The position numbers were made by a program, and so were the translations under genes. From an uncultured Acidobacteriota bacterium (GTDB lineage Bacteria > Acidobacteriota > Thermoanaerobaculia > Multivoradales > UBA5704), in NCBI GenBank assembly GCA_963700145.1, contig OY969474.1, positions 3,520,001 through 3,584,000 on the forward strand: a stretch of DNA of 64,000 nt. The letters run 5' to 3'. Under the pieces are notes generated by a model. The model was not told where the DNA came from. It worked only from the letters and a program-made list of their open reading frames with translations, and ran no database searches. Shown here in pieces: positions 1-64,000 of this stretch. Position 1 is the stretch's first letter; the number at the start of each line of letters is the position of its first letter.

Positions 1-245
1 ACTACGTGCCGCTGCAGGTGGACGTGCGCCCCGGCGACCGCGTGCTCACCGCCGGCATCGACGGCGTCTACCCGCGCGGCATCCCGGTGGGGACGGTGGT
101 CGCCGTCGAGGCCGGCGGCCAGCTCTTCCACCAGATCCGCGTCGCCCCGGCGGTGGACTTGGGGAGCCTCGACCGGGTCTACCTCCTCGAGCACGAGCCG
201 CTCCCGCCCGACCTCAAGGAGACGCAGCCGGGTGCGCGCCCTTAA
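1..245 (+). CDS. mreC: Rod shape-determining protein MreC, C-terminal part (5'-truncated by window edge)
   Basis: GDRVLTAGIDGVYPRGIPVGTV...V.PAVDL matches the MreC C-terminal signature; lies directly upstream of mreD-mrdA-rodA. Confidence 0.9.
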   Translation, partial: YVPLQVDVRPGDRVLTAGIDGVYPRGIPVGTVVAVEAGGQLFHQIRVAPAVDLGSLDRVYLLEHEPLPPDLKETQPGARP

Positions 246-741
246 GCTCGGCGCCGCGCTCGGCGTGGCCCTCCTCGTCCACTTGGTCGGCTCGCGCCTC
301 TGGGCCGACTTCCCGCGCCTGGTGGACCTCTTCGTCGTCGTCGTCGTCCTCCACGCCCTCGACGGCGAGACGCTGCCGGGGATGTTCGGCGGGCTCGCCG
401 CCGGCCTCCTCCACGACGCGCTGTCGGGCGGCCTCTACGGCCTCTACGGCTTTGCCGACACCCTCGTCGGCTACGGCACGGCGCGCATCGCCCAGCGGCT
501 GGTCATCCAGCGCTCGACCGGCGTCTTCGGCGTCGCCGCCTTCGCCGCCGCGGTGCAGCAGGCGGTGCTCGTCCTGCTGGCCTTCCTCTTGCGGACCGAC
601 CCCGGGCTGCCCCAGCCCGGCGGGGTGGCGGTGCGCGCGCTCATCTGCGGCGCCGCCGGCATGGCCGCGCACCTCGCGATCCGCAGCTGGCACCGCGGCG
701 TCGAGAGCCGCCGCAGCGGCCGGATGCGCCGCCTGCGCTGA
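232..741 (+). CDS. mreD: Rod shape-determining protein MreD
   Basis: 169-aa hydrophobic protein with G..AGLLHDALSGG..G motif, between mreC and PBP2. Confidence 0.85.
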   Translation: MRALKLGAALGVALLVHLVGSRLWADFPRLVDLFVVVVVLHALDGETLPGMFGGLAAGLLHDALSGGLYGLYGFADTLVGYGTARIAQRLVIQRSTGVFGVAAFAAAVQQAVLVLLAFLLRTDPGLPQPGGVAVRALICGAAGMAAHLAIRSWHRGVESRRSGRMRRLR

Positions 742-765
742 TAGAGGTGGGTTCGATCGAGCGTG

Positions 766-804
766 CTCCCTCCACCGCGTAGCGGGGGAGGGCCGGGGAG
801 GGGG
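766..804. repeat. GC-rich REP-like hairpin (CCCTCC..CCGC-GTA-GCGG..GGAGGG followed by CCGGGGAGGGGG)
   Basis: Intergenic stem-loop with a G-rich tail, resembling a widespread class of REP-like palindromes; single copy in the window. Confidence 0.5.
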
Positions 805-889
805 TATCGAAGTCAATGCAGTAAAGGTGGCCCGAGGCGAGGTACTTCGCAAGCCCAGCCGCTCACAAGTGGCGTAAACTCTTCCTGCT

Positions 890-2692
890 ATGAAGGTTGT
901 TCGGGAGCACAGGGCGGATCTCGTCGGGCGCGTCGGGATCATGTCGACGGTCGTCTCCGCCCTCCTCGTGGCGATCGCCGTCGGCTTCTGGTTCGTCCAG
1001 ATCGTCCACGGCGAGTACTACCGCGAGCTGGCCGAGAACAACCGCCTGCGCAAGCTCCCGATCGAGGCCCCGCGCGGCCTGATCCACGACCGCAACGGGC
1101 GTCTGCTGGTCGAGAACATCCCGAGCTACAACCTGCTGATCGACCGGAGCCGCACCAAGGACCTCGGGCGCAGCCTGCGCTTCGCCGCCGAGGTGCTGCG
1201 CCGGCCGCTGCCCGAGCTCCAGGCGCTCGTCGACGGCTACCGCGCGATCCCCGAGTTCAGGCCCGTGCTCCTCGCCGAGAGCCTCACCCTCTCCGAGGTG
1301 GCGCGGATCGGCGTCGCCGGGCTCGAGTACCCGGAGCTGGAGGTCGAGGTGCGGCACCTCCGCCTCTACCGCCACGGCGAGCAGACGGCGCACGTCATGG
1401 GCTACCTGGCCGAGGCCACCGAGGCGGAGATCGCGGCGGCCAACGGCGACCTCCAGCCGGGCGACCTGGTGGGGAAGAAGGGGATCGAGGAGGCCTACGA
1501 CACCGAGCTGCGCGGCCGCGACGGCGAGCGTGTGGTGGTCGTCGACAGCCACGGCCGGCCGTTCGAGGAGTTCGGCCACTCGAGGGCGCAGCCGGGCAAG
1601 GACCTCACTCTGACGATCGACCTCGACCTCCAGCAGGAGGCGGTGCGCTGGTTCCAGGGGCCGGAGGGCGTGGGGTCGGTGGTGGCCCTCGACCCGCGCA
1701 ACGGCGAGGTGCTGGCCCTGGTCTCGGCGCCGGCCTACAACCCCAACCTCTTCGCCCGCCGCCTGCGCAAGGGGGAGTGGCAGGCGCTGCTCGACGCGCC
1801 CAACCTGCCGCTCACCAACCGCGCCATCCAGAACACGTTCTCGCCGGGGTCGGTGTTCAAGATCGTGATGCTGACCGCCGGGCTCACCGAGAAGGTGGTC
1901 GACGAGCACAGCCGCGTCTTCTGCCCCGGCGCGACCGTCATCTACGGCCGCCGCTTCCGCTGCTGGCGCCCCGGCGGCCACGGCTGGGTGGACGCGCGGC
2001 GCGCGCTCCAGGTTTCCTGCGACGTCTACTTCTACCACCTGGGCAAGAACCTGGGGATCGAGCGCATCGCCCGCTACGCGCGGATGTTCGGGCTCGAGGT
2101 GCCGACCGGCATCGACCTCTCGGGCGAGAAGCCGGGGCTGGTCCCCGACGCGGCCTGGAGCCTGCGGGCGCGCAAGGCCAAGTGGTACCCGGGCGAGACG
2201 ATCTCGGTCGCCATCGGCCAGGGGCCGATCCTGCTGACGCCGATGCAGATGGCGGTGATGACGGCGATGGCGGCCAACGGCGGCAACCCGGTGACGCCGC
2301 ACCTGGTCAAGGGGGCGCAGCGGCGCACCCGGCCCGACGTGCCGCTCGACCCGCACGCCTTGAAGGTAGTGCGCGAAGGGCTCTGGGCGGTCGTCAACTC
2401 CCCCGGCGGCACCGCCCACTGGTCGGCCTACGTCCCCGGCATCGACATGGCCGGCAAGACCGGCACCGTGCAGGTCGTGGCGCAGAGCGCCCGCACCAAG
2501 TCCGAGAGCCTCCCCTTCCGCTTCCGCGACCACGCCTGGTTCACCAGCTTCGCGCCGGTCGGCGACCCGCGCCTGGTGGTCGTGGTCTTCGGCGAGCACG
2601 GCGGCGGCGGCTCGCGGACGGCGGCCCCCATCGGCAAGGCGGTCCATGAAAAATATTTTGCGCCCGCTCTCCAGCGCGCTGCCGCTCGCTGA
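890..2692 (+). CDS. mrdA: Penicillin-binding protein 2 (class B transpeptidase)
   Basis: N-terminal TM, RG.I.DRNG, catalytic motifs SVFK (SxxK), SCD (SxN-like) and KTG; mre operon context. Confidence 0.95.
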   Translation: MKVVREHRADLVGRVGIMSTVVSALLVAIAVGFWFVQIVHGEYYRELAENNRLRKLPIEAPRGLIHDRNGRLLVENIPSYNLLIDRSRTKDLGRSLRFAAEVLRRPLPELQALVDGYRAIPEFRPVLLAESLTLSEVARIGVAGLEYPELEVEVRHLRLYRHGEQTAHVMGYLAEATEAEIAAANGDLQPGDLVGKKGIEEAYDTELRGRDGERVVVVDSHGRPFEEFGHSRAQPGKDLTLTIDLDLQQEAVRWFQGPEGVGSVVALDPRNGEVLALVSAPAYNPNLFARRLRKGEWQALLDAPNLPLTNRAIQNTFSPGSVFKIVMLTAGLTEKVVDEHSRVFCPGATVIYGRRFRCWRPGGHGWVDARRALQVSCDVYFYHLGKNLGIERIARYARMFGLEVPTGIDLSGEKPGLVPDAAWSLRARKAKWYPGETISVAIGQGPILLTPMQMAVMTAMAANGGNPVTPHLVKGAQRRTRPDVPLDPHALKVVREGLWAVVNSPGGTAHWSAYVPGIDMAGKTGTVQVVAQSARTKSESLPFRFRDHAWFTSFAPVGDPRLVVVVFGEHGGGGSRTAAPIGKAVHEKYFAPALQRAAAR

Positions 2693-3788
2693 GGAGCGGC
2701 CGCCGCTCAAGGCCCTGTCGTCGCTCGACGGCGGCCTGGCGATGGCGACCCTGCTGCTCGCCGCCATCGGCCTCGCCACGGTCCACAGCGCCAGCTCCGA
2801 GCTCGCCCTCGACTACCTGCCGCGGCAGGCGATGTGGGTGGCGGCCGGCCTGGTGCTGATGATCGTGGCGATGTCGATCGACTACCACGTCCTGCTCGAC
2901 TTCTCGCCCGTCTTCTACCTGCTCGGCTTGGCCGGGCTCGTCGCGGTGCTCTTCTTCGGCGTCGAGCGCGGCGGCTCCAAGAGCTGGTTCGAGATCGGGC
3001 CGGGGCAGATCCAGCCCTCGGAGTTCGCGAAGCTCGCGACCGTCCTCTTCCTCGCCCGCTTCCTGGCCGGGCTCAACCGCCGCATCCTCGACCTGCCGCA
3101 GATCGCGGCGGCGATCGGCATCGTCCTGGTGCCGATGGCGTTGGTCGTCGTCGAGCCCGATATGGGAGGCGCGGCGCTCTTCGTGCCGCTGGTGGCCGGG
3201 ATGCTGCTCATCGCGGGCGTGCGGGTGCGGCTGCTGGCGGCGGGGGCGCTCCTCGTGCTGGTCCTCGGGGCCGGCATCTGGAGCTTCGGCATGCAGCCCT
3301 ACCAGCGGCAGCGCGTCGTGACCTTCCTGCAGCCGGAAAGCGACCCGCTGGGCGCCGGCTACCAAGTGCGGCAGAGCAAGATCGCCGTGGGCTCCGGCCA
3401 GCTCACGGGCAAGGGCTACCGGCAGGGGAGCCAGAGCCAGCTCCGCTTCCTGCCGGCCCGCCACACCGACTTCATCCTCGCCGTCCTCGCCGAGGAGTGG
3501 GGGTTCATCGGCGTCGCCACCGTCCTCGGCCTCTACGGCCTCTACATCGTCAGCGCCGCCCGAGTCGCCCAACGCGCCCGCGACCGCCCCGGAATCCTCC
3601 TCGTCGTGGGGCTCCTGTCAGTCTTCTGCTTCCACGTCCTCTACAACAGCGCCATGGCGGTGGGGTTCCTGCCGATCACCGGGATCCCCTTGCCCTTCCT
3701 CTCCTACGGGGGGTCGTTCACGCTGTACAACTTCCTGGCGACTGGGATCATCCTCGGGGTGGATCTGCGGAGGTACGTGAACCGGTAG
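2646..3788 (+). CDS. rodA: Rod shape-determining SEDS glycosyltransferase RodA
   Basis: IQPSEFAK, HTDFI.AVLAEEWG and LPFLSYGGS SEDS motifs; follows mrdA. Confidence 0.95.
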   Translation: MKNILRPLSSALPLAEERPPLKALSSLDGGLAMATLLLAAIGLATVHSASSELALDYLPRQAMWVAAGLVLMIVAMSIDYHVLLDFSPVFYLLGLAGLVAVLFFGVERGGSKSWFEIGPGQIQPSEFAKLATVLFLARFLAGLNRRILDLPQIAAAIGIVLVPMALVVVEPDMGGAALFVPLVAGMLLIAGVRVRLLAAGALLVLVLGAGIWSFGMQPYQRQRVVTFLQPESDPLGAGYQVRQSKIAVGSGQLTGKGYRQGSQSQLRFLPARHTDFILAVLAEEWGFIGVATVLGLYGLYIVSAARVAQRARDRPGILLVVGLLSVFCFHVLYNSAMAVGFLPITGIPLPFLSYGGSFTLYNFLATGIILGVDLRRYVNR

Positions 3789-3801
3789 GCGGCCTCTGCT
3801 G

Positions 3802-4191
3802 TCACGCTACGGCCGTTACATCCGTCCGCGCGAAGTCATCGCCCTTGAACAGGAGGGGCTCCCCCGAGGAGTGTGCCAGGGCGTAGCTGCAGCAGTCCCC
3901 CAAGTTGAGAGCGGCGGGATGATGCCCTTTGCCATACCTCTCATAGGCCGCGCGGGCGCCTAGAACCTGCTCCGCGTCGAGGCTCACGATCGTCACGCCG
4001 GCGGCGTGGAGGAGCAGATCCAGCTCGCGAACCCCCGCCGGCCCCTTGCGCGCGTGGATCACGATCGCCGTCTCGAGCGCCGAGACCGAACTCGCCAACC
4101 GGCGTGGGTCCAGTGCGACGAGGCGGGCGAAGCGATCGGCCTCCGGCTCCCCTAGCAGGATGGCGAGCAGCGCGGACGAGTCGATGACCAT
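3802..4191 (-). CDS. vapC: VapC PIN-domain toxin
   Basis: MVIDSSALLAIL..E, LNLGDCCSYA and LLFKGDDF PIN motifs. Confidence 0.92.
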   Translation of the reverse strand: MVIDSSALLAILLGEPEADRFARLVALDPRRLASSVSALETAIVIHARKGPAGVRELDLLLHAAGVTIVSLDAEQVLGARAAYERYGKGHHPAALNLGDCCSYALAHSSGEPLLFKGDDFARTDVTAVA

Positions 4192-4445
4192 CAGCGGAAG
4201 GCGCCGATCTCGTCGTAGCCGAGGATCTCCTCGGCGCCGCGGCGGTCGAGGTCGGGCAGAGAGCTGCAGCGGCGACTGATCGCCATCAGGGTCTCGACGA
4301 GATCCGGGGCGGACCGGCGGCCCTTGAGCCGTTCGAGACGCTCTTCCAAGGCATGGGTGATCGCCTCCGTCAGGCCCTCCCCCGTTTCCGCCGCCACCTC
4401 CCGCGCCAAGCGCTCGGCCGTCTCGTTCTTGATGCTCAGAGCCAT
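4191..4445 (-). CDS. vapB: VapB antitoxin (MALSIKN-type, RHH)
   Basis: MALSIKN...LAREVA..TGE.LTEAI..AL.ERL, ending ILGYDE.G; overlaps the vapC start. Confidence 0.88.
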   Translation of the reverse strand: MALSIKNETAERLAREVAAETGEGLTEAITHALEERLERLKGRRSAPDLVETLMAISRRCSSLPDLDRRGAEEILGYDEIGAFR

Positions 4446-4541
4446 GGGTGCCGCCTCGCAGGGTATAGAATTATGGGGTCATTCTAGAATGGATGGGCGG
4501 TGGGGCAACCCTCTGCACCGACAAGAGCTGAGGAACCTCGC

Positions 4542-4793
4542 GTGACGAAGAAGTACTCCATGGCCGAAGCCCGAGCCAATTTCTCCGGTCTGGTCCACGA
4601 AGTGGAGGGTGGGGGTCGCGCCGAGCTGACGCGGCGGGGCAGGCCCGTGGCGGTGCTCATGGGAATCGAGGCCTACGAACGGCTGGTCGAAGGCCGGCAC
4701 GACTTCTGGGAGGCCTACGAGGAGTTCCGGAGCCGGTTCGACCTCGCCGAGCTCGCGATCGATCCGGAGGAGATCTTCGGCGGCCACGTGTAG
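4542..4793 (+). CDS. Phd/YefM-family antitoxin with no adjacent cognate toxin
   Basis: YSMAEARANFS.LV..V...ELTRRGRPVAVL motif; GTG start at 4542 with GAGGA RBS. Confidence 0.85.
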   Translation: MTKKYSMAEARANFSGLVHEVEGGGRAELTRRGRPVAVLMGIEAYERLVEGRHDFWEAYEEFRSRFDLAELAIDPEEIFGGHV

Positions 4794-4805
4794 CATGCCC
4801 CCTTC

Positions 4806-6305
4806 ATGATCAACAAGATGCTCATCGAGAGCGACCCGCACCAGACGCGGATCGCGGTGCTCGAGAGCGACCGGCTGACGGAGGCCTTCGTCGAGCGGCA
4901 CCGGCACCGGGGCTGCGTCGGCAACATCTACAAGGGGCGGGTGACGCGCGTCCTGCCCGGGATGCAGGCGGCGTTCGTGGACATCGGGCTCGAGCGCGAC
5001 GCGTTCCTCTACGTCAGCGACGTGGCGCCCGACCTCGACGCGCTGGAGGACATGGAGAGCGAGGAGCCGGCCGACGAGCCGCCGGCGCAGCACCACCACG
5101 CCACGCCGTCGATCGACGACCTGCTCAAGCCCGGCCAGGAGATCATCGTCCAGGTCATCAAGGACCCGTTGCCGGGCAAGGGCGCGCGGATCTCGACCCA
5201 CGTCACCCTCCCCGGCCGCTACCTCGTTCTCCTCCCCACCGTCCGCCACTTCGGGGTCTCCCGCCGCATCGAGGAGGAGCCCGAGCGCGAGCGGCTCCTC
5301 GCCCTCCTCGCCGAGCTACCGCTCGCCGCCGGCGGGCTCATCGTGCGCACCGTCGGCGAGGGGCGCGGCAAGGACGAGTTCGCGACCGACCTCGAGTACC
5401 TCGTCCGCCTCTGGGAGAAGGTGCGGCAGCGCGCCGGCAAGGTGTCGGCGCCGACCCTGCTGCACCAGGACGTGGACCTGGCGCTGCGCGTCGTGCGCGA
5501 CCTGCTCAACCAGGAGTACGCCGTGCTCTGGGTGGACGGCGAGGACACCTACGCGCGCATCGTCGAGTTCCTCGACCTGGTGCAGCCGGCGCTGGTGGGG
5601 AAGGTCAAGCTCTTCCGCCAGGAGGCGACGCTCTTCGAGCAGTTCGGCATCGAGGAGCAGATCGAGGCGGCGCTCAAGAGCAAGGTGTGGCTCAAGTCCG
5701 GGGGCTACATCGTCATCAACCCGACCGAGGCGCTGGTGGCGATCGACGTCAACACCGGCCGCTTCGTCGGCCAGCGCACGCTCGAGGACACGGTCCTCCA
5801 GACCAACCTCGAGGCGGTGCAGGAGATCGTGCGCCAGATCCGGCTGCGCGACCTCGGCGGGATCGTCGTCATCGACTTCATCGACATGATCGAGAAGGAG
5901 CACCGCGAGGAGGTCTTCGCCGCGCTCGGCGCCGAGCTCAAGAAGGACCGCGCCAAGAACAAGGTGCTCAACATCTCGGAGTTCGGCCTGGTCGAGATCA
6001 CCAGGAAGCGCAGCCGCGCCAACCTCGAGCGGCTGCTGACCCAGCCATGCCCCTACTGCGGCGGCCGCGGGCGGGTGAAGTCGACGACGACGATCTGTTT
6101 GAACCTCCGCAAGCAGCTCCTGCGGCAGGGCCGGCGCGCCGGCCAGGCGGAGCTGCTGCTGCGCGTCCACCCCGAGATCGCGCGCGCCCTGCAGGAGGAG
6201 GAGCGGGCGATCCTCGCCGAGATCGAGCGCTCGCTCGGGGTCAACATCCTGCTCCAGAGCGACCCCGCGCTCCACCACGAGCGGTTCGACGTCGTCGAGG
6301 TCTAG
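4806..6305 (+). CDS. rng: Ribonuclease G (Rne/Rng family)
   Basis: GNIYKGRVTRVLPGMQAAFVDIG S1 domain, IDVNTG, LRDLGGIVVIDFIDM and CPYCGG Zn-link. Confidence 0.95.
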   Translation: MINKMLIESDPHQTRIAVLESDRLTEAFVERHRHRGCVGNIYKGRVTRVLPGMQAAFVDIGLERDAFLYVSDVAPDLDALEDMESEEPADEPPAQHHHATPSIDDLLKPGQEIIVQVIKDPLPGKGARISTHVTLPGRYLVLLPTVRHFGVSRRIEEEPERERLLALLAELPLAAGGLIVRTVGEGRGKDEFATDLEYLVRLWEKVRQRAGKVSAPTLLHQDVDLALRVVRDLLNQEYAVLWVDGEDTYARIVEFLDLVQPALVGKVKLFRQEATLFEQFGIEEQIEAALKSKVWLKSGGYIVINPTEALVAIDVNTGRFVGQRTLEDTVLQTNLEAVQEIVRQIRLRDLGGIVVIDFIDMIEKEHREEVFAALGAELKKDRAKNKVLNISEFGLVEITRKRSRANLERLLTQPCPYCGGRGRVKSTTTICLNLRKQLLRQGRRAGQAELLLRVHPEIARALQEEERAILAEIERSLGVNILLQSDPALHHERFDVVEV

Positions 6306-6312
6306 CGGGCGC

Positions 6313-8445
6313 GTGAGCGACCCGCGCGAAGTCGAGCCCTTCGAGGTCGAAGGCTTCCGCGGCGAGGTCGAGCCGCGCTTCCGCCCGCCGGACCTCGCCG
6401 CCGCGGTCCGCCGCCTGACCGACCCCGGCGCCGCCGACAAGACCCTGCACTGGGGACGCAACTACATCTACCGCACGACGCTCGACACGGTTGAGGGCCC
6501 CGTGCCGGTGGCGGTCAAGCAGTTCCGCGGCGGCGACGCGCGCGAGCGCTTCCGCCGCCGGCGCGGCGAGGGGAAGGCGGCGCGGAGCTGGCGGGCGGCG
6601 CGGGGGATGGCGGCGGCCGGGGTGCCGACGCCCGAGCCGGTGATGCTGCTGGAGTCGCTCGACGCGGGCGGGCCGTCGTTTTACGTCTGCCGGGCGATCG
6701 AGGGGGCGATCGAGGCGCGCTACCTGCTGCGGGCGGCGAACGCCGGCGAGGAGCGCGAGCGGTTTCCGGAGGTGGACTTCGCGGGGTTTCTGGAAGAGCT
6801 GGGTAGGGAGATCAGACGGCTGCACGACGCGGGCTTCTGGCACCGGGACGTCTCGGCCGGGAACGTGTTGTTGCGGCCGCGCGGCGCGGGGCAGCCGCCC
6901 GAGCTGTGGCTGCTCGATCTGAACCGCACGCGGCGGCGTGGTCGCCTGAGCGTCGCGCAGCGCAGCCGCGACCTCTCGCGCCTGCCGCTCCGCCGGCCGG
7001 AGCACCGCGCGCTGCTCCTCGAGTCGTACTGGGGGGCTGCGCCGGGGGCGGCCGCGCGCGGCGCTTACCTCGCCCATCACCTCGGGTTCCGCTGGAAGAA
7101 CCAGGCGAAGGACCGGCTGCGGGGCGTGAGCCGCCGCGTGAAAGCCCTGCTCGTGCCGCGCGGGACCCACGCCCACATCCCGCCGCCGCCGGCCGCGGCC
7201 GCGGTGCGGGACCGCGTCGTCTGGGACCACCTCTCCGACCAGCCGCACCAGCACGCCGGCCGGCTCGCCAAGCTCGGCGTGCGCTTGGCCGACGCGCGCG
7301 CCCACCTCGAAGAGGGTGCGGTCGTGACCGCGGCGCTGCCGCGGATCGGCCGGCGTTACCGGACGCTCGTCCGCGAGCTCTACGCGCGGCCGGTCGCGTG
7401 GGGCGGCGTCGGCGTCGCCCTCCGCCCCTGGCCGGAGGACCCCGACGGGCTGCTCGCCGCGGTCGAGGAGCTGGGCGTGCGGCATCTGATGCTGCGCCTC
7501 CATCCCTGGCAGGACGACCACACCGCCGAGGAGGCGCTGGCGCGCGAGCTGGCGACGCGCGGGCACGAGCTGGCCTTCGCGCTGCCGCAGAACCGCGAGC
7601 TGGTGCGCGACCCGGCGCGCTGGCGCGCCGCGGTCGAGGAGCTGGCGGCGCGCTTCACCCCCTACGGCCGCCACTTCCAGGTGGGGCAGGCGATCAACCG
7701 CAGCAAGTGGGGGATCTGGAGCCTGGGCGAGTACGTGGAGCTGGCGGTGGCAGCGGGCGAGGCGCTGCGCCGCTACCCCGGCGTCGAGGTGCTGGGGCCG
7801 GCGGTCATCGACTTCGAGTACCACGTCGCCGCGGCGGCGCTCAACCTCCACCGCCCCGGCCTCCGCTTCGACGCCGTCTCCGCGCTCCTCTACGTTGATC
7901 GCCGCGGCGCCCCCGAGAACGCGCAGGCCGGCTTCGACACGCCGCGCAAGCTCGCGCTGCTCAAGGCCATCGCCGACACCTCGCGCAACGGCGCGCCGCG
8001 CTGCTGGATCACGGAAGTGAACTGGCCGCTGCGCGAGGGCCCGCACGCGCCGGCCGGGCGCGGCGTGGCGGTCGACGAGGAGACGCAGGCCGACTACCTG
8101 GCGCGCTACTACCTCCTGGCCCTGGCGAGCGGCATGGTCGAGCGCGTCTACTGGTGGCAGCTCGTGGCGAAGGGGTACGGCCTCATCGACCCGACGGGGC
8201 TGCGCCGCCGCCCCGCCTTCCACGCCTTGGCGACCCTTGCCCGCACGCTCGAAGGCTGCCGCTTCGAGCGCCGCCTCCCCGGCCCGCCGGGAGCCTGGCT
8301 GCTGCTCTTCTCGAAGCCGGACGGCGGCGAGCTGGTCGCCGCCTGGAGCGCGGCGGGGAGGCTTGAGGTGGACCTCCCGCGTGCGTCCAGGATGTCCGTA
8401 CTCCTCGGCCCCTCGCCGACCTACTACCTCCTGGATCGCGAATAG
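6313..8445 (+). CDS. Fusion of an LPS-kinase (Kdo/WaaP/InaA)-like domain and a clan-A-like glycoside hydrolase TIM barrel
   Basis: VAVKQF, HRDVSAGNVLL and LLDLN kinase motifs at the N-terminus; WITEVNWP, EETQADYL.RYYL and VERVYWWQL GH39/GH5-like features at the C-terminus. Confidence 0.7.
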   Translation: MSDPREVEPFEVEGFRGEVEPRFRPPDLAAAVRRLTDPGAADKTLHWGRNYIYRTTLDTVEGPVPVAVKQFRGGDARERFRRRRGEGKAARSWRAARGMAAAGVPTPEPVMLLESLDAGGPSFYVCRAIEGAIEARYLLRAANAGEERERFPEVDFAGFLEELGREIRRLHDAGFWHRDVSAGNVLLRPRGAGQPPELWLLDLNRTRRRGRLSVAQRSRDLSRLPLRRPEHRALLLESYWGAAPGAAARGAYLAHHLGFRWKNQAKDRLRGVSRRVKALLVPRGTHAHIPPPPAAAAVRDRVVWDHLSDQPHQHAGRLAKLGVRLADARAHLEEGAVVTAALPRIGRRYRTLVRELYARPVAWGGVGVALRPWPEDPDGLLAAVEELGVRHLMLRLHPWQDDHTAEEALARELATRGHELAFALPQNRELVRDPARWRAAVEELAARFTPYGRHFQVGQAINRSKWGIWSLGEYVELAVAAGEALRRYPGVEVLGPAVIDFEYHVAAAALNLHRPGLRFDAVSALLYVDRRGAPENAQAGFDTPRKLALLKAIADTSRNGAPRCWITEVNWPLREGPHAPAGRGVAVDEETQADYLARYYLLALASGMVERVYWWQLVAKGYGLIDPTGLRRRPAFHALATLARTLEGCRFERRLPGPPGAWLLLFSKPDGGELVAAWSAAGRLEVDLPRASRMSVLLGPSPTYYLLDRE

Positions 8446-8450
8446 CCCCT

Positions 8451-8538
8451 TGTCATCCTGAGCGCAGCGAAGGATCTGGGGGCGGGTCTTTTTCGCGCCA
8501 CTCGCCCGCCCAGATCCTTCGCTCCCGCTCAGGATGAC
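8451..8538. repeat. REP/REPIN-like palindromic element, copy 1
   Basis: TGTCATCCTGAGCGCAGCGAAGGATCTGGG...CCCAGATCCTTCGCTCCCGCTCAGGATGAC long inverted repeat; related copies at 17918 and 41116. Confidence 0.85.
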
Positions 8539-8570
8539 GTGCGGCGCCGTCCGTATACTTCTCCGCTCCT

Positions 8571-9866
8571 ATGCGCCGTTCGTCACTCGTCTTCTCTCCC
8601 CTAGCCCTCTTCCTGGCCCTGTCCGCGCCGGCATTCGCCCAGCCCCCCTCCCGCCGCACCCCCGTCGTCGAAGTCGTCGAGCGCGTCGGCCCGGCCGTCG
8701 TCAACATCGCCGCCGAGGCGATCGTTCGCGATGTCGACCCCTTCTTCGGCCTTTTCTTCGGCCCGCGCAGCCGCCGCGCCCAGTCGCTCGGCTCGGGGCT
8801 GATCGTCGAGCCCTCCGGGATCGTCGTCACCAACGCGCACGTCATCGAGGGGGCGTCGCGGATCGTGGTGACGACCCGCGACGGGCGCGAGCTGGAGGCC
8901 GAGGTGCTGGGCTCCGACCGCGAGTCCGACCTGGCCGTCCTCAAGGTCGAAGGGCGCGGGCTCCCCGCCGTGCCGCTCGGCAGCAGCGCCGATCTCCTGA
9001 TCGGCGAGACGGTCATCGCCATCGGCAACCCCTTCGGGCTCTCGCACACCGTCACCGCCGGGGTGCTGTCGGCGCGCGGCCGCACCGTCCCCTCCGAGCG
9101 CGGCGAGCGGCTCTTCACCGACTTCCTGCAGACCGACGCCTCGATCAACCCCGGCAACTCCGGCGGCCCGCTGGTCAACGTCCTGGGCGAGGTGATCGGC
9201 GTCAACACCGCCATCGTCTCCGGCGCCTCCGGCATCGGCTTCGCGATCCCCGCCGACCGCGCCAAGCGCGTCGTCGACGAGCTCCTCCGCTTCGGCGCCC
9301 TGCAGCCCCTCTGGACCGGCCTGCGCCTCCTCACCGTCGATCCCGAGCTGGCGCGCCGCTACGAGCTGCCCGTCACCCGCGGCGCACTCGTCTACCGCGT
9401 CTGGCCGGGCTCTCCGGCCGCCGCCGCCGGCCTGCGCGAGGAAGACGTCATCACCGCCGCCGCCGGCCGCCCGGTAGCCGCCCGCGAGGACGTGACCACC
9501 GCCATCTCCACAGTGCCGGCCGGCACGCCGGTGCGACTGACGGTGCGTCGCGGCAGCCAGACGTTGGATCTCTCCCTCCGCGCCGAGCGCCCGCCGCAAG
9601 GGCTCGGCCTCGAAGTCCTCGAGCGGAGCCTCGGCCTGCAAGTCGCCGCCGCCGGCCAGGGCTTGGCGATCGAGCAGGTCGCTCCCGGCTCCGCGGCCGC
9701 CGAGCGCGGCCTCCGCCGCGGCGACGTCGTCCTCGCCGCGAACGGCCAGCGCGTCAGCAGCGCCGAGGAGCTGGGCCGCGAAGTCCTCCGCGCCCTGGAC
9801 CGCGGCGGGCTGCTGCTGGCCGTGCAGCGCGGGCGGTACGTCTACAATTTGGACCTTCCGCTTTAG
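8571..9866 (+). CDS. HtrA/DegP-family serine protease with two PDZ domains
   Basis: Signal peptide; TNAHV, DLAV and INPGNSGGPL catalytic-triad motifs; two PDZ-like C-terminal repeats. Confidence 0.93.
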   Translation: MRRSSLVFSPLALFLALSAPAFAQPPSRRTPVVEVVERVGPAVVNIAAEAIVRDVDPFFGLFFGPRSRRAQSLGSGLIVEPSGIVVTNAHVIEGASRIVVTTRDGRELEAEVLGSDRESDLAVLKVEGRGLPAVPLGSSADLLIGETVIAIGNPFGLSHTVTAGVLSARGRTVPSERGERLFTDFLQTDASINPGNSGGPLVNVLGEVIGVNTAIVSGASGIGFAIPADRAKRVVDELLRFGALQPLWTGLRLLTVDPELARRYELPVTRGALVYRVWPGSPAAAAGLREEDVITAAAGRPVAAREDVTTAISTVPAGTPVRLTVRRGSQTLDLSLRAERPPQGLGLEVLERSLGLQVAAAGQGLAIEQVAPGSAAAERGLRRGDVVLAANGQRVSSAEELGREVLRALDRGGLLLAVQRGRYVYNLDLPL

Positions 9867-9881
9867 ACTCCATTGCAGCCC

Positions 9882-11168
9882 ATGGCCAGGACGACCACGC
9901 CGGTCGGCATCCTCTGCTGCGGCCTGCTTGCCGTTGCGGCGGCGCGAGCGCAGGAGAAGACGGCGGCTCCAGCACAGATCGCCGTCAAGGCGCAGCGCCT
10001 CCTCGACGTGCGCACCGGCACGCTGGTGAACGACGCCGTGATCCTTGTCGAAGGCGATCGCATCAAGGCGGTCGGGCCGGGATTGGCGATCGAGCCCGGC
10101 GCCATGGTGATCGATCTCGGCGCGGCGACGCTCCTCCCCGGCCTGATCGACGCCCACACCCACCTGATGGCCGCCGCCGAGGACGGTTACGCCGAGATGC
10201 TGCTGACGAAGTCGCAGGCCTACCGCGCGCTGGAAGGGGCGGCGCACGCGCGGCGGACGCTCCACGCCGGGTTCACCACCGTGCGCGACACCGAGAACGA
10301 GGGCTCGGGCTATGCCGACGTGGCGTTGCGCGACGCCATCGCGCGCGGACTCGTGGAGGGGCCGCGGATGCTCGTCTCGACCCGCGGCATCGCCGCGGTC
10401 GGCAACTATCAGCCGTTCGGGGTCTCCTCCGACCTGCCGGACTTCCCGCACGGCGCGCAGATGGTCAGCGGCGTCGAGGACTGCCGGCGCGCCGTGCGCG
10501 AGCAGATCGGCCAGGGCGCGGACCTGATCAAGGTCTACGCCGACTGGGAGCACCCGACGCTGACCGTCGAGGAGCTGCGCGTCGTCGTCGAGGAGGCGCA
10601 CAAGGCCGGCCGGCGTGTGGCGGCGCATGCCACCACGGTCGAGGGGATCCGCAACGCGGTCGCCGCGGGAGTGGATTCCATCGAGCACCTCCTCTTCGCC
10701 GACCGGCCGACCCTCGAGCTGCTGGCTGAGAAGGGCGTCTGGCTGGTCCCCACCCTCAGCCCCTTCGTGTACCAGCTCGCCGGGGTGACCGACGAGGCGC
10801 GCCGCCAGCGAGGGGAGGAGTTCGTCCGCTCCATCCAGGAGAGAGTGCGCACGGCGAAGGAGGTCGGCGTCAAGATCGCCGCCGGCTCCGACGCCTCGGA
10901 GGGCGACCTCCACGGCACGAACGCGCGCGAGATCGTCGCCCTGCACGAGGCCGGGCTGTCCACCCTGGAAGCGATCCGCGCAGCGACCACCACGGCCGCG
11001 GAGCTGCTCGGCCTGCAGGACGAGATCGGCGCCCTCGAGCCCGGCAAGCACGCCGACGTCATCGCCGTCGCCGGCGACCCGCTCACCGACATCCACGCCC
11101 TTGAACGGGTGGTGTTCGTGATGAAGGGCGGCGCCGTCGTGAAGCGGGAGGGTGGAGCGCTCCCTTAG
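9882..11168 (+). CDS. Secreted metal-dependent amidohydrolase (Xaa-Pro dipeptidase-like subgroup)
   Basis: Signal peptide; PGLIDAHTH, IKVYA, AAHA, SIEH and AGSDA motifs. Confidence 0.88.
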   Translation: MARTTTPVGILCCGLLAVAAARAQEKTAAPAQIAVKAQRLLDVRTGTLVNDAVILVEGDRIKAVGPGLAIEPGAMVIDLGAATLLPGLIDAHTHLMAAAEDGYAEMLLTKSQAYRALEGAAHARRTLHAGFTTVRDTENEGSGYADVALRDAIARGLVEGPRMLVSTRGIAAVGNYQPFGVSSDLPDFPHGAQMVSGVEDCRRAVREQIGQGADLIKVYADWEHPTLTVEELRVVVEEAHKAGRRVAAHATTVEGIRNAVAAGVDSIEHLLFADRPTLELLAEKGVWLVPTLSPFVYQLAGVTDEARRQRGEEFVRSIQERVRTAKEVGVKIAAGSDASEGDLHGTNAREIVALHEAGLSTLEAIRAATTTAAELLGLQDEIGALEPGKHADVIAVAGDPLTDIHALERVVFVMKGGAVVKREGGALP

Positions 11169-11170
11169 AG

Positions 11171-11745
11171 GAGACTCCCCGCTGCCGAGGGAAAGCTCTT
11201 GGACGCTCCGGGAAAGCTCCCGAGCGTGCGGGGTGAGCTCTCGTGCGCCTGCGAAAATCTCCCCGATGCCGGCTGCGGGCTCCCGCGTGCCCGGCGAAGG
11301 CTCTGCGACGCCGGGTGAAAGCTCTGCGCCGCACCCGGATGACTCCCCGACGCCGGCGGAGGGCTCTTCGACGCGTCCGGAGGGCTCTGCCGGACGGTGG
11401 GAGCGGAAACTTTCACGCACGGAGAAGGCCCGGACCTCGCCAGCAAGCTCTCCCGCGGCGCCGGCCGACTCCTCCGGAGCGCCAGCGGGCTTCGCCGCTC
11501 GGAGAAGGAGCTTCGTCGGACGGAGCGAAGGCTCCGGAAGGCCGGGAGAACGCTCCCCGCGTCCGCGGGAACGCTCCCCGGACGTGCGGGAGCTTTTCCT
11601 CGCTCGCCGGGAGTATTTCCTCGGCGCCGGGAACACTCCCGGGCGAGCTGGGCGCATTCCCTGAGCGTGCGGGAGCTTTCCTCGCGCCGCGGGCGCATTT
11701 CGCTGCTCTCCGGGAACGCTCCCCGGCTCGCCGGGAGAATTCTGA
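11171..11745. repeat. Degenerate 21-bp-period tandem array A (core nnnGCTC)
   Basis: Units start at 11171, 11192, 11213, 11234 ... 11381, all with CTC at unit positions 5-7; the period continues more loosely to about 11745. Confidence 0.8.
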
Positions 11746-11782
11746 GGTCTGCCGGGGTCTGACCCTGCGCTAGCATCCGAGG

Positions 11783-12409
11783 ATGCCCCACCGCATCGCG
11801 CTCCTGGTGACGGGGGCCTCCGGGATGCTGCTGCCGCGGCATCTGCTCCGCCGACTGGCGGAGCATCCGGAGATCGAGCGCGTGCACTTGGTCGTCTCGG
11901 CCGGGGCGAGCCAAGTGCTGCGGCACGAGCTGGGGGCGGAGGCGACTGGTGCCGAGGACCTGGTCGAGGCGGCGGGATTGGGCGCGGAGGCGCGGGGAAA
12001 GGTGCGGGTGCACCGAGACCGCGAGCTGGACGCGCCGATCGCCTCGGGGTCGTACACGCTAGCCGGTGCGGCGGTCCTGCCGTGCAGCGCCGCCACCCTG
12101 GGGGCTCTCGCCATCGGCGCCGCCCGCACGCTCATCCACCGCGCGGGCGCCGTGGCGCTCAAGGAAGGTTGGCCGCTCGTCCTCGGCTTCCGCGAGACGC
12201 CCTACAGCCTGGTGCACCTGGAAAACATGCGCCGCGTCCACCTCGCCGGCGCCACGCTCCTGCCGCCGGTGCCGGCCTTCTATGTCGGCGGCGAAGACAT
12301 CGAGCGCTTCCTCGACCACTACGCCCTTCGCGTCCTCGACCGCTTCGGCCTCCGCGACCCGGGCGAGCCCGGGTTGCGCTGGGGAGAGCTAGCGGCGCCC
12401 GGAGAGTAG
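11783..12409 (+). CDS. ubiX: Flavin prenyltransferase UbiX
   Basis: VTGASG, IASGS, PCS..TL, RAGAVALKE, RETP...HLENM and PPVPAFY motifs. Confidence 0.92.
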   Translation: MPHRIALLVTGASGMLLPRHLLRRLAEHPEIERVHLVVSAGASQVLRHELGAEATGAEDLVEAAGLGAEARGKVRVHRDRELDAPIASGSYTLAGAAVLPCSAATLGALAIGAARTLIHRAGAVALKEGWPLVLGFRETPYSLVHLENMRRVHLAGATLLPPVPAFYVGGEDIERFLDHYALRVLDRFGLRDPGEPGLRWGELAAPGE

Positions 12410-12413
12410 GGGG

Positions 12414-12665
12414 CTACGGAGCGACTCGCTGTCCTGCCGCGAGCGTCGAATGCAGAGCGTCGGGTGCCAGGTCGGCGCCGGTCGGCCAGCAGATCACGCC
12501 GAACTCGTCGATCGACACGGCGCGAAAAACGGCGAGGTCGCGAAGAGGCTCGAAGACCGGGCCGAAGAGCCGATCGGCGAGATCGATCTCACCCCGGAGG
12601 CCGTCCTCGAACTCCACCGCCAACCGGTACCCTTCGAGGGGATGTACTGCGGTAACCCGATACAC
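12414..12665 (-). CDS. DUF2442-family protein (putative antitoxin partner)
   Basis: YRL.VEFEDG..GEIDL...GPVFEPLRD...F....ICWPTGADLAPDAL pattern; GTG start just after the DUF4160 stop. Confidence 0.8.
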   Translation of the reverse strand: MYRVTAVHPLEGYRLAVEFEDGLRGEIDLADRLFGPVFEPLRDLAVFRAVSIDEFGVICWPTGADLAPDALHSTLAAGQRVAP

Positions 12666-12667
12666 GG

Positions 12668-12928
12668 CTAGTCCAGTGGCGCGATGGCGACCAGGGGCTG
12701 GTGAGCCTCGGTGCGACGCCAATTCTCCTGCAGCTCGTGCCGGTGGGCGAAAGCCCACTCGAGAACCAAGGACAATGCCCGGCGGGGAAGCTGGCCCTCG
12801 AGTACGGTGAGGGTGTCGATCGCCACTTGCGCCGCGTCGCCTCCGTAGTAAGCGTGGAAGTGCGGGGGAGGGTGATCGTCGTAGTACATGCGAATCGTGA
12901 TCCCGAAGAACTGCGACACCGTGGGCAC
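12668..12928 (-). CDS. DUF4160-family protein (putative toxin partner)
   Basis: MPTVSQFFGITIRMYYDDHPPPHFHAYY...LVLEWA..H..EL..NW signature. Confidence 0.85.
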   Translation of the reverse strand: MPTVSQFFGITIRMYYDDHPPPHFHAYYGGDAAQVAIDTLTVLEGQLPRRALSLVLEWAFAHRHELQENWRRTEAHQPLVAIAPLD

Positions 12929-12993
12929 TCAGCTCGCCTCCGGGAACCCCTTTGCCACTCGTGTGATTCTAGCTCCGGCAGCGGCCCATGCCG

Positions 12994-13809
12994 CTACTTC
13001 GCGATCAGCGCCGCCGCGCGCAAGGTGGACTCGACGACGGCTTTGATGAGGGTGACGCGCAGGCCGCCTTCCTCGAGGGTGAGGAGGCCGTCGATGGTGC
13101 AGCCGGCGGGGGTGGTGACGGCGTCCTTGAGCAGCGCCGGGTGCTCGCCGGTTTCGAGGACCATCTTGGCGGCGCCGAGGCAGGCCTGGGCGGCGAGCTG
13201 GGTGGCGATGGCGCGCGGCAGGCCGACCTTGACGCCGCCCTCGGCGAGCGACTCGATGACCACGTAGACGAAGGCGGGGCCGCTGGCCGACAGCGCTGTG
13301 ACCGCGTCGAGGTGCTTCTCGTCGAGCACCAGGGTGCGGCCGACGGCCGCGAAGAGCGACTCGGCGAGCGCCAGGTGGCCGGCGTCGGCGTGGCGGCCGG
13401 CGCAGAGCACGGTCATGCCGGCGCCGACCAGCGCCGGGGTGTTGGGCATCGTGCGCACCACCGGCGAGGGGTGCGAGAGCTGCCGCTCGATGAGGTCGGT
13501 GGTGGCCGAGGCGACGATCGAGACGAGGAGCTGCTCGGGAGCGAGCGCCGGGGCGATCACGCCGAGCACCTCGGCGAGGGCCTGCGGCTTGACGCAGACG
13601 AGGACCACGTCCGCTCCCGCCACCGCCGCCGCGTTGTCGGTCGTCGTCTCGACCCCGAGGCGGGCGCCGATCTCGCGCGCGTTGTCGGGGTGGCGGGTGG
13701 TCGCCACGACCTGCTCGCGCCGCAGCGTCCCCGCCTCGAGCAGGGCGCGGATGAGCGTCGAGCCCATCTTCCCCGCGCCCACGACCGCGAGTCTCTCGAT
13801 CTGCCGCAT
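12994..13809 (-). CDS. proC: Pyrroline-5-carboxylate reductase
   Basis: GAGKMG, VKPQ, RTMPNTP, ALSASGPAF and VTTPAGCTIDG motifs; ATG at 13809. Confidence 0.95.
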   Translation of the reverse strand: MRQIERLAVVGAGKMGSTLIRALLEAGTLRREQVVATTRHPDNAREIGARLGVETTTDNAAAVAGADVVLVCVKPQALAEVLGVIAPALAPEQLLVSIVASATTDLIERQLSHPSPVVRTMPNTPALVGAGMTVLCAGRHADAGHLALAESLFAAVGRTLVLDEKHLDAVTALSASGPAFVYVVIESLAEGGVKVGLPRAIATQLAAQACLGAAKMVLETGEHPALLKDAVTTPAGCTIDGLLTLEEGGLRVTLIKAVVESTLRAAALIAK

Positions 13810-13867
13810 GTCCGCCTCCCGCGCTCGACGATAGCCGAAGCGACGCTCTTGTAGGCTTTCGGCCCTC

Positions 13868-15214
13868 ATGGCCGAGACCGACCTCGTCGTCCGCAGCCGG
13901 CAGGCTGTGCTTCCGGACGGAGTCCGGCCAGCGGTGGTGCACGTGGCGGGGGGGCGGATCGCGGCGGTGGCGGGGTTCGACGAGGTGCCGGAGGGGGTGC
14001 CGGTCTTCGACGCGGGGGAGGCGGCACTGCTACCTGGCGTGGTGGATACGCACGTCCACGTCAACGAGCCGGGGCGGACGGAGTGGGAGGGGTTCCGGAC
14101 GGCGACGCGGGCGGCGGCGGCGGGCGGGATCACGACACTCGTGGACATGCCGCTCAACAGCGTGCCGGCGACGACCTCGGCGGCGGCGTTCGAAGAGAAG
14201 CGGGCGGCGGCGGCGGGGCGGTGCTGGGTCGATGTCGGCTTCTGGGGGGGTGTGGTTCCGGGTAATGAAGGAGAGCTGAGCGCGCTCTGGGAGGCGGGGG
14301 CGCTGGGGTTCAAGGCGTTTCTGGTGCCCTCGGGTGTCGAGGAGTTTCCCTCCGTTGAAGAGTCCGATCTGGCGAGCGCGTTGCCGATCCTTGCCGGCCT
14401 CGGCGCGCCGCTCCTGGTTCACGCCGAGCTGCCGGGGCCGATCGAGGCGGCGGCCGCGCAGCTCGCCGCTGCCGACTGGCGCTCTTACCCCACTTGGCTC
14501 TCCTCCCGTCCGCCGCAGGCCGAGGTCGAGGCGGTCGAGCTGCTCGTCCGGCTGGCGCGCGAGCACGACGCGCGCGTCCACGTCGTTCACGTCGCGGCGG
14601 CGGAGGTCCTGCCGCTCGTGGCAGATGCTCGCGCGGCGGGAGTCGCGTTCACCGCCGAGACCTGTCCTCACTACCTGTTCTTCCGCTCCGAGGAAATCCC
14701 CGACGGCGCCACCGAGTACAAGTGCGCGCCGCCGATTCGTGACGGGGCGCATCGCGAGGCGCTCTGGCTCGGGCTCGCCGACGGCACGCTCTCCCTCGTG
14801 GCTTCCGATCACTCCCCCAGCCCCCCTGCGATGAAGAGCGGCGACTTCCGCGAGGCGTGGGGCGGGATCGCCTCGCTGCAGGTCTCGCTGCCCGTCGTCT
14901 GGACGGAGGCGCGCCGGCGCGGCCACGGGCTCGCCGCCCTCGCCGAGTGGATGAGCCGCGCGCCCGCGGCGCTCGCCGGTCTTGACGAGCGCAAGGGGGC
15001 GATCCGCGCCGGGCTCGACGCCGACCTCGTGGTCTTCGATCCGGAGGCGGAATTCACGGTGGACGGCGCCCGGCTCGAGCACCGCCATCCGCTCATCCCC
15101 TACCAGGGCCGCCGCCTCGCCGGCGTCGTGCGGCAGACCTTCCTGCGCGGCGAGTTGGTCTACGATGGCGGCCGCTTCCCGCCGCAGGCCATGGGACAGC
15201 TCCTCCGCCGATGA
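13868..15214 (+). CDS. allB: Allantoinase
   Basis: DTHVHVNEPGRTEWEGF.TAT.AAAAGGITT, ETCPHYL, KCAPPIR and SDHSP motifs; purine cluster context. Confidence 0.93.
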   Translation: MAETDLVVRSRQAVLPDGVRPAVVHVAGGRIAAVAGFDEVPEGVPVFDAGEAALLPGVVDTHVHVNEPGRTEWEGFRTATRAAAAGGITTLVDMPLNSVPATTSAAAFEEKRAAAAGRCWVDVGFWGGVVPGNEGELSALWEAGALGFKAFLVPSGVEEFPSVEESDLASALPILAGLGAPLLVHAELPGPIEAAAAQLAAADWRSYPTWLSSRPPQAEVEAVELLVRLAREHDARVHVVHVAAAEVLPLVADARAAGVAFTAETCPHYLFFRSEEIPDGATEYKCAPPIRDGAHREALWLGLADGTLSLVASDHSPSPPAMKSGDFREAWGGIASLQVSLPVVWTEARRRGHGLAALAEWMSRAPAALAGLDERKGAIRAGLDADLVVFDPEAEFTVDGARLEHRHPLIPYQGRRLAGVVRQTFLRGELVYDGGRFPPQAMGQLLRR

Positions 15215-16698
15215 CCGACGCCCCCGCGCTGGTGGACCTCGCCGCCGAGCGGCTGGGGGGCGCCGTCCTCGCCGCCAACGACGAGTTCTTCGCCGAGAAG
15301 GAGAACCTGGTGCGCGAGGCCGAGCCGGTCTTCGTGCCCGACCGCTACACCGATCGCGGCAAGTGGATGGACGGCTGGGAGACCCGCCGCCGCCGCACAC
15401 CGGGGCACGACTGGGCGGTCGTGCGGCTCGGGCTTCCCGGGGTCCTGCGGCAGGTCGTCGTGGACACCAGCCACTTCAAGGGGAACTACCCGGAGTCCTG
15501 CTCGCTCGACGCGCTGGCATCCGATGGCGGCATCGAGGACGACGCGCCGTGGGTTGAGGTGTTGCCGCGTACGCCGCTCGCAGGGGACGCGCGCAACGCT
15601 TTCGCCGTCGCCAGCTCGTACCGCTGGAGCCACTTGCGGCTCAACATCTACCCGGACGGCGGCGTTGCCCGCCTGCGGGCGCTCGGGGAGGTGGTGGCCG
15701 ATTGGCGCGACGCCGAGGGCGCGGTGGACCTCGCGGCGCTGGCGCGCGGCGGGCGGGTCGTGGACGTCAGCGACCGCTTCTTCGGCACCCCCGACCGGCT
15801 CCTCCTCCCCGACCCGGCGCGCGGCATGCACGACGGCTGGGAGACCCGCCGCCGGCGCGGCCCCGGCAACGACTGGGTGATCGTGCGGCTCGGCGCGGAG
15901 GGGGAGGTCGAGAGCGTGGAGGTGGACACGTCCTTCTTCAAGGGGAACGCGCCCGGGAGCTGCGCGCTCTGGGCCTGCGCGAGCGACGAGGAGGTGCCGC
16001 CGGCCGATGCCGCATGGCGCCAGCTCCTGCCCGAGACGCCGCTTTCACCCGACGCGCGGCACTGCTTCCGCGATGAGCTGCGCCGCGGCGGGCCCACAAC
16101 CCACGTGCGGCTCGACATCTTCCCCGACGGCGGCGTGGCGCGCCTGCGCGTCGTCGGCTTGCCGACGCCCGCCGGCCGGCTCGCCGCCGGCCTGCGCTGG
16201 CTCGACGCTCTGCCGCCGGACGAGGCCGAGCGGGAGCTGCTCGCCGTCTGCGGCGCGCGGGAGTGGGCGCGGCGGATGGCCGCGGCGCGCCCCTTCGCGA
16301 GCTTCGACGCGCTCGCCGCCGCCGCCGACGCGGTCTGGGCCGGGCACGCTCCGGCCGATCGGATCGAGGCGCTGAACAGCCACCCGCGCCTGGGCGAGCC
16401 GCCGCGCGGCGCGGATGCCGAAGCGCGCTGGGCGGCGGCTGAGCAGTCCGGGACGGCCGCCGCCGGCGGCGACGCGCGGGCGCGCCTGGCCGAGGCCAAC
16501 CGCCGCTACGCCGAGCGCTTCGGCTGGACCTTCGTCGTCTGCGCCACCGGGCGGAGCGCCGAGGAGATGCTGGCCGCCTTCGAGCGCCGCATCGGGAACG
16601 ACCCGGAGACCGAGCTCGCCGTCGCCGGCGAGGAGCAGCGGCGGATCATCGGGCTCCGCCTGGCGAAGCTCCTCGGCGCGACGGCAGGAGGGAAGTGA
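15211..16698 (+). CDS. alc: Allantoicase fused to C-terminal OHCU decarboxylase (UraD)
   Basis: Two allantoicase repeats (DGWETRRRR, DTSHFKGN, PDGGVARLR) followed by UraD motifs HPRLG, EQSG, N..Y..RFG..FVVCATG and EQ..I..LRL. Confidence 0.9.
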   Translation: MTDAPALVDLAAERLGGAVLAANDEFFAEKENLVREAEPVFVPDRYTDRGKWMDGWETRRRRTPGHDWAVVRLGLPGVLRQVVVDTSHFKGNYPESCSLDALASDGGIEDDAPWVEVLPRTPLAGDARNAFAVASSYRWSHLRLNIYPDGGVARLRALGEVVADWRDAEGAVDLAALARGGRVVDVSDRFFGTPDRLLLPDPARGMHDGWETRRRRGPGNDWVIVRLGAEGEVESVEVDTSFFKGNAPGSCALWACASDEEVPPADAAWRQLLPETPLSPDARHCFRDELRRGGPTTHVRLDIFPDGGVARLRVVGLPTPAGRLAAGLRWLDALPPDEAERELLAVCGAREWARRMAAARPFASFDALAAAADAVWAGHAPADRIEALNSHPRLGEPPRGADAEARWAAAEQSGTAAAGGDARARLAEANRRYAERFGWTFVVCATGRSAEEMLAAFERRIGNDPETELAVAGEEQRRIIGLRLAKLLGATAGGK

Positions 16699-16699
16699 G

Positions 16700-17041
16700 A
16701 TGGCCGGCCTGAGCACGCACGTCCTCGACCTCGCGACGGGCCGCCCGGCGGCCGGCCTGCAGGTGGCGCTCGAGACCTGGTCGGACGGCGGCTGGGAGGT
16801 GCTCGGCACCGCCCTGACCGACCCCGACGGCCGCGTCCGCGAGCTGCTGCCCGGCGGGCGCAGCCTCGACACCGGCCTCTTCCGGCTCACCTTCGCCGCC
16901 GGCGACTACTTCCACGCCCGCGGCGTCGAGAGCTTCCACCCCGAGGTCGCGGTCGTCTTCCAGGTGCGCGACCCGCTCGTCCACCACCACGTGCCGCTGC
17001 TGCTGGCGCCGTGGGGCTACACCACCTACCGGGGCACCTGA
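16700..17041 (+). CDS. uraH: 5-hydroxyisourate hydrolase (transthyretin-like)
   Basis: LSTHVLD...GRPA, TDPDGR, HHVPLLLAPWGY and C-terminal YRGT (YRGS-like); ATG at 16700. Confidence 0.93.
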   Translation: MAGLSTHVLDLATGRPAAGLQVALETWSDGGWEVLGTALTDPDGRVRELLPGGRSLDTGLFRLTFAAGDYFHARGVESFHPEVAVVFQVRDPLVHHHVPLLLAPWGYTTYRGT

Positions 17042-17901
17042 TGAACGTCACGCTCGCCGACAACAACTACGGCAAGGAGCGCGTGCGGCTGGTCAAGGTC
17101 GAGCGCGGCGCGGGCGGCCGCCACACGCTGCGCGACCTCACCGTCTCGCTGCGGCTCACCGGCGAGTTCACGGTGGCGCACGTCGCCGGCGACAACGCCG
17201 AGATCCTCCCCACCGACACGATGCGCAACACCGTCTACGGCTTCGCCGCCGAGGGGCCGCTCGGGGCGAGCGAGGAGTTCGCGGCGCGGCTCGCCGAGCA
17301 CCTCCTGGCGAGCGGCCCCGAGGTGACCGGGGCGCGGGTCGCCGTCGAGGAGCGGCCGTGGCGGCGGCTGGAGGTCGGCGGTGCGGCCCACCCGCACGCT
17401 TTCGAGGCCGCCGCCGAGCGGCACACCGCCGAGGCCTGGCGCGGACGTGACGGCGGCTGGACCGAAGGCGGCCTCGCCGACCTGGTGCTGCTCAAGACCT
17501 CGGGCTCCGGCTTCGCCGGCTTCCGGCGCGACCGCTGGACGACGCTGCGCGACACCGCGGACCGCATCCTGGCGACGCGGCTCGCGGCGCGCTGGCGCTA
17601 CGCCGCGCCGGCGGACGGCGAGCAGATCGACTACGCCGGCAGCCACCGCGTGGCGCGGCGGCTCCTCGTCGACACCTTCGCCGCCCACCGCAGCCGCTCG
17701 CTCCAGCACACGCTCTACGCGATGGCCGAGGCGGTCCTCGAAGGGCGGCCCGAGCTGAGCGAGATCCACCTCTCGCTGCCCAACATCCACCACGTGCCGT
17801 TCGACTTGTCGCCGCTCGGGATGCAGAACCGCGACGAGGTGTTCGTGGCGCTGCCGGAGCCGCACGGGTTGATCGAGGCGACGGTGCGGCGGGCGGGGTA
17901 G
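17041..17901 (+). CDS. pucL: Uricase (urate oxidase)
   Basis: NYGKERVR, PTDTMRNTV, LKTSGSGF.GF..D..TTL....DRIL, S.SLQ.TLY and PNIH motifs. Confidence 0.93.
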   Translation: MNVTLADNNYGKERVRLVKVERGAGGRHTLRDLTVSLRLTGEFTVAHVAGDNAEILPTDTMRNTVYGFAAEGPLGASEEFAARLAEHLLASGPEVTGARVAVEERPWRRLEVGGAAHPHAFEAAAERHTAEAWRGRDGGWTEGGLADLVLLKTSGSGFAGFRRDRWTTLRDTADRILATRLAARWRYAAPADGEQIDYAGSHRVARRLLVDTFAAHRSRSLQHTLYAMAEAVLEGRPELSEIHLSLPNIHHVPFDLSPLGMQNRDEVFVALPEPHGLIEATVRRAG

Positions 17902-17917
17902 CGCGCACCAAGAGCCT

Positions 17918-18005
17918 TGTCATTCCGAGCGGAGCGAGGAATCTGGGGGCAGGGTCTTCGTGCCGGCTTCCCCCCGCCCAGATCCTTCGCTGCGCTCAGG
18001 ATGAC
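17918..18005. repeat. REP/REPIN-like palindromic element, copy 2
   Basis: TGTCATTCCGAGCGGAGCGAGGAATCTGGG...CCCAGATCCTTCGCTGCGCTCAGGATGAC between convergent genes. Confidence 0.85.
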
Positions 18006-19447
18006 GGTGGGGGTGGTTGCAGGGCTGCCGTGAGGACGAGCATCCCGCCGAGGTCGTCCGGCACCTCGACCCGCCAGGCGAGCCGCACCGGCCAGCCGCG
18101 CACGGCGAGGACCCGCCCGCGCTCGACCCGTGCCGGCACCGGCACGACGCGCGCGACGAGCGACGGCAGATTGATCTCGCGCATCAGCTCACCGGCGCCG
18201 AGCGGCAGCTCGGCGCGGAAGCGCAGCCGCCGGCGGAGGACGGTCGTCTCCACCTCGTAGGGGATCTGCAGGCCGCCGGCGTCGACCGCGAAGCCCACGC
18301 CGCCGCCGCGCTCGACCAGGGCGAGCGGCAGCACGGCCTCGAGCGCCGGCCGCACCCGGATCGGCGCCGAGAAGCCGACGCCGTAGAGGGTGCCTTCGAG
18401 AATGCCGGCGCACTCGCCGGTCATCGCCGCGTGCAGCGTCATCCGCCCCTGCCGCACGTCGAGCCGGCAGCGGGTGACGTCGAGGTGGCCGGCGAAGTCG
18501 GCGAGGTCCACGGCGCTGGGCAGGTCCGCGCCGAGGAGGCGCGACGGGCGGGTCCAGACCCGCGGCAGGCGATCGATCGCGAGTTGCACGTCCTCGCGCG
18601 GCGCAACCGCCTGCGCGAGGAGGTCGGCGAGGAGGGTGCCGCGCACGGCGAGGCGGAGGTCGCTGCGGCGGTACGGCGGCGGCGGCGCGCGGACGGCGAG
18701 CGGCGCGGCGCCGGCGCTGTCCACGACCAGCCCGACCCACTCCGGCGTCGCCAGTGCCCGCACCCGGCGGCTGCCGAAGCTCCAGGTGCGCGGCGGCACG
18801 ACGATCTCGATGCGCCCCCCGGCGAGGCGCCGCCGCACCGGCCGCGAGCGGGCTGGCGCCGCCATCCCGGCCGGCAGCCGCAGGTCGGGGATCTCGAGGC
18901 TCTTCTGCATGCGCAGCGTCAGGATCGGCGCCAGCGCGCGATTGAGCAGCGGCCAGCGCGCCAGCGTGCGCACCGAGGCGACGCGGAAGTACAGGGCGCA
19001 GGCGCCGTCCGGCGAGGCGCGCGAGAAGGCGAGGTAGCGGACGGCGATCGGGCCGTGGTAGAGGCCGAGCCGCCAGTCGAAGTCGGCGCGGGCGGAGACT
19101 TCGGCGTAGCCGTCGCGGAAGCGGGTGTCGATGTGGGTGATGCGGAAGCGGTTGCCGCGGCGGGTGAGCTGCTCGTAGCCGGCGAAGCGGCCGAGGAGCT
19201 CGCCGACGAGGCGGCTGGAGAGGGCGATCGCGAGGTCGTGGCGGCCGCCGGCGAGCCGCGCCTCGGCCTCGCGGCTGGCGGCGCGCGAGCCGGCGATGAG
19301 CGCCTGGAGGTCGCGCTCGCGTCGGACGAGCTCGCGCGCGGCGCGCCGGTGGAGGAGGGTGAGGGCGCCGGCCGCGGCGAGGAGCAGGACGGTGAGGGCG
19401 AGGACCGCGCCGCGTAGGGTCCGCCGGCGGAGCGGGTGGCGCGCCAC
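17996..19447 (-). CDS. Hypothetical membrane-anchored protein
   Basis: 483-aa ORF with N-terminal TM helix, co-oriented and tightly spaced behind the DUF6986-like gene; no family recognised. Confidence 0.6.
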   Translation of the reverse strand: MARHPLRRRTLRGAVLALTVLLLAAAGALTLLHRRAARELVRRERDLQALIAGSRAASREAEARLAGGRHDLAIALSSRLVGELLGRFAGYEQLTRRGNRFRITHIDTRFRDGYAEVSARADFDWRLGLYHGPIAVRYLAFSRASPDGACALYFRVASVRTLARWPLLNRALAPILTLRMQKSLEIPDLRLPAGMAAPARSRPVRRRLAGGRIEIVVPPRTWSFGSRRVRALATPEWVGLVVDSAGAAPLAVRAPPPPYRRSDLRLAVRGTLLADLLAQAVAPREDVQLAIDRLPRVWTRPSRLLGADLPSAVDLADFAGHLDVTRCRLDVRQGRMTLHAAMTGECAGILEGTLYGVGFSAPIRVRPALEAVLPLALVERGGGVGFAVDAGGLQIPYEVETTVLRRRLRFRAELPLGAGELMREINLPSLVARVVPVPARVERGRVLAVRGWPVRLAWRVEVPDDLGGMLVLTAALQPPPPSS

Positions 19448-19453
19448 GGCGAA

Positions 19454-20806
19454 TCAGCCGTGGGCGCGCGCGAGGATGGCGACGAACGAGCGGGTGGCGA
19501 GCGCTTCGCGCGGCAGGCCGGTGCGCGCCAGCACCTCCTCCTCGTCGAGGGCGCCGCAGCCGAGCGCGCGCAGGAAGTAGTTGAGGAGGCCCTGGCCGGT
19601 CGCGGCGTCGTCGAAGACGTCGCCGACCAGCGTCGCCTGCGCCGCCTTGGCGAGGAAGTTGCGCAGCCGCTCCGTCGCCGCCTCCAGGCCTTCGAGGAAG
19701 AAGGTGTAGACCGCGGCGTAGCGCACGGGGAGCTGCGCCGGGTGGAGGTCCCACCCCTGGTAGTAGCCCTGGACCAGCGAGCGGCGGACGTGACCGTAGT
19801 GCAAGCGCCAGGCAGCGTGGACGGCGCGGTGGTTCTCTTCGGTTTGCGCGTCGGTGAGCGCCTGGCCGTCGCGCGCTCGGTGCGGCGCCACCGGCAGCAC
19901 GTTCGTCGCGCCGTCGGAGAGCTCGACGCCGGAGCCGGCGAGCCCCACCTGCATGACGTGCTTGGCGAAGTCGCAGACCGGGTGGTCCATCGTCTGGTAG
20001 GCGGCGGTGATCTCGCACAGCGCGGTGTAGTCGTAGGTGCCGAAGTGGGCGGCGGCGCAGCGGCCGCCGGCGGCCTCGACCAGCCGGCGGACGTTGGCGC
20101 GCCCGTCGGCGTCGAGAATCGCCTGCGGCGTCTCGATCATCAGCTCGAGGCGGAGCGCGCCGGCGGCGAGGCCGAGACCGCGCTCGAGGCGCCCGAGGAG
20201 GTCGGCGAGCGCCGCGACCTGCTCCGGCGCTATCACCTTCGGCAGCGTCACGACGAAGCCGTCCGGCAGCCGCCCGCCGGTCGCGCGGCAGAGCGCCGTC
20301 GTGAAGAGGTCGAGGGTGCGCAGGCTGCGCGCCGCGAGCTCGGCCGAGAAGGGCTTGATGCGGATGCCGACGGCGGGCGGCAGCGTGCCGGCGGCGAGGC
20401 CGGCGGCGACCTCGCGCGCCGCGCTCGCGGCGTGGCCGTCCTCCTCCTCGTCGGGGCGGACGCCGTAGCCGTCCTCGAAGTCGATGCGGAAGTCCTCGAC
20501 CGGCTCGCGCTCGAGCTTCGCCGTGACGCGCGGGTAGACCGGCGCCATCAGCGCCGGCTCGACGCCGAGCGCCGCAGCGAAGCTCGCCGCGTCGGGCGCG
20601 TAGACCGAGAGCGCGCGCAGCGCCAGGGCACCGAGCTTCGCCGCGGAGTCGGCGGCGAAGAGGTGGGCGCCGCCGTAGACGGTGTGGACCGCCTGCCGCC
20701 GCCCCCCGGCGCCGGGGTACTGCCGCGCCAGGCCGCGGGCGACCTCGCCGAGCCGGGCGAGGACGTCGCCGGCGTCGCCGAGGGTCGTGGCCGGCGCCTC
20801 GCTCAC
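19454..20806 (-). CDS. Citrate-lyase-beta/malate-synthase-like (HpcH/HpaI, DUF6986-type) protein
   Basis: QAVHTVYGGA, EDFRIDFEDGYG, LPKV, MIETPQ, HFGTYDYTA, SDGATN and QGWDLHPAQ motifs. Confidence 0.75.
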   Translation of the reverse strand: MSEAPATTLGDAGDVLARLGEVARGLARQYPGAGGRRQAVHTVYGGAHLFAADSAAKLGALALRALSVYAPDAASFAAALGVEPALMAPVYPRVTAKLEREPVEDFRIDFEDGYGVRPDEEEDGHAASAAREVAAGLAAGTLPPAVGIRIKPFSAELAARSLRTLDLFTTALCRATGGRLPDGFVVTLPKVIAPEQVAALADLLGRLERGLGLAAGALRLELMIETPQAILDADGRANVRRLVEAAGGRCAAAHFGTYDYTALCEITAAYQTMDHPVCDFAKHVMQVGLAGSGVELSDGATNVLPVAPHRARDGQALTDAQTEENHRAVHAAWRLHYGHVRRSLVQGYYQGWDLHPAQLPVRYAAVYTFFLEGLEAATERLRNFLAKAAQATLVGDVFDDAATGQGLLNYFLRALGCGALDEEEVLARTGLPREALATRSFVAILARAHG

Positions 20807-21672
20807 ACCGCGCCTCCCGCGGCTCCCGCGGCTCCAAGATCGAGCAGCATGCGCCGCACCACCCGCCCCAGCGCGAAGCGGCGGTAGTCGGCGGTCGAGC
20901 GGACGTCGTCGATCGGCGCCACCTCGCCGGCCGCCGCGGCGGCCGCGCGCTCCGCGGTCTCGGCGCCGAGCGGCCGGCCGGCCGCCGCCGCTTCGGCGGC
21001 GCGGAGGCGCACCGGCACCGGCGCCACGCTCCCGGCCGCCAGGCGGATCTCTGCGATGGCACCGCCCTCGACCCGCGCCGCCAGCGCCACCACCACTTTG
21101 CTGATCGATTGCGCCTCGCGCGTCCCCACCTTGCGGAAGGCCTGCACCGTGCCCGGCGCCGGCCGCGGCAGGCGGACGCGGGCGACGATCTCGCCCGGCG
21201 CCAGCGCCGTCTTCCGGTAGCCAACGTGGAACTCGCCGTAGGGGAGCGTGCGGGTACCGGCGGGGCCGGCGAGGACGAGCGCCGCGTCGAGCACCAGGAG
21301 GACCGGCAGCGAGTCGCCGGCCGGGCTGGCGTTGGCGACGTTGCCGCCCAGGGTGGCGCGGTTCTGGATCTGCCAGCCGCCGACGACGCGCGCCGCCTCG
21401 GCGAGCGCCGGGAAGAGGTCGCGCACGAGCGGCGAGTCGCCGATGGCGCGGAAGGTCGTCGCGGCGCCGATCTCGACCGCGCCCTCGACCTCGCGGATGC
21501 CGGCGAGCTCGGGGATGCGCGTCAGGTCGAGCACGCGCTCCATCGCCAGCCGGCGCAGCGGGTCGTCCGCCATCAGGTCGGTGCAGCCGGCGATCGGTAC
21601 GAGCTCGGGGTCGGCGGCGAGCGCGGCGACCGCGGCGTCGAGCGAGCGCGGCGAGAGGGCGGCGTCGCTCAC
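20803..21672 (-). CDS. Xanthine dehydrogenase family FAD-binding subunit
   Basis: AGCTDL, IGAATT, QIQNRATLGGNVANASPAGD and PIDDVRSTADYR motifs; GTG start at 21672. Confidence 0.9.
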   Translation of the reverse strand: MSDAALSPRSLDAAVAALAADPELVPIAGCTDLMADDPLRRLAMERVLDLTRIPELAGIREVEGAVEIGAATTFRAIGDSPLVRDLFPALAEAARVVGGWQIQNRATLGGNVANASPAGDSLPVLLVLDAALVLAGPAGTRTLPYGEFHVGYRKTALAPGEIVARVRLPRPAPGTVQAFRKVGTREAQSISKVVVALAARVEGGAIAEIRLAAGSVAPVPVRLRAAEAAAAGRPLGAETAERAAAAAAGEVAPIDDVRSTADYRRFALGRVVRRMLLDLGAAGAAGGAV

Positions 21673-22154
21673 CGCGCGGCCTCCTCCGTCTCCTCGCCGC
21701 CCGCGTCCACCGCCAGCGCGCGCAGGATCCCCTCGTAGCCGGTGCAGCGGCAGAGGTTGCCGGCGAGGGCGTCGCGCACCGCCTCGACGTCCGGCCGCGC
21801 CTCGCGCTCGAGGAGCGCCCAGGCGGTGACGATGATCCCCGGCGTGCAGGCGCCGCACTGCACGCCGCCGGCGGCGACGAAGCGGTCGAGGAAGGCGCGC
21901 GCCCGCGGCGCGGCGGCGATCCCTTCGACCGTCTCGATCCGCCGCCCGTCGCACTGCGCGAGCGGCACCAGGCACGACAGCACCGGCTCGCCGTCCATGA
22001 GCACGGTGCAGGCGCCGCACTCCCCCTCGCCGCACCCTTCCTTCGTGCCGGTCAGCTCGAGCGACTCGCGCAGCACGTCGAGGAGGCGCGCCATCGGGTG
22101 CCCGGCGAGCGGGCGCTCCTCGCCGTTGAGGACGGCGCGGACGGTGACGCTCAC
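21669..22154 (-). CDS. Xanthine dehydrogenase family 2Fe-2S subunit
   Basis: GTKEGCGEGECGACTV, QCGACTPG and GNLCRCTGY motifs; GTG start at 22154. Confidence 0.92.
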   Translation of the reverse strand: MSVTVRAVLNGEERPLAGHPMARLLDVLRESLELTGTKEGCGEGECGACTVLMDGEPVLSCLVPLAQCDGRRIETVEGIAAAPRARAFLDRFVAAGGVQCGACTPGIIVTAWALLEREARPDVEAVRDALAGNLCRCTGYEGILRALAVDAGGEETEEAAR

Positions 22155-24442
22155 CCGCCCACCCGCCGCCCGTCGCGGTCGCGCTCGTAGAGCCGCTCGG
22201 GGGTGATCGGCAGCTCGTCGATGTCGAGGCCGGTGGCGTTCTCGACCGCCTGCGCCACCGCCGGCGCGCCGCCGTCCATCGGCAGCTCGCCCATCCCTTT
22301 GGCGCCGAACGGGCCGCCCGCCCACGGGCGCTCGAGCAGGTGGACGTCGATGCGCGGCGTGTCGCGCACCGTCGGGATGATGTAGGTGGCGAGGCGGTCG
22401 TTGAGGTAGCGCCCCTCGCTGAGCTTCACCTCTTCGAGCAGCGCCCAGCCGACGGCCTGCAGCGTCCCGCCCTCGACCTGGCCGGCGCAGAGGAGTGGGT
22501 GGATGGCGCGCCCGACCTCGCAGACGGCGGTGACGCGCACCGGGTGGACGGCGAAGGTGTCCGGGTCCACCTCCACCTCGGCGACGTCCGCGCCCCAGGA
22601 GAAGGTGGGGTAGGCGGCGCCCTGGTAGCGCTCGTCGTCGAACTGCTGCTCCTCCGGCGGCTCGTGGCGGACGACGACCTCGGCCGGCTCGCCCGCCGCG
22701 ACGTAGCGCGCCGCTGCCGCGCGGAAGGCGCCGGGCGTCTCGCCGCGCGCGGCGAGCCACTCGTCCACCCGCCGGCGCAGCTCGCCGACGGCGCTGGCGA
22801 TGGCGCCGCCGACGATCATCGTCGTGCGCGAGGCGACGGTCGGCCCGGAGTCGGGCACCTCGGCGGTGTCCGGCTCGGCGAAGACCAGGTCCTCCGGGCC
22901 GACGCCGGCGGCGGCGGCGGCGATCTGCGGGAAGACCGCGGCGCACCCCTGCCCCATGTCGGTCATCGCGGTGAGCACTTCGATGCGGCCGTCGGCGAGG
23001 AGACGCGCCGCGACCGGCGAGCGCATACGCCGCTCGCCGTTGCCGGTGAACCCGGCACCGTGGAAGTAGAGCGAGAGGCCGACGCCGCGCGCCGGCTTGC
23101 GCCCCTCGGCACCGTCGCCGAATCGGACACTGCCGTCGCCGAAGCGGACGCCGCGCTCGCGCTCGAGCTCCCGCCAGCGGGCGCTGAAGCCGGTCCGCCG
23201 CTCGACCTCTTCGAGGCAGAGTCGTCCGCCGGCGCTCTCGTCGAGCACCTGCCCGGTCGGCAGCTCGTCGCCCGGGCCGGCGACGTTGCGCGCGCGGATC
23301 GTGTACGGGTCGAGCCCGAGGGCGCGCGCCGCGCGGTCCATCTGCCGCTCCATCGCGAACTGCGTTTGCGGCGCGCCGAAGCCGCGGAAGGCGCTGTTGG
23401 GCGCCGTGTGGGTGGCCAGGACGCGGCCGCGCACCCGCACGTGCGGGCAGCGGTAGGGACCGCCGGCGTGGAGCGCGGCGCGCGACAGCACGACCGACGA
23501 GAGCGTGCGGTAGGCGCCGCCGTCGAGGAGGACCTCGACGTCGACCGCCGTCAGCGTGCCGTCGCGGCGGAGGCCGGTGCGGTGGCGCACCTCCGCGGGG
23601 TGGCGCTTGGTGGTGGCGACGATGTCCTCGTGCCGGTCGTAGGCCAGGCGCACCGGTCGGCCGGCGGCGCGCGCCAGGAGGGCGGCGTGCAGCGCGATGA
23701 GGCTCGGGTAGTCCTCCTTGCCGCCGAAGCCGCCGCCCACCACGGTGGCGCGCACGCGCACGCCGTCCGCTGGCAGCCCGAAGGCGTGGACCAGCGACTT
23801 GTGCACGTAGTACGGGCACTGCATCGAGCCGGCGGCGACGACGACGCCGTCCTCCTCCCAGGCGGTCATCGCCTGGCACTCGATGTAGATGTGCTCCTGG
23901 TGGCCGGTGCGGTAGGTGCCCTCGACGACGACGTCGGCCGCGGCGAGCGCCGCCTCGACGTCGCCGTAGGCGATCTCGACCGTGGCGAGCGGCGGCGCCT
24001 CGGCGGCCTCGGCCTCGGCCATCGTCAGCACCGCCGGCAGCGGCTCGTACTCGACCGTGAAGGCCGCGAGCGCCTGGCGCGCCGCGATGCGCGTCGGCGC
24101 CGCCACCAGTGCCACCGCCTCGCCGACGTGGCGCACGACGCCGTCGGCGAGGACCGGCCACTCGTCGTCGATGAGCTGGACGCCGTTGGGGCCGGGCAGG
24201 TCGCGCGCGGTGACCGCCACCGTTCCCGCGGGGGCCCGCGCCGGGTCGAAGCGCAGGGCGGCGATCCGCGCGTGGGCATGGGGGCTGCGCAGGGTGGCGC
24301 CGAACCAGAGGCCGGGGAGGACGAGGTCGTCGGCGAAGACCGCGGCGCCGGTCACCTTGGCGAGCCCGTCCGGCCGCGGCGGGCTGGTGCCGATCGGCCC
24401 CGGCCCGCTCCGCACCTCGCTCGTCGGTGTGTCCGTGCGCAA
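22151..24442 (-). CDS. Xanthine dehydrogenase family molybdopterin-binding subunit (PucD-like)
   Basis: GGGFGGK, AFRGFGAPQ, MGQG, SGPTVASR, GQVEGG and GAKGMGE Moco motifs. Confidence 0.92.
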   Translation of the reverse strand: MRTDTPTSEVRSGPGPIGTSPPRPDGLAKVTGAAVFADDLVLPGLWFGATLRSPHAHARIAALRFDPARAPAGTVAVTARDLPGPNGVQLIDDEWPVLADGVVRHVGEAVALVAAPTRIAARQALAAFTVEYEPLPAVLTMAEAEAAEAPPLATVEIAYGDVEAALAAADVVVEGTYRTGHQEHIYIECQAMTAWEEDGVVVAAGSMQCPYYVHKSLVHAFGLPADGVRVRATVVGGGFGGKEDYPSLIALHAALLARAAGRPVRLAYDRHEDIVATTKRHPAEVRHRTGLRRDGTLTAVDVEVLLDGGAYRTLSSVVLSRAALHAGGPYRCPHVRVRGRVLATHTAPNSAFRGFGAPQTQFAMERQMDRAARALGLDPYTIRARNVAGPGDELPTGQVLDESAGGRLCLEEVERRTGFSARWRELERERGVRFGDGSVRFGDGAEGRKPARGVGLSLYFHGAGFTGNGERRMRSPVAARLLADGRIEVLTAMTDMGQGCAAVFPQIAAAAAGVGPEDLVFAEPDTAEVPDSGPTVASRTTMIVGGAIASAVGELRRRVDEWLAARGETPGAFRAAAARYVAAGEPAEVVVRHEPPEEQQFDDERYQGAAYPTFSWGADVAEVEVDPDTFAVHPVRVTAVCEVGRAIHPLLCAGQVEGGTLQAVGWALLEEVKLSEGRYLNDRLATYIIPTVRDTPRIDVHLLERPWAGGPFGAKGMGELPMDGGAPAVAQAVENATGLDIDELPITPERLYERDRDGRRVGG

Positions 24443-24484
24443 GGCGGGGATTATAGCGGCGGGCTCCGCGCCCGCCGCGCCGCG

Positions 24485-25027
24485 TCAGCCGGCGGCCGGG
24501 GCGAGGAACTTGGCGCGGAACTTCGCCAGCTTGGGGCCGACCACCGCCCGGCAGTAGGGCTGGTTGGGGTTCTGCCGGAAGTAGTCCTGGTGGTAGTCCT
24601 CGGCCGGGTAGAACGTGTCGAGCGGCCGCACCTCGGTGACGATCGGGGCGTCGAAGAGCTGCTCTTCGGTGAGCTCGCGCACCAGCGCCTCGGCCGTGGC
24701 CTGCTGCTCGGGCGAGTGGGTGTAGATCGCCGACCGGTACTGCGTGCCGACGTCGCCCCCCTGGCGGTTCGGGGTCGTCGGGTCGTGGATGCCGAAGAAG
24801 ATCTGGAGCAGGCGCTTGTAGGAGACCTGCTCGGGATCGAAATGCACCTGCACCACCTCGGCGTGGCCGGTCGTGCCGGAGCAGACCTGCTGGTAAGTCG
24901 GGTTGGGGGCGTGCCCGCCGGCGTATCCGGACACCACCCGCTCCACCCCCGTCACCTCCTGATACACCGCCTCCAGGCACCAGAAGCACCCACCCGCGAG
25001 CGTCGCGACTTCGGTTCTCTTGGCCAT
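24485..25027 (-). CDS. msrA: Peptide-methionine (S)-S-oxide reductase
   Basis: AGGCFWC, GTTGHAEVV, HDPTT.NRQG.DVGTQYRS and AEDYHQDY motifs; ATG at 25027. Confidence 0.96.
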   Translation of the reverse strand: MAKRTEVATLAGGCFWCLEAVYQEVTGVERVVSGYAGGHAPNPTYQQVCSGTTGHAEVVQVHFDPEQVSYKRLLQIFFGIHDPTTPNRQGGDVGTQYRSAIYTHSPEQQATAEALVRELTEEQLFDAPIVTEVRPLDTFYPAEDYHQDYFRQNPNQPYCRAVVGPKLAKFRAKFLAPAAG

Positions 25028-25099
25028 GGTGCGGAGTGTACGCGCCCGGAGGGCGGGCGGTTCAAGCGGTCCGGGGATGCGGTATCCTGGGCCCCTGCC

Positions 25100-27016
25100 G
25101 TGAAGTCCGCCGTCCTGCTCTTCGTCCTGGCCGTTGCCGCGGTGCCGTCGACCGCCGGCGCGGAGCCGCGCTGGGAGCCGTTGCCGCTCTGGGGGGGCGT
25201 CGTCGAGGTCGCGGCGGCGTCGCACGGGCAGGGGCCGGTCTATGCCGCGACCGCCTCCGGGGAGCTCTACCGCTCGCGCGACGGCGGCCGTACCTGGGGG
25301 CTGGCCGGCCGCGGCCCCCGGGGTCTGCCGCTGCACGACCTCGCCATCGACCCTCACGACACGCGCCGGCTGTTCGCCGTCGCCCGCCGGTTCGACGTCA
25401 ACGAGGGCCTGGTCCGCAGCTTCGACGGCGGCAGGTCCTGGCGGCCCGCCGGACGCGCCTTCGCGCGCTTCGAGCTGAGCGGTCCGGTGGTCTTCGATCC
25501 GGCGGTCGCGGGGCGGGTCTACGCCGCGACCTGGGGCGGCCTCTACCGCAGCGTCGACGGCGGGGCGACCTGGCAGCTCCTCGCCTTTCCCGGCCTGATC
25601 GTCGAAGCGGTCGGCGTGGTGCCCGGCGCCGCGCCGGTGGTGCTCGCCTCGACCCGCGACCTGCGCACCGAGGCTTTCGCCATCCACCGCAGCCTCGACG
25701 GCGGCGCCACCTTCGTGACCGACGACGACGGCCGGGCGATCGGCTTCGCGGCCGATCCGAGCCGGCCGGGACGGGTCTACGGCTTCGAATATTCCGCGCT
25801 GGCGCGCAGCGACGACGCCGGCGCCACCTGGGTCGCCTTCACGCCCCACCCGCCGATCTACTTCGGCGCTCTCGCGGTGACGCAGGCCGGCACCGCCCTC
25901 GCCGGCAGCCTGCTCAATGGGGTCTGGCGCAGCCTCGACGGCGGCGCGACCTGGGCGATGGCGAGCGAGGACGGCCGCCCGCGGCCGTGGGACCCCGTGA
26001 GCTCGCTCGTGCCGCTCCCCGACGGCGTCGTCGCCGGCGGCGAGCGCGGCGTCTGGCGCGGCGGGCCGGAGGGCCTCGGCTGGCGGGCGTCGAGCGACGG
26101 CCTGCGCGCGCACGTGGTCACGCCCGTCGTGGTCGCCGGCGACTCGACGCTCTGGGCCGGCGTGCCCCGGAGCAGCGTCTTCCAGAGCGGCGACGGCGGC
26201 GCCAGCTTCCGCGCCGTCTTCCGCGGCCGTCCCGCCTACTTCAGGCGCCTCGCCGTACACGCCGGCGATCCCGCCGTGCTCTACGGCTGGGGAGGCGGCA
26301 GCCTGATCTCCAGGACGGACGACGGCGGGCGCTCCTGGCGAGCGCTCCGCTACCCGGGCGCCCAGCGCGAGTTCAAGGTGCTCGAGGTGGATCCGGTCGA
26401 TCCCGACGTCGTCTACGCCGGCGGCGCCTGGGAGCCGCACTCCTCGCCCTGCACCGCGGTGCGCAGCCGCGACGGCGGCGAGAGCTGGATCTGCTTCGGT
26501 CCGGGCCGCGCGATCTTCGACTTCGACTGGCTGGAGATCGACCCCCGCGACCGGCGCCGCCTCTACGCCGGCTTCAACGGCGTCCCCCACCGCAGCCGCG
26601 ACGGCGGGGACAGCTGGCAACCGCTGCCGGCGCGCGGGCTCCCGGGGCTCGTGTCGGCGCTGGCCGTCGATCCGCTGCTGCCGGGCCGCCTCTTCGCCGC
26701 CGCGGAGGGCGGGATCTTCCGCAGCGACGACGCCGGCGCCTCCTGGCGGCGGACGAGCCGCGGGCTGCCGCCGGGCGCCGGCGTCACCCAGCTCCTGATC
26801 GATGCCGACCGGCCCGATCGGCTTTACGCCCTGCTCTCGGACGCCGGCGGCGTCTTCACCACCGCCGACGGCGGCGAGACCTGGCGCGACCTCAGCGCCG
26901 GCCTGCCCGCCGGCGTCGCCCTCACCGAGCTGGCGCTCGACCCCCGCGACCCCGGGCGCCTGTACGCCGGGACCGAGGGCCGCGGGCTCTACCGCCTCGA
27001 TCTCGACCCGCGCTAA
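25100..27016 (+). CDS. Secreted BNR/Asp-box repeat beta-propeller protein
   Basis: GTG start at 25100, signal peptide, more than ten S.DGG.(T/S)W Asp-box repeats. Confidence 0.85.
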   Translation: MKSAVLLFVLAVAAVPSTAGAEPRWEPLPLWGGVVEVAAASHGQGPVYAATASGELYRSRDGGRTWGLAGRGPRGLPLHDLAIDPHDTRRLFAVARRFDVNEGLVRSFDGGRSWRPAGRAFARFELSGPVVFDPAVAGRVYAATWGGLYRSVDGGATWQLLAFPGLIVEAVGVVPGAAPVVLASTRDLRTEAFAIHRSLDGGATFVTDDDGRAIGFAADPSRPGRVYGFEYSALARSDDAGATWVAFTPHPPIYFGALAVTQAGTALAGSLLNGVWRSLDGGATWAMASEDGRPRPWDPVSSLVPLPDGVVAGGERGVWRGGPEGLGWRASSDGLRAHVVTPVVVAGDSTLWAGVPRSSVFQSGDGGASFRAVFRGRPAYFRRLAVHAGDPAVLYGWGGGSLISRTDDGGRSWRALRYPGAQREFKVLEVDPVDPDVVYAGGAWEPHSSPCTAVRSRDGGESWICFGPGRAIFDFDWLEIDPRDRRRLYAGFNGVPHRSRDGGDSWQPLPARGLPGLVSALAVDPLLPGRLFAAAEGGIFRSDDAGASWRRTSRGLPPGAGVTQLLIDADRPDRLYALLSDAGGVFTTADGGETWRDLSAGLPAGVALTELALDPRDPGRLYAGTEGRGLYRLDLDPR

Positions 27017-27060
27017 GCAGCCCCCCGCTTGCCTGACGGCGGTGTCCGTCACCGCCTTGC

Positions 27061-27109
27061 TTGACGCCCTTCATCGCCCGGTGGTACCGTTTTCATGAAA
27101 ACGTTTCCG
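27061..27109 (+). promoter_or_regulatory. Sigma70-like promoter overlapped by tandem LacI-family operators
   Basis: TTGACG (27061) and TG-n-TACCGT (27085); operator-like TGGTACCGTTTTCA (27082-27095) and TGAAAACGTTTCCG (27096-27109) upstream of the LacI gene. Confidence 0.7.
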
Positions 27110-27131
27110 CCTTGGCCTCGAAAGCCCAGCG

Positions 27132-28190
27132 ATGACCGTCTCGATCCGCGACGTGGCGCGCGAGGCGGGGGTTTCGGCGGCTACCATCTCGCGGGTCCTC
27201 AACGGCCACACGGCGGTGGCGGAAGAGACCCGCCGCCGGGTCGCCGAGGCCGTCGAGCGGCTCAACTACGTGCCGCACGGCGGCGCCCGCAGCCTCATCA
27301 CCCGGCGCACCGAGACCGTCGGCGTCCTCCTCCCCGACCTCTACGGCGAGTTCTTCTCCGAGCTGATCCGCGGCATCGACCAGACGGCGCGCCGGCGGGG
27401 CTACCACGTCCTCGTCTCGGGCGCCCACAGCGACGCCGCCGAGGTCGAGGCGGTGCTGCGCGCCCTGCGCGGCCGGGTGGACGGCCTGATCGTGATGTCG
27501 CCCGACGTCGACACCTCGCCCGCCCTGGCGCGCTATGGCGGGGCGCTGCCGATCGTGCTCCTCGACTCCGTCGCCGAGGGGATCGACCTCGACGCCATCA
27601 CCATCGACAACTACGGCGGCGCACGCTCCATGGTGCGCCACCTGTTGGGCCTCGGGCACCAGCGGATCGCCCTGCTCGGCGGCCCGGCGCACAACCGCGA
27701 CGCCCGCGAGCGCGCCCGCGGCTGGCGCGAGGCGCTGGCCGAGGCGGACCTGCCGGCGCCCGCGGAGCTGGTCTTTCCCGGCGACTTCAGCGAGGCCTCG
27801 GGACACGCCGCCGGCCGCTGGCTCGCCGAGCTGGCGCCGCGGCCCACCGCCGTCTTCGCCGCCAACGACGCGATGGCGGTCGGCTTCCTCTCCGCCCTGC
27901 GCGAGATCGGCCTCGCGGTGCCCGAGGACGTGGCGCTCGGCGGCTTCGACGACATCCCGATCTCCCGCTACCTGAGCCCGCCGTTGACCTCGGTGCGGGT
28001 GCCGATCGCCGAGCTCGGCAGCCGCGCCATGCAGCACGTCCTGTCGCTCCTCGAGAGCCGTGACGAAGCGGCCCCGCCCGCCGGCAGCCGGCGCGACGTG
28101 GTCGCCACGAAGCTGATCGTCCGCGCCTCCTGCGGCGCCCTCCGCGCGCGGACGCCAACCCCATCAACCGAATGGAGGCCAGAACGATGA
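27132..28190 (+). CDS. LacI-family transcriptional regulator
   Basis: SIRDVAREAGVSAATISRVLN HTH; AVFAANDAMAVG, GFDDI and PPLTSV motifs. Confidence 0.95.
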   Translation: MTVSIRDVAREAGVSAATISRVLNGHTAVAEETRRRVAEAVERLNYVPHGGARSLITRRTETVGVLLPDLYGEFFSELIRGIDQTARRRGYHVLVSGAHSDAAEVEAVLRALRGRVDGLIVMSPDVDTSPALARYGGALPIVLLDSVAEGIDLDAITIDNYGGARSMVRHLLGLGHQRIALLGGPAHNRDARERARGWREALAEADLPAPAELVFPGDFSEASGHAAGRWLAELAPRPTAVFAANDAMAVGFLSALREIGLAVPEDVALGGFDDIPISRYLSPPLTSVRVPIAELGSRAMQHVLSLLESRDEAAPPAGSRRDVVATKLIVRASCGALRARTPTPSTEWRPER

Positions 28191-31156
28191 GACCCGCACC
28201 GTCCCGATCCCCGCTGGGCGGCCTCGCCCTGCTGCTCGCCGCCGCGCTCTGCTTCGCTCCGGCAGCGGCGGCGCAGAACACCACCAGCTCGATCCGCGGC
28301 GTCGTCCGCGACGAGAACGGACCGATCGCCGGCGCCAAAGTCGTCGCCGTGGATGCCGCGAGCGGTTTCTTCCAGGAGGCCACCTCGGGCGCCGACGGCA
28401 GCTTCGCCCTCCAGGGCCTCCGCCCCGCCACCTACGACGTCACGGTCTCCTCCGAGGCCTACGGGCCGCAGAGCCGCAGCGTGCAGGTGCTGCTCGGCCA
28501 GGACGTCGAGGCCGACTTCGTGCTCTCGGTCAACGCCATGTTCACGGAGGAGGTCGTCGTCATCGGCGAGGCGACGCAGCTCCTCGTCGACACCCGCAGT
28601 CCCGAGGTGGCGACCAACGTCACCACCCAGCAGATCGAGCAGCTCCCCCAGAACAGCCGCAACTTCCTCTCCTTCGCGGCGCTGGCGCCCGGGGTGCGCT
28701 TCACCGAGAACGAAGACGAGCAGGGGAAGTCCTTCCGCAGCGGCGGCGCCGAGGCGCGGCAGGTCAACGTCTTCGTCGACGGCCTCTCCTACAAGAACGA
28801 CCTCTTGAAGGGCGGCGCCTTCATGCAGGACTCCAGCCGCGGCAACCCCTTCCCGCAGAACGCGGTGCAGGAGTTCCGGGTGCTGACGCAGAACTACAAG
28901 GCGGAGTACGAGAAAGCGGCGGCGGCGGTGATCACCGCGGTCACCAAGTCAGGTGGGAACGAGTTTCACGGCGACGCCTTCTACCTCTTCCAGGACGAGG
29001 GGCTCCTGACCCAGGACGACTTCGCCAAGGCGCGCGGCGACGAGGAGCCGGAGGTCGAGCGCATCCAGAGCGGGATCTCGATCGGCGGGCCGATCCGCGA
29101 GGACGTCCTGCACTTCTTCGCCTCCTACGAGCAGAACGACCAGGACCGGCTGAGCAGCGTCTTCCGCGGCGGCGGCTTCGGCCGCGCGCCGGCCAACGTC
29201 CAGAGCTTCCTCGGCGGCTTCGAGACCGGGGTGCTGGTCGCCCCGCTCGAGTCGAAGCTGCTCTTCGGCAAGCTCTCCTGGCAGCCGGCCTCCGGCCAGT
29301 CGTTCGACGCCAGCTACTACTGGCGCGACGAGCAGGAGATCCGCGGCTTCGGCAGCCTGCGCACCAAGGACGGCGCCGAGAGCTTCGAGGTCGGCAGCGA
29401 CGCCCTCGTCGCCAAGCACCAGCTCGTCCTCGGCAACTCGCTCAACGAGGCGAGCGCCACTTACCAGAAGCTGCAGTGGGCGCCGACCGCCATCGCCTCC
29501 GACACCCCGCGGCTCAACTACATCGACATCCTCGACGTCGGCGGCAAGGACGCGACCCAGGACTTCCAGCAGGACAAGATCGGCCTGCGCGACGACTTCT
29601 CGTTCTTCAAGGAGTGGCGCGGCAGCCACTCGCTGAAGGCCGGGGTCGGGGTCAACTGGCTGGACTACAAGGTCACCAAAGAGCTGTTCGGCAACGCGCT
29701 GTTCGAGTTCCGCTCCGACGAGCAGTGGCAGTTCCCCTTCCAGGCGCGCCTCGGCTTCGGCAATCCCACCTTGGACTTCAGCAACACCCAGCTCGGGCTC
29801 TACCTGCAGGACGACTGGCAGGTCGCGGAGCGCCTCAGCCTGAGCCTCGGCGTGCGCTGGGACTACGAGTCCAACATGATCAACAACGACTACACGACGC
29901 CGCCGGAGCTGGTGGCGGCGCTGTCGAGCGCCTGCCGCACCTACGGCCAGCCGGTCGGCGGGCAGAGCACCTGGTGCCTGCGCGACTTCCTCGACCTCGA
30001 CCGCTACACCACCAGCGGCGACGACCGCGACGACTACTTCGGCATGGTGCAGCCGCGCCTGGGCTTCTCCTGGGACGTCAAGGGGAACGCCAAGACCGTG
30101 GTCTTCGGCGGCTGGGGCAAGTACTACGACCGCGTCATCCTCAACGACATCTTCGACGAGCAGTACCGCCAGCAGTACAAGATCTTCAGCTTCTGCTTCT
30201 CGGCCGACGGCAGCCCGGCGCCGAACTGCGGCGTGCCGGCGATCGCCTGGCAGCCGGGGTTCCTCTCCGCCGAAGGGCTGGCGGGGCTGGTCGCCCGCGG
30301 CCAGGCGCCGGGGCCGGAGGTCTTCTTGGTCGCCAACGATCTGCGGCCGCCGCGCTCGGACCAGTGGACGCTCGGCGTGCGGCAGCAGCTCGGCAACTGG
30401 ATCGCGGCGTTGACCTACGCCGGCTCGCGCGGCCACAACGGCCTGATGTACTTCTTCGGCGACCTGCCGCCGGGCACCGCCTTCAACGACCGCTTCGGCG
30501 GCAACGTCGGCGTGCCGGGCTACGCGCGCGTCTTCACTACCTCGACGGCGCGCCAGTGGTGGTACGACGGCATCTTCCTGACCCTCGACAAGCCGATCGC
30601 GGCCGGCGCCAAGTGGGGCTTCAACCTCGCCTACACCTACGCCGAGTCCGAGCAGACCGGCACCGACAACCGCGACGAGGGGGTCGCCTTCGGCGCCTTC
30701 GACTACTCCGGCCCGGACGCCCTCTTCAAGTTCCCCGGCACCAACGACGAGCGGCACCGGGTGGTGGCGAGCGGCATCGTCGCCCTGCCCTTCAGCTTCC
30801 GCTTCTCCTCGATCATCACGCTCGGCTCGGGCGTGCCGTTCACCATCTTCGACGACTCGACGGCGCCCTTCACCGTGCGCTGGAACGAAGGGCGGCCGCC
30901 GAAGGACGACTTCATCATCCCCGACGCCTGGGCCTACCGCAGCGTCGACGCGCGCCTGGAGTGGGAGGCGCCGCCGATCGCCGACCGGGTGCGCGTCGGT
31001 CTCATCGGCGAAGGGTTCAACCTCTTCGACCACGACAACGGCGGCTGCTTCGAGTCCTTCAAGCCGCGGCTGCCGAACGTCAACGCCCGCTTCGGCCAGC
31101 CGAACTGCGAGTTCAACACCCGGCGCTACCAGGTCGGCGCCCGCGTGAGCTTCTGA
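28187..31156 (+). CDS. TonB-dependent receptor (Oar-like, N-terminal carboxypeptidase-regulatory-like domain)
   Basis: GGAGG RBS, signal peptide, AVQEFRVLT..YKAEY, TKSGGNEFHG, YLQDDWQV and QPRLGFSWD motifs, C-terminal Phe. Confidence 0.9.
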   Translation: MRPAPSRSPLGGLALLLAAALCFAPAAAAQNTTSSIRGVVRDENGPIAGAKVVAVDAASGFFQEATSGADGSFALQGLRPATYDVTVSSEAYGPQSRSVQVLLGQDVEADFVLSVNAMFTEEVVVIGEATQLLVDTRSPEVATNVTTQQIEQLPQNSRNFLSFAALAPGVRFTENEDEQGKSFRSGGAEARQVNVFVDGLSYKNDLLKGGAFMQDSSRGNPFPQNAVQEFRVLTQNYKAEYEKAAAAVITAVTKSGGNEFHGDAFYLFQDEGLLTQDDFAKARGDEEPEVERIQSGISIGGPIREDVLHFFASYEQNDQDRLSSVFRGGGFGRAPANVQSFLGGFETGVLVAPLESKLLFGKLSWQPASGQSFDASYYWRDEQEIRGFGSLRTKDGAESFEVGSDALVAKHQLVLGNSLNEASATYQKLQWAPTAIASDTPRLNYIDILDVGGKDATQDFQQDKIGLRDDFSFFKEWRGSHSLKAGVGVNWLDYKVTKELFGNALFEFRSDEQWQFPFQARLGFGNPTLDFSNTQLGLYLQDDWQVAERLSLSLGVRWDYESNMINNDYTTPPELVAALSSACRTYGQPVGGQSTWCLRDFLDLDRYTTSGDDRDDYFGMVQPRLGFSWDVKGNAKTVVFGGWGKYYDRVILNDIFDEQYRQQYKIFSFCFSADGSPAPNCGVPAIAWQPGFLSAEGLAGLVARGQAPGPEVFLVANDLRPPRSDQWTLGVRQQLGNWIAALTYAGSRGHNGLMYFFGDLPPGTAFNDRFGGNVGVPGYARVFTTSTARQWWYDGIFLTLDKPIAAGAKWGFNLAYTYAESEQTGTDNRDEGVAFGAFDYSGPDALFKFPGTNDERHRVVASGIVALPFSFRFSSIITLGSGVPFTIFDDSTAPFTVRWNEGRPPKDDFIIPDAWAYRSVDARLEWEAPPIADRVRVGLIGEGFNLFDHDNGGCFESFKPRLPNVNARFGQPNCEFNTRRYQVGARVSF

Positions 31157-32568
31157 GGCGGGGGATCGGAGCGGCGGCGCTGCTGCTCGCGGCGTGCGCC
31201 GCTCCGGCACCGCGGGCGGCGGCGCCTCCACCGCCCGCGGCGGACGAGGCGCTCCTCGACGAGATCGAGGAGCGCACCTTCCGCTTCTTCTGGGAGCGGG
31301 CGCACCCGGCGACCGGCCTGATTCCCGACCGCTGGCCGACGCCGTCCTTCGCCAGCATCGCCGCCACCGGCTTCGGCTTGACCGCCTATCCGATCGGCGT
31401 CGAGCGCGGCTGGGTGGGACGGGCGGAGGCGGCCGAGCGGGTGCGCGCGACGCTGCGCTTCCTGGCCGCGGCGCCGCAGGGGCCGGAGCCGGCCGGGCGC
31501 GCCGGCCACCACGGGCTCTTCTACCACTTCCTCCACCAGGACACCGGCCTGCGCTTCGAGCAGGTCGAGCTGTCGACGATCGACACCGCGCTGCTCTTGG
31601 GCGGCGTCCTCTTCTGCCGCAACTACTTCGACCAGGACGACCCGGTCGAGGCCGAGGTCCGCCGCCTGGCGACCGCGCTCTACGAGGCCGCCGACTGGCG
31701 GTTCGTGCAGCCGCGGCCGCCGCGGGTGGCGATGGGGTGGTTTCCGGAGAAGGGCTTCCACCACCTCGACTGGACGGGCTACAACGAGGCGATGCTCCTC
31801 TATGTCCTCGCCCTCGGCTCGCCGACTCACCCGGTCGAGCCGGCGGCGTGGGAGGCGTGGACCTCGACCTACCGGGTCGCCGAGTTCCACGGCCAGCGCT
31901 ACCTCCTCTTCGCGCCGCTCTTCGGCCACCAGTACTCCCATATATGGATCGACTTCCGCGGCATCCGCGACGCGGCGATGCGCCGGCTCGGCTTCGACTA
32001 CTTCGAGAGCTCGCGGCGCGCGGCGCTGGCGCAGGTCGCCTGGGCGCGCGCCAACCCGCGGCGCTGGCGCGGGCTCGGCGGCGCCGTTTGGGGGGTCACC
32101 GCCTGCGACGGCCCGGCCGACGTCGAGCTCGAAGTCAACGGCGAGAAGCGCCGGTTCTGGACCTACGCCGGGCGCGGCGTCGGCCCCCATTACGACGTCG
32201 ACGACGGCACCATCGCCCCCACCGCCGCCGGCGGCTCGCTGCCGTTCGTCCCCGCCGAGGCGACGGCCGCCCTCGCCGCGATGCGTCGCGACCACGGCGA
32301 GCACCTCTTCGCCGCCTACGGTTTCCTCGACGCCTTCAACCCGACTTTCACCTTCACCGACGTGCCGGTGCGCCACGGCAAGGTGGTGCCCGGCGCCGGT
32401 TGGTACGACACCGACTACCTCGGCATCGACCAGGGGCCGATCGTGGCCATGATCGAGAACCACCGCTCCGGGCTCGTCTGGCGGGTGATGCGTCGCGACC
32501 CCGACCTGCGGCGCGGCCTCGAGCGGGCCGGCTTCGCGGGCGGATGGCTCGACGCGCCAGCCAACTGA
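31153..32568 (+). CDS. Glycoamylase-domain (GH144-like, putative endo-beta-1,2-glucanase) lipoprotein
   Basis: RTFRFFWE, SIAATGFGL, GLFYHF, ELSTIDTALL, GYNEAM, LFGHQYSH and YLGIDQGP motifs; LAAC lipobox; only plausible start is a CTG overlapping the upstream TGA. Confidence 0.82.
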   Translation: MRRGIGAAALLLAACAAPAPRAAAPPPPAADEALLDEIEERTFRFFWERAHPATGLIPDRWPTPSFASIAATGFGLTAYPIGVERGWVGRAEAAERVRATLRFLAAAPQGPEPAGRAGHHGLFYHFLHQDTGLRFEQVELSTIDTALLLGGVLFCRNYFDQDDPVEAEVRRLATALYEAADWRFVQPRPPRVAMGWFPEKGFHHLDWTGYNEAMLLYVLALGSPTHPVEPAAWEAWTSTYRVAEFHGQRYLLFAPLFGHQYSHIWIDFRGIRDAAMRRLGFDYFESSRRAALAQVAWARANPRRWRGLGGAVWGVTACDGPADVELEVNGEKRRFWTYAGRGVGPHYDVDDGTIAPTAAGGSLPFVPAEATAALAAMRRDHGEHLFAAYGFLDAFNPTFTFTDVPVRHGKVVPGAGWYDTDYLGIDQGPIVAMIENHRSGLVWRVMRRDPDLRRGLERAGFAGGWLDAPAN

Positions 32569-33848
32569 GCCCGGCGGTCTTCGGGCTCCTGGCCCTCGCG
32601 CTCGCCGCCTGCGGCGCTCGCGAGCCCGACCCTAACCTCGTCCGCTTCTGGGCCTTCGGGCGCGAGGGGGAGATGGTCCGCGAGCTGGTCCCCGAGTTCG
32701 AGCGCCGCCACCCCGGCGTGCGGGTCGAGCTGCAGCAGGTGCCGTGGACGGCGGCGCACGAGAAGCTGCTGACGGCGCACGTCGGCAACGCCACCCCCGA
32801 CGTCGCGCAGCTCGGCAACACCTGGGTCCCTGAGTTCGTGGCGCTGGAGGCGCTGGCGCCGCTCGACGAGCGGCTCGCCGCCGCGCCGGCGTTCGCGCGC
32901 GGCGACTACTTCGCCGGCGCCTGGGACTCGAACGTGGTGGACGGCGTCACCTGGGGCCTCCCCTGGTACGTCGACACGCGCGTCCTCTTCTACCGCACCG
33001 ACCTGGTGGCCGCGAGTGGCGCCCCCTGGCCGCCGCGCACCTGGGCGGAGTGGCGGCAGGCGATGGCGCGGATCAAGCAGCGCGGCGGCGCGGAGCGCTA
33101 CGCCATCCTGCTGCCGGTCGACGAGTGGGACAAGCCGGTGTTCCTCGGGCTCCAGGCCGGCGCCACCCTGCTCGACGTCGAGGGTCGGCGCGGCGCCTTC
33201 CGCGACCCGCGCTTCCGCCGCGCCATGGCCTTCTACACCGACCTCTTCGCCGCCAGGCTCGCGCCGCCGGTCACCTCGAGCGGCGTCGCCAACCTCTACC
33301 AGCAGTTCGAGGAGGGGTACTTCGCGATGGTGGTGACCGGCCCCTGGAACCTGGGGGAGTTCCGCAAGCGGCTGCCGGCGGACATGCAGCAGCGCTGGGC
33401 CACCGCGCCGCTGCCGGCCCCCGACGCGGCCGCCGGCTACCCGGGAGTCTCGCTCGCCGGCGGCGCCAGCCTGGTCATCTTCCGCCACGCCGCCGAGCAC
33501 GACGCCGCCTGGCGCCTCGTCGAGTTCCTCTCCGCGCCGGCGCAGCAGGCCCGCTTCTACGAGCTGACCGGCGACCTGCCGTCGCGCCGCTCGGCCTGGG
33601 CGCGCACCGACCTCGACGCCGACCCCCGCGCCGCCGCCTTCCGCGAGCAGCTCGGGGCGCTCGCCTCGCTCCCCAAGGTGCCGGAGAGCGAGCAGATCGT
33701 GGCCCGCGTCGCCGAGGCGGTCGAGCAGGTGGTGCGCGGCAGCAAGACGCTCGACGAGGCGCTCGCCGCCCTCGACGCCGACGTCGACCGCATGCTGGAG
33801 AAGCGGCGCTGGCTGCTGGAAAGGAAGGCTGAGGAGGCCCGCCCGTGA
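32544..33848 (+). CDS. Sugar ABC transporter substrate-binding lipoprotein
   Basis: LAAC lipobox; PDVAQLGNTW, PWYVDTRVLFYRTD and GPWN motifs; ATG at 32544. Confidence 0.9.
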   Translation: MARRASQLSPAVFGLLALALAACGAREPDPNLVRFWAFGREGEMVRELVPEFERRHPGVRVELQQVPWTAAHEKLLTAHVGNATPDVAQLGNTWVPEFVALEALAPLDERLAAAPAFARGDYFAGAWDSNVVDGVTWGLPWYVDTRVLFYRTDLVAASGAPWPPRTWAEWRQAMARIKQRGGAERYAILLPVDEWDKPVFLGLQAGATLLDVEGRRGAFRDPRFRRAMAFYTDLFAARLAPPVTSSGVANLYQQFEEGYFAMVVTGPWNLGEFRKRLPADMQQRWATAPLPAPDAAAGYPGVSLAGGASLVIFRHAAEHDAAWRLVEFLSAPAQQARFYELTGDLPSRRSAWARTDLDADPRAAAFREQLGALASLPKVPESEQIVARVAEAVEQVVRGSKTLDEALAALDADVDRMLEKRRWLLERKAEEARP

Positions 33849-34756
33849 GCGCCGTCCCGCGCGAGAGCACCGGCACGCCGAAAGAGGCGCGCGCCGCCTG
33901 GTGGCTGCTGGCGCCGGCGCTCGGCGCGATCGTCCTCTTCTTCGCCCTGCCGGTCGTGGCCGGGCTGCTCCTTTCCTTCACCGACTTCGACCTCTACGCC
34001 ATCGCCGATCCGGGGAACGCCCGCTTCGTCGGGCTCGGCAACTACGCCCGCCTGCTGCGCGATCCGCTCTTCTGGAAGGCGCTCGGCAACACCTTCCTCC
34101 TGGTGGCGGTCGGCGGCCCGCTGACCCTGGCGGTGGCGCTCGGCGGAGCGCTCCTCGTCAACTCGCGCCTGGCCCGCCTGCGCGGCCTCTACCGCACCAT
34201 CTTCTTCGCCCCGGTGGTGACGACGCTGGTGGCGGTGGCGGTCGTCTGGCGCGCCCTCTACCACCCGCGCTTCGGCCTCTTCAACCAGATCCTCGGCCTC
34301 TTCGGGATCCCCGAGATCGACTGGCTCGGCCATCCGCGCTGGGCGATGCTCGCCATCGTCCTGCTCTCGGTCTGGCGCAGCTTCGGCTACTACCTGGTGA
34401 TCCTGGTGGCCGGCCTGCAGGCGATCCCGGAGACGCTCTACGAGGCGGCGCGCCTCGACGGCGCCTCCTGGTGGCAGCAGCTCTGCCACATCACCCTGCC
34501 GCTGCTGCGGCCGACCCTGGTCTTCGCCGGCGTGATTATGACCGTCGGCTTCTTCCAGCTCTTCGCCGAGCCGTACGTGATGACCCGCGGCGGGCCGCTC
34601 AACGCGACGCTCTCGATCGCCCTCCTCATGTACCAGCAGGGCTTCCGCTGGTGGAACATGGGGCACGCGGCGGCGATCGCCTTCACCCTCTTCGCCCTGA
34701 TCCTGGCGACCTCGGCGCTGCAGGTCGGGCTGCGGCGGCGGGAGGCGCGGCGGTGA
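33845..34756 (+). CDS. Carbohydrate ABC transporter permease
   Basis: FVGLGNY, EAA loop LYEAARLDGA, ITLPLLRP. Confidence 0.93.
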   Translation: MSAVPRESTGTPKEARAAWWLLAPALGAIVLFFALPVVAGLLLSFTDFDLYAIADPGNARFVGLGNYARLLRDPLFWKALGNTFLLVAVGGPLTLAVALGGALLVNSRLARLRGLYRTIFFAPVVTTLVAVAVVWRALYHPRFGLFNQILGLFGIPEIDWLGHPRWAMLAIVLLSVWRSFGYYLVILVAGLQAIPETLYEAARLDGASWWQQLCHITLPLLRPTLVFAGVIMTVGFFQLFAEPYVMTRGGPLNATLSIALLMYQQGFRWWNMGHAAAIAFTLFALILATSALQVGLRRREARR

Positions 34757-35574
34757 AGCGCCGCCTGCTCACGATCGCCGTCAACGCGGTACTGCTCCTG
34801 GCGGCGCTCCTCACCCTCCTGCCGCTCGCCTGGATGGTCTCGGCCTCCTTCATGCCCGCCGGCGAGGCCAACCAGCTGCCGCCGCGCTACCTGCCGAGCG
34901 CGCCGACGCTGGTCCACTACCAGACCCTCTTCGCCCGCCTCAACCTCGGGCGCGCCTTCCGCAACTCGCTCATCCTGGCGGTCGCGATCACCGCGGTCTC
35001 GGTGCTCTGCAACTCGATGGCCGGCTACGCCTTCGCCAAGCTCCGCTTCCGGGGGCGCGACCGCCTGTTCGCGCTGCTGCTGCTGACCCTGGTGGTGCCG
35101 CCGCAGGTCGGCATGCTGCCGCTCTACCTCGAGCTGCGCGCGTTCGGCTTGGTCAACAGCTACGGCGGCGTCGTGGTGGCGGCCATCGCCACCGTCTTCG
35201 GCATCTTCCTGGTGCGGCAGTTCGCTCTCGCAATCCCCGACGAGCTGCTCGACGCGGCGCGCATCGACGGCGCCTCGGAGTGGCGGATCTACTGGAACGT
35301 GGTGCTGCCGCTGCTGCGGCCGATCCTGGCCACCCTCGCGGTCTTCACCTTCCTGTCGTCGTGGAACGACTTCATGTGGCCGCTCATCGTGCTCACCGAC
35401 GAGCGCCTCCAGACCCTGCCGGTGGCCCTCGCCAACCTCTCCGGCGAGCACGTGCAGGACACCGAGCTGATGATGGCCGGCGCCGTGGTGACGGTGCTGC
35501 CGGTGCTCATCCTCTTCCTCGCCGCGCAGCGCCAGTACCTCGAAGGGATCCTGATGGGGGGTCTCAAGGAGTGA
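34753..35574 (+). CDS. Carbohydrate ABC transporter permease
   Basis: AGYAFAK, IPDELLDAARIDGASE, WNDFMWPL; GTG start at 34753. Confidence 0.93.
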   Translation: MKRRLLTIAVNAVLLLAALLTLLPLAWMVSASFMPAGEANQLPPRYLPSAPTLVHYQTLFARLNLGRAFRNSLILAVAITAVSVLCNSMAGYAFAKLRFRGRDRLFALLLLTLVVPPQVGMLPLYLELRAFGLVNSYGGVVVAAIATVFGIFLVRQFALAIPDELLDAARIDGASEWRIYWNVVLPLLRPILATLAVFTFLSSWNDFMWPLIVLTDERLQTLPVALANLSGEHVQDTELMMAGAVVTVLPVLILFLAAQRQYLEGILMGGLKE

Positions 35575-38500
35575 GGCGCCTCCTCGCGGCGCTCCTCGCG
35601 GCCGGCTGCCTCGCGGCCCGCGGCGCCGAAGGGAACGGCGGTGCGAACGGCGGCGCCGGCGCGCCGGTGCGCTTCGACCTCTTCGACGCGAGCCGCTGGG
35701 AGGCCGCTCCCGCCGACGGCGTCGAGCTCCAGATCAACGCCGAGCCGACGAGCGGCGGCGAGCCGGCGCTCCGCCTCAGCTTCGACTTCCACGGCCGCGG
35801 TGGCTGGGCGGCGGCGCGGCTGCCGCTGGACCCGCCGCTCGCGCTGCCCCCCAACTGGGAGCTGCGCTTCCGCCTGCGGGGCGAAGCGCCGACCAATCAC
35901 CTCGAGGTCAAATTCGTCGACCCGACCGGCGAGAGCGTCTGGTGGTCGGTCATGCGCGACTACGAGCTCCCGCGCGAGTGGACGCCGATCCGCGTCAAGA
36001 AGCGGCAGGTGCAGTTCGCGTGGGGGCCGGCGGGCGGCGGCGAGCTCGAGCGGCTCGGCGCCCTGGAGATCACCGTCACCGCCGGCAGCGGCGGCAGCGG
36101 CCGGGTGTGGATCACCGACCTGGAGCTGGTGCCGCTGCCGCCGCCGCGTCCCTACGCCGGCACGCCGCGCGCCGCGGCGAGCGCGGAGATCCCCGGCCAC
36201 GCCGCCGGCCGCGCCCTCGACGGCGACCCCGCCACCGGCTGGCGCGCGCCCGCCGGCGCGGCGGCGTGGACCCTCGACTTCGGCGAGCCGCGCGAGCTGG
36301 GCGGGCTCACCCTGCGCTGGGAGGCGGGGCGGTCGCCGCGCGGCTTCGCCGTGGACCTCTCCGACGACGGCGCCGAGTTCCGCGAGGCCTGGGCCGCGCC
36401 GCGCGCCGGTGGCGCCCGCAACGACCTCTTCCTCCCCGACACCGAAACCCGCTTCGTGCGCCTGCGCCTCCCCGCCGAGGACCGCGAGCGCGGCCTCGCC
36501 GAGGTGGAGGTCCGCCCGCTCGCCTTCACCGAGTCGAAGAACCGCTTCTTCGAGACGATCGCCGCCGAGGCGCCGCGCGGCGCTTACCCGCGCGGCTTCT
36601 CCGGCGAGCAGGTGTACTGGACGCTGGCCGGGCGCGACGGCGACCCGGAGGAGGGGCTCTTCTCCGAGGACGGCGCGCTGGAGCCCGCCGAGAAGGCTCC
36701 GGCGCTGGAGCCCTTCGTCCACCTCGACGGCCGCCTCTGGAGCTGGGCCGACGTCGCGGCCGAGCAAAGCCTCGCCGACGGCGACCTGCCGATCCCGACC
36801 GTGGCCTGGCCGCTGCCAGGCGGGCTTCGCTTCGAGATCACGGCGCTCGCGCCGGAGATGGAAGAAGAGGCTTCAGGTGGGGGGTCGCTGGCCGTGCGCT
36901 ACCGGCTGCGCAACACCGGCGACGCGCCGCGCGACGGGACGCTGTTCGTCGCCGCGCGACCGTTCCAGGTGAACCCGCCTCAACAGTTCCTCAACGTCTC
37001 GGGCGGGGTGGCGCGGCTGGCGCGCGCCGCCTGCGCGGGCGCAACGCTGTCGCTCGACGAGCGCCGCGTCGTCGCCGCGCCGGCGCCGGATAGGTGCGGC
37101 GCCGTGGCCTTCGACGAAGGCTCGATCACCGACTGGCTCGCGCGCGGCGAAGTCCCGCGCGAGGCCGCGGTCGAGGACCCCTTCGGCCACGCCTCCGCCG
37201 CCCTTACCTGGTCTTTCCACCTGCCGCCGGGAGGAAGCCGCGAGATCGTGCTCACGATCTCCTCCGGTGCCGCCGCCGCGGAGCCGATCGACCCCGCCCG
37301 CTTCGCCGCCCTCGAAGCCGCCGCCCGCGCCGCCTGGCGCGCGCGCCTCGACCGCGTCGAGCTGCGCCTGCCGCCCGAGGCCGAGCCGCTCCTGCGCACC
37401 CTCCGCACCGGCCTCGCCGCCATCCTCATCCACCGCGACGGCCCGGCGATCCAGCCCGGCTCGCGCGCCTACGCCCGCTCCTGGATCCGCGACGGCGCGC
37501 TGACGGGCGGCGCCCTCCTCCGCCTCGGCCACGCCGACGCCGCGCTCGACTTCGCCGAGTGGTTTGCCGGCTTCCAGTACCCCGACGGCAGGGTCCCCTG
37601 CTGCGTCGACCGCAGCGGCGCCGGCGCGGTGCCGGAGCACGACAGCGACGGCGAGTGGATCCACCTCGTCTCCGAGGTCTACCGCTACACCGGCGACCGC
37701 GCCTTCGCCGAGCGCATGCTCCCCGGCGTCGAGCGGGCGGTGGCGCACCTCGACGCCCTGCGCGCCGCCCGCCGCACCCCCGAGTACGAATCGGGCGACA
37801 AGCGCCTCTTCTTCGGCCTCCTCCCCGAGTCGATCAGCCACGAGGGCTACTCGGCGAAGCCCATGCACTCCTACTGGGACGACGCCTTCGCCTACCGCGG
37901 CTACGCCGACGCCGCAGCGCTGGCGGCGGCGCTCGGGCGCGCCGATCTCGCCGCGCGCTGGGGGGCGAGCCGCGACGAGTTCCGCGCCGACCTCCTCGCC
38001 TCGCTCGACCTCGCCCGCGCCCGGCACGGCATCGACTACCTCCCCGGCGCCGCCGAGCTGGGGGACTTCGACGCCACCTCGACGACCGTGCTCGTCGAGC
38101 CCGGCGGGCTCGACGCGGCGCTGCCGCCCGCCGCGCTCACCGCGACCTTCGAGCGCTACTGGCAGGAGTTCGTCGCGCGCCGCGACGGCCTCCGCGCCTG
38201 GGACGTCTATACGCCGTACGAGCTGCGCCAGGTCGGCACCTTCGTCCGCCTCGGCTGGCGCGAGCGGGCGCACGAGCTGCTCGACTTCTTCCTCGAAGGG
38301 CGGCGGCCGCCGGCCTGGAACCAGTGGGCCGAGGTGGTGGGGCGGGAGCCGCGCGCGCCGCGCTTCATCGGCGACCTGCCGCACGGCTGGGTGGCCTCCG
38401 ACTTCGCGCGCAGCCTCCTCGACCTCCTCGCCTACGAGCGGCGGAGCGACGGTGCCCTCGTCCTCGCCGCCGGCGTGCCGCGCGCCTGGCTCGCCCCGGG

Positions 38501-38702
38501 GCAAGAGGTCGGCGTGCGCAGCCTCCACACCCCCTGGGGGCCGCTCGCCTACTCGCTGCGCGGCGAGCGCGGGCGCGTCGCCGTGCGCGTCGAGGCGCTG
38601 GCGGCGGCGCCGCCGGGCGGCGTCCTCCTCGCCCTGCCGGACCTGCCGCCGCGGCCGCTCGCCGCGCTGCCGGCCGACTTCGCCGTCGAGGTCCCCTGGT
38701 GA
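35571..38702 (+). CDS. Secreted discoidin (F5/8 type C)/CBM protein with C-terminal (alpha/alpha)6 glycoside hydrolase-like domain
   Basis: Signal peptide; ALDGDPATGW and LSDDG discoidin motifs; YARSWIRDG, ESISHEGY and WNQWAEV six-hairpin-like region; GTG start at 35571. Confidence 0.75.
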   Translation: MRRLLAALLAAGCLAARGAEGNGGANGGAGAPVRFDLFDASRWEAAPADGVELQINAEPTSGGEPALRLSFDFHGRGGWAAARLPLDPPLALPPNWELRFRLRGEAPTNHLEVKFVDPTGESVWWSVMRDYELPREWTPIRVKKRQVQFAWGPAGGGELERLGALEITVTAGSGGSGRVWITDLELVPLPPPRPYAGTPRAAASAEIPGHAAGRALDGDPATGWRAPAGAAAWTLDFGEPRELGGLTLRWEAGRSPRGFAVDLSDDGAEFREAWAAPRAGGARNDLFLPDTETRFVRLRLPAEDRERGLAEVEVRPLAFTESKNRFFETIAAEAPRGAYPRGFSGEQVYWTLAGRDGDPEEGLFSEDGALEPAEKAPALEPFVHLDGRLWSWADVAAEQSLADGDLPIPTVAWPLPGGLRFEITALAPEMEEEASGGGSLAVRYRLRNTGDAPRDGTLFVAARPFQVNPPQQFLNVSGGVARLARAACAGATLSLDERRVVAAPAPDRCGAVAFDEGSITDWLARGEVPREAAVEDPFGHASAALTWSFHLPPGGSREIVLTISSGAAAAEPIDPARFAALEAAARAAWRARLDRVELRLPPEAEPLLRTLRTGLAAILIHRDGPAIQPGSRAYARSWIRDGALTGGALLRLGHADAALDFAEWFAGFQYPDGRVPCCVDRSGAGAVPEHDSDGEWIHLVSEVYRYTGDRAFAERMLPGVERAVAHLDALRAARRTPEYESGDKRLFFGLLPESISHEGYSAKPMHSYWDDAFAYRGYADAAALAAALGRADLAARWGASRDEFRADLLASLDLARARHGIDYLPGAAELGDFDATSTTVLVEPGGLDAALPPAALTATFERYWQEFVARRDGLRAWDVYTPYELRQVGTFVRLGWRERAHELLDFFLEGRRPPAWNQWAEVVGREPRAPRFIGDLPHGWVASDFARSLLDLLAYERRSDGALVLAAGVPRAWLAPGQEVGVRSLHTPWGPLAYSLRGERGRVAVRVEALAAAPPGGVLLALPDLPPRPLAALPADFAVEVPW

Positions 38703-41161
38703 TGCCGCCCGCGCCCGGCGGCGGCGCCCCGCTCGCCCCCTGCCGCTACGGCCACTTCACGCCCGACGGCCGCGAGTACGTGATCACCGATCCGCGCACC
38801 CCGCGCCCGTGGGCCAACGTCATCGCCAACCCGCGCGTCGGCCTCGCCGTGTCGCAGACCGGCAGCGGCTTCTCCTGGATCGACAACTCGCAGCTCGCGG
38901 CGATCGTGCGCTGGCAGCAGGACCTGGTCGCGGACCGCTCCGGCCGCTTCCTCTACCTGCGCGACCTCGACTCCGGCGACGTCTGGTCGCTCGCGCCGGC
39001 GCCCTGCTGGCCGGCCTACGAGCGCTTCGCCTGCCGCCACGGGCATGGCTACACGACCTTCGAGAGCGAGCACTTTGGCGTCGCCGCCGAGTGGACGCTC
39101 TTCGTCGACGTCGAGGCGACCGTCGAGCTCTGGCGGCTCACCCTGCGCGACACCGCCGGCCGGCCCCGGCGCCTCGCCGTCGTCCCGTACCTGGAATGGA
39201 ACTGCGGCACCTCGCCGGCGCCGCGGCGCGAGTTCCAGAAGCTCTTTCTCGAGACCCGCTGGGACGCCGCGCGCGGCGCCGTTGCCGCCGGCAGCCACAT
39301 GTGGGAGGTGCCGTCGCCGCGCTGGGGGCACTGGAACACCAGCTTCCCCTACTGGAGCGCCTTCGCCGCCGCGCAGCCGGTGGCGGCGGCGACCGGCGAC
39401 AAGGGGGAGTTCCTCGGCCGCTACGGGAGCTGGGCGCGCCCGGCGGCGCTTTCCGGCGCCCCCTGGCGCCCGCTCTTCGGCCGCCACGCCGACCCGGTGG
39501 CGGCGCTCGCCTGCGAGGTGGCGCTCCCCGCCGGCGGGAGCTTCGAGGGCGGCTTCGTCCTCGCCACCGCCGAGGCGTCCGACGGCTCGCCGGAGCCGGC
39601 GCTGGCGCTCGCCGCGCGCTTCGCGTCGCCGGCGGCGATGGACGGTGCGCTCGCCGCGGTGCGCGCGGCGTGGGCGGAGCGGCTCGCCGGCCACCGCGTC
39701 GCGACGCCGGAGCCGACCCTCGACGTCCTGGCCAACGACTGGCTGCGGTACCAGGCGATCTCGGCCCGCCTCTGGGGTCGCTGCGGCTACTACCAGCAGA
39801 GCGGCGCCTACGGCTACCGCGACCAGCTCCAGGACTCGCAGGTCTGGCTCACCATCGACCCGGCGCGCTGCCGCGAGCAGGCGAAGCTCCACGCCGCGCA
39901 CCAGTTCGCCGACGGCTCGGTCGTCCACTGGTGGCACCCGCTGACCGAGCAGGGGCACGTCACGCGGATGAGCGACGATCTCCTCTGGCTCGCCTACGTC
40001 CTGGCGAGCTACATCAAGGAGACCGGCGACTTCACGGTGCTCGACGAGCGCGCGCCCTTCCTCGACGATCCCGAGCCGGCGACCCTGCGCGAGCACGTGG
40101 CGCGCGCCTTCGCGCGGGTCGAGCGGCGCACCGGGCCGCGCGGCCTGCCCTACATCGGCGCCGGCGACTGGAACGACGGCCTCTCGGCGCTCGGCCTCGA
40201 GGAGCGCGGCGAGTCGGTGTGGCTGGCGGAGTTCCTGGCCGGCCTCTACGCCGATTGGGCGGAGGTCCACCGCCGCACCGGCGATCCGGAGCGGGCGGCG
40301 GCGCTCGCGGCGCGCCGCGAGGGGCTCGTCGCGGCGGTCAACGAGCACGCCTGGGACGGCGGCTGGTACCGGCGCGCGACCCGCGACGACGGCGGCTGGA
40401 TCGGCGGCCGCGACAGCCGCTACGGCCGGATCTTCCTCAACCCGCAGACCTGGGCGGTGCTGGCCGACGTGGCGCCGCCGGAGCGCGCCCGCGCCTGCCT
40501 GGCGGCGGTGCGCGAGCACCTGCTGACGCCGGCCGGCGCGCTCCTCCTGGCGCCGGCCTGGGCCGAGCCGGACGCCGCCGTCGGCTACATCACCCGCTAC
40601 GCCCCCGGCATGCGCGAGAACGGCGGCGTCTACACCCACGCCGCGGTGTGGGCGATCGCCGCCGCGGCCAAGGCCAAGGACGCCGAGCTGGTGGCGGCGC
40701 TCCTCGCCGCCATCGACCCGACGCGCCACGACCCGGAGTCCTACTGGGCTGAGCCGTACGTCCTGCCCGGCAACGTCGACGGCCCCGCGTCCCCCTTCCA
40801 CGGCCGCGCCGGCTGGACCTGGTACACCGGCGCCGCCGCCTGGCTGCCGCGCGTTCTCAGCGAGTGGGTCCTTGGCGTGCGCCCGACCTGGGACGGGCTC
40901 CTCTTCGACCCCTGCCTGCCGCCCGGTTGGCCGGGCGCCCGCATGGAACGCCCCTGGCGCGGGGCCCGGCTAGAGGTGGAGATCACGCGTGGGGAGCGGG
41001 CGGGTGTGCGGGTGAACGGCGAGGAGCTCGACGGCGGGCTGCTGCGGGAAGTCGAGCCGGGCGCCACGTACCGGATCGAAGTCGAGACCCCGAGCCTTGT
41101 CCAGACCCCCAGCCTTGTCATTCCGAGCGAAGCCGAGGAATCTGGGCGGGGGAAAGGTTAG
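38702..41161 (+). CDS. GH94 glycoside phosphorylase
   Basis: TPRPWANVIAN, YQQSGAYGYRDQLQD, SDDLLWL, GDWNDG, ENGGVYTHA and WYTG motifs. Confidence 0.92.
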   Translation: MPPAPGGGAPLAPCRYGHFTPDGREYVITDPRTPRPWANVIANPRVGLAVSQTGSGFSWIDNSQLAAIVRWQQDLVADRSGRFLYLRDLDSGDVWSLAPAPCWPAYERFACRHGHGYTTFESEHFGVAAEWTLFVDVEATVELWRLTLRDTAGRPRRLAVVPYLEWNCGTSPAPRREFQKLFLETRWDAARGAVAAGSHMWEVPSPRWGHWNTSFPYWSAFAAAQPVAAATGDKGEFLGRYGSWARPAALSGAPWRPLFGRHADPVAALACEVALPAGGSFEGGFVLATAEASDGSPEPALALAARFASPAAMDGALAAVRAAWAERLAGHRVATPEPTLDVLANDWLRYQAISARLWGRCGYYQQSGAYGYRDQLQDSQVWLTIDPARCREQAKLHAAHQFADGSVVHWWHPLTEQGHVTRMSDDLLWLAYVLASYIKETGDFTVLDERAPFLDDPEPATLREHVARAFARVERRTGPRGLPYIGAGDWNDGLSALGLEERGESVWLAEFLAGLYADWAEVHRRTGDPERAAALAARREGLVAAVNEHAWDGGWYRRATRDDGGWIGGRDSRYGRIFLNPQTWAVLADVAPPERARACLAAVREHLLTPAGALLLAPAWAEPDAAVGYITRYAPGMRENGGVYTHAAVWAIAAAAKAKDAELVAALLAAIDPTRHDPESYWAEPYVLPGNVDGPASPFHGRAGWTWYTGAAAWLPRVLSEWVLGVRPTWDGLLFDPCLPPGWPGARMERPWRGARLEVEITRGERAGVRVNGEELDGGLLREVEPGATYRIEVETPSLVQTPSLVIPSEAEESGRGKG

Positions 41162-41208
41162 CCGTGGGCTCCCCCCGCCCAGATCCCTCGGCTACGCTCG
41201 GGATGACA
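41116..41208. repeat. REP/REPIN-like palindromic element, copy 3
   Basis: TGTCATTCCGAGCGAAGCCGAGGAATCTGGGCGGGGG...CCCCCGCCCAGATCCCTCGGCTACGCTCGGGATGACA; contains the stop codons of both convergent genes. Confidence 0.85.
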
Positions 41209-42559
41209 AGGCAGGCTCGTCAAGCGCGGCCCCGCCGGTCCTGATCACCTCACTGTAAAACTCCGCACTCGCCTTCGGCGTCCGCCTTTGTGTCGCGCGG
41301 TCGACGTGCACGATCCCGAAGCGCGGCTCGTACCCCTTGCTCCACTCGAAGTTGTCGAGCAGCGACCAGGCGAAGTAGCCGCGCACGTCGGCGCCGGCGG
41401 CAATCGCGCGCCGCACCGCCAGCAGGTGCTCGCGCAGGTAGGCGACGCGCGGCACGTCCTCGATCCGGCCGCCGGGCGCCGCCGGCGGGTCGGCGAAGGC
41501 GGCGCCGTTCTCGGTGACGTAGAGCGGCACCGGCCCGTAGCGCGCGCGCAGCCAGCCGATCGTCTCCTCCAGCCCCCGCGGGTAGACCTCCCAGTCGAGC
41601 GCGGTATAGATACTCCCCGCTTGCCGCGCCTTCGCCGCCCCGGTCGGCCAGCAGGCCGGGTCGTGCCGCACCACCGAGCGCGCGTAGTAGTTGAGGCCGA
41701 GGAAGTCGAGCGGTTGTCGGATGCGCTCGAGGTCGGCCGCCAGCGGCTCGCGCCAGCCTTCGCCGTAGATCGCCGGCAGCTCCTCGGGGTAGCGGCCGAG
41801 GAAGACCGGATCGGTGAACTGGCGGTTCATGTAGGCGTCGTCGCGCGACGCCGCGGCGACGTCCTCCGGGCGGTCGCTCGCCGGGTGCTTCGGCTCGACG
41901 TTGACGACCAGCCCGATGCGGTGCTTGCCGCCGGCCCGGTAGGCGAGCACCGCCTCGGCGTGCGCCAGGAGCAGGTGGTGGGCGACGCGCGGCGCCTCCC
42001 AGCGGCTGCGGTGGCCGGGCGCCAGCGTGCCGTGCAGGTGCCCGCCGTCGCACACCACCCAGGGCTCGTTGAGCGTCGCCCAGAGGCGCACGTCGCCGTC
42101 GAGCGCGTCGAAGCAGACGCGCGCGTAGTCGGCGAACCAGCGCGGGCTGTCCGGGTTGAGCCAGCCGCCGCGCTCGTCGAGCGCCGCCGGGTGGTCCCAG
42201 TGGTAGAGCGTCGCCATCGGCTCGATCCCCGCCTCGCGCAGCGCCGCGACCAGCCGGCGGTAGAAGTCGAGCCCGCGCTGGTTGACGGCACCGGTGCCCT
42301 CCGGCAGCACCCGCCCCCAGGCGATGCTGAAGCGGTAGGCGCCGAGCCCGAGGTCACGCATCAGCGCGACGTCGTCGCGGAAGCGCCGGTAGTGGTCACA
42401 GGCGACGTCGCCGGTGTCGCCGTTGGCGATCCAGCCCGGGGTGTGCGCGAAGCGGTGCCAGTTGCTCTCGCCGGCGCCGTCGGCAAGCGGCGAGCCCTCG
42501 ATCTGGTAGGCGGAGGTGGCAGCGCCCCAGAGGAAATCGTCGGGGAAGGGCGCGCCCAT
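41192..42559 (-). CDS. GH1 beta-glucosidase
   Basis: FLWGAATSAYQIEG, TLNEP (acid/base), YVTENG (nucleophile) and WSLLDNFEW motifs. Confidence 0.96.
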   Translation of the reverse strand: MGAPFPDDFLWGAATSAYQIEGSPLADGAGESNWHRFAHTPGWIANGDTGDVACDHYRRFRDDVALMRDLGLGAYRFSIAWGRVLPEGTGAVNQRGLDFYRRLVAALREAGIEPMATLYHWDHPAALDERGGWLNPDSPRWFADYARVCFDALDGDVRLWATLNEPWVVCDGGHLHGTLAPGHRSRWEAPRVAHHLLLAHAEAVLAYRAGGKHRIGLVVNVEPKHPASDRPEDVAAASRDDAYMNRQFTDPVFLGRYPEELPAIYGEGWREPLAADLERIRQPLDFLGLNYYARSVVRHDPACWPTGAAKARQAGSIYTALDWEVYPRGLEETIGWLRARYGPVPLYVTENGAAFADPPAAPGGRIEDVPRVAYLREHLLAVRRAIAAGADVRGYFAWSLLDNFEWSKGYEPRFGIVHVDRATQRRTPKASAEFYSEVIRTGGAALDEPALSSRA

Positions 42560-42580
42560 CCCGAAAGCGTAGCGCAGCGC

Positions 42581-45208
42581 TCACCGCGGCAGGTCGAGGC
42601 GATAGCTCGCCTTGAGCAGGAAGCGGTCCTCCGCCGGCAGGTCGTCGATCGCCCACAAGTCCTCCCAGCGGCCGCTGGAGGTCGCGAGCAGCCGCTCCTC
42701 CCGCCCTTCGCTCCACACCGCGTAGAGCGTCGCCGCCCCCACCTCCCAGCGCAGCACGGCGTTGCCGCGCAGGCTGCGCAGGCTGAAGTCCGGGTCGGCG
42801 AGGACGAAGGGCGGGGCGGCGGCCGCGCCGTCGGGGTCGACGCGATAGACACCGCCGCCGCGCTCGACCGCCGTGTAGGCGCGGTAGCCGCCGCCCGGCG
42901 CGGCCAGCTCGGCGAGCCCGGCGTAGGTGCCGGAGGCGGCGAAGGGCTGCAGATAGAGCTGCAGCGAGAGGTTGCGGTGGAACGTCCAGTCGAGCCGCGG
43001 GGCGAGCTCCAGGCGGCGCTCCACGAGCTCGCCGAAGACCCAGCGGCGGCCGTAGGTGGCGGCGGCGAGCGGGTCGTCCACCGCGCCGACGAACTTGGCC
43101 GCGACCGTGCGGGTGGCGGCGGTGGCGGCGAGCTGGAGACTGATGTTGGAGCGCGGCCGCCAGCCCAGCGTCAGCGCGGTGGAGCGGCTGGAGCCGCCGT
43201 CCTCGTCGTCGCCGTCGCCGCGCGCCAGCTCCACCCAGACCGGCTTGCGCGTGTCGCTGCCGACCCGCAGCGACGACGACCAGCCCGGCGGCCGGGCGAT
43301 GCGCGGCCCGCCGCGCGTCTCGCGGTCGTCGAAGCCGCTCTCCGTGCGGAAGAGACCGGCGGACCCCGTCCAGTAATTGCGCAGCGTCGTCGTGCCCTCG
43401 AAGCTCCAGCCGCCGGCCAGCGGCTCGCCGCCGCCGTTCTCGCTCCACCAGCGCCCGCCCCACAGGCGCCAGGAGCGCGCGACGCGGCCGGGCGTCACGT
43501 CGTGGTAGGCGGCGACGGCGTGCGCCGCGCGCAGGTCGCTGCGGGCGTGGAAGCCCAGCTCGTTGACGTCGAACCCGGGCGAGTAGGCCTGCCCCTGGAG
43601 CTGGTAGCGCCAGGCGCCGGTCTCGCGCGAGAGCGTCAGCTTGCCGCCCCAACCGGAGAGCTCGTCGCGCGCGGGATCGAAGCGCAAGTGGTCGGCGTCC
43701 GGCCGCTGGTAGGCGTGCGCCGGCGAGCGCTGGAGGAGCGCGATCGCCTGCGGCGGCCCGTCGACGCGAGAGCCGGCGACCATCCAGTCGATCAGGAGGT
43801 CGCGGTCGCCGAGCCAAGCGTAGCCGTCGAGGCCCAGGACCCGCGCGGTCTCCGGCAGGAACGCGGTGGCGGCGCGGCTGCGGCGGTCGGTGGAGGTGGC
43901 CAGGAGCCCGATCCGCCGCCGCTCGCCCAGGTCGCGCGTCACCCGGCCGGCGAAGTAGCTGGCCCCCGGCTCGACGACCTGCGAGCGCAGCGCCCCGCCG
44001 CTCGCCAGCTCCGCCCGCTCCTCGGCGGTGAGGGCGTCGAGCAGCGCGACGCTGGTGCCGCCGGCGGTGCGCCCGAGGAGCTTGAGGGCGCCGAGGATGC
44101 GGGTCGCCCCGGGCGCGTCCACCGCTTCGGCGGCGAGGCGCGCCGTCCCCTGCGGCTCGCGGCCGATGCGCCGCGAGTAGAAGAGCCGCGGGTGGCCGAC
44201 CGCGAAGGGCGTGGTGTACGCGGTCGCGACGCCGCCGAAGTTGAAGAGCTTGGCGCCGTCGAGGAAGAACGGCCGCTTCTCGGGCAGGAAGAGCTCGAAC
44301 CCCGAGAGGTCGAGGACCGCGGGATCGACCTCCACTTGGCCGAAGTCCGGGTTGAGCGTGCCGGTGAGCGTCAGGTTGCTGCGCGAGGTCCAGCGCAGGT
44401 CGAGTCCCACCTCCTCGGCGCCGCCGCCGTCGCGGCCCAGCGGATCGCCGGCGGGGACGGCGGCGTCGCGCAGCGCCGCGGCGGAGACGTAGGGCCGCAG
44501 CTCGAGGCGCGAGCGCGGGCGGACGCCGTCGAGCCCCGCGAGGTCGCCGAAGCGGGAGGCGAAGCCGGGCTGGTCGAGCGGGTGCGAGACCCACCGCGCC
44601 TGCTCCTGGCGGCCGCGGATCCAGCGGATGAAGTTGAGGCCCCAGACCTGCGGCACGCGCTCGGCGAAGCGCAGCTCGGCGAGCGGGATGCGCATCTCGA
44701 CGCTCCAGCCGGTCTCGCCGAGCCGCGCCGCCGACTGCCAGACGGCGTCCCAGGTGGTGTCCTCCTCGACGTCGTTGGCGATGACCTCGTCGTACTGCAC
44801 GCCGTCGGGGTTGACGAAGAAGGCGTAGCCGCTGCGGCGGTCGTGCTGCGGGTCGAGCAGGATGCCGAACCAGTCGCTGGCGAGGAAGGTGTCGCGCCGG
44901 CCGAGGAGGCGCGTCACCGGGTGGGTGCGGTGGTCGAGGACGGCGGCGACGTACAGCGCGTCGTCGTCGAAGAGCACGTGGACGCGGGTCGGCTCGCTCA
45001 CCGGCTCGCCGTTGTCCGGGCGCTGTTGGGTGAAGCCCTCGATCGCCGGCGCGAGGCCCCACACCGCCTCCTCGACGCGGCCGTCGACGGTCGGCGGAGA
45101 GGGGGTGCGGGCGGCGCGGGCCGCGGGGCGCGGGCGGCCGTCGTCGGCCGCGGCGGCGGCGGTGGCGGCCAGGATCAGGAAAGCGAAAGAGAGTGTCTTG
45201 GCGTTCAT
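42581..45208 (-). CDS. DUF5916-type outer-membrane protein with N-terminal CBM9-like domain
   Basis: ATG at 45208, signal peptide; P.VDGR..E.VW, W..EMRIP..ELRF, TLNPDFGQVEVD, EKRPFFL and LFYSRRIG motifs. Confidence 0.8.
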   Translation of the reverse strand: MNAKTLSFAFLILAATAAAAADDGRPRPAARAARTPSPPTVDGRVEEAVWGLAPAIEGFTQQRPDNGEPVSEPTRVHVLFDDDALYVAAVLDHRTHPVTRLLGRRDTFLASDWFGILLDPQHDRRSGYAFFVNPDGVQYDEVIANDVEEDTTWDAVWQSAARLGETGWSVEMRIPLAELRFAERVPQVWGLNFIRWIRGRQEQARWVSHPLDQPGFASRFGDLAGLDGVRPRSRLELRPYVSAAALRDAAVPAGDPLGRDGGGAEEVGLDLRWTSRSNLTLTGTLNPDFGQVEVDPAVLDLSGFELFLPEKRPFFLDGAKLFNFGGVATAYTTPFAVGHPRLFYSRRIGREPQGTARLAAEAVDAPGATRILGALKLLGRTAGGTSVALLDALTAEERAELASGGALRSQVVEPGASYFAGRVTRDLGERRRIGLLATSTDRRSRAATAFLPETARVLGLDGYAWLGDRDLLIDWMVAGSRVDGPPQAIALLQRSPAHAYQRPDADHLRFDPARDELSGWGGKLTLSRETGAWRYQLQGQAYSPGFDVNELGFHARSDLRAAHAVAAYHDVTPGRVARSWRLWGGRWWSENGGGEPLAGGWSFEGTTTLRNYWTGSAGLFRTESGFDDRETRGGPRIARPPGWSSSLRVGSDTRKPVWVELARGDGDDEDGGSSRSTALTLGWRPRSNISLQLAATAATRTVAAKFVGAVDDPLAAATYGRRWVFGELVERRLELAPRLDWTFHRNLSLQLYLQPFAASGTYAGLAELAAPGGGYRAYTAVERGGGVYRVDPDGAAAAPPFVLADPDFSLRSLRGNAVLRWEVGAATLYAVWSEGREERLLATSSGRWEDLWAIDDLPAEDRFLLKASYRLDLPR

Positions 45209-45236
45209 GCAACGCAGGGTAGGGCCGGCTGGACGA

Positions 45237-45249
45237 TGAGTCCAGCTCA
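45237..45249. promoter_or_regulatory. Putative LysR-type binding site (T-N11-A palindrome TGAG-N5-CTCA)
   Basis: TGAGTCCAGCTCA in the short divergent gap between the DUF5916 gene and the LysR gene. Confidence 0.55.
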
Positions 45250-45266
45250 ATGTCATAATCCAAGCC

Positions 45267-46259
45267 ATGCCCAATCTGCATGAGGCCAGATCCCCCGCCC
45301 AGCCGCCGCCGGCGCCCGCCGAGGCCGGCCTGCTGCAGCCGCTCGTCCTCGAGCTGCGCCACCTGCGCCTGGTGCTCGCCATCGAGCAGGAGGGCAGCCT
45401 CACCCGCGCCGGCGAGCGCCTGAACCTCACCCAGTCGGCGCTCAGCCACCAGCTCCGCGAGATCGAGTCGCGCCTGCGGCTGCCGCTCTTCGACCGGGTC
45501 AAGAACCGGCTGGTGCTCAACGCCGCCGGCCGCGAGCTGGTCGCCGGGGCGCGGCGTGTGCTGGCCGAGGTGACGGCGCTCGAGGAGGGGCTGCGCGACT
45601 GGGCGGGCGACGGGCGCGGCCTGCTGCGGCTGACCACCGAGTGCTACACCTGCTACGAGTGGCTGCCGCCGCTCCTCGCCCGCTTCGAGCGCCAGCACCC
45701 GCGCGTCGAGGTGCGCATTGTGGTCGAGGCGACGGCGCGGGCGCTCGCCGCGGTGCGCGAGGGCGAGGTGGACGTGGCGATCGTCACCCGCGGCGATGCC
45801 GGCGTGGAGCTCGAGCCGCTGTTCGAGGACGAGATGCTGCTGCTGGTCGCGCCGGGCCACCGGCTGGCCGAGCGGCCCTACGTCCGCCCCCGCGACCTGG
45901 CGCGCGAGCGCCTGCTGCTCTACTCGGCGCCGGCGGCAAGCAACTTCTACCAGCAGTTCCTCGCCGCCGCCGGCGTCGAGCCGCAGGCGACGGCGCAGGT
46001 GCAGCTCACCGAGGCGATCGTCTCGATGATCCGGGCGGGCCTGGGTGTCGGCCCGCTGCCGCGCTGGGCGGTGGGCGAGGAGCTGCGGCGCGGCACGGTC
46101 GTCGGCGTGCCGCTCGGCGAGCGCGGCCTGCACCGCCAGTGGTCCGCCGCCACCCGGCTCGGCGCCCGCCGCCCGCGCTACCTCGGCGACTTCCTCGAGC
46201 TCGTCACCGCCTCGGCCGGCCCCAGCCGCTTCGCGCAACGGCAGGCGGCGGCGCGCTGA
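45267..46259 (+). CDS. LysR-family regulator (MetR-like subgroup)
   Basis: LELRHLR...GSLTRAGERLNLTQSALSHQLREIE HTH; TECYTCYEWL resembles the MetR ECHSC motif; true start may be slightly downstream. Confidence 0.9.
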   Translation: MPNLHEARSPAQPPPAPAEAGLLQPLVLELRHLRLVLAIEQEGSLTRAGERLNLTQSALSHQLREIESRLRLPLFDRVKNRLVLNAAGRELVAGARRVLAEVTALEEGLRDWAGDGRGLLRLTTECYTCYEWLPPLLARFERQHPRVEVRIVVEATARALAAVREGEVDVAIVTRGDAGVELEPLFEDEMLLLVAPGHRLAERPYVRPRDLARERLLLYSAPAASNFYQQFLAAAGVEPQATAQVQLTEAIVSMIRAGLGVGPLPRWAVGEELRRGTVVGVPLGERGLHRQWSAATRLGARRPRYLGDFLELVTASAGPSRFAQRQAAAR

Positions 46260-46285
46260 GCCGGCCGCCGCGGAGGTCGCCCTCG

Positions 46286-48655
46286 CTACTCGTAGGCCAG
46301 GGCTTCGCGCACCGAGCCGCGGGAGGCGTGCCAGGCGGGGAGGAAGCTGGCGGCGGCGCCGAGGACGACCGAGGCGGCGAGCCAGATCAGGAGCCCGCGG
46401 AGCTCGAAGCGGAAGTCGGGGGCGCTCTGGAACATCAGCCCGACCAGCAGGTCGCCGATCGCCTTGCTCGCCGGCCAGGCGGCGAGGGCGGCGACGAGGC
46501 CGCTGAGGAGACCGACGACGGCCCCTTCCGCGGCGACGATCCCCCAGACCGCCCGCGGCGTCGCGCCGATGGCGCGCAGGACGCCCATCTCCCGCCGCCG
46601 CTCGAGGACGTTGAGGCTCATCGTCGTCGCCAGCCCCAGCCCGCCGACGCCGACGATGATGGCCGACATGACGAGGAGGGCGACGTAGATCATCACCATG
46701 TGCTGGTCGAAGCCGAAGCGGCTGTCGGCCTCGCTGCGGCTGCCCTGCGCGCGCAGGCCCTCGCGCTCCAGCTCGCGCTCCAGGACGGCCTCGACGCGGC
46801 GGACCGCGGCGGGGTCGGTCCGCGCCAGCGCCAGGCGGAGGCTGTTGACGGCGCCCGGGTGGTACGCCTCGAAGAAGGCGCGCGGCACGTAGGCGACAGG
46901 CCGGGCGAACGGCTCGCGCGCGATCCCTACCAGCCGCCAGGACCGCAGCTCTGTGCCCAGTCGGAAGGCGACCGTGTCGCCGACCTCGTAGCGCGGCCAG
47001 CGGGTGGCCCAGGCGCTGTTGACGACCAGCGCGTCGTCCTCGCCGGGCCGCAGCCAGACGCCGGCGACGATCGCCGGCGCCAGTAGCCCGGTCGCCGCTG
47101 GCAGCGCGACGACGGTGAAGTCCCCGTCCTCGTCGCCGCCGGGGAAGGTCCCATCGCTGACGATCCACCCTTCGGCGCGCTCGACACCCGGCGTCCGCGC
47201 GACCGCCCGCTCGACGGCGGCGAGCGGGACCATCGTCCCGAGGTTGACGCTCAAGTCGTACTTGCGCTGCGCGAAGAGGCGGTCGAGAGTCTCGATCAGC
47301 GAGGCGCGGACGTTGAGCGCCGCCATGAAGAAAAGGCCGCCGGCCGCCAGCGTCGCCACCGTCAGCACGAGGCGCGTGCGCCGCCGGAAGCCGTTGCGCA
47401 GCGCCAGGAGGAGCGGCCGCGCCGCGCCGCCGACGCCGGCCAGGGCACGGTCGAAGGCGCTCGTGCCGAAGGCGCTGCGCGCCACGCCGAAGTCCCCGAG
47501 CGCCTCGCGCACCGGCACGCCGCTCCCCTTCCACACCGGGTACGCCGCGGCCAGCAACGGCACGACCAGGCCGACCGCGGCGGCGGAGAGGTACACCCAC
47601 GCCGGCGCGGCGAAGCTCGTGATGTCGAAGTTGAGGAACCCGGCCATCGCGCGGCAGAAGACGCGGCTGCCCCAGATCCCGAGCGGCAGGCCGACGAGCA
47701 CGGCGGCGGCGCCGAGCAGCAGCGCCTGCGCCAAGTAGATGCGCGCGATCCGGCCGCGCGTGCCGCCGACCGCCTGCATGACGCCGATCTGCCGCACCTG
47801 CGCCGCCATCAGCGCGGTCAGCAGGTTGACCACCAGGATCCCGGAGAGGAGGAGGACGAAGCCGCCGAAGCTCGACAGCGACAGCAGCAGCAGGCCGGTG
47901 AGGTCGGCGTGCGGGTGCTTGCCCGGCCGCGGCACCTCCACTCCGCTGACGGGGTGCCCCAGGCCCTCGACCAGCCTCTCGACCTCCGCCGCCACGCGCC
48001 GCACGTGCGGCTCGTCGAGCTGGTTTTCGGCCACCAGCAGCTTCAGCTCGTCGAGGTACGGCGTCTCGCCCAGCCGCGCCAGCGTCTCGAGCGTGACGTA
48101 GCCGTAGACGAGGTTCTCCATCCGCGCCTGCGCCTGCCCGACGTCGTGGACGCTGCCGGCGACGCGCAGCGTCCCGTCCCGGCCTTCCGCCGTGCGCACG
48201 GCGACGGTGTCGCCGATCTCCGCCCGCGCCACTTGCAGGGCGTCGCGCTCGATCAGGACCTCGCCGGCGGACGGCGGCCAGGCGCCGCGCTCGGGCACCA
48301 GCCTGCTGACCCGGACGTCGCCGTAGTCGGCGACGACGAAGAGCACCAGGTTGCGCCACTCCATCGGCCCGGTCCTGATGCGGCCGCGGACCGCGCGCCG
48401 CGCCTCGGCGTCGCCCACCCCGGGGTGGGCGCGGACGGCGCGCAGCAGCGCGTCGTCCACCGCGTCCGTCCAGAGGTTCGCCGAGGCGGGGTTGGTGGCG
48501 AGGTAGCCGCGGTCCAGCTCGCGCACCAGGACCGCGTAGGTCGAAAGCACCGTCGAGGTGCCGGCGATGCCGAGCGCGATCGCCGCGACGACGAGCGCCG
48601 TGCGCGTGCGCTCGCGCCAGACGTCGCGCCACGCCTTGCGCCAGGGGGTCGTCAA
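46286..48655 (-). CDS. FtsX/MacB-like ABC transporter permease (duplicated)
   Basis: Two MacB-like halves; RQIGVMQAVG and ERRREMGVLRAIGA motifs. Confidence 0.88.
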   Translation of the reverse strand: MTTPWRKAWRDVWRERTRTALVVAAIALGIAGTSTVLSTYAVLVRELDRGYLATNPASANLWTDAVDDALLRAVRAHPGVGDAEARRAVRGRIRTGPMEWRNLVLFVVADYGDVRVSRLVPERGAWPPSAGEVLIERDALQVARAEIGDTVAVRTAEGRDGTLRVAGSVHDVGQAQARMENLVYGYVTLETLARLGETPYLDELKLLVAENQLDEPHVRRVAAEVERLVEGLGHPVSGVEVPRPGKHPHADLTGLLLLSLSSFGGFVLLLSGILVVNLLTALMAAQVRQIGVMQAVGGTRGRIARIYLAQALLLGAAAVLVGLPLGIWGSRVFCRAMAGFLNFDITSFAAPAWVYLSAAAVGLVVPLLAAAYPVWKGSGVPVREALGDFGVARSAFGTSAFDRALAGVGGAARPLLLALRNGFRRRTRLVLTVATLAAGGLFFMAALNVRASLIETLDRLFAQRKYDLSVNLGTMVPLAAVERAVARTPGVERAEGWIVSDGTFPGGDEDGDFTVVALPAATGLLAPAIVAGVWLRPGEDDALVVNSAWATRWPRYEVGDTVAFRLGTELRSWRLVGIAREPFARPVAYVPRAFFEAYHPGAVNSLRLALARTDPAAVRRVEAVLERELEREGLRAQGSRSEADSRFGFDQHMVMIYVALLVMSAIIVGVGGLGLATTMSLNVLERRREMGVLRAIGATPRAVWGIVAAEGAVVGLLSGLVAALAAWPASKAIGDLLVGLMFQSAPDFRFELRGLLIWLAASVVLGAAASFLPAWHASRGSVREALAYE

Positions 48656-49323
48656 GCGCCGTTCCCCAGCCGGCCGTCGAAGAGCAGGACGGTGCGGTCG
48701 GCCACCCGCGCGATGTCGCGCTCGTGGGTGGCGACGACGACCGTCGTGCCCGCGCTCGCCATGCGGCGGAAGAGGTCGAGGACGGCGCCGGCCGTCGCCG
48801 AGTCGAGGTTCCCCGTCGGCTCGTCGGCGAGGACGACGGGCGGGTCGTTGGCGAGCGCCCGGGCGATCGCCACCCGCTGCTGCTGGCCGCCGGAGAGGGC
48901 TGCGGGCAGCTTGTCCGCCTGCTCGGCGACGCCGACGCGGTCGAGCAGCTCGAGCGCCCGCCCGCGGCGCTGGCGTGCCGGCAGGGTGCGGCAGAAGTCC
49001 ATCGGCAGCATCACGTTCTCGGCCGCGGTCAGCGTCGGCAGCAGCTGGAAGAACTGGAAGACGAAGCCGACGCTGCGGCCGCGCCAGGCGGCGAGCCGGT
49101 TGGGGCGCAGGCCCTGGACTTCGGTGCCGCCGACGGTGACCGACCCTTCCGTCGGGCTGTCGATGCCGCCGATCAGGTGGAGCAGCGTCGACTTGCCGCT
49201 GCCTGACTTGCCGGCGACGGCAACCAGCTCGCCGCGGCCGATCTCGAGGTCGACGCCGCGCAGGGCGGTGAAGGCGCCGGCCGGGGTCTCGTAGGTCTTG
49301 GTGAGGCGGCGGAGGGAGATCAT
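48652..49323 (-). CDS. ABC transporter ATP-binding protein (LolD/MacB-like)
   Basis: GKSGSGKST, LSGGQQQRVAIARAL, LADEPTGNLD. Confidence 0.95.
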   Translation of the reverse strand: MISLRRLTKTYETPAGAFTALRGVDLEIGRGELVAVAGKSGSGKSTLLHLIGGIDSPTEGSVTVGGTEVQGLRPNRLAAWRGRSVGFVFQFFQLLPTLTAAENVMLPMDFCRTLPARQRRGRALELLDRVGVAEQADKLPAALSGGQQQRVAIARALANDPPVVLADEPTGNLDSATAGAVLDLFRRMASAGTTVVVATHERDIARVADRTVLLFDGRLGNGA

Positions 49324-49346
49324 GGCGCGCACCCTACGGCCGCGCC

Positions 49347-49386
49347 GCTGAACCCCGGCTGAACGGCGCGTTCAGCCGCCGTTCAG
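49347..49386. promoter_or_regulatory. Two opposed pairs of 11-bp-spaced direct repeats (OmpR/PhoP-type boxes)
   Basis: GCTGAAC at 49347 and 49358; GTTCAG at 49370 and 49381; between the divergent ABC exporter and response regulator. Confidence 0.7.
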
Positions 49387-49429
49387 GCGCCCGCGGTCAC
49401 TGTAGTAGCCTGGCGAAGGAGGACCCCCC

Positions 49430-50092
49430 CTGCGAATTTTGGTCGTCGAGGACGAGGCGCTGCTCTCCGAGCGGCTGGCGCGGACGCTGCGCCAGGCGGG
49501 GTACGCGGTCGACACCGCCGCCGACGGCGAGCGCGCCGACTTCCTTGCCCGGACCGAGCGTTACGACGCGGTCGTGCTCGACCTCGGGCTGCCGCGGATC
49601 GACGGCCTGACGCTCCTCCGCCGCTGGCGCGAGGCGGGCCTCGCGGTGCCGGTGCTGGTGCTCACCGCGCGCGGCAGCTGGCACGAGAAGGTGCAGGGCA
49701 TCGACGGCGGCGCCGACGACTACGTGGCCAAGCCCTTCCGCATGGAGGAGGTGCTCGCCCGCCTCCGCGCCCTGATCCGCCGCGCCAGCGGCCAGCTCGC
49801 GCCCGAGCTGCGCTGCGGCCCCGTCGTCCTCGACCCGCGGGCGGCGAACGTCACGCTCGACGGCGTGCCGGTCAAGCTCACCGCCCACGAGCTGCGCGTC
49901 CTCTCCTATCTCATGCACCACCGCGGCCGCGTCGTCTCACAGGGCGAGCTGACCGAGCACATCTACGCCCAGGACTTCGAGCGCGACTCCAACACCGTCG
50001 AGGTCTTCGTCGCCCGCCTGCGGCGCAAGCTCGGCCCCGCCCTCATCGAGACCGTGCGCGGCGCCGGCTACCGTATCGCGGCGGGCCCGTAG
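49430..50092 (+). CDS. OmpR/PhoP-family response regulator
   Basis: (M)RILVVEDE, LDLGLP, GADDYVAKPF and wHTH ETVRGAGY motifs; AAGGAGG RBS precedes an in-frame CTG at 49430. Confidence 0.93.
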   Translation: MRILVVEDEALLSERLARTLRQAGYAVDTAADGERADFLARTERYDAVVLDLGLPRIDGLTLLRRWREAGLAVPVLVLTARGSWHEKVQGIDGGADDYVAKPFRMEEVLARLRALIRRASGQLAPELRCGPVVLDPRAANVTLDGVPVKLTAHELRVLSYLMHHRGRVVSQGELTEHIYAQDFERDSNTVEVFVARLRRKLGPALIETVRGAGYRIAAGP

Positions 50093-50097
50093 CGCCG

Positions 50098-51075
50098 GTG
50101 CGCTCCCTCCGCGCGCGCCTCCTCCTCGGCTCGATCCTCTGGGCGGTCGGGCTCGTCGGCATTGCCCACCTCGCGTCGATCCTGCTGCTGCACAGGTTCC
50201 CCTCGCTCCACAGCGTGCCGCCCGTCGCGATGCTGGCGATCGCGATGGTTTTCATGCTGGTCGGGCTTTGGCAGGTGCGGCGCGGCGTCTCGCCCCTCGA
50301 GCGGCTGCGCGAGCGCCTCGCCGCGGTGCGCGGCGGCCGCGACCGCCGCCTCGCCGGCAGCTACCCCACCGAGGTGCAGCCGCTGGTCGACGACCTCAAC
50401 GCCCTCCTGGACGACCGCGAGCGGGCGGTCGAGCGGGCGCTCGGCACCGCCGGCGATCTCGCGCACGGCCTCAAGACGCCGCTCGCCGTGCTGTCGCAGG
50501 AGGCCGACGACGCGGCGGCGGCGGGGCACCGCGAGCTGGCGGCGACCATCGGCCAGCAGGTCGAGCGCATGCGCCGGCAGGTCGAATACCACCTGGCGCA
50601 CGCCCGCGCCGGCGCCTCGGCCGGCGCCGCGCCCGGCGTGCGCTGCCCGATCGCCGAGTCGGCGGAGGGGCTAGCCCGGACGCTGCGGCGGCTTTACGCC
50701 GAGCGCGGGCTCGCGATCGAGGTGGACGTCCCCGCCGAGCACGCGGTGCGCAGCCGCCGCGAAGACCTCGACGAGATGCTCGGCAACCTCCTCGACAACG
50801 CCTGCAAGTGGGCGCGCTCCCGCGTCGCCGTCGCGTCCTTCCAGGAGGACGACGGCTCCGTCGCCATCACCGTGGACGACGACGGCCCGGGCCTCCCCCC
50901 GGCGCTCCGCGAGTCGGTCCTCCAGCGCGGCATCCGCGCCGACGAGGCCGCCCCCGGCTCCGGCCTGGGCCTGGCGATCGTCCGCGACCTCGCCGAGCTC
51001 TACGGCGGCTCGATCGCCCTGGAGGACTCCCCCGCCGGCGGCCTCCGCGCCCGGCTCCGGCTGCCGCCGGCCTAA
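50098..51075 (+). CDS. Sensor histidine kinase (PhoQ/QseC-like)
   Basis: Two TM segments; LAHGLKTPL H-box, GNLLDNACKW, DDDGPG and GSGLGLAIV motifs. Confidence 0.93.
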   Translation: MRSLRARLLLGSILWAVGLVGIAHLASILLLHRFPSLHSVPPVAMLAIAMVFMLVGLWQVRRGVSPLERLRERLAAVRGGRDRRLAGSYPTEVQPLVDDLNALLDDRERAVERALGTAGDLAHGLKTPLAVLSQEADDAAAAGHRELAATIGQQVERMRRQVEYHLAHARAGASAGAAPGVRCPIAESAEGLARTLRRLYAERGLAIEVDVPAEHAVRSRREDLDEMLGNLLDNACKWARSRVAVASFQEDDGSVAITVDDDGPGLPPALRESVLQRGIRADEAAPGSGLGLAIVRDLAELYGGSIALEDSPAGGLRARLRLPPA

Positions 51076-51450
51076 AAATGCACCAAGCGGCGGCAGAAAT
51101 GCACCCCGCGGAGCTTGAGGATATATCCCGCAGCAGGAAAGGTGCACCATTTCTCCGCCGCTATGCACCATCCAGCGCCTCCGGAGCCCGCCGCGACGCC
51201 TCAGGACCCTCTCGGAGGCCCTCCGGAGCCCGCCGCGAGCCCGAAATGGTGCAAAGAATCCTGAAAATGGTGCAAAACAGGTGCGGCGGCTCGGTCCAGA
51301 ACCCCGGCGGTGCACCCCGCAAGCTCCGCGGGGTGCATTTCTCCTCCCGCGGCGCCTCCGCCGGCCCCCGATCGGGCTTCCCGAGCGCCCGCTCCCTCGT
51401 TTTCTGCCCTTTCGTGGTGCATAGGAGCCGCCGCGTGGTGCATTTCTGCT
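51076..51450. repeat. Degenerate 21-bp-period array B (TGCACC / GGTGCA cores, two orientations)
   Basis: TGCACC at 51079/51100 and 51143/51164; GGTGCA at 51248/51269 and 51416/51437; 51097-51117 is an exact inverted copy of 51320-51340. Confidence 0.7.
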
Positions 51451-51523
51451 CCTCCCCCTCGATCTCCACCGCCGGCGGCCCGGTGGGGAGACCAAGCCAG
51501 GTCTCCTGGAGCCGCCGTGCCAT

Positions 51524-51574
51524 GCCCAGCCGGTAGAGCGCAAGCTTCCCAAGCTTGATGTCGCGGGTTCGAGT
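51524..51574 (+). pseudogene. Decayed tRNA-Gly(CCC) fragment
   Basis: D-arm GCCCAGCCGGTAGAGC, perfect anticodon arm CAAGC-TTCCCAA-GCTTG, variable loop ATGTC, then GCGGG-TTCGAGT; the 3' T-stem and acceptor stem do not pair. Confidence 0.75.
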
Positions 51575-51663
51575 AGGTTCTCCTCCATCGTGAATCCCTC
51601 CGAGCCCGAGATCTTGGCCGTCGAGACGCGGGTGGCGCCGACCGGCGGCGGGGAAGCGCTGCC

Positions 51664-52113
51664 ATGACCCAGCACGCGACGCTCAGCCTCGAGCGCTGGC
51701 GCGAGTTCGGCGCCAGCGAGCAGGTGCTCATGATCGCCAACGAGATGCACCGCGCCTCGCTTCTGCTCGGCCCGGGTGACGGCGACAGCCGCCGCAACGC
51801 CTACGAGCGGGTGCTTCGGCTCGCCGATCTCACGATCCAGGCCCAGGAGCGCCCGGGCTTGCGCCGGGAGCTGCTGCTCTGGCGCGGCCTCGTGGCCGAG
51901 ATGTACATCGCCGGCGAGCCGCGCCCGGCGAGCCACCTCGCAGCCCTCCAGGCCCTGCTCCTCCTCGACCCGGTGGCCGCCCGCCAGCGGTCGTACGTCC
52001 TGCCGCGGGCGGCGGCCGCAGTCTCTTCCTCGGCTGAGCCGTCGGCGTCGCCCTCCTCCCCCACGCCGGCCGGGAGTGTCTCCCGGGTCGGTTCCCGTCA
52101 ACGCGCTCCGTAA
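51664..52113 (+). CDS. Hypothetical helical protein
   Basis: Host-like codon usage; ERW...EQVLMIANEMHRA...YERVL.LADLT pattern looks like a conserved small family; C-terminal tail is low-complexity. Confidence 0.6.
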   Translation: MTQHATLSLERWREFGASEQVLMIANEMHRASLLLGPGDGDSRRNAYERVLRLADLTIQAQERPGLRRELLLWRGLVAEMYIAGEPRPASHLAALQALLLLDPVAARQRSYVLPRAAAAVSSSAEPSASPSSPTPAGSVSRVGSRQRAP

Positions 52114-52583
52114 AGGAGAGTCCCCATGCCGCGTGCACCCTTTCCCGAAAGCCGGTCGGCGATCAGCTCGGCCACCTCACTGAAGACGCGAGCCCCCTTA
52201 TCGCGGAACTGCCGCGCGGTTCTCCCGTCGCGTGGGTACATCTGGATCTGCCGAAGCCAAGGAACCTTCCTCCACGCGCAACGCTCGACCAGCACCGGAA
52301 ACAACGGCATTCCCTCCCGGCTTCGGTCCAGGAGAAGGGGAATCTCCTGCCGCGTCACGAAACTGGAAGACAAATAAGCCGCGGAGATCAGACAAACCGC
52401 AGCCGCTGCCGAGGCCGTCGCTTGATGGAGCTGCTCCTCCCAGGCGGTGCCCGTCTCGATTCCACAGTCGTCCCACACCTCGATAATGCCGAGCTGCTCG
52501 AGTACCCCTAGGTGCGTTCGCAGGCGCTCCTTCCAGAGCTCGTCGGGGCGGCTGTAGCTCAGAAATACACGGGGCGGTGGCAC
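52098..52583 (-). CDS. Stand-alone TIR-domain protein
   Basis: RVFLSYSR.D, VWDD..I..G..W, CLISAAYLSS.F...EI and FPVLV..CAW TIR_2 motifs. Confidence 0.88.
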   Translation of the reverse strand: MPPPRVFLSYSRPDELWKERLRTHLGVLEQLGIIEVWDDCGIETGTAWEEQLHQATASAAAAVCLISAAYLSSSFVTRQEIPLLLDRSREGMPLFPVLVERCAWRKVPWLRQIQMYPRDGRTARQFRDKGARVFSEVAELIADRLSGKGARGMGTLLYGAR

Positions 52584-52927
52584 ACCTAGATGTTAGCGAG
52601 GCGGCGACCTTGAAGAGTGCCCATTGGCTTAGTCCGGGGGCATACGGCAACCCACGTCAGGTCAAAGAGTCCATGAAAGCAAACGACTTATCGCAGGGTG
52701 GGTCGGTCTGATCCCACAAATGAACTCCTGGCAAGCGGGACCACCGAAGATTAGAATCCTGGCCACTCCGGGCTCCCAATACTTGGTTGTCACGAGCTTC
52801 GCCCCCCGCGACTAATTATCGGAAGTTGAATCAGCAGAGTGGGTTACACCCTCATTCGGCGGGAGAATATTCAAGACATGGGAAGCAGTATCCCTTCTGG
52901 ACCTTGTCGCCATGGGTTTGGCCCGTC

Positions 52928-53029
52928 CTAGGGGAGCCGGGTGGTGATGAAGTCGGTAGTTACGTCCGCGATGATGTACTCCATGATGTTGCCAATCTCG
53001 TCGAGAAACTGCTCGGCGATGGTTGAGAC
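52928..53029 (-). pseudogene. 3' remnant of an unknown gene cut by the IS end
   Basis: Frame VSTIAEQFLDEIGNIMEYIIADVTTDFITTRLP* begins exactly at the IS boundary and has protein-like composition. Confidence 0.4.
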
Positions 53030-54488
53030 GGGGATGCCCCGTTCCCTGTTGAAAGCCGAAAGAGGGAAAGCGGCTCGGTTGATCATGCCACGGCCTTGGT
53101 GTTCGTCGGTTCCTCGATCGCCGCGAGCGCGAGCTCGAGAGCCCCGAGGTGCCGATGTCCCTTGACACGCCGGAAGCCAGCCTCCGCGTCACACAGCGCC
53201 AGGGCGACCCAGCGCAGCACCATGTCGCCGCCGCGCCAGCGCTTGACGTTGCGCGTCGTCGTACGGATCGAGCCGATCGTGTTCTCGATCGCGTTGGTCG
53301 AGGCGAGCAACCGGCGCAGAGCGTCGGGCAGCTTCAGCCGCAAGGCGGTGAGGGTCTCGTCGAGGCCCTCGCGCAGGCTGCCCGCGGCGCCCGCGTGGCC
53401 TGCGTGCTCGAGCCAGCGGGCAAGCTGCTCGAGGCGACGCTTGGCGAGGTCGAAGCGAGCGCTCTGGTAGGCCTCGACCATCAGGCGGTCGACCCGGGCT
53501 TGGAGCTGCTTGGGCAGGTGGTCGCGGACGTTGCGGCGCTTGTGGAGCTGGCAGCGCTGGACGTGGGTTGCGTCCCCGAAGACGGCGCGCACGGCCTTGC
53601 GCAGCCCCTTGCCGCCGTCGAGCACCGCCAAGAAGCGCGGCGGCATCGCGAGGCCTCGCTCCAACAGCTCCTGGAGCAGGCCGGTACAGAGCGCCGCGTT
53701 CTCCGTCGCGCCTTCACGCAGGCCGAGCACCCGCTTGGTCCCGTCGCGCGCGATGCCGAGTGCCACCACCAGGGTGTGGCCGGCCACCTCCAGCCCGTCG
53801 ATCATCAGGATCAGGGGCTGGAAGTCCGACAGGTCTCGGCGCAGCCACGCGCCCAGCAGACGACGCGTCCCCGCCACCAGCCGGCGCTGGACCGCACTCT
53901 TGCTCGTCGCGCGCTCCGGCACCGACTCTGCGAGCGGCTCCAAGCTCCGACCGTAGCGGCGCTGCGAGACGCCGACCAGCGCCTGCTCGATCACCCGCTC
54001 CGTGAAGGGATCTTCGTCCTGAAAGGCGCGCACCGAAGGCAAGCTCATCTCGCCACCGTCGCGTCGCCGGACGCGCGGTCGCGGCAGCGCCACCTGGCGG
54101 CCACCCAGCACGAACTCGCTCGCCGTCGAGCCCCAGCGGTACGCCTCGCGGGTCGGATTGCGCCGACGCTTCGGACCGACGACGGCCTCGACCTCGTCCG
54201 CGAGCTGCCGCCCCAGGGCCTCGACGCCCGCGGCGTGAAACAGCTCCAGCAGCCCCTGGCGGCTGGCCTCGATGCCCTCGACCATCGGCCGCAGCAGCGC
54301 TTGTAGCCCGTGGCTGATGCGCGCCGCACGGCCCCCTTGCCACACCACCCGCCTTTCTGCTCTCGTCTTCATCACGGCTCCTTGGCCCCCTGGCGGGGCC
54401 GGTTATTCGACCAACCCGATTCTCGATCAGGTGGGCCGAGGAGCCGCCTTCACCTCATTGCTCTTTCAACAGCGGGAGGGACAACCCC
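53030..54488 (-). mobile_element. IS256-family insertion sequence, copy 1 (no target-site duplication)
   Basis: Imperfect 26-bp terminal IRs GGGGTTGTCCCTCCCGCTGTTGAAAG / GGGGATGCCCCGTTCCCTGTTGAAAG; same transposase as copy 2; flanks GGTTGAGAC and CGACGTTGG differ. Confidence 0.92.
53083..54375 (-). CDS. IS256-family (Mutator-like) DDE transposase
   Basis: RPRVR, GVSQR, MIDG, VLDGGKGL, QRCQLHK.RN and STNAIE motifs. Confidence 0.93.
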   Translation of the reverse strand: MMKTRAERRVVWQGGRAARISHGLQALLRPMVEGIEASRQGLLELFHAAGVEALGRQLADEVEAVVGPKRRRNPTREAYRWGSTASEFVLGGRQVALPRPRVRRRDGGEMSLPSVRAFQDEDPFTERVIEQALVGVSQRRYGRSLEPLAESVPERATSKSAVQRRLVAGTRRLLGAWLRRDLSDFQPLILMIDGLEVAGHTLVVALGIARDGTKRVLGLREGATENAALCTGLLQELLERGLAMPPRFLAVLDGGKGLRKAVRAVFGDATHVQRCQLHKRRNVRDHLPKQLQARVDRLMVEAYQSARFDLAKRRLEQLARWLEHAGHAGAAGSLREGLDETLTALRLKLPDALRRLLASTNAIENTIGSIRTTTRNVKRWRGGDMVLRWVALALCDAEAGFRRVKGHRHLGALELALAAIEEPTNTKAVA

Positions 54489-54519
54489 CGACGTTGGTAT
54501 CGAGGACTCGGATTACCAT
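54489..54519 (-). pseudogene. 5' stub of a VapC/PIN toxin truncated by IS256
   Basis: ATG at 54519 overlaps the antitoxin 3' end and reads MVIRVLDTNV (PIN LDTNV motif) straight into the IS end. Confidence 0.7.
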
Positions 54520-54758
54520 CCGGGATCGCGATCCTTACGGACGATCTCGGCGCTATCCGCCATCGGTCCGAACGAGTCGCGGAGCCGCCGGAGGCGATTG
54601 ATGGCCTCGGCGGGCTCGTCGCCGCGCCCGAGTTCGCGGTCCAGGAGGGTTCGCGCCATCTCCGATATGCCGACTTGATGTTCCTGCGCCTCCCGCCGGA
54701 GACGCTCCACGAGAGCCTCGTCGAGCATCAGGTTCACGCGCTTGAGAGGAGAGGCCAT
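54513..54758 (-). CDS. RHH/CopG-like antitoxin (VapB-type)
   Basis: KRVNLMLDEALVERLRREA....ISEMAR RHH pattern and DSAEIVRKDRD C-terminus; upstream of the PIN stub. Confidence 0.75.
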   Translation of the reverse strand: MASPLKRVNLMLDEALVERLRREAQEHQVGISEMARTLLDRELGRGDEPAEAINRLRRLRDSFGPMADSAEIVRKDRDPGW

Positions 54759-54775
54759 CGTCCGAAGCCGGCAGC

Positions 54776-54964
54776 TTACACATTGTACACACTTGGTCCG
54801 TGCTCCTGCCGGATGCGCTGACTTTCGCGATCCGCCATGACGTCACGGTGTACGACGCCGTGTTCGTCGTCCTCGCGCGGCAGCTCGGAGGCGAGCTCAT
54901 CACCGCCGACAGAGTGCTCTGGGACAAACTCGCCGGTGACTGCCCCTGGGTGAGGAAGCTGTAG
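54776..54964 (+). pseudogene. 3' half of a second VapC/PIN gene
   Basis: Frame ...LLPDALTFAIRHDVTVYDAVFVVLARQLGGELITADRVLWDKL...* carries the PIN YDA and LITAD motifs; no start or N-terminal half. Confidence 0.7.
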
Positions 54965-54985
54965 ATAAACGAAACCCCCACCGCT

Positions 54986-55654
54986 TCACGTCTCCCAGAA
55001 CTGATCGCGCAGCCCGATGCGGTCGAAGATCTGCCGGATCTCGGCGCCCATCGGGCGGCGCGCTTCGGGGGTGAGGCGACTCGCGTACCAGGCTTGGGCC
55101 AGCTCCCAGAGCTGGTCGAGGGAGACGAGCGGCCGCCGCGGCAGGTTGCGCTGCCGGCACCAGCGCTCGACGTGCTCTTCCGACCGGAAGAGGAGCATCG
55201 TGCTTCAGGTGTAGGCGATGTCGTCCCACCACTGCTTGGCGGGGACGGCGAAGTGGGCGACGCACGGCTCGGGCTCCGGCGCGCCGCCGCGCACCCGCAG
55301 CCCGATCGGCTCGCCGCAGCAGGCGCAGCTCGCCTCGACGTCGGCGTCCCGGTGCAGCGCCGCCGCGATCCCGAGCGCGTCCCAGACGCAGTTGCCGAAG
55401 TAGGAGCGCCCGCCCGAGCGCACCAGAAACGTCGTCGGCACCGCCGAGAACGGCGGCGCCATGACGATCTCCCCCGTCTCCGGCGCCAACGCCAGGAGCC
55501 GCCGCCCGTTCAGCCGCCGAAACGCCTCCAGCACCTCGGAGGCCCCGCACCCGAGCCGCCCCGCCACCTCCGCCGCTCGCGACGGGCGGCCGCTCTCGGC
55601 GGTGGTGCGGTAGACGTCGAGTTGGACTCTAGGGTCGAGGGTCTCGGGGTCCAT
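54986..55654 (-). CDS. MerB-like organomercurial/organometallic lyase, probable selenoprotein (UGA at 55205-55207 read as Sec)
   Basis: ORFs 55205..55654 and 54986..55198 are in frame, joined by ACC-TGA-AGC-ACG-ATG; NCVWDALG (MerB Cys/Asp motif), CACCGEPI, WDDIAYT-U-STMLLFRSEEHV; hairpin directly downstream of the UGA. Confidence 0.8.
55163..55204 (-). promoter_or_regulatory. Putative bacterial SECIS element
   Basis: After the UGA: lower stem CGAUG/CGUCG, upper stem CUCUUCC/GGAAGAG, apical loop GGUC starting 20 nt downstream. Confidence 0.7.
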
Positions 55655-55715
55655 GGCGGAATCCTCGCACGGTCCGCCGCTAGGACGCGGCTGTTGCTAG
55701 GATCGCCACGAAGCC

Positions 55716-56339
55716 ATGGTCGAGATCCTGCCGATCGAGCGCGAGGAAGCCTTCTGGTCCGGCGTCGAGAACGCCAAGAGGTTCTTCATGGGCGAAGCCG
55801 ACGTGCAAAGGGCCCTGGAGCGGTTGGCGCGCCTGCTCGACGAGAAGGAAATCCCCTACGCCGTCATCGGCGCCATGGCGCTCAACGAGTGGGGCTACCG
55901 GCGGGTGACCGTTGACGTCGATGTCCTGCTGGCCCCCGAGGGGCTGAGCGCCCTCAAGGCCGAGGTTCTAGGCCGCGGCTACCTCGAGAAGTTCCCGGGG
56001 AGCCGCGGCCTGCGGGACACCGAAGCCGGCGTCAACGTCGACGTCGTCCTCGCCGGCGAGTACCCGGGGGACGGCAAGCCGAAGCCGGTCGTTTTTCCCG
56101 ACCCGGCGCAAGCCGCCGTCCGCGGCCGACGCGTGGCGCTCCTGCCCCTGCCGAAGCTCATCGAGCTCAAGCTGGCGTCAGGCCTGAGCGCGCCGCACCG
56201 CCTGAAGGACCTCGCCGACGTCCTGGAGCTCATCCGGCAGCTCGCCCTTCCCCGCGAAATGGCCGAGTCCCTCGACCCCTCGGTGCGGGCCAAGTACGAG
56301 GAGCTCTGGCAGGCGGCACAGACGCCGGAACGGGAGTGA
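55716..56339 (+). CDS. Pol-beta-superfamily nucleotidyltransferase (AbiEii/DUF6036-like)
   Basis: YAVIGAMAL..WGY.RVTVDVDVLL, VNVDVV and LIELKL....R.KDLADV motifs. Confidence 0.75.
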   Translation: MVEILPIEREEAFWSGVENAKRFFMGEADVQRALERLARLLDEKEIPYAVIGAMALNEWGYRRVTVDVDVLLAPEGLSALKAEVLGRGYLEKFPGSRGLRDTEAGVNVDVVLAGEYPGDGKPKPVVFPDPAQAAVRGRRVALLPLPKLIELKLASGLSAPHRLKDLADVLELIRQLALPREMAESLDPSVRAKYEELWQAAQTPERE

Positions 56340-56344
56340 GCTCT

Positions 56345-56590
56345 ATGCCGACCTTGCAGCAGACCATCAAGGCAGTCGTCCGGCCCGGAGAGGACTCCGG
56401 CTACGTCGCCGAATGCGTCGAGATCGCCGTCGTCACGCAAGGCCGCACCCTCGACGAGACCGTCGCGAATCTGCGCGAGGCCGTGGGCCTGCACCTCGAG
56501 GGCGAGGACCCGGCAAGCTTCGGCCTGCGCCCGAACCCCACTTTGATCCTCACCCTGGAGCTCGAGCCGTCGCATGCCCGGGCTTCGTAG
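56345..56590 (+). CDS. hicB: HicB-family antitoxin (short form)
   Basis: GYVAECVEI.VVTQGRTLDE.VANLREAV.LHLE motif. Confidence 0.88.
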   Translation: MPTLQQTIKAVVRPGEDSGYVAECVEIAVVTQGRTLDETVANLREAVGLHLEGEDPASFGLRPNPTLILTLELEPSHARAS

Positions 56591-56813
56591 GCTTTCGGGC
56601 CGCGAAGTCGTTTCAACCCTTCAGCGCTTCGGGTTCCAACCCGTCTCCCAACGGGGCAGCCACATCAAGCTGCAACGGGAAACGCAGTCCGGGCGCCAGA
56701 CCCTGACGGTGCCGGCCCACAGCGAGCTCGATTCAGGGACCTTGCGCGCCATCTACCGCCAGGCGAGCCGCTTCGTTCCCGAGGACGATTTGCGCCCCCT
56801 CTTCTACGCCTGA
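56574..56813 (+). CDS. hicA: HicA-family toxin
   Basis: LSGREVV..LQRFGF..VSQRGSHIKL...TVPAH.EL..GTLRAI motif. Confidence 0.9.
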   Translation: MPGLRRLSGREVVSTLQRFGFQPVSQRGSHIKLQRETQSGRQTLTVPAHSELDSGTLRAIYRQASRFVPEDDLRPLFYA

Positions 56814-56870
56814 GCCTGTTTCTCAGCAGGTCCCCCGGAGTCAGAATGGTCGCCGCACCAAGCCGTGAGG

Positions 56871-57101
56871 CCTCCGAGATAAGTCTCCGAGCCCTGAAGA
56901 TGAATCTCGGACTGCCCAAGATAGATCTTCAGCTATGAGAGATTGATTTCCCGGTCCCGGAGATAGATCTCGGTACATAGAAGATCTATCCCAGACCCTC
57001 CAAGATCTATCCCAGAGCCTCCAAGATTTATCCCGGCGTCCCCAAGATAAATCTCGGGCTCCCCAAGATAATCCTCGAGGACCTCCAGAAACTGCCCGGC
57101 T
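56871..57101. repeat. 21-bp-period tandem array C (core AGATnnATCY)
   Basis: About 11 units in strict phase, e.g. CCTCCAAGATCTATCCCAGAG, CCTCCAAGATTTATCCCGGCG, TCCCCAAGATAAATCTCGGGC. Confidence 0.88.
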
Positions 57102-57340
57102 CGCCACAAATCGTTCCGAGAGAAGGCGTTACGGGCGGCTACTCCTCCGAGCGGTCTTCCGGGCCGCCCACCGGAATGTCCTCCGGCTGGATCCACTCGA
57201 CCCGCCCGTCCCGCCACACCGCGATAGGGTTCCCCGCCTGCTTGTGCCGCAGCAGCGCCTCGCGCACGGACCTCGCAAGGATCTCTTGGATGCGGTAGGG
57301 ATCAAAGATCCTCTCAACTTCGTCGGGATCTACGTCGTTG

Positions 57341-58799
57341 GGGGTTGTCCCTCCCGCTGTTGAAAGAGCAATGAGGTGAAGGCGGCTCCTCGGCCCACCT
57401 GATCGAGAATCGGGTTGGTCGAATAACCGGCCCCGCCAGGGGGCCAAGGAGCCGTGATGAAGACGAGAGCAGAAAGGCGGGTGGTGTGGCAAGGGGGCCG
57501 TGCGGCGCGCATCAGCCACGGGCTACAAGCGCTGCTGCGGCCGATGGTCGAGGGCATCGAGGCCAGCCGCCAGGGGCTGCTGGAGCTGTTTCACGCCGCG
57601 GGCGTCGAGGCCCTGGGGCGGCAGCTCGCGGACGAGGTCGAGGCCGTCGTCGGTCCGAAGCGTCGGCGCAATCCGACCCGCGAGGCGTACCGCTGGGGCT
57701 CGACGGCGAGCGAGTTCGTGCTGGGTGGCCGCCAGGTGGCGCTGCCGCGACCGCGCGTCCGGCGACGCGACGGTGGCGAGATGAGCTTGCCTTCGGTGCG
57801 CGCCTTTCAGGACGAAGATCCCTTCACGGAGCGGGTGATCGAGCAGGCGCTGGTCGGCGTCTCGCAGCGCCGCTACGGTCGGAGCTTGGAGCCGCTCGCA
57901 GAGTCGGTGCCGGAGCGCGCGACGAGCAAGAGTGCGGTCCAGCGCCGGCTGGTGGCGGGGACGCGTCGTCTGCTGGGCGCGTGGCTGCGCCGAGACCTGT
58001 CGGACTTCCAGCCCCTGATCCTGATGATCGACGGGCTGGAGGTGGCCGGCCACACCCTGGTGGTGGCACTCGGCATCGCGCGCGACGGGACCAAGCGGGT
58101 GCTCGGCCTGCGTGAAGGCGCGACGGAGAACGCGGCGCTCTGTACCGGCCTGCTCCAGGAGCTGTTGGAGCGAGGCCTCGCGATGCCGCCGCGCTTCTTG
58201 GCGGTGCTCGACGGCGGCAAGGGGCTGCGCAAGGCCGTGCGCGCCGTCTTCGGGGACGCAACCCACGTCCAGCGCTGCCAGCTCCACAAGCGCCGCAACG
58301 TCCGCGACCACCTGCCCAAGCAGCTCCAAGCCCGGGTCGACCGCCTGATGGTCGAGGCCTACCAGAGCGCTCGCTTCGACCTCGCCAAGCGTCGCCTCGA
58401 GCAGCTTGCCCGCTGGCTCGAGCACGCAGGCCACGCGGGCGCCGCGGGCAGCCTGCGCGAGGGCCTCGACGAGACCCTCACCGCCTTGCGGCTGAAGCTG
58501 CCCGACGCTCTGCGCCGGTTGCTCGCCTCGACCAACGCGATCGAGAACACGATCGGCTCGATCCGTACGACGACGCGCAACGTCAAGCGCTGGCGCGGCG
58601 GCGACATGGTGCTGCGCTGGGTCGCCCTGGCGCTGTGTGACGCGGAGGCTGGCTTCCGGCGTGTCAAGGGACATCGGCACCTCGGGGCTCTCGAGCTCGC
58701 GCTCGCGGCGATCGAGGAACCGACGAACACCAAGGCCGTGGCATGATCAACCGAGCCGCTTTCCCTCTTTCGGCTTTCAACAGGGAACGGGGCATCCCC
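57341..58799 (+). mobile_element. IS256-family insertion sequence, copy 2, with 9-bp target-site duplication
   Basis: Same terminal IRs as copy 1; ACGTCGTTG duplicated at 57332-57340 and 58800-58808. Confidence 0.95.
57454..58746 (+). CDS. IS256-family DDE transposase
   Basis: Translation identical to 53083..54375. Confidence 0.93.
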   Translation: MMKTRAERRVVWQGGRAARISHGLQALLRPMVEGIEASRQGLLELFHAAGVEALGRQLADEVEAVVGPKRRRNPTREAYRWGSTASEFVLGGRQVALPRPRVRRRDGGEMSLPSVRAFQDEDPFTERVIEQALVGVSQRRYGRSLEPLAESVPERATSKSAVQRRLVAGTRRLLGAWLRRDLSDFQPLILMIDGLEVAGHTLVVALGIARDGTKRVLGLREGATENAALCTGLLQELLERGLAMPPRFLAVLDGGKGLRKAVRAVFGDATHVQRCQLHKRRNVRDHLPKQLQARVDRLMVEAYQSARFDLAKRRLEQLARWLEHAGHAGAAGSLREGLDETLTALRLKLPDALRRLLASTNAIENTIGSIRTTTRNVKRWRGGDMVLRWVALALCDAEAGFRRVKGHRHLGALELALAAIEEPTNTKAVA

Positions 58800-59348
58800 A
58801 CGTCGTTGTCGCGCCCCGCCGGAGCGTGCTCGCCACCCTTCTCCTGCGGTCCAGCAAGCTCTTGCTGTGCCCGGGCCAAGGCCTCGTCCCAGACCTGTTG
58901 GTCTCCTACCTCCTCGAGGATCATGACCGCAATCGCATCTTGGTCTGCGGGTGGAAGCTTCTCTGCGGCCTGCAGTGCCTGCTGCAGAAGAGGAGTCATT
59001 GGCCGCCAGAATACAGCCTCAATGCCCCAGGAGGGCAGCACCTATCTCTGCCGTCCACCAGTCCCGAGTCTGCCGATACGGTCTTCCGGAGTGGAGACCA
59101 ATGACTTCGCGCCATTTGGTACTCTGGAAACAACGATGCGTAAGAAGGCCTCTGCGGCAGTGGAACCGAAGCCGCCGTGAGACCGTTCGCGACGCTCTTC
59201 TTGCGCAGCCTGTCGCCCCGGAATGGCCGGTCGTCCCAACTGCCACCGCAGCCTTGGCGCGACTTGGTAGCCAATCTGTGCTTCTGCTCCAACCCTGCTC
59301 GAGCGCACTGCGACCTAATCCTGTTTCACGAGAAGAGGGAGTGGCAAG

Positions 59349-61790
59349 ATGAACATCGTTAAGAAGTTCAAAGATAGTGGCGCCACTTCCGAGGCTAAGG
59401 TCACTGTGGACATAAGCTACGACATCATCCGGCACGTGTCGGCGCAGCTCTACACGAGCCCCCGGAAAGCCATTGAAGAGCTAGTCTGCAACTCTTATGA
59501 CGCTGGCGCTTCCGAGTGCCATGTCACCGTGCCGCTACTCACCAAGGACCCCCTGCTCGTACTTGACAATGGCAAGTCGATGGATGTCCACGGCCTGCAC
59601 GGTTTATGGCAGGTCGCTAGCAGCCCAAAGGCGGTTCCGGACGGTCAGCCCAGAATTGCCAATCGCCGCATGCAAATAGGAAAGTTCGGGGTCGGAAAGC
59701 TCGCAGCTTTTGCTCTTGGAAGCAGTCTAACCCATGTCGCCTGCGTCAAGGGCGCTGTACGAATGATTTCAGTTAACCAAAGCCAGATTAGAGACAAGGC
59801 GCACGGAAGGCGGCCAACTTTCGACGTTTTCAACCTTCCGATGTCCAAGGCGAGGCCGCTTCTCGAAAATCTCTTAGCGGACCTTCCCAAGCCGTGGGAC
59901 CGAGGCTGGCCAACCTGGACTCTCGCGATGGTAGACAATATCGAAGAAGGCGCGATAGCGCAGTCGTTGAAGATTGGAATCCTGCGGCGCATGATTGCTT
60001 CGGCGCTCCCGATATCCTCGAAATTCAAAATATTCTTGCAAAAGGATCTCGTGCCCCTTCGAGAACTGGACCCCGAAAGCATCGAGGTCACCGTCAACGT
60101 ACTGGACAAGGCGTTCCGCGAGGTTCTCACCGCCTCACTGCGAGAGTACTGGGCGGAACGGCTTGGCGAAGCTCCAGAGGCGATCCCCACTGATCTCTAC
60201 ACCCTTCAAGTAGTGAAGGTTCCTGACCCAGAGAATGTTACGCGGCGCGTTACGGCGTTACATGTGCCAGACCTAGGAGCAATCTTTGGAAAGGCAGTCT
60301 CCACAAAGACTTCGCTCACTACGGATAAGCTAGAAGGGCGTGGCTACTCAAACAATGGCTTCGCGGTAACTGCGTATGGGAAGCTGATCAATCCGGAGGA
60401 CCCTCTCTTCGGGGTGACCCAGCGCAGTCACAAATACTGGAGCCGGTTTCTGGCGCGGGTGGAAATGCCGGGCCTCGATAAGGTTCTGTTGGTGCAACGG
60501 AATGCCGTCTCTGAAAACTCCCCCGAGGCCCAACTTGCCCGCGAGGTGCTCCGGTCGCTTTTCAATTACACCAGGACTCTTGTCGAAGCACACGAAGACA
60601 GCGACCAGTACGATCCCGGTTCCTTTGGTAAGCGGTTGGCGACGTCTTCACCAATCCTGGCACAAGCCGCCCTCAAGGGACTCTTTGAAGGTCCCGTCGG
60701 GCCAGACGATCTCCTCAAACTCTCGATCGAATTCGCCACGCTCGGCACATCCGGTCCTCCTGCCACACTGGACGCCGACTCAAGGACTCTCTTCGTCAAT
60801 GAAGACCATCCTCTTCTGGCCGCCATGGACCATCTCGGTGCCCTCTCTAAACAGATGCGCCGGGTCATCGGCGAGGTGCTCGGCGGGATTGAAGTTGGCA
60901 AGGGATATCTTCGCGCCCGCAGAGTGCCGGAGATTGTAATCACCGAGACAAGTGAGCTTCTTGATGCCTCTCAGCGGAGCGCCGCTGACTTCGTACGCGA
61001 TACCGCCGAGCAACACATTGCTGAGATTTATGACGCCTCCTTTGGCGGTAAGGAGCCTTTCGAGAAGGCGGTGGTTGAGGCCTTCCGCAGCCTGCGCTTG
61101 GCTGCCCACCATTATGGCAAGCCGGACCAACCCGACGGCATCATTGAAATTCCTCGATCTGGCGAGGGCAACCTTCGTATCTCAGTCGAGGCCAAGGGCA
61201 GCCACGGCCTGATCACTCATAAGGAGTTAAGTGAAGCAACGATCAGCCGCCACAGCGGTGACCATGCCTGCCAGCACGCCATTGCGATTGCCCGCGAGTT
61301 CGCCAAGGCGGGCCGCGCTGGCAAAGACAGTGCTCTCCTCCGGGAAACGAAGGGTAAGGTTCCTCTTCTTACGGTAGACGGCATTGCTCACATGCTTCGC
61401 TTGCATAAACGTCGGAACTTCACTTACGACAAGATCGCTCGGATTCTGACGACGTGGACCCATCCAGATGATCTCGTCCGGTTCATTGAGGAGATCTGGC
61501 GCGAACTGCCTGAGCTTGGCCTTATGCGCTTGATCCTCACCGTAGCGCACGACCTCATCACGCAGGACTCCACTAACCTCCCTGAGGTGGGGATGATTCT
61601 CGCAGACCCACGCATCCGCAAGAAGAAGGTCAAGAGAGAGGATGTTGTTACTGTTCTCGAGGCTGTTCAGATTACGACGAGGATGATTACAATCATCGAT
61701 CCGAGTGCTCACCGCTTCGAGCTGAACGCCCCCGTCCAGACAATTCTGGAGGCGATGCAGGTGGAAGGACTCTCCGATAGTTCGCACTGA
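59349..61790 (+). CDS. GHKL (MORC/Hsp90-like) ATPase fused to a PD-(D/E)xK restriction-endonuclease-like domain
   Basis: EELVCNSYDA, DNGKSM and GKFGVGK Bergerat-fold motifs; C-terminal FEKAV.EAF...QPDGII...VEAK nuclease motif; codon usage unlike host genes. Confidence 0.82.
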   Translation: MNIVKKFKDSGATSEAKVTVDISYDIIRHVSAQLYTSPRKAIEELVCNSYDAGASECHVTVPLLTKDPLLVLDNGKSMDVHGLHGLWQVASSPKAVPDGQPRIANRRMQIGKFGVGKLAAFALGSSLTHVACVKGAVRMISVNQSQIRDKAHGRRPTFDVFNLPMSKARPLLENLLADLPKPWDRGWPTWTLAMVDNIEEGAIAQSLKIGILRRMIASALPISSKFKIFLQKDLVPLRELDPESIEVTVNVLDKAFREVLTASLREYWAERLGEAPEAIPTDLYTLQVVKVPDPENVTRRVTALHVPDLGAIFGKAVSTKTSLTTDKLEGRGYSNNGFAVTAYGKLINPEDPLFGVTQRSHKYWSRFLARVEMPGLDKVLLVQRNAVSENSPEAQLAREVLRSLFNYTRTLVEAHEDSDQYDPGSFGKRLATSSPILAQAALKGLFEGPVGPDDLLKLSIEFATLGTSGPPATLDADSRTLFVNEDHPLLAAMDHLGALSKQMRRVIGEVLGGIEVGKGYLRARRVPEIVITETSELLDASQRSAADFVRDTAEQHIAEIYDASFGGKEPFEKAVVEAFRSLRLAAHHYGKPDQPDGIIEIPRSGEGNLRISVEAKGSHGLITHKELSEATISRHSGDHACQHAIAIAREFAKAGRAGKDSALLRETKGKVPLLTVDGIAHMLRLHKRRNFTYDKIARILTTWTHPDDLVRFIEEIWRELPELGLMRLILTVAHDLITQDSTNLPEVGMILADPRIRKKKVKREDVVTVLEAVQITTRMITIIDPSAHRFELNAPVQTILEAMQVEGLSDSSH

Positions 61791-61796
61791 GGGCTT

Positions 61797-63170
61797 ATGC
61801 AAGATTCCGAACCCCGCCCCCCTAGTTGCGACTTGGCTGTCACGCCCTTGTGTCCCTCGGCGTTGTTGGGATGGGATGATTCTCATGGTCATCGCTTTAC
61901 TCATGACTTGTTCAAATTCCCCGGCAAATTTCACCCACCGATTGTCGAGAACATCCTTAAGCGCCTCTGCCCGCGCACCGTGATCGATCCGATGGCGGGC
62001 GTTGGCACCGTATCTGTTGAGGCGAAGGCCGCGGGAATAGCGTCGCTCTCCATTGACGTCGATCCAGTCAGCGTCTTCATAGCCCGTGCTAAGACGACTC
62101 CCATCTCGCGCGCGGCTCTTGAAGATGCCTGGAGTGACTTTCAACCGGTCCTCCGACGGATCCGGAGGTCCGCAAGAGAGATTGAGCGCCTGCGATTCGA
62201 GGATATTGCTCTAGCCACGATGCGCAGGCGCCTGGCTACGAACGGCCACAGGGGACTTGCTTCCCTCCAGTACTGGTTTCGTCGGTATGTTCTCGCCGAT
62301 TTTGCCCTCCTCGATCACTCGATTTGGAACGGCGGGTTGGAACGGCGTGGAGCGGTAGTGCGCCGGTTTTTCAAGGCCTGCCTGCTGAGCGCGGTGAGGC
62401 GTATCAGCAATGCAGATCCGTATCCAGTTAGCGGCCTGGAGATAACGAAGCATATGCGGGAGAGGCTTACTCATGGATACGTCATCGACGTTGCGAGCGA
62501 GTTCGAGCGCCGAGTGCTTCTCAATATTGAGCGAATGGCGGCATTCTATCAATACCTCGAGGAGCGTCGACAGCTAGGTACGCCGGTTCAGATAATTCAG
62601 GCTGATTGCATCAGACTCGTGCAGATCAAGGAGCGGTGGGCCCCTGAGGTGGATCTCATACTATTTTCGCCACCGTACTGCAACGCCATCGAGTACTGGC
62701 GGCGGCATCGGCTTGAGTATTTCCTGGGAGGGTTCCTTACCCCGGATGCCATTCCGGAAATTCAGAGGCGTTTCATAGGTCGACGCACGATCGGCCGTCG
62801 CTCGGCCGAAAGGCCACCATCTCTCAACCAGAAGCAGATAGACCTGCAAATCAAGTCTCTGCATGAAGAAGGACGTCGGGAAAAGGCATGGCAACTTTGG
62901 AATTACTTTCACGACATGGGTTTACGGCTAGAGGTGTTCTGCGAAACTCTGCGCGCGGGTGGCGTGGCGGTTCTCGTCGTCGGTGACAGCCACACCGGTG
63001 GACACAGAATTCCGACAGCGGCCATTCTGCAGGACCTAGCCGAGAAGAAGGGTTTCGCGGTTGAGACTACTGCTTGTTACTCGATCATGAACCGCTCAAT
63101 GCAGTATCCCCTGAAGGAAGGCTCCGCGAAGATTGCGGACGAGACCATCGTCGTTCTGCGCAAACCGTAG
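61797..63170 (+). CDS. Amino-DNA methyltransferase (SPPY, probably N4-cytosine)
   Basis: H.LFKFPGKF.P, DPMAGVGT (motif I), IDVDP, FSPPY (motif IV) and LRAGG...LVVGD; starts 6 bp after the ATPase-nuclease. Confidence 0.88.
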   Translation: MQDSEPRPPSCDLAVTPLCPSALLGWDDSHGHRFTHDLFKFPGKFHPPIVENILKRLCPRTVIDPMAGVGTVSVEAKAAGIASLSIDVDPVSVFIARAKTTPISRAALEDAWSDFQPVLRRIRRSAREIERLRFEDIALATMRRRLATNGHRGLASLQYWFRRYVLADFALLDHSIWNGGLERRGAVVRRFFKACLLSAVRRISNADPYPVSGLEITKHMRERLTHGYVIDVASEFERRVLLNIERMAAFYQYLEERRQLGTPVQIIQADCIRLVQIKERWAPEVDLILFSPPYCNAIEYWRRHRLEYFLGGFLTPDAIPEIQRRFIGRRTIGRRSAERPPSLNQKQIDLQIKSLHEEGRREKAWQLWNYFHDMGLRLEVFCETLRAGGVAVLVVGDSHTGGHRIPTAAILQDLAEKKGFAVETTACYSIMNRSMQYPLKEGSAKIADETIVVLRKP

Positions 63171-63316
63171 GAGAGGTTCGGAGTCGAGCCTGCGCAGCAA
63201 CGGCTCTGTGCGGATCGGGAGTGCCTGGCGGCGGGGGTGCGGGAAGTTTCGGTTGGACTCCGCAGTGAGCGAAGCTCTGTCGAATGAAGTAGTTGTCTCA
63301 TTCCGCCAAGCGCCGC

Positions 63317-63526
63317 GGGAAATGCCGCGGGCGTTCCGGAGAATGCCGCAGCCGCTGCGGGGAACCCCGCAGGCGGTGAGGAAAATGCCGCAGCGACCGC
63401 GGCGAATCTCGCAAGCGCTGGGGGAAATGCCGTCGTGGCCGGGGGAAATGCCTCAGCCGTTCCGGGAAACGCCGCAGCCGCCGTGGGAAATGCCTCCGCG
63501 GGTGCGGCGACGTCTCCGACGGCTCT
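63317..63526. repeat. 21-bp-period tandem array D (core GGGAAATGCCGC)
   Basis: About 10 in-phase units, e.g. GGGAAATGCCGCGGGCGTTCC, GGGAAATGCCTCAGCCGTTCC, GGGAAACGCCGCAGCCGCCGT. Confidence 0.85.
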
Positions 63527-63605
63527 TCAGCGAGGGATGGGACGGCGAATGGGATGGGTTGGCAGGAGCGTGGAACAGGTCCGGCCGCGACCGGGCGGCT
63601 CGGCC

Positions 63606-63772
63606 GGCGATTGGGCTGGGTACGCGGACGAATGGGACAGGTACACCGGCGATTGGGCTGGGTACGCCGGCGATTGGGACAGGTACGGCCGCGAATGGGA
63701 CAGGTACGCGCGCGAATGGGCTAGGTACAGCGGCGATTGGGACAGGTACGCGGCGTACCCAGCCCATTCGCG
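63606..63772. repeat. 21-bp-period tandem array E (core CGAWTGGGMYRGGTAC) with terminal inverted unit
   Basis: Seven well-conserved units at 63606-63752, then GCGTACCCAGCCCATTCGCG (reverse complement of a unit); two degenerate units from about 63544. Confidence 0.9.
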
Positions 63773-63908
63773 CGCGGACCCGCTCCAAACGGCCGCGCGG
63801 CTGCTCCGTCGCCGGCTGAAGCGGCGGGTTCGGCCGCCGACCCGGTCCATCCGCCGGCGCGGGCCGCCGGTTCGCCGGCCGAGGAGTTGTGAACGAGCGG
63901 GGAGAAGC

Positions 63909-63985
63909 TGGTGCAGCCAGGAGGAGTCGAACCCCCAACCTACAGATCCGTAGTCTGTCGCTCTATCCAGTTGAGCTATGGCTGC
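63909..63985 (-). tRNA. tRNA-Arg (anticodon ACG)
   Basis: GCAGCCATAGCTCAACTGGATAGAGCGACAGACTACGGATCTGTAGGTTGGGGGTTCGACTCCTCCTGGCTGCACCA folds as a cloverleaf with encoded CCA. Confidence 0.97.
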
Positions 63986-64000
63986 ACGGTCGGACGCGCG

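Follow-up and report, generated by a model that had tools for sequence, protein, structure and literature searches.

Our analysis of the window, by which we mean the whole 64,000-nt stretch of DNA from an uncultured Acidobacteriota bacterium, points to a gene that public annotation cuts in half. The reading that best explains the locus, to which we give a probability of roughly 85 %, is that it encodes a 222-residue selenoprotein of the MerB superfamily, a member of a stand-alone clade that would work by a MerB-type lyase mechanism. For the narrower claim that this is a genuine selenoprotein gene, in which an internal UGA is recoded as selenocysteine (Sec), the comparative sequence evidence makes the case very highly probable. 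Hundreds of bacteria from soils and sediments carry the hidden gene, and their annotation consistently renders it as a product of ~146-153 aa.

The reading frame and its place in the MerB superfamily

The list of open reading frames gave two minus-strand entries at this locus, 55205..55654 (149 aa) and 54986..55198 (70 aa), which an earlier note on this DNA had taken for one frame split by TGA only. Translation upheld that view, as 222 sense codons lie in a single frame with the TGA at codon 150 as the sole interruption, and translation of 54986..55654 revealed no further stop or frameshift. The UGA stands in the context ...WWDDIAYT-U-STMLLFRSEEHV... of the read-through frame, and related genes end at the same aligned place as the terminal stop of the window gene, by way of TGA, TAG or TAA. 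The protein begins with a winged-helix-like N-terminal part (residues ~1-60), continues as the MerB core (69-190) and closes with a C-terminal helix that is specific to the family (~191-222). The coordinates of the gene and its elements are collected in Table 1.

Table 1. Positions in the window of the read-through gene and of the elements discussed in the text
Feature	Position	Strand	Basis or remark
Read-through CDS, MerB-like selenoprotein (predicted)	54989..55654	minus	222 codons, single frame
Terminal stop TGA of the read-through gene	54986..54988	minus	Frame translation
Internal UGA, codon 150, Sec candidate, equivalent to MerB Cys159	55205..55207	minus	Frame and homologue alignments
Cys89 codon, equivalent to MerB Cys96	55388..55390	minus	Alignment; coordinate counted from the start codon at 55654
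Asp92 codon, equivalent to MerB Asp99 (proton donor in MerB)	55379..55381	minus	Alignment
SECIS core (predicted)	55175..55192	minus	7-bp upper stem 55192-55186/55181-55175, GGUC apical loop 55185-55182
Extended hairpin including lower stem CGAUG/CGUCG (55200-55196/55172-55168)	55168..55200	minus	Present in the window; conserved weakly
Shine-Dalgarno-like GAGGA	55662..55666	minus	By eye; spaced 7 nt from the start codon ATG (55654-55652)

The gene product belongs to the MerB superfamily (PF03243), on which score, fold and aligned triad all agree. The Pfam MerB profile matched residues 69-190 over profile positions 1-125 of 126, unbroken across the UGA, with an E-value of 1.8e-31. The whole read-through protein scored 109.2 bits against a gathering threshold of 27, and the separate halves scored 65.4 and 22.9 bits, each matching its own part of the profile. 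A sequence search of the PDB returned MerB2 (5c17, E 4.5e-13) as the best match, followed by MerB (3f2g, 3fn8, 1s6l). The AlphaFold2 model, generated from 27 read-through relatives, had a pLDDT of 96.2, a pTM of 0.92 and no low-confidence segment. When solved structures were searched with this model, all 11 PDB matches at E<=1e-3 were MerB or MerB2 (TM 0.50-0.70), and from rank 12 on there followed weak matches of winged-helix metal regulators to the N-terminal part (E about 0.1-0.4).

The alignments also locate the active site. The NCVWD motif with Cys89 and Asp92 aligned with 'AWCALD' of MerB, which holds Cys96 and Asp99, and is therefore rightly described as the MerB Cys-x-x-Asp motif, as the earlier note had it. 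Residue 150 aligned with the Cys of 'GGTCKQIHYF' in MerB2 (5c17) and with that of 'SFCSHVHFF' in 3f2g; since 3f2g is titled a C160S mutant, the Cys aligned with residue 150 is Cys159. The accompanying proposal, that Sec stands in place of the distal Cys, agrees with this placement of the UGA, which lies opposite Cys159 in MerB of known structure and opposite the equivalent Cys in MerB2. Residue numbers for MerB (Cys96/Asp99/Cys159) are those quoted in the available text of Haft & Gwadz (bioRxiv 10.1101/2022.07.06.499078). Cys89 was invariant in the alignment of related loci, as were Trp189 and Trp220, and Asp92 was kept in 25/25 Sec forms aligned and in 71/71 database representatives that end before the UGA site. 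Among the Cys-form representatives (n=68), 24 had CxxD and 34 had CxxC. Judged from these alignments, Cys89, Asp92 and Sec150 form a predicted Cys/Asp/Sec version of the MerB active site.

The UGA site, its hairpin and the selenocysteine machinery

Homologues of the window gene were collected in several ways. Within the phylum, 401 genomes were searched in six frames, with matches in 39, and 30 loci were translated past the stop. Twenty-eight of these 30 had exactly one in-frame TGA, always in the same alignment column, at protein identities as low as 35 %, and the remaining two (L044 and L048) had Cys at the site (YTCSTMLLF... and YTCSVMLLF...). Two of the UGA forms (L028 and L033) come from unpublished genomes, and the count without both is 26/28. 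Each of the 28 UGA forms has Thr, Asn or Ser as the residue before the UGA, and in the window gene it is Thr. A pattern scan over references with a single genome for each species gave at least 595 matching stretches, of which the best 80 were kept; TGA occupied the site in 80/80 of these, from at least ten phyla, in a set selected for the CxxD form because the scan pattern contained NC[AIV]WD. These best 80 of at least 595 included Acidobacteriota MAGs (Thermoanaerobaculia, Holophagales, Vicinamibacterales and Terriglobia) as well as MAGs labelled Gemmatimonadota, Chloroflexota, Eisenbacteria, Verrucomicrobiota, Planctomycetota, Actinomycetota, Armatimonadetes, Caldithrix and Omnitrophota.

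When 1.84 billion representatives were searched with a profile, 5056 matched at E<=1e-3, and 426 of these at E<=1e-30. The best 150 of the 5056 comprised 74 full-length proteins, 71 that end just before the site, four partial sequences with Cys and one that was unclassed; ending just before the site is the gene-caller treatment expected of a Sec gene. At the site itself, the 74 full-length representatives had Cys in 68 cases, W in two, and A, Y, H and R in one each. An earlier word-based search had returned close matches that were mostly 143-160 aa long, some of them named 'organomercurial lyase [Thermoanaerobaculia bacterium]', and its full-length matches carried C (P0098), G (P0005) or W (P0009) at the site.

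The earlier note had expected Cys to align with the UGA in MerB homologues, and the column was indeed found to hold UGA or Cys (28 + 2 of the 30 phylum loci; UGA in 80/80; Cys in 68/74). It had also regarded a non-Cys residue at this position as a sign against Sec. Such residues do occur (W, A, Y, H, R, G), but they are a small minority in a column dominated by Cys, and several of the homologues concerned have lost Cys89 as well. These few full-length homologues indicate that the residue is not universally required. Phylogenetic inference with FastTree placed the window protein inside a group of 72 rows, all of them Sec forms, with a support of 99; between Sec and Cys the tree had 9 changes overall, of which well-supported branches force only 1.

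The hairpin that had been described downstream of the UGA is present in each of its parts, namely the upper stem CUCUUCC/GGAAGAG, the loop GGUC and the lower stem CGAUG/CGUCG. Nineteen nucleotides separate the UGA from the GGUC loop, which starts at the 20th nt. The upper hairpin had a minimum free energy (MFE) of -9.1 kcal/mol, which became -14.1 kcal/mol once the lower stem was included. A 71-nt single-sequence fold was unremarkable (z = -1.33; 19/200 shuffles fold as well) and hence uninformative, so that the case for the hairpin rests on comparative data. RNAalifold applied to 28 UGA-form sequences predicted exactly the 7-bp helix. In the UGA forms 95.2 % of the cells of this helix were paired, compared to 85.3 +/- 1.2 % in shuffles (0/500 reach the observed value), and pairing fell to 45-61 % once the partner strand was slid. 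Compensatory changes, with both sides altered, were seen in 4/7 helix pairs and 17 cells. In the best 80 of at least 595 loci, 546/560 helix cells were paired and the GGUC loop was found in 78/80; a closing C-G changed to A-U with an altered loop was seen in 2/80, and also in L036 of the first set. The lower stem, with only 67.4 % of cells paired across relatives, was rejected as part of the conserved element and is retained as a feature of the window. Conservation among UGA homologues, on which the earlier note had made the meaning of the hairpin depend, was thus found for the 7-bp upper stem and not for the lower one.

Codon usage gave a further view of this element. The codon test covered 27 UGA forms (L028 and L033 included) and 36 conserved columns of residues that are at least 4-fold degenerate. 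In 34/36 columns the share of the top codon was 0.35-0.64; the exceptions were Arg157 (CGG in 26/27) and Ser158 (UCG in 25/25), the codons of which spell the hairpin loop, and Phe156 was UUC in 27/27 UGA forms. The Cys forms L044 and L048 have similar peptides written in other codons and without such a hairpin. A model of the bacterial SECIS element given in PMC13188914 (Fig. 2 legend) has a loop of 3-9 nt and a stem of 4-16 bp, with G in the first two loop positions, a spacing of 16-37 nt and an MFE of <=-7.5 kcal/mol. The window hairpin (4-nt loop, 7 bp, GG first, 19 nt, -9.1 kcal/mol) lies within all the limits stated in that legend. An Rfam scan of 55100-55300 at E<=10 returned no SECIS family and only Actino-ugpB, at 13.8 bits, which is irrelevant here. 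The comparative data mark the hairpin as a selected RNA element of SECIS geometry.

The genome of the host, a single contig of 5.46 Mb that is 95.4 % complete, was searched for selA, selB, selC and selD, the genes through which the earlier note had proposed to check its reading, and all four were found. The scores were 442.9 bits for selA, 361.8 bits for selB and 339.5 bits for selD, all over curated cut-offs, and 70.3 bits for tRNA-Sec, likewise over its curated cut-off and called by ARAGORN as tRNA-SeC with anticodon tca. One in-frame TGA lies in selD (context 'TTGGUAAKVGPGD'), which makes selD itself a selenoprotein gene. Across the phylum, selA was matched in 311/401 genomes, 297 of them over the cut-off, and a match was present in 28/28 genomes with the UGA form; this compares with the background of 311/401, although the carriers are related genomes and not independent.

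Proposed mechanism, genomic context and competing explanations

In the mechanism that we propose, the insertion of selenocysteine at the UGA of codon 150 would fall to SelB and Sec-tRNA(Sec), recruited by the 7-bp GGUC hairpin that lies within the coding sequence 19 nt past the UGA. The chemistry of MerB involves two chalcogen ligands that bind the metal and an Asp that protonates the leaving carbon. A selenolate should bind soft metals tighter than a thiolate and stay deprotonated at neutral pH. A summary of MerB chemistry is also found in the available text of Haft & Gwadz (bioRxiv 10.1101/2022.07.06.499078). The metal of an organometal substrate would, by analogy, be held between the sulphur of Cys89 and the selenium of Sec150, Asp92 would supply a proton to the leaving carbon, and the metal-carbon bond would be cleaved by MerB-type protonolysis, with the selenolate perhaps giving tighter or faster metal capture than a thiolate. 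As to the substrate, we give roughly even odds to organomercurials, methylmercury for example, as against other organometal(loid)s. All scored Sec forms keep the Asp, whereas the Cys forms have CxxD in only 24/68, and this argues that the Sec forms may retain acid-base catalysis and be more than mere metal binders. The weak point of a lyase is that, with no MerA partner, the Hg(II) product would be left on Se and S without an obvious acceptor.

The window gene is flanked by a pair of near-identical IS copies and has toxin-antitoxin genes around it, with a truncated PIN fragment next to it. The right IS copy is bracketed by an 8-bp direct repeat of its own and therefore looks like an independent insertion, and no comparable flanking direct repeat was found for the left copy; on these two grounds a composite transposon was dropped as an explanation. 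Given the IS and toxin-antitoxin surroundings, the window copy could be a passenger. Looking beyond the window, none of the 88 flanking ORFs within +/-1.5 kb of 28 related loci was a mer gene and no neighbour recurred beyond close kin, in a set picked by a greedy length rule by which small or overlapping genes may be missed. A search of the whole genome gave no gene that passed the curated cut-off for MerA; the best two matches were a PRK06370-type FAD oxidoreductase and a lipoamide dehydrogenase. The statement that the gene lies outside any mer operon, among toxin-antitoxin genes, was therefore correct for its neighbours and is matched by the genome-wide result for MerA.

Two explanations would do without selenocysteine. 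The UGA might be a true stop, giving a split MerB of 149 aa with a restarted 70-aa product, or a stop leaked by a near-cognate Trp, Cys or Arg tRNA. ORF callers and public annotation do give products of about 146-153 aa, an AUG is found at codon 153, three codons past the UGA, in 22/27 UGA forms, and Trp occupies the site in two full-length representatives and in P0009. However, codon 153 is Ile (AUC) in 5/27 UGA forms, so the restart codon is not conserved, and the usual alternative residue is Cys (68/74 in the best 150 representatives), not Trp. The frozen synonymous codons and compensatory changes favour a selected hairpin of SECIS geometry, one that is absent where the codon is UGC, and selA is present in every carrier genome; we consider a stop or leak highly improbable. 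The surroundings might instead suggest a pseudogene, that is, a MerB-like gene that a nonsense mutation has killed amid mobile DNA rich in IS elements, as the gene is flanked by the two IS copies and the PIN fragment beside it is truncated. This can in practice be discounted, as the UGA recurs at this site, followed by a frame that stays open and conserved, in 28/30 and 80/80 loci from many phyla, with identity down to 35 % among UGA loci and no other stop or frameshift, and the read-through protein was modelled at a pLDDT of 96.2.

A different objection accepts the selenoprotein and its MerB fold but not the cleavage of a carbon-metal bond, and has the protein bind or sense a soft metal (Hg, Cu, Cd) or Se/S species, as a scavenger, chaperone or redox protein. 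Neither a mer operon nor a conserved neighbour points to a lyase, and the curated MerB equivalog cut-offs are missed. In addition, the available text of Haft & Gwadz reports binding of other metals by MerB and its conversion into a copper-binding protein by a single change in the active site. The replacement of CxxD by CxxC in 34/68 Cys-form relatives is more like a metal-binding than an acid-base site, and the N-terminal part weakly resembles winged-helix metal regulators (E about 0.1-0.4), although the same N-terminal domain is present in MerB itself. Against this, the proton-donor Asp of MerB is kept in 25/25 and 71/71 Sec forms and the whole catalytic triad aligns with MerB. We judge a non-lyase role unlikely and favour a MerB-superfamily selenoprotein with the lyase mechanism set out above.

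Significance and comparison with known MerB-type systems

The gene is cut at the UGA in at least 595 stretches (one genome per species) and in 71 of the best 150 database representatives. A model scan found no NCBIfam curated model that covers the window gene, and with none for the clade, pipelines keep yielding half-proteins named "organomercurial lyase". The predicted replacement of a metal-binding Cys by Sec comes with an unusually uniform SECIS element (UUCCGGUCGGAA) and with many natural Cys counterparts for comparison. The product, a predicted stand-alone MerB-like enzyme with a Cys/Asp/Sec site that occurs in abundant phyla of soil, would be a candidate for demethylation outside mer operons, and the release of product from a Se-Hg-S site without a MerA partner would pose a mechanistic puzzle. 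Taking this further is tentative, and we regard it as possible but on balance doubtful that the window gene is the founding member of a large, uncurated, stand-alone Sec-dependent MerB-like family, spread over the phyla named above, which in soils and sediments would demethylate methylmercury or a different organometal with high affinity and independently of mer operons. If that were true, merB-based surveys would miss the activity, since gene calling always yields a fragment.

Of the solved proteins, MerB of plasmid R831b (PDB 3f0o, 3f0p, 3f2f, 1s6l) has the same fold (TM 0.50-0.69) and an aligned triad, at an identity of about 22 %. The window protein differs from it in having Sec for Cys159 and no adjacent Cys160, in ~30 extra C-terminal residues that bear the invariant Trp189 and Trp220, and in a gene without a mer operon or MerA partner. 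MerB2 (5c17, entitled by its depositors 'mercury-bound form of MerB2') is the best solved match (E 2.9e-12, TM 0.66/0.70; identity 24 %), but its distal site is Cys, not Sec. The MerB equivalog models scored far under their cut-offs (47.9 bits vs 193 for NF009710, PRK13239; 31.3 vs 200 for NF033555, lyase_MerB), and together with the absence of mer context this rules out MerB proper.

Selenocysteine-containing MerB-like proteins had been said to be on record already, and this is so for SaoL, which is published; the window gene, however, is not SaoL. SaoL (NF040728) is the only MerB-family selenoprotein named in the available texts of PMC9312934 (2022), PMC13188914 (2026) and Haft & Gwadz (bioRxiv 10.1101/2022.07.06.499078), and the review PMC13188914 has an entry 'alkylmercury lyase MerB-like'. 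A search in a library of full-text articles found none that joins merB, Acidobacteriota and selenocysteine; the clade may already be listed in a supplementary table. Under the SaoL model, for which the cut-off is 140 bits, the window protein scored 40.7-41.1 bits, over residues 34-124 only. According to the same available text, SaoL has a CU (Cys-Sec) dipeptide ~50 residues from the C-terminus and marks a nine-gene SAO locus (SaoB, SaoP, SaoX, SaoC, SaoT, SaoE and others) in anaerobes only, whereas the window protein has Thr-Sec, 72 residues from the end, and no SAO-locus neighbours were seen in the window or in the 28 related loci. A genome search for SaoB gave no match, a weak result since the control of that search matched nothing in any control genome. 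SaoL identity is ruled out by the score of 41 bits vs 140, the absence of the CU dipeptide and the absence of SAO neighbours.

The carriers of the window-type gene also include phyla absent from the SaoL paper, as the available text of Haft & Gwadz holds no mention of Acidobacteri-, Gemmatimonad- or Chloroflex-. MerB-type selenoproteins would in this way gain a broad clade that is not confined to SaoL-carrying anaerobes. The likenesses described for SaoL are nonetheless close: it belongs to the PF03243 superfamily, has Sec at the position of MerB Cys159 together with Cys and Asp equivalents of Cys96 and Asp99, typically has database entries that end at the UGA, and likewise has an uncertain substrate. 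The window gene and SaoL share one idea, Sec at the Cys159 position, but differ in clade, motif, context and taxonomic range.

Active-site variation and phylogenetic placement

The predicted selenoprotein of the window carries a CxxD motif (Cys89 and Asp92) and selenocysteine at position 150, and comparison with its relatives revealed that the use of selenocysteine and the identity of the third active-site ligand appear to be linked. Among the best 150 of 5056 database representatives, CxxD was present in all 71 truncated forms, which end just before the selenocysteine site and are taken as selenocysteine genes cut at the UGA, and it was likewise found in every selenocysteine form (25/25) of the scored alignment. 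The 68 cysteine forms among the same 150 representatives were divided chiefly between CxxC (34) and CxxD (24). Cysteine-form relatives considered for CxxC versus CxxD included two loci from the same phylum as the window (L044 and L048).

In a few full-length relatives (P0127, P0134, P0141, P0158, P0167, P0229, P0005 and P0009), the Sec/Cys site is occupied by W, A, Y, H, R or G, and some of these proteins, such as P0134, P0141 and P0005, have also lost Cys89. These proteins may represent decayed or repurposed copies. The tryptophan codon, UGG, is a single step away from UGA.

In a quick FastTree phylogeny, the proteins closest to that of the window, among loci L053–L132 (the best 80 of at least 595 multi-phylum relatives), came from metagenome-assembled genomes whose labels are Calditrichota, Chloroflexota (Promineifilum), Acidobacteriota or Planctomycetota. 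As these closest relatives come from several phyla, the tree suggests possible inter-phylum transfer of the selenoprotein gene.

Insertion sequences and neighbouring genes

The selenoprotein gene and toxin–antitoxin genes lie within a 2842-nt segment between two insertion sequence (IS) copies, which were reported as 100 % complementary; a one-base mismatch close to their inner ends was seen by eye. The right copy has an identical 8 nt (ACGTCGTT) on both flanks (57332–57339 and 58800–58807), and no equivalent 8-nt flanking repeat was seen for the left copy. The right copy's own repeat suggests an independent insertion and disfavours a composite transposon formed by the pair.

Features around the selenoprotein gene
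Feature	Window position	Strand	Description
IS copy, left	53030–54493		1464 nt; Mutator family (PF00872); inverted relative to right copy
Ribbon-helix-helix antitoxin-like ORF	54513–54758	−	
54-aa ORF	54800–54964	+	Partial PIN domain; opposite strand to ribbon-helix-helix ORF
207-aa ORF	55716–56339	+	Divergent from selenoprotein gene
HicB-like ORF	56336–56590	+	Weak DUF7387 match; follows 207-aa ORF
HicA toxin ORF	56574–56813	+	Follows 207-aa ORF, with HicB-like ORF
IS copy, right	57336–58799		1464 nt; Mutator family (PF00872); inverted relative to left copy

The 54-aa ORF aligns with the PIN profile over the domain's C-terminal third alone (profile positions 79–114 of 120), and it may be a remnant beside the left IS copy, at that copy's inner end. 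The 207-aa ORF had no Pfam or NCBIfam matches, and its closest ESM-Atlas clusters (score 0.99) were partly AbiEii or nucleotidyltransferase. This label is a lead only, as the family was assigned to just 15 % of members in the top cluster.

A second predicted selenoprotein gene

The selD of the same genome (L001, G000:C1:3788741-3789661) contains an in-frame TGA (context TTGGUAAKVGPGD) and is thus itself a predicted selenoprotein gene.
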